Made by a program: the position numbers and the translations under genes. Of a DNA stretch of 27,961 nucleotides, positions 1 to 27,961 are shown piece after piece; the stretch's first letter is position 1; every line of letters begins with the position of its first letter. This DNA comes from a bacterium (GTDB lineage: Bacteria; Sysuimicrobiota; Sysuimicrobiia; Sysuimicrobiales; Kaftiobacteriaceae). The stretch spans positions 1 to 27,961 of the forward strand of contig JBIOWP010000095.1 in assembly GCA_044868695.1 (NCBI GenBank), read 5' to 3'. The notes under the pieces are model-generated. The model had not been told where the DNA came from, did not search any database, and saw only the letters and a list, made by a program, of their open reading frames with translations.

Positions 1-603
1 ATCCTCGCTCATTAACGCCACCTGTCGATGGCCGCGCCCCTGGTCCCGGGAGTCCAGATTGTACCGCTGGGCCAGAGCGATCGCCGCCGGACCCAGAAAT
101 CGCGGCTCCATCCCGTAGACAGGACAGGCCGCATAACAGAGCACGCAGTTGATGCACATGCTGAACTGTTTGTAGACGTCAAGCTGTGCCGGGGTCTGAC
201 GGTCCTCCCCCGCCGACAGCGGTCGCTCCTCCTCGCGGATGATCCAGGGTTTGACCCCTTCCAGCTTTTCCATGAAATCGTCGAGGACGATGACGAGATC
301 GCGCTCGACCGGAAAATGCGCCAGCGGCTCCACCCGCAGCCGACGCGGATAGTACTCCCTCAAGAAGACCGCGCAGCTGAGCCGGGGCACCCCGTTGACC
401 ATCATGCCACAGCTCCCGCACACGCCCATCCGGCACGACCACCGGTAGGCGAGGGTTCCATCGATGTGGTCTTTGATGTAGTTAATGGCGTCTAGGACCA
501 CCCAGTCCTCGTGGTAGGGAACCTCATAGGTCTGGAAGCGGGGGGTCGGGTCGTCATCCGGCCGGTAGCGAAAGATTTCGAGCGTGATTGTCGGCTCCGA
601 CAT
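1..603 (-). CDS. frdB: Fumarate reductase/succinate dehydrogenase iron-sulfur subunit (C-terminus runs off the left edge)
   Basis: Not in the ORF track; translated by hand from the ATG at 603: [15 protein letters not shown]...[23 protein letters not shown] ([2Fe-2S] motif)...[12 protein letters not shown] (ferredoxin-type Cys motif). The frame is open to position 1 and starts 2 nt after the frdA stop. Confidence 0.92.
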
Positions 604-605
604 CC

Positions 606-2354
606 TTATCTCCCGTAGACGCGTTCGCCAGGCGGCCAACGCGTGATCACGACATCCAGGTACTCGATTCGCGGTGGGCTCGCGTCGGTGCGGTAGGCAA
701 GGGTGTGCTTCAGGAAACGCGAATCATCGCGGCGGGGATGATCGATGCGCTGGTGCGAGCCGCGCGACTCGGTCCGCCCCAGGGCCGAATGAGCGATGGC
801 CTCTGCCACATCCAGCATGAACTCCAGTTCCAGGGCGGCGGTGAGCTCAGTGTTGAAGCTGTGGGAGCGGTCGTCCAGGCCGATGCGAGCGAAGCGTTCG
901 CGCACCGCGACGAGGCGGTCGCAGGTCTGGCGTAGCGACGCCTCGTCGCGGAAGATGCCAGCACCGGCCTCCATCGCCTGCTGCATCTCAACCCGCAGCG
1001 CGGCCACACGTTCGTCGCCGCCATCCTTGCGGATGAAGCCGTCCACGATACGTCGCTCCTCGTCCCTGGCCTGGGCCGTCAGCGCCTGGCGGTCGATGTG
1101 GGGATAGTCCCGGGCAAATGCCGCCGCTTCCCTGCCGGCCCGAGCACCGAAGACCAGGCACTCGGTCAGAGAGTTCGACCCCAGCCGGTTCGCCCCATTT
1201 ATGCTGACGCAGGCCACCTCGCCCGCGGCGTACAGGCCGGGTACCGGCGTGGCGCCGTGAACATCAGTGTTCACGCCGCCCATCATGTAATGCACGACCG
1301 GTCTGACCGGGATCGGCTCGCGCACCGGGTCGATGCCCGCGTAGCGAAGAGCCAGTTCGCGCACGAACGGAATCTTCTTGTCGATCTTCTCCTCGCCCAG
1401 ATGTCGGACATCCAGGTACACGAAGTCCCCGTGGGGACTTTGTAGGGTGCGTCCCTTCTGCCGCTCCATCACAAACGCCTGAGAAAGCTTGTCCCTCGGT
1501 CCCAGTTCCATCGCCTTCAGGCGGGGCCACGGATCTGGCGGCCCGAGGCCGTAGTCCTGCAAGTAGCGATAGCCATCCCTGTTGACCAGGATGCCCCCCT
1601 CGCCCCGCGCCGCTTCGGTGATCAGGATCCCGGTGCCGGGCAGGCCCGTGGGGTGGTACTGCACGAACTCCATATCCTTGAGCGGGACGCCCGCCTGATA
1701 GGCCATGGCCATGCCGTCACCGGTCTTGATCGCGCCGTTGGTGGTGAAGGGAAAAACGCGGCCCGCTCCGCCCGTGCACAGAATCACCGCCCTGGCCGCC
1801 AGCAGCTGAATGCTTCCACTGCGTAGCTCAATTGCGGTCACGCCCTGGCATCGTCCGTCCAGCACAAGCAACTTTGTGGCAAACCATTCATCGTACCGTT
1901 TGATCGACGGATATTTCAGCGACGTCTGGAATAGAGTGTGGAGCATGTGGAAGCCCACCTTGTCGGCGGCAAACCATGTGCGCTCAATTTTCATGCCCCC
2001 AAAAGGCCGCACGGCCACGCTGCCGTCGGGCTCGCGACTCCAGGGGCATCCCCAATGCTCCATCTGGATCAGTTCGGCCGGGGCCTCGCTGACGAACTGC
2101 TCCACGGCATCCTGATCTGCCATCCAGTCAGAGCCGGTGATCGTGTCGACGATGTGGGCTTCGAAGCTGTCGTTAGGCTTGATGACGGCGGCGGCCCCGC
2201 CTTCGGCCGACACGGTATGGCTTCGCATCGGGTAGACCTTGGAGACCAGGGCGATGTTGAGCCTGGGATTCGCATCGGCCGCCGCGATGGCGGCGCGCAG
2301 GCCGGCTCCGCCCCCGCCAATGATGATGATGTCGTGTTCAATGGGTTCGATCAC
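606..2354 (-). CDS. frdA: Fumarate reductase/succinate dehydrogenase flavoprotein subunit, E. coli FrdA-like
   Basis: GGGGAG FAD-binding motif; [10 protein letters not shown] covalent-FAD His motif; [32 protein letters not shown] and [10 protein letters not shown] catalytic motifs; GGGGGAG SD-like sequence before the GTG start. Confidence 0.93.
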
Positions 2355-2393
2355 GTTCTCTCCCCCCGGCTGAGTTCCTGGGACGATGGTTCA

Positions 2394-3824
2394 CTATCCT
2401 CCCGCGCCTGCGCCTGTGAACCCCGGAGCGGTCATCGCCTTCGGGTTCAGGATTTCGTCAAGCTGGGCGTCACTCATGCCCAGACGCTCCCGGGCCACCT
2501 CGCGGATCGTGCGGCCGCTGGATGCAGCGATCTTCGCGATTTCCGCGGCCTTGTCGTACCCGACGACCGGCGCCAGTGCCGTGGCCAGCATGAGTCCCCG
2601 TTCGACGGCGTCGGGGCCCGCGCGCGTGGCCTGCAGGCCCGAGATGCACTGCTCGGCAAAGTTCTTGGATGCCGTCGCCAGGATGGAAATAGCCTGCAGC
2701 AGGTTGTGGGCGATGACCGGCATCATCGTGTTCAGTTCAAAGTTGCCCCACTGGTTGCCCAACGCCACGACCAGGTCGTTGCCCTGGACCTGTGCGCAGA
2801 CCTGGATGACCGACTCGGCGATCACGGGGTTGATCTTGCCCGGCATGATCGACGATCCGGGCTGGACGGCGGGCAGCTGGAGTTCGCCGAGGCCCGCCCG
2901 CGGTCCCGATCCCATCCACCGGATGTCGTTGGCGATCTTCATGAGCGCCGTCGCGTACGTGCGGAGGGCGCCGGACGCAAAGACGACGGCATCCAGAGAG
3001 GCCTGCGCCTGGAAGTGGTTGTCCGTTTCGCGCAGCACCAAGCCGGTCAGTTCGGCGATCCGCGCGCAGGCGCGCGCCGCGAACTCCGGGTGCGCGTTGA
3101 TGCCGGTGCCGACCGCGGTGCCCCCCAGCGGGAGTTCGCCGAGTTCCTGCTGCGCGTAGCGCTGCCGCCGGATGGCGCGCTCCACCTGTCCGGCGTACCC
3201 GGTAAACTCCTGGCCGAGATGGATGGGCGTTGCGTCCATCAGGTGCGTGCGCCCGGTTTTGATGACGCCGGCAAACGCCGTCGCCTTTTTGTGCAGGGCA
3301 TCCCCCAGGATCTCCAGCGCCGGCACGAGCGTCTGGGTGATCTCCATGAGCGCGGAGAGGTGGATCGCGGTCGGGATGACGTCGTTGCTGGACTGGCAGA
3401 GGTTGACGTGGTCGTTGGGGTGGACGAGCTTGCTGCCGCGGGCGCCGCCCAGCACCTCCGTCGCCCGGTTCGCGATGACCTCGTTCGCGTTCATGTTCGT
3501 GGACGTGCCGGAGCCGGTCTGGTAGATGTCGAGTACGAACTGGTCGTCCAGCCGGCCGTCCATCACCTCGACCGCTGCCTTGACGATGGCGTCGCCGCTC
3601 CGGCGGTCCAGCAGGCCGAGCGCCATGTTGACCTCGGCGGCGGCCCGCTTGATCAGGCCCAGCGCACGGATAAACGGCCGCGGGAAACGCAGCCCGCTGA
3701 TCGGGAAGTTCTGGACCGCGCGGGCGGTGGAGGCCCCGTAGTACGCGTCCGCGCTCACCGGCATCTCACCCAGTGAGTCGCGTTCGATGCGGGCGGGCGC
3801 CTTGCCCTGGTCTGGCCGCGCCAT
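2394..3824 (-). CDS. fumC: Class II fumarate hydratase
   Basis: YQTGSGTSTNMNANEV, QSSND, KTGRTHLMDATP and GSSIMPGKINP signatures. ATG at 3824 is preferred over GTG at 3833 because a GGGGGTG SD-like sequence lies 6 nt upstream. Confidence 0.93.
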   Translation of the reverse strand: MARPDQGKAPARIERDSLGEMPVSADAYYGASTARAVQNFPISGLRFPRPFIRALGLIKRAAAEVNMALGLLDRRSGDAIVKAAVEVMDGRLDDQFVLDIYQTGSGTSTNMNANEVIANRATEVLGGARGSKLVHPNDHVNLCQSSNDVIPTAIHLSALMEITQTLVPALEILGDALHKKATAFAGVIKTGRTHLMDATPIHLGQEFTGYAGQVERAIRRQRYAQQELGELPLGGTAVGTGINAHPEFAARACARIAELTGLVLRETDNHFQAQASLDAVVFASGALRTYATALMKIANDIRWMGSGPRAGLGELQLPAVQPGSSIMPGKINPVIAESVIQVCAQVQGNDLVVALGNQWGNFELNTMMPVIAHNLLQAISILATASKNFAEQCISGLQATRAGPDAVERGLMLATALAPVVGYDKAAEIAKIAASSGRTIREVARERLGMSDAQLDEILNPKAMTAPGFTGAGAGG

Positions 3825-3845
3825 CCTGTCCACCCCCCGTCATAG

Positions 3846-4583
3846 TCAGGCCTTCGCCGGCCGTTTGGTCGTCCGCGGCGTCGCGCGTTCCTCGATCTCG
3901 GCCCGCATGTCGTCCAGGTGCCGCCGAAGGGCGCGCCGCGCCGCCGCGGGCTGCCGGCGCCGTACCGCCTGCAGGATCTCTTGGTGGAAGGTGAGCGCTT
4001 TGCGGGGGCTGGTGGGGCGGCGGCCGGTCTTCTCGCGCGAGCGTTCCCACATCTCGCCCAGGTGGCGGAGCGCGCTGACCAGCACGGGATTGCCGGTCGC
4101 CTCGGCCAGCTGCGTGTGAAACGCCAGGTCGGCGGCCACGTCATGCCGCCCGGCGGCCAGCTCGGCGTCACGGGCGGCGAGGAACTCTCCCAGCGCCTCG
4201 AGATCGTCCCGTGTCGCGCGCCGGGCCGCCAGATGCACGATGCCTTCTTCAAGGATGCGCCGGGCCTCGAGCAGATCCAGCAGGAACGTCCGTTCCGACA
4301 GCAGGCTGTACAGCGACGGGTCGATCGGGGTGGGGGGAGTGGTGGCGACGAAGGTGCCCTCGCCCGGCCGCACCTCGACCACGCCGAGGTAGTCGAGGAC
4401 CCGCAGCGCCTCGCGCACCGACTGCCGGCTGACCGACAGCGTGCCGGCCAGCGCGCGCTCGCCGGGCAGGCGTTCGCCGGGCTGCAGGTGCTCGTCGGCC
4501 AGACGATCTTGAATCTGCCGGACGATGTCTTCGTACACCCGGCTGCGGCGGACGGGTTGGAAGAGAGGCTCGGGCGTCGCCAT
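3846..4583 (-). CDS. GntR-family transcriptional regulator, FadR subfamily (wHTH + FCD domain; PdhR/LldR/GlcC-like)
   Basis: N-terminal [28 protein letters not shown]...[10 protein letters not shown]-terminal [26 protein letters not shown] and HQEILQAV...HL (FCD domain with conserved D/H/H). Confidence 0.92.
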
Positions 4584-4594
4584 GGGGCGTCATC

Positions 4595-4619
4595 GGACTG
4601 GTGGTCAGACCAGCAGTCC
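4595..4619. promoter_or_regulatory. Palindromic operator, probable binding site of the adjacent FadR-type regulator
   Basis: GGACTGgTGGTCaGACCAgCAGTCC: 11 of 12 pairs are complementary around the central A4607. The core TGGT-N3-ACCA is the FadR-subfamily consensus. It lies 11 nt upstream of the regulator ATG. Confidence 0.8.
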
Positions 4620-4626
4620 ATCTTGA

Positions 4627-4656
4627 AGCTTACCCCACCCGGGCGGGTCCCGTCAA
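4627..4656 (-). promoter_or_regulatory. Putative sigma70-type promoter for gntR-fumC-frdAB
   Basis: Minus strand TTGACG (4656-4651), 18-bp spacer, TAAGCT (4632-4627). The predicted start site (~4620) abuts the operator. Confidence 0.6.
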
Positions 4657-4661
4657 GCGCG

Positions 4662-4691
4662 TTGCGGGGATGGCGTCGTTTGCGCTACACT
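4662..4691 (+). promoter_or_regulatory. Putative sigma70-type promoter for icd-mdh-GNAT-sucCD
   Basis: TTGCGG (4662-4667), 18-bp spacer, TACACT (4686-4691), followed by AAGGAGG SD and the icd ATG at 4719. Confidence 0.5.
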
Positions 4692-4718
4692 GTGCCCGCG
4701 AAACGAAGGAGGCCCTCC

Positions 4719-5966
4719 ATGTCGGTTCTGGAGCAGTTGACCCCACCCAAAGAAGGCCAGCGGATCGAAATCAAGGACGGCCACCTCGCGGTGCCCAGCC
4801 TGCCGATCATCCCGTTCATCGAAGGCGACGGGACGGGCCCGGACATCTGGCGGGCGAGCCGGCGCATCTTCGACGCGGCCGTGCAGGCCGCCTACGGCAG
4901 GCAGCGCCGGATCGTCTGGTTCGAAGTCTACGCGGGTGAGAAGGCGAACCAGACCTTCGGCTCGTGGCTGCCCGAAGACACCCTGCGGGCGTTCCAGCAC
5001 TACGTGGTCGGGATCAAAGGGCCCCTGACGACGCCTGTGGGCGGGGGATTCCGCAGCCTCAACGTGGCGCTGCGGCAGATGCTGGATCTCTATGCCTGCG
5101 TCCGGCCGGTGCGCTGGTTCGAAGGCGTCCCCAGCCCCGTCAAGCACCCCGAGTGGGTGGACGTCATGATCTATCGCGAGAACTCGGAAGATATTTACGT
5201 GGGGCTCGAACACCCCAGCAACTCGCCCGAGGCGAAGAAGCTCATCGAGTTTGTCCGCAAGGAGTTTGGGTGGAAGGTGCGCGAGGACGCCGGCGTCGGA
5301 CTCAAACCCATGAGTCCGTTCGGCACGAAGCGGCTCGTGCGCAAGGCGATCCGCTACGCGCTGGACCGGGGCCGCCGCAGCGTGACCCTGGTGCACAAGG
5401 GGAACATCATGAAGTACACTGAGGGCGCTTTCCGGGAGTGGGGCTACGAAGTGGCCAGGGAAGAGTTCGGCGGCGCCACGATCACCTGGGACGACGTCAG
5501 CGCCCACCACGCCGGAAAGGTGCCGCCCGGCAAACTGCTGATCCAGGATTACATCGCCGACGTCACCTTCCAGCACCTGCTCACCCGGCCGCGCGACTTC
5601 GACGTCATCGCGACCGGCAATCTCAACGGCGACTATCTCTCGGACGCGGTCGCCGCGCAGGTCGGCGGACTGGGCATGGCGCCTGGCGGCAATATCAGCG
5701 ACTTCCATGCCGTCTTCGAAGCCACCCACGGCACCGCGCCCAAGTACGCGGGACAGGATAAAGTGAACCCCGGCTCGGTGACGCTGTCGGGCGTGATGAT
5801 GCTGGAATACCTGGGCTGGCACGAGGCGGCTGAACGCATCACGAAGGCGCTGGAGAAGACGTTCAAGCAGAAGATCGTCACCTACGACCTGGCGCGGTTG
5901 ATGGATGGGGCGAAGGAAGTCAAGACCAGCGAGTTCGCGACGGCCGTCATCGACAACCTCGCATGA
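4719..5966 (+). CDS. icd: NADP-dependent isocitrate dehydrogenase (homodimeric, E. coli type)
   Basis: [64 protein letters not shown] (KY NADP determinants), VTYDLAR. True start is the ATG at 4719 after AAGGAGG; the 3918 start in the ORF track is an upstream extension. Confidence 0.96.
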
Positions 5967-6898
5967 CGGCACCCCGCCCGAAGGTCAGCATCATCGGCGC
6001 GGGCATGGTCGGCCACACGACGGCGCACTGGCTGGCGGCCGGCGAAGTGGCCGATCTCGTGCTGGTCGACATCGTCGAGAAGATGCCTATGGGCAAGGCC
6101 CTCGATCTCACCCAGGCCGCGCCGATCCACGGCGTGGACGTCCGCATCACCGGCAGCAACGGCTACGAGGAAACGGCGGGCTCGGACGTCGTGGTCATCA
6201 TCGCCGGTGTGGCGCGCAAGCCGGGGATGACGCGGGAGCAGCTGCTGGACACCAACACGGGCATCGTCCGCGGGGTGGTCGAGCAGGTGACCCGCCGGTC
6301 GCCCGAGGCGTGTCTGGTGGTGGTGACCAACCCGCTGGACGCGATGACCTACCTGACCTACAAGGTCTCGGGGTTTCCGCGCCACCGCGTGATCGGCGAA
6401 TCCGGCGCGCTGGACTCCACCCGCTTTCGCGCCTTCATCGCCATGGAAACCGGCGTGTCGGTGGAAGACGTCCACGGGATGGTGATCGGCGCCCATACCG
6501 ACAAGGACATGGTGCCCCTGCCGCGCTTCGCCCACGTGGGAGGCGTGCCTCTCGCGACCCTGCTGCCGCCCGACCGCGTCGAGGCGATCGTGGCGCGCAC
6601 GCGGCGCGGAGGAGCAGAAATCACGGAGCTGATGGGGGCGAGCGCCTTCTTCGCGCCTGGAGCGGCGATCGCGCAGATGGTCGAAGCGATCGTGCGCGAC
6701 AAGAAACGCCTCATCCCCGCCAGTGTCTACCTGGACGGGGAGTATGGAGAACGCGGCGTTTGCATCGGCGTCCCGGTCCTCCTGGGCCGGGGTGGAGTGG
6801 AGCGGATCATCGAGGTGCCGCTGAACGACCCGGAGCGCGCGGCGTTTAGGGCGTCCGTTGCCGCGGTGCGCGAGCAGCTGGGCGCCTTGAAGCTGTGA
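5963..6898 (+). CDS. mdh: Malate dehydrogenase (LDH-like, NAD-dependent)
   Basis: IIGAGMVG Rossmann motif; [17 protein letters not shown] with the malate-specific Arg; VTNPLD; LDSTRF. ATGA overlap with icd. Confidence 0.94.
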
Positions 6899-7539
6899 CC
6901 GCCGTCTCCGGGACCCAGGGGATGGACATCCGGCCGGTCGTGCTGGAGGGCCGCTTCGTCCGACTGGAGCCGCTGTCGCTCGAGCACCACCCCGCGCTGT
7001 GCGAGGTCGGGCTGGATCCCGAGCTGTGGCGGTGGACGCTCAGTCTTGTCCGGACGCCCGCAGAGATGCGGGCATACATTGAAGCCGCGCTGGAGGCCCA
7101 GGCACAGGGGACCGCCCTGCCGCTCGCGACCCGCGACCTGACCTCCGGCCGCATCGTCGGCAGCACGCGGTTCGGCAACATCAGCCGCGCCGACCGCCGT
7201 GTCGAGATCGGCTGGACCTGGGTGGCCGGGCCCTGGCAGCGCACCGCCGTCAACACCGAAGCCAAATACCTCATGCTGGCGCACGCGTTCGAGCAGTGGG
7301 GCTGCGTCCGAGTTGAGTTCAAGACCGATGTGTTGAATGAAACGTCCCGCCGCGCCCTGCTGCGTCTCGGCGCAACCGAAGAAGGCGTGCTGCGGCGGCA
7401 CATGGCCGCCGCTGCCGGCCGCATGCGAGACACGGTCTACTACAGCATCCTCGATGCAGAGTGGCCCCGAGTGAAAACCGCGCTGGACGCGAAACTCCGA
7501 GGCCCGGGGCCCCGGGCCCGGAGCGCGAAGGCGCCGTGA
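6895..7539 (+). CDS. GNAT family N-acetyltransferase (RimJ/RimL-like)
   Basis: LEGRFVRLEPL, IVGSTRF, VEIGWTW, QRTAVNTEAKYLML, RVEFKTDVLNETSRRALLRLGATEEGVLR, RDTVYYSIL. GTGA overlaps with both mdh and sucC. Alternative start at an ATG a few codons downstream (MDIRP). Confidence 0.88.
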   Translation: MTAVSGTQGMDIRPVVLEGRFVRLEPLSLEHHPALCEVGLDPELWRWTLSLVRTPAEMRAYIEAALEAQAQGTALPLATRDLTSGRIVGSTRFGNISRADRRVEIGWTWVAGPWQRTAVNTEAKYLMLAHAFEQWGCVRVEFKTDVLNETSRRALLRLGATEEGVLRRHMAAAAGRMRDTVYYSILDAEWPRVKTALDAKLRGPGPRARSAKAP

Positions 7540-8642
7540 AGCTGCACGAGTTCCAGGCGAAGGAGCTGTTCAGCCGGTATGGCCTCCCCATCCAAAAAGG
7601 GATCGTCGTCGAGCGGGCCGAGCAGATCGACGGGGCGGATCTCACCTACCCGCTGGTCCTGAAGGCACAGGTCCTCGTGGGCGGCCGGGGCAAGGCCGGC
7701 GGCATCAAACTGGCGCGCACGCCGGCGGAGGCGCGTTCGCATGCCGCGGCCATCCTGGGGATGGACATTACAGGAGAGAAGGTGCGCCGGCTCCTGGTGG
7801 CTGAAGCCGCCGAGATCGGGACCGAGTACTACCTGGCGTTCATCGTGGACAGGAGAGCCAGGCGCCTGGCGGCCATCGCCTCGGCGGCCGGCGGGATCGA
7901 TATCGAGGACGTCGCCCGCAAGACCCCCGAGAAGATCGCCCGCCTCGCGGTCGACCCGTTCCTGGGATTCCAGGCCTATCATGCCCGCCAGCTCGGCCGG
8001 ACCATTGGACTGCGCGGGGGCCTGCTGGCCGCCTTTGTCACCGTCGCCGCCGCGCTGTGCCGCCTGTGCACCGCCGAGGATGCCGAACTGGCCGAAATCA
8101 ACCCCCTGGCCGTCGTGGGGGGCGCCCTGCTGGCCGTGGACGCGAAGGTGATCATCGACGACAACGCGGCGTACCGCCATCCCGGTCTGCCCGCCAACGA
8201 GGAACTGACCGAGCTGGAGCGCGCGGCCCGGGCGGCGGGACTGTCGTACGTGGAACTGGACGGCAATATTGCGGTCATCGGCAACGGCGCCGGGTTGGTG
8301 ATGTCCACCCTGGACGTCGTGGCGCACTTCGGGGGCGCGCCGGCGAACTTCCTCGATGTCGGCGGGGGCGCCACCACGGAGAACATGACGCAGGCCGTCG
8401 GCATCGTGTCCCGCAAGCCGGGGGTGCGCGCCCTGTTCGTGAACATCTTCGGCGGCATTACCCGCTGCGACGACATTGCGCGGGGCATCGTCGCGTCACT
8501 GCCGCCGGTGGCCATGGTCGTGCGCTTGACCGGGACGAATGAGGACGAGGGACGCCGCATCCTGCAGGCCGCGGGCATCCACGCCTACCAGGATCCCGAA
8601 GAGGCCGCCCAGCGCGCCGTCGCCCTGGCGGCGCAGCGGTGA
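7536..8642 (+). CDS. sucC: Succinyl-CoA synthetase beta subunit
   Basis: Starts (M)[11 protein letters not shown] at GTG 7536; [17 protein letters not shown]-grasp; [43 protein letters not shown]. Confidence 0.95.
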
Positions 8643-8646
8643 CCGC

Positions 8647-9513
8647 ATGAGCATTCTCATTAACAAGGAGACGCGCGTCCTGGTCCAGGGGATCACCGGT
8701 TACCAGGGCGAGTTTCATACCGCCCGCATGCTGGAGTTCGGGACCCGGGTGGTGGCGGGGGTGACGCCCGGCAAGGGCGGGATACAGGTGCACGACGTTC
8801 CCGTGTTTGAGACCGTTGCGGAAGGGGTCGCCGCGACCGGCGCGAACGCAGCGTGCATCTTTGTCCCGGCGCGGTTTGCCAGGGATGCGGCGCTGGAGGC
8901 GATCGAGGCGCGGCTGGATCCGGTGGCCGTCATCACGGAGGGGATTCCGGTGCACGATGCGCTCCCGGTCGTGGAGTTCGCGCGGCAGCGCGGCGTGCGG
9001 CTCATCGGACCCAACTGCCCCGGGGTGACCTCGCCCGGACAGTCCAAGATCGGCATCATGCCGAATCACCTGTTCCGGCCCGGTCCGGCCGGCGTCATCT
9101 CGCGCAGCGGCACGCTGACCTACGAGATCGTCGCCGCGCTGACCCAGGAAGGAATCGGGCAGAGCACGGCCGTGGGCCTGGGCGGCGATCCGGTCGTGGG
9201 GATGAGCTTCACCGAAGCGCTGGGAGCGCTGCAGGAGGACCCGCAGACGGAGGTGGTCGTGCTCATCGGGGAGATCGGCGGCAGCGCGGAGGAGGAGGCC
9301 GCGCGGTTCATCTCCGCCCACGTGACCAAGCCGGTCGTCGGGTACATCGCCGGGCGCACCGCGCCGCCCGGCAAACGGATGGGCCACGCCGGGGCGGTCA
9401 TTTCCGGCAGCGAGGGAACCGCCGCCACAAAAATCGAAGCCTTGCAGTCCGCGGGCGTCAGGGTCGCGACGCTGCCCAGCGAGGTGGCGGATCTGGTGCG
9501 GGAGGCGGTCTAA
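8647..9513 (+). CDS. sucD: Succinyl-CoA synthetase alpha subunit
   Basis: [47 protein letters not shown], and RMGHAGA with the phospho-His. Start is the ATG at 8647. Confidence 0.96.
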
Positions 9514-9711
9514 TTGGAACGCGCGCTGGTGCGCTCAAAGCGGAACCGGAAGATCGCCGGGGTCTGCGGCGGCATCGCCGAGTACCTGAACGTCGATCCG
9601 ACCGTCGTGCGGCTGCTGTGGGTGCTAATCACCATCTTTCCTGGCACGCTGCCGGTGGGTCTGATCGGATATTTCGTCGCCTGGCTGATCATGCCGGAAG
9701 GAGGGGAGTAG
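9514..9711 (+). CDS. pspC: PspC domain-containing small membrane protein (YvlC-like)
   Basis: LVRSKRNRKIAGVCGGIAEYLNVDPTVVRLLWV...YFVAWLIMPE is the canonical PspC domain. The TTG start immediately follows the sucD stop. Confidence 0.85.
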   Translation: MERALVRSKRNRKIAGVCGGIAEYLNVDPTVVRLLWVLITIFPGTLPVGLIGYFVAWLIMPEGGE

Positions 9712-10101
9712 GTGCAAAGTTTCTTACTGCGCTGGCTGTTCAACTCGGTCGCCATTTACCTGACGACGCGCCTGATCGAAGGCGTGCGTATTCCGGATTT
9801 TGGAGCCGCCATCCTGGCGGCGCTCGTCCTGGGGATCGTCAACGCCTTTATCCGGCCGCTGGTGCTGATCATGACGCTGCCCGTGAACATCCTCAGCCTC
9901 GGGCTGTTCACCCTGGTGGTGAACGCCCTAATGCTGTATATCGTGGCGGCCGTGACCGCGCTGGAGATCAGCACCTTCTGGTCCGCGCTGGTCGGCGCGC
10001 TGCTGATCGCACTGCTCAGCACGCTGCTCAGCACGCTGCTCCGTGACAGAAGTGCGAGAGGCGCGAGAGGTGCTACACTGAGACCAAGACGGGGCTCGTA
10101 A
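9712..10101 (+). CDS. YvlD-like 4-TM membrane protein ('phage holin family' superfamily IV)
   Basis: FLLRWLFNSVAI...AALVLGIVNAFIRPLVLIMTLPVNILSLGLFTLVVNALML...FWSALVGALLI; follows a PspC-domain gene as in yvlCD; GGAGGGG SD upstream. Confidence 0.85.
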   Translation: MQSFLLRWLFNSVAIYLTTRLIEGVRIPDFGAAILAALVLGIVNAFIRPLVLIMTLPVNILSLGLFTLVVNALMLYIVAAVTALEISTFWSALVGALLIALLSTLLSTLLRDRSARGARGATLRPRRGS

Positions 10102-10113
10102 AGGGGGAGTCGC

Positions 10114-11022
10114 GTGGCTCGTTCCGCGGCCGTCCGGCGGCCGCCGCGGCTGCCGGTCGTGGATCTGCAGTTCGTCATCATTACCGGGCTGTCCGGCGCC
10201 GGGAAGTCGAACGCCATGAAGGTGTTCGAGGATCTCGGCTTTTTCTGCGTCGACAACCTCCCCCCCGCGCTCCTGCCCAAGTTCGCCGAACTGTGCCTGC
10301 AGTCTGAGGGCCGCGTCCGCCGCGCCGCGCTGGCCATCGACGTGCGCGGTGGTGAGTTCTTCAACGATCTCTTCTCCTCGCTGGCGTATCTGGAGAGCAT
10401 GGGGTTGGATTACGAGATTCTCTTCCTCGATGCCGCCGACGACGTGCTGGTGCGCCGCTTTGAGGAAACCCGGCGCAAGCACCCGTTGGCGCAGTCCGGC
10501 GGCGTGCTGGAGGGGATCCAGGCGGAGCGGCTGCGGCTGCAGACGGTGAAGGAAAAAGCCGACATGATCGTCGACACGTCGACGCTGAGCGTGCGCGAGC
10601 TGCGCAACACGATCGTGAACAGCTTCGTGCGGGCCGCCGAGCTGGTCACGCTGTCCATCACCATTCTCTCGTTCGGATACAAGTACGGCATCCCGCTGGA
10701 CGCCGACCTGGTCTTTGACGTGCGGTTCCTCCCCAACCCGCACTATGATGAGACGCTGCGGGCGCTGCCCGGCGACAGCCCGCAGATTCGCTCGTTCGTG
10801 CTCGGCGCGCCGGCGACCCAGGAGTTCATGCGCCACCTCACCCAGATGATCGATTACCTGCTGCCCCAGTACGTCGAAGAGGGCAAGGCCCATCTCACGC
10901 TGGCCCTGGGCTGCACCGGCGGCAAGCACCGGTCGGTCGTGCTGGCGGACGAACTGGCGGCCTACCTCTCGCGCGGCGGCTACCGTGTCACGGTCCGCCA
11001 CCGCGACATCGGGAAAGAGTAG
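10114..11022 (+). CDS. rapZ: RNase adapter / P-loop nucleotide-binding protein RapZ (YvcJ)
   Basis: ITGLSGAGKS Walker A; FFCVDNLP, IDVRG, ETRRKHPL, SFGYKYG, DVRFLPNP, GCTGGKHRSV; AAGGGGGAG SD before the GTG. Confidence 0.95.
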   Translation: MARSAAVRRPPRLPVVDLQFVIITGLSGAGKSNAMKVFEDLGFFCVDNLPPALLPKFAELCLQSEGRVRRAALAIDVRGGEFFNDLFSSLAYLESMGLDYEILFLDAADDVLVRRFEETRRKHPLAQSGGVLEGIQAERLRLQTVKEKADMIVDTSTLSVRELRNTIVNSFVRAAELVTLSITILSFGYKYGIPLDADLVFDVRFLPNPHYDETLRALPGDSPQIRSFVLGAPATQEFMRHLTQMIDYLLPQYVEEGKAHLTLALGCTGGKHRSVVLADELAAYLSRGGYRVTVRHRDIGKE

Positions 11023-11027
11023 CGCCG

Positions 11028-12431
11028 GTGTCCACCCCCCTCCGCCGCCGCGGCCCGTCCCGGGTGCTCCGCGCCTGGGGCGCGTGGCTGGTCCCCGGAC
11101 TCGGGGTGAAGCGCTGGGTCCTGGTTATCGCCGCCGGCATCCTTCTGCTGTCCGCCGGCGTGATGCTGATCGTCAACGTCCGCCCGCTCGGCTGGCTTGA
11201 GTTGTCGGCGTTCCGCGTCTCGATCGCGATTCTCCTGGCGACCGGAGGCGCGCTGTCTCCGACGTGGCTGGGCGCGCTGCTGGTGGTCGCCGGGATCGCG
11301 GCGGTCTTCACCGGCCTGCGCGGCACGGTGCGCGCCGTCACCGACGCGCTGCTCCCACCCGGACGGCAGCAGCTGGTGGACGTGCTGGCTCAGCAGCGGC
11401 ACCGCCGGCGCGGCCCGCACATCGTGGTGATCGGCGGCGGCACCGGACTGTCCACGCTCCTGCGTGGGCTGAAGCACTACTCCGACAACCTGACTGCGGT
11501 CGTGACGGTGTTCGACGACGGCGGCAGCTCCGGCCGGCTGCGGCGGGAACTGGGCATCCTCCCGCCCGGCGACATCCGCGACTGCCTCGTCGCGCTCGCG
11601 GAGTCTGAGCCGCTGATGACGCGGCTCTTTGAGTACCGCTTTCAGGGTGGAGCGCTGGAGGGGCATGCCTTCGGCAACTTGTTCATCGCCAGCCTGGCGG
11701 GCGTCACCGGAGACCTGGAGAGCGCGGTCAAAGAGACCAGCAAGGTCCTCAACATCCGGGGCCGCGTGCTCCCGTCAGCGTCCGCGGACGTGGTCCTGTG
11801 GGCCGAGTTTGCCGACGGGACCACGGTGGAAGGCGAGTCGCAGATTACGCGCGCCCGCAAACGCATCCACCGCATCGGCCTCAAGCCCGCGGACGTGGCG
11901 CCGCTGCCGGAGGTGCTGCAGGCGATCGGCGAGGCGGATCTGATTGTGCTCGGTCCGGGCAGCCTCTTCACGAGCGTGATTCCCAACCTGCTGGTGGGCG
12001 GCGTCGCCGACGCCGTGCGGGGCAGCCGGGCGCTGCGCCTGTACGTCTGCAACGTCATGACCCAGCCCGGCGAGACCGATGGGTTCACGGCCAGCGACCA
12101 TGTCCGCACGCTGCACGACCTCATCGGACCGGGGCTATTCTCACACGTGCTGGTGAACGCGCAGCGGCCGCGCAACCGCGTGCTGCTCGCCCGCTACGAG
12201 GCCGACGGCGCCAGGCCGGTCGAGCCGGATCTGGAGCGGCTCGATGCCCTGGGCGTCACGCCGATCAGCGACGCGCTGATCAGCGAGGAGACCCTCGTCC
12301 GCCACAATCCCCGCCGCCTTGCCCGCGCTGTATTCCGCGCGATCGAAGGAGCGCCCGCCGAAACGCGCATTGCCTCCTCTAACGGCGGGACCAGGGACCT
12401 GGGACCAGGGACCCGGCGCGCGCAAGTCTAG
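11028..12431 (+). CDS. yvcK: YvcK/GlmR (CofD-like, UDP-GlcNAc-binding) protein with N-terminal transmembrane segments
   Basis: IGGGTGLSTLLRGLK, DDGGSSGRLR, PPGDIRDCLVAL, GHAFGNL, LGPGSLFTSVIPNL, NVMTQPGET; directly downstream of rapZ. Confidence 0.92.
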   Translation: MSTPLRRRGPSRVLRAWGAWLVPGLGVKRWVLVIAAGILLLSAGVMLIVNVRPLGWLELSAFRVSIAILLATGGALSPTWLGALLVVAGIAAVFTGLRGTVRAVTDALLPPGRQQLVDVLAQQRHRRRGPHIVVIGGGTGLSTLLRGLKHYSDNLTAVVTVFDDGGSSGRLRRELGILPPGDIRDCLVALAESEPLMTRLFEYRFQGGALEGHAFGNLFIASLAGVTGDLESAVKETSKVLNIRGRVLPSASADVVLWAEFADGTTVEGESQITRARKRIHRIGLKPADVAPLPEVLQAIGEADLIVLGPGSLFTSVIPNLLVGGVADAVRGSRALRLYVCNVMTQPGETDGFTASDHVRTLHDLIGPGLFSHVLVNAQRPRNRVLLARYEADGARPVEPDLERLDALGVTPISDALISEETLVRHNPRRLARAVFRAIEGAPAETRIASSNGGTRDLGPGTRRAQV

Positions 12432-12467
12432 GTTTTCCTCGGTCCCCGGTCCCCGGTCCCGGGTCCC
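12387..12467. repeat. Heptamer tandem repeats in inverted arrangement: 4x GGGACCN, 27-nt loop, 4x NGGTCCC
   Basis: GGGACCA GGGACCT GGGACCA GGGACC (12387-12413) pairs with GGTCCCC GGTCCCC GGTCCCG GGTCCC (12441-12467). The yvcK stop lies in the loop. Confidence 0.9.
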
Positions 12468-12545
12468 ATCTGAAGGGGTCGGCTGCGGGCGCACGAATTT
12501 CTACTGCCGGTGCCCGGTCGGAATCCCGCCCGGTCCCGCCGTCCA

Positions 12546-12911
12546 ATGCCAAAGGTGCTGCTCGACTGGTTCTACGTCGCTGTCTTTGCGGCTGTCGGCA
12601 CCGCGATGGCCGTGCTGCCGCTTGTGGTCGTCTGGCTGCTGGCGCCGCGCGCCGATCTCCCCCAGAAAACCATCACCTACGAGTCCGGCGTCATTCCCTT
12701 CGGCCAGGCCTGGGCGCAGTTCAACGTGCGGTATTACCTGTTCGCGCTGATCTTCGTGGTGTTTGACGTCGAGGTAATCTACCTCTACCCGTGGGCGGTC
12801 GTATTCCGCCAGCTCGGCGCGTTTGCGTTCCTGGAGATGGTGCTCTTCCTGATGATCCTCGGTGTGGGACTCGTATACGCCTGGCGCAAAGGGGCCCTGG
12901 AGTGGGTCTAA
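12546..12911 (+). CDS. nuoA: NADH-quinone oxidoreductase subunit A
   Basis: TYESG..P.GQAWAQFNVRYYLFALIFVVFDVE..YLYPWA...YAWRKGALEW. Start is ATG 12546 or GTG 12555. Confidence 0.95.
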   Translation: MPKVLLDWFYVAVFAAVGTAMAVLPLVVVWLLAPRADLPQKTITYESGVIPFGQAWAQFNVRYYLFALIFVVFDVEVIYLYPWAVVFRQLGAFAFLEMVLFLMILGVGLVYAWRKGALEWV

Positions 12912-12915
12912 TCGC

Positions 12916-14097
12916 ATGGCGTGGGTGATCGAACTCTTCAAAGCCATCGGGCTGACGGTTGTGATCTTCACATTTCTGGCCGTCGTCACCGCGATGTTCG
13001 GGGTGTATCTGGAACGCAAGATCAGCGGGTGGATCCAGGCGCGGCTCGGCCCCAAGCACGTCGGGCCGCAGGGCCTCCTGCAGACGATCGCAGACACCGT
13101 CAAGCTGCTGCAAAAAGAACACATCACTCCGCGCGCCGCCGATGCCGTTGTCTTCAATGTCGCCCCGGTCATGGTTGCCGTGGCCGCGTTGCTCGACTGG
13201 ATCGTCATTCCGTTCGGGACGATCGGCGGCCGGGTGCTGATCGTGCGGGACATCAATATCGGAGTCCTGTACTTCGCCGCGATGGCCTCGATCACCGTCG
13301 TTGGGATTCTGGCGGCCGGGTGGTCCAGCAACAACAAGTACGCGCTGCTCGGCGGGCTGCGTTCGGCGTCACAGATGATCAGCTACGAGATTCCCCTGGC
13401 CCTGGGCATCCTGTGGGTGGCGATGGTGGCCGGTACGCTCTCGACCGTGGGCATCGTCGAAGCCCAGGTAAAGCAGGGCGGCTGGTTCATCTTCCGCCTG
13501 CCCCCGCCGGTCGGCTGGCTGGGCGCGCCGTTTGGTCTCCTCGCCGCGGTGACGTTTCTGACGGCCGCGACGGCGGAGGTCAACCGCGTCCCGTTCGACC
13601 TGCCCGAGGCGGAATCGGAACTGGTCGCCGGATACTTCGCCGAATACACCGGCATGCGCTTTGCGCTGTTCCAGCTGGGGGAGTACGGCGAGATGTTCGG
13701 CATGGCGGCGCTGGCGACGATCATGTTCTTCGGCGGGTGGACGGCGCCAAACCTGGAGCCGTGGATGTGGGCGCTGGTCGCGCTCGGGTCGCTCGTGGTG
13801 GCCGGAGTGCTGCTCCTCTCCGGCGCCCGGGCGAACCTCGTCGTGCGGCCCATTCTCATCCTCGCCGTGCTGGGTGTCGCGTTGAGCGTGGCGATGGCGC
13901 TGGGGTTCCATCTCCCCTCGCTGGTGTGGTTTCTGGCGAAACTCTTCGTGCTCGTGTTCTTCTTGATGTGGATGCGGTGGACGTACCCGCGGCTGCGGCT
14001 GGACCAGCTCCTCAACCTCTCGTGGAAAGTACTGCTGCCGCTGGGGCTGATCAACCTGCTGGCCACGGGGTTCATTCTGACGACGTGGAGACGGTAG
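12916..14097 (+). CDS. nuoH: NADH-quinone oxidoreductase subunit H
   Basis: YLERK...QARLGP, GLLQTIADTVKLLQKE, SNNKYALLGGLR, SYEIP, NRVPFDLPEAESELVAGY, PRLRLDQL. ATG at 12916, 4 nt after the nuoA stop. Confidence 0.96.
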   Translation: MAWVIELFKAIGLTVVIFTFLAVVTAMFGVYLERKISGWIQARLGPKHVGPQGLLQTIADTVKLLQKEHITPRAADAVVFNVAPVMVAVAALLDWIVIPFGTIGGRVLIVRDINIGVLYFAAMASITVVGILAAGWSSNNKYALLGGLRSASQMISYEIPLALGILWVAMVAGTLSTVGIVEAQVKQGGWFIFRLPPPVGWLGAPFGLLAAVTFLTAATAEVNRVPFDLPEAESELVAGYFAEYTGMRFALFQLGEYGEMFGMAALATIMFFGGWTAPNLEPWMWALVALGSLVVAGVLLLSGARANLVVRPILILAVLGVALSVAMALGFHLPSLVWFLAKLFVLVFFLMWMRWTYPRLRLDQLLNLSWKVLLPLGLINLLATGFILTTWRR

Positions 14098-14100
14098 GGC

Positions 14101-14592
14101 ATGGGTGAGCTTGCGGCGTTTATCATCCTGTCGCTGGTGACCCTCATTCCGGCTGCCGTCGTCGTCACCTCCGGGAACATCGTCCGCGCCGGCCTGTCGC
14201 TGGTCCCGACCTTCCTCGGGGTCACCGGGTTGTACATCCTGCTCCACGCGGAGTTCGTGGCCGGCATCCAGGTGCTCATCTATGCCGGCGCGATCACCGT
14301 CCTGCTGCTGTTTGTGATTATGCTCACCGAGGGCGGCTCGGGGGTCCGGGTCCGCCAGGTCAACGAGCAGGTGCCCCTCGGCGCCATGGCGGCGGTGTGG
14401 CTGGCCTTCGTCATCATCGTGGTCCTGTCGCGGACGCCGTGGCCGGTCAGCGCCGGCACCGTGCCCGCGTACAGCGTCGTTGCCGTGGGCAATGCGTTCC
14501 TGACCGACTACGTGCTGATCTTTGAGGCGACGAGCCTGGTCCTGCTGGTGTCCCTGGTCGGCGCGATCGTGATTGCGCGGAGAGAAGAATGA
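14101..14592 (+). CDS. nuoJ: NADH-quinone oxidoreductase subunit J
   Basis: LYILLHAEFVAGIQVLIYAGAITVLLLFVIML; FEATSLVLLVSLVGAIVIAR. Confidence 0.94.
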   Translation: MGELAAFIILSLVTLIPAAVVVTSGNIVRAGLSLVPTFLGVTGLYILLHAEFVAGIQVLIYAGAITVLLLFVIMLTEGGSGVRVRQVNEQVPLGAMAAVWLAFVIIVVLSRTPWPVSAGTVPAYSVVAVGNAFLTDYVLIFEATSLVLLVSLVGAIVIARREE

Positions 14593-14900
14593 GTGTGGGG
14601 CTGAACCACTATCTGGTCGTGAGCGCCCTGCTGTTTGGGTTGGGGTTGTACGGCGTGCTGACGCGCCGGAACGCCGTGGCCATCCTCATGGGGATCGAGT
14701 TGATGCTCAACGCGGCCAATATCAACCTGGTGGCGTTCAACCGCTACGTGGCCCCCGGCGCGGTGGCCGGCCAGATCTTCGCCCTGGTCATCATCACCCT
14801 GGCGGCCTGCGAGGCGGCGGTGGGGCTGGCACTGGTGCTGGCCGCCTACCGGAGCCTTGAGACGATCCACGTCGACGAGATCAACGTGATGAAGTGGTAA
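14589..14900 (+). CDS. nuoK: NADH-quinone oxidoreductase subunit K
   Basis: RRNAVAILMGIELMLNAANINL and AACEAAVGLA (both conserved Glu); ATGA overlap with nuoJ. Confidence 0.95.
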   Translation: MSVGLNHYLVVSALLFGLGLYGVLTRRNAVAILMGIELMLNAANINLVAFNRYVAPGAVAGQIFALVIITLAACEAAVGLALVLAAYRSLETIHVDEINVMKW

Positions 14901-14910
14901 CGGGAACGCA

Positions 14911-16839
14911 ATGCTCCAAGTAGCCTGGCTGATCCCGCTGCTGCCGTTTGTCGACTTCTGGCTGATTACTTTCTGGGGCGGGCGGCTGCCCGGCCAGGGC
15001 GCCTACGTGGCCATTGGCGCGCTCGGGCTCTCCGCGCTCATCTCGCTGGTGATCCTGGGGCAGACGATCGCCGGCGCCACGTACGATGCCAGCCTCGTCT
15101 GGGCGATGCTGGGGGACCGGCCGCTCGAGATCGGGTATGCGGTGGACGGGCTCACCGCCGTGATGCTGTTTGTGGTGACCGTGGTGGGCTCGCTGATCTT
15201 CATCTACTCGACCGGCTACATGCACGGGGATCCCCGCTACCCGCGGTTCTTCGCCTACCTGTCGCTGTTCGCCGCGTCAATGTTGATCCTCGTCCTGGCG
15301 AACAATTTCCTCCTGCTGTATGCCGGGTGGGAACTGGTGGGCTTGTGCTCGTACCTGCTGATCGGATTTTGGTTCGAGCGGCCGGCCGCCGCGCGGGCCT
15401 CGATGAAGGCGTTTGTGACCACCCGGGTCGGCGACTTCTTCATGTTCCTAGGGATCCTGCTCGTCTTCTTCACGGCGGGGTCGCTGCGCTTCGACGCCGC
15501 TTTTGACGCGGTCGAGGCCGGACACCTGGCCGGCCCGCTGCTGACCCTGATCGCGGTGCTGATCTTCGGCGGGGCGGTGGGCAAATCCGCGCAGGTGCCG
15601 CTGCACGTGTGGCTCCCGGATGCGATGGAGGGTCCGACGCCGGTGTCGGCGCTTATTCACGCCGCCACGATGGTCGCCGCCGGCGTGTACCTGGTGGCCC
15701 GCACGTACCCTCTGTTCTTCGGCAGTCCCGACCACGCCGCGCTGACCGTGGTGGCGTACATCGGCGGCATCACCGCCCTCATGGCCGCCACCATCGGGAT
15801 CGTGCAGGACGATATCAAGCGCGTGCTGGCCTACTCGACGATCAGCCAGCTCGGGTACATGATGCTGGGCCTGGGCGTCCTCGGTTATACCGCCGGCGTC
15901 TTTCATCTCATGACGCACGCGTTCTTCAAGGCCCTGCTGTTCCTCGGCGCCGGCTCGGTCATTCACGCGATGCAGACCAATGACCTCAAGCAGATGGGCG
16001 GTCTGGCGAAGGTGATGCCGGCCACTTACGCGACGATGCTCGTGGGCGCCCTTGCGCTGGCCGGCGTGCCGCCCTTTGCCGGCTTTTGGAGCAAGGACGA
16101 GATTCTGCTTGAGACCTACCACCACAACCCCGGGTTGTTCTACCTGGGAGCGGCCGGCGCATTTGTGACGGCCTTCTACGTGTTCCGGATGATCTTCTAC
16201 GCGTTTACCGGGACGCTGCGCAGCCACGGCGCGCATCCGCACGAGTCGCCGAAGGTGATGACCGTGCCGCTGATCGTGCTGGCGGTGTTCTCCGGCCTCA
16301 TCGGGCTACTGGGTGCGCCGTGGCCCAGGGTCGGGAGCCTGTTCCATCACTTCGTCCACTTCGAGACGGCGGAAACGGTGCCGTTCGACCTGACGTTTGC
16401 GCTGATGTCCACGGGCATCGCGGGCGCAGGCATCCTCGCCGCGGCGGTCGTCTACCACTGGCAGTGGGTCTCCTCCGCGGCCCTGCGCCGCTGGCTTGCG
16501 CCGCTGTACGCGGTGTTGGCGCACAAGTATTGGTGGGACGAGATGTACGCCTTCGCCGTCGTGCGGCCGACCGTGTGGACGGCACAGCGGCTTCGGACCT
16601 TCGATGTGTACGTGATCGACGGTGCGGTGAACGCCGTGGGGATCATCTTCGTCTGGCTGTCGCGGCTGTACCGCGTGTTCGACCTGTACGTGGTGGATGG
16701 CGCCGTGAACCTGGTGGGCTGGATGGCGACCGCCGCCGGCGGCGTGCTGCGCCACGTCCAGACCGGCCGGGCCCAGAACTACTTGCTGGTCATCGCGCTC
16801 GGCGTGATCGCGCTGGCGGTGATCGGCATTACGCGCTAG
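14911..16839 (+). CDS. nuoL: NADH-quinone oxidoreductase subunit L with an extended amphipathic helix
   Basis: YSTGYMHGD, WELVGLCSYLLIGFW, GKSAQVPLHVWLPDAMEGPTPVSALIHAATMV, HAFFKALLF, FWSKDEI, QTG..QNY. Confidence 0.96.
   Translation: MLQVAWLIPLLPFVDFWLITFWGGRLPGQGAYVAIGALGLSALISLVILGQTIAGATYDASLVWAMLGDRPLEIGYAVDGLTAVMLFVVTVVGSLIFIYSTGYMHGDPRYPRFFAYLSLFAASMLILVLANNFLLLYAGWELVGLCSYLLIGFWFERPAAARASMKAFVTTRVGDFFMFLGILLVFFTAGSLRFDAAFDAVEAGHLAGPLLTLIAVLIFGGAVGKSAQVPLHVWLPDAMEGPTPVSALIHAATMVAAGVYLVARTYPLFFGSPDHAALTVVAYIGGITALMAATIGIVQDDIKRVLAYSTISQLGYMMLGLGVLGYTAGVFHLMTHAFFKALLFLGAGSVIHAMQTNDLKQMGGLAKVMPATYATMLVGALALAGVPPFAGFWSKDEILLETYHHNPGLFYLGAAGAFVTAFYVFRMIFYAFTGTLRSHGAHPHESPKVMTVPLIVLAVFSGLIGLLGAPWPRVGSLFHHFVHFETAETVPFDLTFALMSTGIAGAGILAAAVVYHWQWVSSAALRRWLAPLYAVLAHKYWWDEMYAFAVVRPTVWTAQRLRTFDVYVIDGAVNAVGIIFVWLSRLYRVFDLYVVDGAVNLVGWMATAAGGVLRHVQTGRAQNYLLVIALGVIALAVIGITR
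16600..16755 (+). repeat. 78-nt (26-codon) diverged tandem duplication inside nuoL
   Basis: ttcgatgtgtacgtgatcgacggtgcggtgaacgccgtggg (from 16600) vs ttcgacctgtacgtggtggatggcgccgtgaacctggtggg (from 16678), i.e. FDVYVIDGAVNAVG / FDLYVVDGAVNLVG. Confidence 0.9.
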
Positions 16840-16852
16840 TCGGAGGGACGCG

Positions 16853-18346
16853 ATGCTGAGTTTGATCATCTTCCTGCCCCTGATCGGCGGAATCATCATT
16901 CTCTTCACGTCCAAGACCAACGAGCCGCTGATGAAAGGGGTGGCGCTGGGCGCGTCTCTGGCCTCCTTCGTCCTGTCGCTGTTCATGACGGCTCTGTACA
17001 AGATCGGCGGCGGCATGCAGTTCGTCGAGCTCTACAGCTGGATTCCCGGGTTGGGGATCAACTATCAGCTCGGCACGGACGGCTTGAGCCTGCCGCTGAT
17101 CGTCCTGACGACGCTGCTGAGCCTGCTGTCGGTCGTCTACTCCTGGCGCATCGAGATGCGCCTGAAGGAATACCTCTTCTTGTTCCTCCTGCTGGAGACC
17201 GGCATGCTGGGCGTCTTCGCGGCCCTGGACTTCTTTTTGTTCTACATCTTCTGGGAGATCACGCTGGTCCCGATGTACTTCCTCATCGCTATCTGGGGCG
17301 GACCGCGCCGGGAGTACGCCGCCATCAAGTTCTTCCTCTACACGCTGGTGGGATCGCTGGCGATGCTGCTGGCCATCCTGCTGCTGTACTTTAACGCCGA
17401 GCCGCACACGTTCAATATGCTGGAGCTGATCCGCCAGCAGCCGCTGGCCGGGCAGACCCTCCTGGCCGCGCTCGCCTTCTGGGGCTTCTTCCTCAGCTTC
17501 GCCATCAAGGTGCCGATGTGGCCGTTTCACACCTGGCTGCCCGACGCGCACGTCGAGGCGCCCACGGCCGGCAGCGTGATCCTGGCCGGTATCCTGCTGA
17601 AGATGGGCACCTATGGGTTCGTGAGGGTCAGCCTGCCGATGCTGCCGGAAACGTTCCGGGCGTTCGCGCCGGCGGTGGCGGTGCTCGCGCTCCTGGGGAT
17701 CGTCTACGGCGCGCTGGTAGCGATGGCGCAGACCGACCTCAAGAAGCTGGTCGCCTACAGCTCTGTCAACCACATGGGGTACGTGATGCTGGGCACCGCG
17801 GCCGCGGCGGCGGCGGTCGGCAGCCCGGAGAAGGCGGCGGCCGCGGCGATCGCCCTCAACGGCGCGGTGTTCGAGATGATTGCGCACGGCATCATCACGG
17901 GGGCGTTGTTCTTGATTGTCGGCGTCCTGTATGACTACCGGGCGCACACCCGTGGGGTAAACGAGTTCGGCGGCCTGGGGGTGCGGCTGCCGATGTACAC
18001 CGGGATCACGACAATCGCGATGCTGGCCTCGCTGGGGCTGCCGGGGTTGATGGGCTTCGTCGCGGAGTTCTTCGTCTTCGTCGGTTCGTTCGGCGTCTTT
18101 CCGTACCTGACGGCCGTGGCGGTGACCGGCGTCATCTTCACCGCCGCCATGTTCCTGTGGACGATCCAGCGGGTTTTCCTTGGCCCCATCAATGAGCGGT
18201 GGGCCGGGCTGCCGGATATGGACACGCGGGAGAAGATTTCGCTCATGCCGCTGGCCGTGCTGATGGTGCTCTTCGGCCTGTACCCCAAACCGCTGCTGGA
18301 CGTGATCAACGCGGCCATGATTGGCCTCGTGACCGCGCTGCGATAG
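16853..18346 (+). CDS. nuoM: NADH-quinone oxidoreductase subunit M
   Basis: DGLSLPL, FWEITLVPMYFLI..WG, AIKVPMWPFHTWLPDAHVEAP, LLKMGTYG, AYSSVNHMG, GFVAEF; GGAGG SD. Confidence 0.96.
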   Translation: MLSLIIFLPLIGGIIILFTSKTNEPLMKGVALGASLASFVLSLFMTALYKIGGGMQFVELYSWIPGLGINYQLGTDGLSLPLIVLTTLLSLLSVVYSWRIEMRLKEYLFLFLLLETGMLGVFAALDFFLFYIFWEITLVPMYFLIAIWGGPRREYAAIKFFLYTLVGSLAMLLAILLLYFNAEPHTFNMLELIRQQPLAGQTLLAALAFWGFFLSFAIKVPMWPFHTWLPDAHVEAPTAGSVILAGILLKMGTYGFVRVSLPMLPETFRAFAPAVAVLALLGIVYGALVAMAQTDLKKLVAYSSVNHMGYVMLGTAAAAAAVGSPEKAAAAAIALNGAVFEMIAHGIITGALFLIVGVLYDYRAHTRGVNEFGGLGVRLPMYTGITTIAMLASLGLPGLMGFVAEFFVFVGSFGVFPYLTAVAVTGVIFTAAMFLWTIQRVFLGPINERWAGLPDMDTREKISLMPLAVLMVLFGLYPKPLLDVINAAMIGLVTALR

Positions 18347-18353
18347 GAGACGA

Positions 18354-19802
18354 ATGAATCCGGCCAACCTGCAGGCCGATCTGTGGTCGCTCGCCCCGGA
18401 GCTCTGGCTCCTGGGGCTGGGCCTGCTGATCCTGCTGGTCGATCTGGTCGTCCCGCAGGGCCGCAAGGCGGCCGTTGGACTGCTGGCCGTCGTGGGGCTG
18501 CTGCTGGCGCTCATCCCGGCGTCGTCGATGGTGTCCTGGCAGCCGCGGACGGTGCTGTTCGGGACATACGCCGTCGATGGCTTCGCGGTATTCTTCAAGA
18601 TCATCGCGATTGTCGCCACGGCCCTGGTGATTCTGTCGGCGGTGGATTCCCTGGGCCGGCAGACGCGCTTCGAGGGCGAGTTCTACGCGCTGCTGGTGTT
18701 CACCGCCGTGGGCTTGATGTTGATGGCGGCCAGCACCGACCTGATCCTGCTCGCGCTGGCCATCGAGTTGGTGAGTCTCACCTCGTACGTGCTGGCCGGG
18801 TTCCTCAAAGCGGATCCCAAGAGCAACGAGGCCGGGATCAAGTACTTCTTGTTCGGCGCCGCGGCGTCCGCGGTGATGTTCTACGGGTTTTCGCTCGTCT
18901 ATGGGCTGACCGGCACGACGAACCTGTACGCGATCGCGGCGCGGCTGGGCGCCTCGCCGGCTCCGGCGCTGTACCTGGCGCTGGCGCTGATGCTGGCCGG
19001 CTTCGGGTTCAAGATCTCGATGGTGCCGTTCCACCAGTGGACGCCGGACGTCTACGAAGGAGCGCCGACGCCGGTCGCGGCCTTCCTCTCCGTCGGGTCC
19101 AAGGCGGCGGGGTTCGCGGCCCTGGTGCGGGTCCTCCTGGTTGCCGTGGATCCCGCGCGCGCGAACTGGGTGCTGCTGCTCGCGGTGCTGGCCGCCGTGT
19201 CGATGACGCTCGGTAACCTGCTGGCGCTGCCTCAGCGCAACATCAAGCGCATGCTGGCGTATTCAAGCATCTCTCACGCCGGGTTCTTGCTGATCGGCGT
19301 GGCGGCGTTTCGCGGTGCGTTCGGCACGCCGGGCCTGCTGGTGTACTTGCTCGGGTACACGTTTACGCAGCTTGGGGCGTTCTTCGTCGCCACCCTGATC
19401 GGGACGCAGCTGCGGTCTGACGAGATCCCGGACTACGCCGGCCTGGCGCGGCGCGCGCCGGTCTCGGCCTTCTTGATGGCGGTGTTCATGCTCTCGCTCA
19501 CGGGATTGCCGCCCACGTCGGTCTTCTTGGGAAAGTTCTACGTCCTGGCGGCGGCGATCGACAACAACCTCCTGTGGCTGGCCGTCGTCGGGATCGTGAA
19601 CAGCGTCGTGTCCCTGTACTACTATGTCGGCGTCATCCGCGCCATGTACGTGATGCCGGCGGCGTCTGAGGTCCCGCTGACGGAGCCCGCCGGGCTGCAG
19701 GTGGCGTTGGGCATCACCGGTCTGGGGACCTTGATCATCGGCCTGTACCCGCAGCCACTGCTCGAGCTGGTTCGCTCGGCGGCGGTGCTGCTGCGCCTCT
19801 AG
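18354..19802 (+). CDS. nuoN: NADH-quinone oxidoreductase subunit N
   Basis: LAPEL, IELVSLTSYVL, EAGIKYF, FKISMVPFHQWTPDVYEGAPTP, GSKAAG, KRMLAYSSISHAG, FLGKF, SLYYY. Confidence 0.96.
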   Translation: MNPANLQADLWSLAPELWLLGLGLLILLVDLVVPQGRKAAVGLLAVVGLLLALIPASSMVSWQPRTVLFGTYAVDGFAVFFKIIAIVATALVILSAVDSLGRQTRFEGEFYALLVFTAVGLMLMAASTDLILLALAIELVSLTSYVLAGFLKADPKSNEAGIKYFLFGAAASAVMFYGFSLVYGLTGTTNLYAIAARLGASPAPALYLALALMLAGFGFKISMVPFHQWTPDVYEGAPTPVAAFLSVGSKAAGFAALVRVLLVAVDPARANWVLLLAVLAAVSMTLGNLLALPQRNIKRMLAYSSISHAGFLLIGVAAFRGAFGTPGLLVYLLGYTFTQLGAFFVATLIGTQLRSDEIPDYAGLARRAPVSAFLMAVFMLSLTGLPPTSVFLGKFYVLAAAIDNNLLWLAVVGIVNSVVSLYYYVGVIRAMYVMPAASEVPLTEPAGLQVALGITGLGTLIIGLYPQPLLELVRSAAVLLRL

Positions 19803-19811
19803 CCGGTTGCC

Positions 19812-19841
19812 TTGACTGCCTTCTCTGCGGTCTGTTATGAT
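19812..19841 (+). promoter_or_regulatory. Near-consensus sigma70-type promoter for the V/A-ATPase operon
   Basis: TTGACT (19812-19817), 18-bp spacer, extended -10 TGtTATGAT (19833-19841). Confidence 0.75.
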
Positions 19842-19855
19842 GTGCGCGTGTCTGC

Positions 19856-19899
19856 GGAACCCAGGAACATGCGGGAAACGCCCGCGGTTCCTGGGTTTT
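19856..19899 (+). terminator. Strong stem-loop (terminator/attenuator or 5' stabiliser) in the nuoN-ATPase intergenic region
   Basis: AACCCAGGAAC (19858-19868) pairs with GTTCCTGGGTT (19887-19897); inner GCGGG/CCCGC stem; ends in TTTTCTC. The U-tract is short, so function is uncertain. Confidence 0.5.
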
Positions 19900-19942
19900 C
19901 TCAGGTAGCGCCCCCTCCCAACCAGTCCATCAGGTGACGGCG

Positions 19943-20287
19943 ATGACGGGCAAGCACGGCCCCGCGGATGAGAACCTCCTGCAGGTCATTGCGGCGAAAG
20001 AGAAAGAACTCGAGTCCCGCGTCGCCCAGGCCAAGGCGGAGGCGCGCCGCATCCTGGACGAGGCCCAGGTCCGCGCGGAGGCAGCGCGTGATCAGGCCCG
20101 CCGCAGTGTCGCCGAACTGGAGCAGCGGGTGCGGGCGGAGATCGCGCGCGAGACCGAGCACGCCGCCGCCCAGCGCCTGGCCGCCGCTCAGGAAGAGGCT
20201 CAGCGGGTCCGCGCGCGCGCGTCCGAACGGACGCGCGACGCGGTCGACCTGGTCGTCAAACGCGTGCTCGACGGGCTGGCCGGATGA
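19943..20287 (+). CDS. V/A-type ATP synthase peripheral stalk subunit G (H)
   Basis: Ala/Glu/Arg-rich coiled coil ending AVDLVVKRVL; first gene of the operon, with ATGA overlap into subunit I. AGGTGA SD favours ATG 19943 (alternative GTG 19934). Confidence 0.82.
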   Translation: MTGKHGPADENLLQVIAAKEKELESRVAQAKAEARRILDEAQVRAEAARDQARRSVAELEQRVRAEIARETEHAAAQRLAAAQEEAQRVRARASERTRDAVDLVVKRVLDGLAG

Positions 20288-22302
20288 TCGTCGAGATGAG
20301 CCGGGTCCTGGTGTTTGGGCCCAAGCGTCTGTTGGGTCAGGTCATCGAGGAGATTCAGCGGCTCGGCGCCCTCCACATCGACCGGATCGAATCAGAAGAG
20401 GCGCCTGAAGTCAGCGCTCTGCAGCTGGCAGAGGATGACGCCAGGACGCTGCAGACGCTGGAGCGGGCGCTGGTGCGGGTCGAGGGCGTCCTCGCGCTGC
20501 TGCCTCCTGCGCCGGCGGATGGCGCCGCCCCCATTCAGGATGCCACGGTGGACGCGGTCGACGCGGAAGTTGCCGGGATTGAGAAGGGGGTCCGCGACCT
20601 CACGCGAACGCGTCTTGAGCTGGACGAGGAGCGGACCCTGATCGCGTCCTACGAAGGGGCGGTGCGTGTCCTGTCCCCGCTGCTCTCCGCCCTTGCCAAC
20701 AGCAAGGCATTCGAATCCATCGGGTTTGTCCTCAACACGAAAGACCTCACCGTTGTGGCCGCGCTGCGGAACGAGCTCGCCAAGATCACGGAAGGGCGGG
20801 TCGAGGTCATCAGCCGCGTGGTCGACGAGAACCGCGTCGGCGTCGTCGTCGCGTTCCGGCGCGAGGATGCCGAGCGAGTCCGCGGGATCCTCTCGCGCGC
20901 CGGCGGGACGGAACTGCGGCTGCCCGCGCGCTTCACGCGTGAGCAGCCCATGGAGACGATCGCGGCGATGGAGCGGCGGAAGGCCGAGATCCCCGCCGAG
21001 GTGGCACGGATTGACCAGGAGCTTGCCGCCCTCGCGAAGTCGTCGCGGCCCCGGCTGCTGGCCATCCGGAGCTGGCTGGCCGACCGGCTGGCGCAGATGA
21101 AGGTCGTGCCGGATCTCTCCCAATCTCGGTACACCTTTATCGTGCACGGATGGGCGCCGGCGCGGGTGGTGAGCCAAGTCCGCGGAGTCTTGCGCGCCCG
21201 GTTCGGGTCCGAGATCGTCGTGCACGACGAGCCGGTCGATCCGCATGGAGAGCCCGAGCGGGTGCCGGTCCTGCTGGACAACCATCCGTTGATCCGTCCA
21301 TTCCAGCGGCTGCTGGCGCTGTTCCAGCCGCCGCGCTACGGCGCGTGGGATCCCAGCCCGGTGATGGCGATCACGTTTCCCATCTTCGTGGGCCTCGTCA
21401 TCGGCGACGTGGGCTATGGACTTCTTCTGTTTCTTCTGGGTTGGTGGTTCAGGGACCGAGCGCGGAGCGGACAGCCTTTAAACATTAACTTTCTCAGTAT
21501 GCGATTTCCGGTCCCCTTGCTGGCGGATCTTGCGTACCTTCTACGTGTTCTGGCCTTCTGGATCATGCTGTTTGGGGTCGTTTATGCAGAGTTCTTCGGC
21601 AATTTGCCGGAGCTATTGTTCCACGTTGAGCCTTTCTATGATCGGGTTCACGAGTCCGAGAATTACTTCATCCTCATCATCGCGGCAGGAATTGTGATGA
21701 TTTTCTTTGGCCTGCTCGTTCACCTCATCCAGGCAATCCGGCATAGACACGCGATTGCGGTGTTCGAGTCGATTGTCATCGTGCTGGGAACGGCAGGCCT
21801 CCTGCTATTTCTGGGTGCGCAGGGAGGGCGACTGCCGGCCGAGCTCGGTCCGGTCGGTCTGTACCTATTCCTCGCGGCCGTCGCCGTGGCAATGATTTCG
21901 CTTGTTGTGGACCGCGATGTTATGAAGCGCTTCCTATGGCTGTTGGAGAGTACGTCGGCATTTGGTCATATCGTGTCTCACGCTCGATTGATGGCGTTCG
22001 GTCTCGCTGCAGCCGCGCTTGCAACAGCCGCCAACCAACTGGGGCCTGACATGACGAGGGAATTTGGCAGGCAGTTGCCCGGCATTTTTGCGTTCCCCTT
22101 CACGGGATTCTTGGGACGCATCGTCGCGGTGCTTATCACAATTATCGCCCAGTCGATGTTCCTCGTTTTCACAATTCTGGGGCACCTGATCCAGCCTGCT
22201 CGTCTGCATTGGGTGGAGCTCTTTACGAAGCTTAAGTATTTCGATGAAACCGGCCGGTCGTACCGCCCGTTTCAAAAGTCTGCGCCCTCGGGTCGCGGGT
22301 GA
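20284..22302 (+). CDS. atpI: V/A-type ATP synthase subunit I (a)
   Basis: MIVEMSRV...LGALHI, GWAP, VPVLLDN, PRYGAWDPSP, IGDVGYG, SHARL (essential Arg), RLHWVELFTK, YRPF. Confidence 0.94.
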   Translation: MIVEMSRVLVFGPKRLLGQVIEEIQRLGALHIDRIESEEAPEVSALQLAEDDARTLQTLERALVRVEGVLALLPPAPADGAAPIQDATVDAVDAEVAGIEKGVRDLTRTRLELDEERTLIASYEGAVRVLSPLLSALANSKAFESIGFVLNTKDLTVVAALRNELAKITEGRVEVISRVVDENRVGVVVAFRREDAERVRGILSRAGGTELRLPARFTREQPMETIAAMERRKAEIPAEVARIDQELAALAKSSRPRLLAIRSWLADRLAQMKVVPDLSQSRYTFIVHGWAPARVVSQVRGVLRARFGSEIVVHDEPVDPHGEPERVPVLLDNHPLIRPFQRLLALFQPPRYGAWDPSPVMAITFPIFVGLVIGDVGYGLLLFLLGWWFRDRARSGQPLNINFLSMRFPVPLLADLAYLLRVLAFWIMLFGVVYAEFFGNLPELLFHVEPFYDRVHESENYFILIIAAGIVMIFFGLLVHLIQAIRHRHAIAVFESIVIVLGTAGLLLFLGAQGGRLPAELGPVGLYLFLAAVAVAMISLVVDRDVMKRFLWLLESTSAFGHIVSHARLMAFGLAAAALATAANQLGPDMTREFGRQLPGIFAFPFTGFLGRIVAVLITIIAQSMFLVFTILGHLIQPARLHWVELFTKLKYFDETGRSYRPFQKSAPSGRG

Positions 22303-22310
22303 TCGTGGAC

Positions 22311-22356
22311 GCTTGACGAGGGCTTGACGCGGGCTTCACGCTCGCAAGAGTAAGAT
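22311..22356 (+). promoter_or_regulatory. Three 11-bp-period direct repeats (GCTTGACG, GCTTGACG, GCTTCACG) followed by a -10-like TAAGAT; possible internal regulated promoter
   Basis: Repeats start at 22311, 22322 and 22333; TAAGAT is at 22351-22356, 10 bp after the last repeat, in the atpI-atpK gap. Confidence 0.45.
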
Positions 22357-22392
22357 GGGCTGGGAGCAGCCACTACGCGGGAGGTGAGTGGG

Positions 22393-22713
22393 GTGAAGAG
22401 AGCTGGAGGTGCAGTGATCGTGGCGTTGGCGGTGACGCTGCTGGTCGCCGCGGCGGCGAATGCCGCTCCTGAGGAGTCGGCGGCGACGCCGGCGGGGGCG
22501 AGCGCCGGACTGCTGGGGCTGGCCGCGGCGATCGCCGTGGGGCTGGGGGCCATCGGAACGGCGTGGGCGCAGTCCCGGATCGGTGCGGCGGCTGCCGGCG
22601 CGATCGCGGAGCGGCCGGAGATGGGCGGCTTGATGCTGGTCTTCCTGGCGCTGCCGGAAACGATGGTGATCCTCGGCTTCCTGGTGGCATTCTTCGTCAT
22701 CGGCAAGATCTAG
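22393..22713 (+). CDS. atpK: V/A-type ATP synthase proteolipid subunit K (c/L), single hairpin with N-terminal signal peptide
   Basis: GLGAIGTAWAQSRIGAAAAGAIAERPE...LALPETMVILG with the ion-carrying Glu. GGAGGTGA SD favours GTG 22393 (alternative 22384). Confidence 0.93.
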   Translation: MKRAGGAVIVALAVTLLVAAAANAAPEESAATPAGASAGLLGLAAAIAVGLGAIGTAWAQSRIGAAAAGAIAERPEMGGLMLVFLALPETMVILGFLVAFFVIGKI

Positions 22714-22715
22714 CA

Positions 22716-23297
22716 GTGGCATCTGAACTCGTCGCCATCCTTGAGAAAGAAGCCGCCGCGGAGGTCGAGCGGGCTCTCGCGGAGGCGCGCGCGCAGGCGG
22801 AGCAGCTCGTCGCGCAGGCCACGGAGGAAGCGCAGACCTACCTCGCCGCGCAGCGGCAGCGGCTGGAGGCAGAACGGAAGGCCGCGCAGGTCAAGGCGGA
22901 GAGTGCGGCTCAGGTCAAAGCGTCGGCGTTGATCCTCCAGGCGAAGGACCAGGCCATCGGGGACGTGTTCGCCGCCGCAGAGGCGGAGTTGTCCAGCGTA
23001 CAGCAGGATCGGACCCGCTACGGCGCCGTGCTGCGTGGGTTAATCCGGGAGGCCGCCGAAGGACTGGCCGGCCGGATCACCGTGGATATCAACCCGAAGG
23101 ATCTGGATCTCGCCAGGCAGGCGGGCAAGGAGTTGAAGCTGGACGCCGAGGTCAAGGCGGCCGACGACGTGAGTGGCGGCGCGCGCGTGATCTCTGACGA
23201 CGGCCGGTTCATTGTCGAGAACACCCTGGCCTCGCGCGTCGAGCGGGTGAAACCGCTGCTGGGCCCCGAGATCGCCGCCCTCCTCTGGGGACAATGA
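22716..23297 (+). CDS. atpE: V/A-type ATP synthase subunit E
   Basis: N-terminal coiled coil (LVAILEKEAAAEVERALAEA), then INPKD...GGARVISDDGRFIVENTLASRVE. GTG start at 22716. Confidence 0.9.
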   Translation: MASELVAILEKEAAAEVERALAEARAQAEQLVAQATEEAQTYLAAQRQRLEAERKAAQVKAESAAQVKASALILQAKDQAIGDVFAAAEAELSSVQQDRTRYGAVLRGLIREAAEGLAGRITVDINPKDLDLARQAGKELKLDAEVKAADDVSGGARVISDDGRFIVENTLASRVERVKPLLGPEIAALLWGQ

Positions 23298-23318
23298 CGT
23301 GAGACCCCGCCGGCCTCC

Positions 23319-23346
23319 GAATCATGAATCACGATTCACGATTCAC
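23319..23346. repeat. Heptamer micro-repeat with inverted halves: GAATCAT GAATCAC GATTCAC GATTCAC
   Basis: Read directly in the atpE-atpC gap; ends 4 nt before the atpC ATG. Confidence 0.8.
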
Positions 23347-23350
23347 GCGC

Positions 23351-24382
23351 ATGCCTGATTTTCCGTATATCAACGCGCGGGTTCGAGCGATGCGCAGCCG
23401 CCTACTGGACGCCGGCCGGATGGAAGAGTTCCTGGGGCTGCCGACGCTGGACGCGTTGATCCAGACGCTGGGTTCCACGCCCTACGGTCAGCAGCTGCAG
23501 GAGGCGCTCACCCGCACCGTGGACGGGCTGCACGCGATCGACGACGCGCTGGCCCGCAACTTCTATCTCACTACCACCAGGATCCAAAGTTTCGCTGACG
23601 GCAAACCACGGGAACTCATCGAGCTCGTCCTCATGCAGTGGGACCTCGCCAACATCCGGGTGATCCTGCGTGCGAAGCATGCCGGCCGGCGCGACGACGA
23701 AATCCTCTCCAATCTGGTCCCGGCCGGCCGGTTGAATGAGCCTGCGTTGAAGGAGATCGCCGCGCAGCCGGACATCCCGGGGGTGGTGGGGGCGCTGGGA
23801 GGGCTGGATCACCCACTCGCGGCGCCGCTCGCAGAAGGGCTGGGCGCGTACCGCGAGACAGGCGACCTTCTCGATCTCGAGCTGCGGCAGGATCGCTTCT
23901 ATGCCGCGTACGGGCTGCGCGTGGCCCCAGGGCGGGGGCACGATGAACAGATTGTCCGCGGCCTGTTACAGTATCAGCTAGACGCGACCAACGTCCGGAC
24001 GGCCGTCAAGCTGCAACAGGTCAGTGCACTCTCCCGGGACGAGAAGTTGAAGTTCTTCATCCCCGGCGGCCGGCTGACGCCGAACGCGTTCCTGGAAGTC
24101 GCGGATCCCGCCAGCGCGGAGCGCGGGATGCACGCGGTGCGGGTGCTCGGCTTCCCAGTCAAGGCGTCCCTGAAGGATCCGGCGTCGTTCGAGCGGGAAG
24201 TCGAGGTGGCCATGCTCCGCGCGCAGATCGGCCTCTACCTGCAGGATCCGCTGGGCATCGGCATCGTGATCGCCTTCCTGGCGATGAAGAACGCCGAAGT
24301 CGCGAATCTCCGCCTGATCGCGCGGGGCAAGGCGCTCGGCATCCCCCGCGATCGGGTGAGAAAAGAAATGGCGCTGGTGTAG
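23351..24382 (+). CDS. atpC: V/A-type ATP synthase subunit C (d)
   Basis: MPDFPYINARVRAMRSRLL, TPYG, WDLANIRVILR, IPGG, EVANLRLIARGK. ATG 23351 is preferred because the 23324 start lies inside the micro-repeat. Confidence 0.92.
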   Translation: MPDFPYINARVRAMRSRLLDAGRMEEFLGLPTLDALIQTLGSTPYGQQLQEALTRTVDGLHAIDDALARNFYLTTTRIQSFADGKPRELIELVLMQWDLANIRVILRAKHAGRRDDEILSNLVPAGRLNEPALKEIAAQPDIPGVVGALGGLDHPLAAPLAEGLGAYRETGDLLDLELRQDRFYAAYGLRVAPGRGHDEQIVRGLLQYQLDATNVRTAVKLQQVSALSRDEKLKFFIPGGRLTPNAFLEVADPASAERGMHAVRVLGFPVKASLKDPASFEREVEVAMLRAQIGLYLQDPLGIGIVIAFLAMKNAEVANLRLIARGKALGIPRDRVRKEMALV

Positions 24383-24384
24383 CG

Positions 24385-24705
24385 GTGGCCCATAAGATGG
24401 CGGTCATCACTGATCTCGAGACTGCCACCGGGTTCCGCCTTGCCGGGGTTGAGGTCAGAGCGGCGGCGGACGCAAAGGCGGCCGTGGAGCATTTGCGCGC
24501 GCTGGTCGCGGCGGACTACGGGCTGGTCGCGATGAACGAGGATCTTCTCACGGGCGCCGAACACGAGGTGTCTCGTTTGATGCGCGACCGCGACCTGCCG
24601 ATTATCGTGCCTTTCCCTGCGGCGAAGGCGCAGATTGAAAGCGGCGAAGATTACGTGGCGCGACTTGTGAAAGAACACATTGGGTTCTATGTGAAATTGC
24701 GCTAG
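24385..24705 (+). CDS. atpF: V/A-type ATP synthase subunit F
   Basis: [19 protein letters not shown]...PIIVPFP...LVKEHIGF. Confidence 0.93.
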
Positions 24706-24709
24706 GATG

Positions 24710-24750
24710 TGGAACGACGGGAACGAGGGAACACGGGAACGAGGGAACGA
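24710..24750. repeat. Octamer tandem repeat, about 5x GGGAACGA
   Basis: TGGAACGAC GGGAACGA GGGAACAC GGGAACGA GGGAACGA, directly followed by the GGAGGGG SD of atpA. Confidence 0.85.
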
Positions 24751-24761
24751 GGAGGGGCGAA

Positions 24762-26525
<1,764 letters not shown>

Positions 26526-26534
26526 GGGGCTGAC

Positions 26535-27947
26535 ATGGAGCTCACGACCAAGCGTTATCAGTCCATCTCGTACATCTCGGGCCCGCTGCTGTTCGTGGAG
26601 GGCGCGCGGGACCTGGCCTACGGGGCCATCGTCAACATCCACCTGCCCGACGATACAGTGCGCGGCGGTCAGGTCATCGAGGTGTCCGAGAAGAACGCGG
26701 TGATCCAGGTGTTCGAAGAGACCACCGGATTGGACCTGGCCAAGACCTCGATCAGTCTTCGCGAAGACGTGGCGCGGCTGGGCGTGTCCCGGGAGATGAT
26801 CGGCCGGCGGTTCAACGGCCTGGGCGATCCGATCGACGGGCTGCCGCCCCTGATCCCGGAGAAGCGCATCCCGATCATCGGCGCGCCAATCAACCCGGTC
26901 GCCCGCCAGCGGCCGCAGGAGTTCATCCAGACCGGCATCTCGGCCATCGACGGCCTCAACACGCTGGTGCGCGGCCAGAAGCTGCCGATCTTCAGCGGCG
27001 CCGGCCTGCCCCACAACGAGATCGCCGCCCAGATCGCCCGCCAGGCCAAGGTGCTAGGCAGCGCGGAACAGTTTTCGGTCGTGTTCGCGGCGATGGGGAT
27101 CACGCAGCGGGAGGCAGCGTTCTTCATCGACCAGTTCGAATCCACCGGCGCGCTGGCGCGGTCGGTGGTCTTTCTAAACCTGGCCGATGACCCCGCCATC
27201 GAACGGTTGATTACCCCGCGTGTCGCGCTCACCGCCGCCGAGTACCTGGCGTTTGAGATGGAGATGCAGGTGCTCGTCATTCTCACAGATATGACAAACT
27301 ACTGTGAAGCGCTGCGTGAGATCGGCGCCGCCCGCGAAGAGATTCCCGGCCGCCGCGGGTATCCCGGCTACATGTACACCGACCTGGCTACCATTTACGA
27401 GCGCGCCGGCCGCATCCATGGGCGCAAAGGCTCGATCACGCAGTTGCCGATCTTGACCATGCCCGACGACGACATTACCCACCCGATCGCCGACCTGACC
27501 GGTTACATCACCGAGGGGCAAATCCTCTTGAGCCGCGAGCTGCACCGGCTGGGGATCTACCCGCCGATTACCCCGCTGCGCAGTCTGTCCCGGCTGATGA
27601 ACGACGGCATCGGGAAGGGCCGGACCCGGGAGGACCACGGCGCACTGCGCGACCAGCTCTATTCCGCGTACGCAAACGGCGTCGACCTGCGCAAACTGGT
27701 GGCGATCATCGGCGAAGAGGCGCTGACCGACCGCGACCGGTTGTACCTACGCTTCGGCGACGACTTCAAGCGGCGGTTCCTCAGCCAGGGTCAGACGGAG
27801 CGCTCGATCGAGGACACCCTGACGTCGGCCTGGAAGCTCCTGTCCATGTTCCCGAAGGGAGAACTCAAGCGCGTCAAGCAGGACCACATCGACAAGTACT
27901 ACGGAGATCTTATGGAGGAGACGTGGCGGGATAAGACGCGCGTCTAA
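26535..27947 (+). CDS. atpB: V/A-type ATP synthase subunit B
   Basis: [68 protein letters not shown]. Confidence 0.97.
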
Positions 27948-27961
27948 CGGTGTAACGTATG

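What the first reader, a model, noticed from the sequence alone, without database searches (positions are those of the whole stretch)
16530..16790. NuoL carries the 26-aa '2M-type' extension of its transverse helix, but the operon has only one nuoM
Seen: the NuoL C-terminus contains a tandem duplication with a period of exactly 26 aa (78 nt), FDVYVIDGAVNAVG at 16600 and FDLYVVDGAVNLVG at 16678. The span from the DEMY motif to the Q of QTG is 75 residues, versus about 48 in Thermus Nqo12 as I recall it. Known: this helix clamps NuoL across NuoM to NuoN, and complex I homologs with a second NuoM ('2M' complexes, e.g. in Chloroflexi and Nitrospirae) have it lengthened by about 26 aa, the width of one antiporter-like subunit. 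Here nuoL-nuoM-nuoN are contiguous (13- and 7-nt gaps) with a single nuoM. Inference: the enzyme may incorporate two copies of one NuoM, recruit a fourth antiporter-like subunit encoded elsewhere, or be a gain/loss intermediate. The first two options would be a 'cryptic' extra-pump complex I that surveys counting nuoM genes would miss.
Basis: partly seen in the sequence, partly recalled or inferred. Interest (0 to 1): 0.85.

Follow-up and report, generated by a model that had tools for sequence, protein, structure and literature searches.

The report
One nuoM gene likely used twice
The bracing helix of this bacterium's second respiratory complex I is longer by exactly one pump-width although its operon holds a single gene for the middle pump subunit, and it likely builds two copies of that one subunit into each enzyme, which would make four-pump complexes far more common than gene counts suggest.

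Summary
Observation confirmed. NuoL's lateral helix holds a 26-residue tandem duplication (span 75 versus 49 in solved NdhF1), followed by one nuoM. The operon is the membrane arm (nuoAHJKLMN) of a split 11-subunit complex I; the genome's only other nuoM lies in a canonical short-helix operon.

Long helix with one nuoM is already in print (Yu 2022, Manganitrophaceae), widespread in my survey, and was noted at least eight times by this scan on other DNA.

New here:
(1) Both repeats keep an invariant docking motif.
(2) nuoM has a stronger Shine-Dalgarno site in long-helix single-nuoM operons (median about -10 kcal/mol) than in the sister family that lost the repeat (-6.3) or in true two-gene 2M operons (about -7).
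(3) Trees nest two-gene 2M NuoL inside long-helix single-nuoM lineages, so this is not a 2M relic.

Best reading (0.6): an L-M-M-N arm built from one nuoM gene.

Against: no structure or complex model; the Shine-Dalgarno score is a weak proxy; Vicinamibacterales-type loci do not show the signal; the window's own accessibility estimate favours nuoN.

The parts
12510..12911 (+). nuoA, first gene of the membrane-arm operon (ORF limits; true start may lie a few codons in)
   Evidence: NCBIfam and Pfam matches
12862..14097 (+). nuoH (likely start 12916); carries a family-f1 insertion unrelated to helix length
14101..14592 (+). nuoJ
14589..14900 (+). nuoK
14911..16839 (+). nuoL, 642 aa, with lengthened lateral helix HL
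16525..16758 (+). lateral helix HL, residues 539-616, modelled as one continuous helix with falling confidence
16600..16677 (+). HL repeat 1 (residues 564-589), D-x4-D-x2-V-N-x2-G motif invariant in 34 of 34 long orthologues
16678..16755 (+). HL repeat 2 (residues 590-615), same motif; closest to the single repeat of short-helix family f3
16759..16833 (+). QTG turn and last transmembrane helix (622-641), the inferred NuoN-side anchor
16842..16847 (+). strong Shine-Dalgarno site of nuoM (duplex -10.0 kcal/mol; nuoL -4.3, nuoN -7.3)
16853..18346 (+). single nuoM, 497 aa, with E135, K219, K250 and E405 intact
18354..19802 (+). nuoN, 482 aa

Best explanation
This is the membrane arm of a split, 11-subunit complex I whose NuoL lateral helix carries one extra 26-residue docking module, and it likely assembles as L-M-M-N with two copies of the single nuoM product. 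Shown: the duplication, the single gene, the absence of an extra antiporter gene in the assembly, the conservation of both motifs, and the stronger predicted ribosome-binding site of nuoM. Inferred: each module lies on one NuoM (26 x 1.5 A = 39 A, about one subunit width by recall); QTG and the last helix dock on NuoN as usual; the helix therefore acts as a ruler for NuoM copy number; nuoM is translated about twice as often as nuoL and nuoN; B-D-I-C from contig C27 complete the enzyme; and, with no NuoEFG, a low-potential donor such as ferredoxin pays for one more proton per two electrons.
For: (1) Quantised length: 33 of 40 orthologous loci have span 75 and 7 have 49, none in between. Other lineages step through 75-79, 101-103, 129 and 153. 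(2) D565, D570, V573, N574, G577 and D591, D596, G597, V599, N600 are invariant in 34 of 34 long orthologues, with no proline in 555-614. (3) Residues up to about 564 superpose on E. coli NuoL at 2.0-2.1 A, which puts repeat 1 where the canonical motif sits; repeat 2 is the one most like f3's single repeat (16 versus 11 of 26). (4) nuoM Shine-Dalgarno score: -9.9 in long operons (n=36) versus -6.3 in f3 (n=11), while H, J, K, L and N medians change by 1 or less; canonical operons score -5.0 (n=31). The nuoM start is ATG in 33 of 34 long and GTG in 10 of 11 f3 operons. (5) Metagenome loci: single-M long operons M -10.2 versus L -5.75, M stronger than L in 18 of 18; true two-gene operons M1 -6.75, M2 -7.1, L -7.1, 8 of 19. 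(6) Within-genome long versus short pairs in three other groups: M stronger in 11 of 15, M-minus-N lower in 12 of 13; in a fourth phylum M beats N in 5 of 5 long and 9 of 18 short loci. (7) Positive control: the c-ring gene atpK beats atpI in 22 of 22 loci, and window scores follow V-ATPase copy number roughly. (8) Two-gene 2M NuoL nests among long single-M NuoL, and f3 nests among long forms.
Against: There is no structure, complex model or expression data. In E. coli the Shine-Dalgarno score does not correlate with initiation rate, and complex I is a named exception to proportional synthesis (PMC10542608, passages). In 29 Vicinamibacterales-type long single-M loci M scores -3.2 against N -8.6, stronger in only 5 of 29. 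In the window itself, adding the mRNA opening energy ranks nuoN above nuoM. One-copy genes also drift: nuoA is -6.4 in long and -11.0 in f3, and nuoK is often strong. Five of the eight scored f4 loci have a stronger site on nuoL than nuoM, and many short operons in the fourth phylum have strong nuoM sites. In the metagenome set nuoN is as strong as nuoM (-10.8). Kin are not independent, so the effective number of contrasts is about four or five and the p-values overstate. Model confidence falls from about 80 to 41 along the helix, and a low-confidence single-sequence model breaks it at module edges. Spans of 101-153 with one nuoM would need three to five copies.
Confidence: 0.6

Rival explanations
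1. The arm is an ordinary L-M-N. The extra module is taken up as slack (kink or hairpin on the membrane surface), or it runs on past NuoN so that the last helix docks nearer NuoJ/A/H.
For: One nuoM is the usual partner of the long helix across phyla. Module number changes between close relatives with no gene change: L291 span 101 and L334 span 75 share 94% NuoL core identity. The single-sequence model breaks at module edges. The ribosome-site signal fails in Vicinamibacterales-type loci.
Against: No intermediate lengths, both motifs invariant, no prolines. Repeat 2 keeps the M-type motif instead of drifting. The alignment-based model gives one continuous helix. The nuoM site weakens when the repeat is lost and when a second nuoM gene is present.
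Confidence: 0.27
2. The second slot is filled by a different antiporter-like protein encoded elsewhere, here the NuoM of the canonical operon on C107.
For: G000 and nearly all relatives carry a canonical operon with its own nuoM. In two-gene 2M operons the second M is of foreign origin, 35% identical to the first, so foreign subunits can fill the slot. Four of five tested long-helix genomes of another phylum hold a further three-antiporter cluster.
Against: G098 has a long helix and only L, M and N in the whole assembly (draft genome). The short-helix family f3 also has the canonical operon. Canonical nuoM sites are weak (-5.0), the opposite of what supplying two complexes would predict.
Confidence: 0.08
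3. It is a decaying relic of a two-gene 2M operon that lost one nuoM, or a transient state on the way to gaining one.
For: Same split layout as Chloroflexi-type 2M operons (PMC7117926 passages; loci). Yu et al. offer this reading for Manganitrophaceae. Family f3 did lose the repeat.
Against: Exact length and invariant motifs are kept across five families whose NuoL share as little as about 54% identity. The window's NuoM groups with single-M long forms, not inside either 2M paralogue clade, and two-gene NuoL is nested among single-M long forms.
Confidence: 0.05

Closest known systems
2M complex I (Chadwick et al. 2018; paper not held, known here only through PMC9040806, PMC6606698, PMC7117926 and PMC7419157)
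   Same: Lateral helix lengthened by about 26 aa; no NuoEFG with this gene set; membrane-arm operon split from nuoBCDI as described for the Chloroflexi type.
   Different: One nuoM gene, not two. In the 28 two-gene loci I examined, the two Ms are divergent paralogues, and all 25 full-length second Ms lack the TM7 lysine that the window's NuoM keeps.
Complex_I_1 and Complex_I_2 of Ca. Manganitrophaceae (Yu et al. 2022, PMC9040806, section 10 read whole)
   Same: Canonical gene content with the 26-aa insertion in NuoL; the authors suggest these can already hold more pumping subunits or are in transition.
   Different: Those genomes also encode a five-pump cluster with spare paralogues; this genome has none. 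That section offers no test of stoichiometry.
Canonical three-antiporter complex I / NDH-1 (6hum, 3rko, 4he8; also the C107 operon of this genome)
   Same: NuoL fold (Z about 51-54), L-M-N gene order, charged residues of NuoM.
   Different: The helix is one 26-residue module shorter; in several rows the solved helix is matched only to about model residue 590.

Membership tests
2M complex I | NuoL lateral helix lengthened by about 26 residues | tested here: met
   span 75 versus 49-50
2M complex I | second nuoM gene in the operon | tested here: not met
   single nuoM in the window and in every intact orthologous locus of 40; 6 antiporter-like genes in G000, i.e. 2 x L/M/N
2M complex I | four antiporter-like subunits in the assembled enzyme | not testable with these tools
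   needs a structure or quantitative proteomics; only indirect proxies here
2M complex I, Chloroflexi type | nuoBCDI encoded apart from the membrane-arm operon | tested here: met
   B-D-I-C on C27, A-H-J-K-L-M-N on C95; C and D are not fused, unlike the description in PMC7117926
11-subunit complex I without NADH module | A,B,C,D,H,I,J,K,L,M,N present and no dedicated NuoE/F/G | tested here: met
   E/F and G queries hit only the C107 operon; genome 95% complete; pairing of the C27 and C95 genes is inferred
11-subunit complex I without NADH module | ferredoxin or flavodoxin as electron donor | not testable with these tools
   two 2-oxoacid:ferredoxin oxidoreductase-type genes are present; donor not shown
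NuoM-type antiporter-like subunit | Glu TM5, Lys TM7, Lys TM8, Glu TM12 | tested here: met
   E135, K219, K250, E405 in 79 of 79 long single-M sequences; assignment to helices by recall of the E. coli pattern
canonical three-antiporter complex I | helix with one docking module between the L anchor and QTG | tested here: not met
   two modules

The most novel reading that the evidence does not exclude
The NuoL lateral helix is a molecular ruler that sets how many copies of one NuoM polymerise between NuoL and NuoN: spans of 49, 75, 101, 129 and 153 would mean one to five copies from a single gene. Bacteria could then change proton stoichiometry by a 78-nt duplication or deletion, and two-gene 2M operons would be late specialisations of a widespread hidden M2 enzyme.
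Probability: 0.3. Interest if true: 0.9.

Novelty: new variant of a known kind. Interest (0 to 1): 0.6.

Why it matters
Proton stoichiometry of complex I is usually read from gene counts. If one nuoM gene can be used twice, four-pump enzymes are common in Sysuimicrobiota, Armatimonadota, Acidobacteriota, Latescibacterota and other groups, and the energy budgets drawn from their genomes are off. It would also supply the missing step in the origin of 2M complexes (same subunit twice first, second gene later) and a simple way to engineer pump number. The claim is directly testable by an M:L:N ratio or one cryo-EM map.

Tried and rejected
1. Complex prediction of two NuoM copies was not available, so no complex was modelled.
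2. No expression data were obtained, and the search of 50%-identity representatives never ran.
3. Chadwick 2018 is not held. It and its supplements, and Fig. S2 of Yu 2022, were not seen and may already discuss single-nuoM long helices.
4. An apparent second long-helix structure (6tjv_F) is, on reading the alignment, the canonical anchor matched to repeat 1.
5. A second independent loss of the repeat (L271, L272, L274), suggested by the NuoM tree, is not supported by the NuoL tree and is dropped.
6. The NuoH insertion does not track helix length.
7. Insertions of 0.9-4 kb between nuoL and nuoM in four metagenome loci are not antiporter genes.
8. A search for NuoM residues specific to long-helix operons gave only clade markers, mostly shared with f3.
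9. Codon-bias and mRNA-folding proxies were weak: small shifts against f3, none clear against canonical operons except GC3.
10. The single-sequence model of the tail was low quality (pLDDT 62, pTM 0.29).
12. No internal promoter before nuoM.
13. The record label Actinomycetota on L182 is not used: its genome falls in the same phylum as G061.
14. The functional role of E. coli NuoL D563 is recalled only; the search found no paper with that term.

Full report
1. Observation. The two motifs start at 16600 and 16678, 78 nt apart, in the 642-aa NuoL (14911-16839); D543 to Q617 is 75 residues. The self-match (11 of 14) was reached by 0 of 2000 shuffles. The same span is 49 in solved NdhF1 6hum_F and 50 in this genome's other NuoL. 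AlphaFold with a 44-sequence alignment gives one helix over 539-616, with block confidence falling from about 80 to 41. The model superposes on E. coli NuoL to residue 562-564 at 2.0-2.1 A, and several solved chains are matched only to about residue 590.

2. Context. The window holds nuoA-H-J-K-L-M-N only, between yvcK and a V-type ATPase operon. B-D-I-C lie on contig C27; a complete nuoA-N operon with fused E/F and a short helix lies on C107; E/F and G have no second copy. G000 (95% complete) has 6 antiporter-like genes, two sets of L/M/N. G004, G027 and G039 also have 6; G012 and G045 have 8. The closest named records are labelled Armatimonadota, CSP1-3 and Ca. Fervidifonticultor, which points to Sysuimicrobiota (PMC11604079, passages). 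That this split set works with ferredoxin is inference; two 2-oxoacid:ferredoxin oxidoreductase-type genes exist.

3. Relatives. All 61 genomes searched match NuoL. I fetched 50 orthologous places. Of the first 40, 33 have span 75 and 7 have 49; with 10 more and the window, 38 scored 75, 12 scored 49, and one was unscored there but 75. Short forms are all family f3; f1, f2, f4, f5 and f7 are long; f6 was not examined. Gene order is the same, with one nuoM, in both. No consistent third NuoM appears in the listed matches (251 weaker matches were not listed). In 34 long sequences both repeats keep D-x4-D-x2-V-N invariant, and f3's single repeat is closer to repeat 2.

4. Breadth. Of 80 genome loci chosen by likeness to the long tail, none is L-M-M; 45 lie outside this order, 41 of them with spans of 75-76 and 4 frameshifted. 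In samples drawn from three groups, 79 of 90 loci had an upstream NuoL tail: 35 long, 43 short, 1 frameshifted and dropped; 13 labels were set by hand; none had M followed by M. Of 80 metagenome loci, 25 are long with one M, 28 have two M genes, and 27 were truncated or unscorable. Spans of 101-103, 129 and 153 occur; four of the 101-103 loci show L-M-N. So the state is widespread, as eight earlier notes of this scan said, and in print for Manganitrophaceae (PMC9040806, section 10 read whole).

5. History. FastTree trees, rooted on the canonical paralogues, on thinned sets (162 NuoM, 124 NuoL cores without the helix). In the NuoL tree f3 nests inside the long split clade (supports 0.996, 0.891, 0.841), and two-gene NuoL nests among long single-M NuoL (0.969, 0.965, 0.905). 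In the NuoM tree the first M of two-gene operons is sister to long single-M forms (0.963); the second M comes from another lineage (1.0); the window's NuoM groups with single-M long forms. The long single-M state is therefore older than this two-gene state. This fits one subunit used twice, but also a helix that was merely pre-adapted.

6. A stoichiometry proxy. If M is needed twice, nuoM should be initiated more strongly. I scored pairing to a generic anti-Shine-Dalgarno. Control: atpK beats atpI in 22 of 22 loci; in the window atpK -11.6, atpA -12.3, atpB -8.4, atpI -4.3, atpC -1.7, atpF -5.1, atpG -3.8 (best of nearby starts, which can inflate atpK). Window: nuoM -10.0, nuoN -7.3, nuoK -6.6, nuoJ -6.4, nuoL -4.3; about 16% of 452 roughly called genes reach -10. 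Own order: nuoM is the strongest of L/M/N in 29 of 37 long, 5 of 12 f3 (one row faulty, M absent) and 8 of 31 canonical operons; gene by gene only M (-9.9 versus -6.3) and, in the opposite direction, A change much. Single-M versus two-gene operons: M -10.2 versus -6.75 and -7.1, with N alike (-10.8, -11.5). Other groups: -8.0 (n=34) versus -5.6 (n=43); pairs within genomes 11 of 15 and 12 of 13. Fourth phylum: of 30 loci, 3 without a full M and 4 with atypical tails were dropped; M beats N in 5 of 5 long (one read by hand) and 9 of 18 short.

7. Against. Vicinamibacterales-type loci: M -3.2, L -2.8, N -8.6, M stronger than N in 5 of 29; the other 12 outside loci are mixed, 6 of 11. Adding mRNA opening energy keeps M best in 27 of 34 long operons, but in the window it ranks N first. 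In E. coli the Shine-Dalgarno score does not predict initiation, and complex I departs from proportional synthesis (PMC10542608, passages). The contrasts are few once kinship is allowed for. No complex model or expression data could be obtained.

8. Mechanism. Shown: duplication, single gene, conservation, tree nesting, ribosome-site contrasts. Inferred: each module docks on one NuoM (the helix is described as connecting TM7 helices, PMC7419157, passages); QTG and the last helix dock on NuoN; the arm is L-M-M-N; both copies keep their charged residues and would pump; a low-potential donor would pay for the extra proton, as proposed for 2M enzymes (PMC6606698, passages). I put this at 0.6, a 1:1:1 arm with slack or overshoot at 0.27, a borrowed subunit at 0.08 and a relic at 0.05.

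9. Known versus new. It would work like a 2M complex but is not a member by the two-gene criterion. Searches listed no paper that tests copy number or proposes two copies from one gene; Chadwick 2018 could not be read and may. PMC7117926 was seen as passages, PMC8129789 only as a reference hit; the other papers only as listings. Subunit width, helix numbering and V-ATPase copy numbers are recalled. Verdict: a new variant of a known kind; the mismatch is old news, the indirect evidence for a hidden M2 arm is the addition.

Noticed in passing
L294, L309, L328, L340 and other two-gene loci among L284-L363; also L271, L272, L274: The second NuoM of these two-gene 2M operons lacks the TM7 lysine in 25 of 25 full-length cases; it may be a spacer or pump differently. 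One literature search did not address it.
   Followed up: partly
L284, L285, L286, L291, L292, L293, L295; proteins P0105, P0106, P0109, P0110: NuoL helices with two to four extra modules (spans 101-153). L291 (101) and L334 (75) are 94% identical in the NuoL core, so modules are gained recently.
   Followed up: partly
window 12862-14097: NuoH carries an insertion of about 65-70 hydrophobic residues near its C-terminus, seen in the family f1 sequences checked and absent in those of f3, f4, f7 and one of f5.
   Followed up: partly
L298:6266-10327, L301:2768-4334, L323:4111-5974, L361:7330-8211, L352:4011-6713: Cassettes of small genes that look like toxin-antitoxin, nucleotidyltransferase/HEPN and DUF-type genes by eye sit inside nuo operons, between nuoL and nuoM or between the two nuoM genes.
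   Followed up: no
G000:C107:20665-22479 (L001): NuoE and NuoF appear fused in one 604-aa ORF in the canonical operon.
   Followed up: no
G000:C27, L002:8436-11307: The peripheral genes are in the order B-D-I-C, apart from the membrane arm and next to a two-component pair.
   Followed up: partly
window 3918-5966: Isocitrate/isopropylmalate dehydrogenase domain at residues 298-677 of a 682-aa ORF with about 300 unassigned N-terminal residues (possibly an upstream start miscall), in a cluster with malate/lactate dehydrogenase, succinyl-CoA ligase, fumarate reductase and aspartase-like genes.
   Followed up: no
window 19812-19841 and 19934-27947: A sigma-70-like promoter match just after nuoN precedes the V-type ATPase operon, whose Shine-Dalgarno scores roughly follow subunit copy number.
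   Followed up: partly
L146-L192: Vicinamibacterales-type long-helix clusters have the order A-C-D-H-J-K-L-M-N, without B and I in the stretch held, and mostly lack Shine-Dalgarno sites on K, L and M.
   Followed up: no
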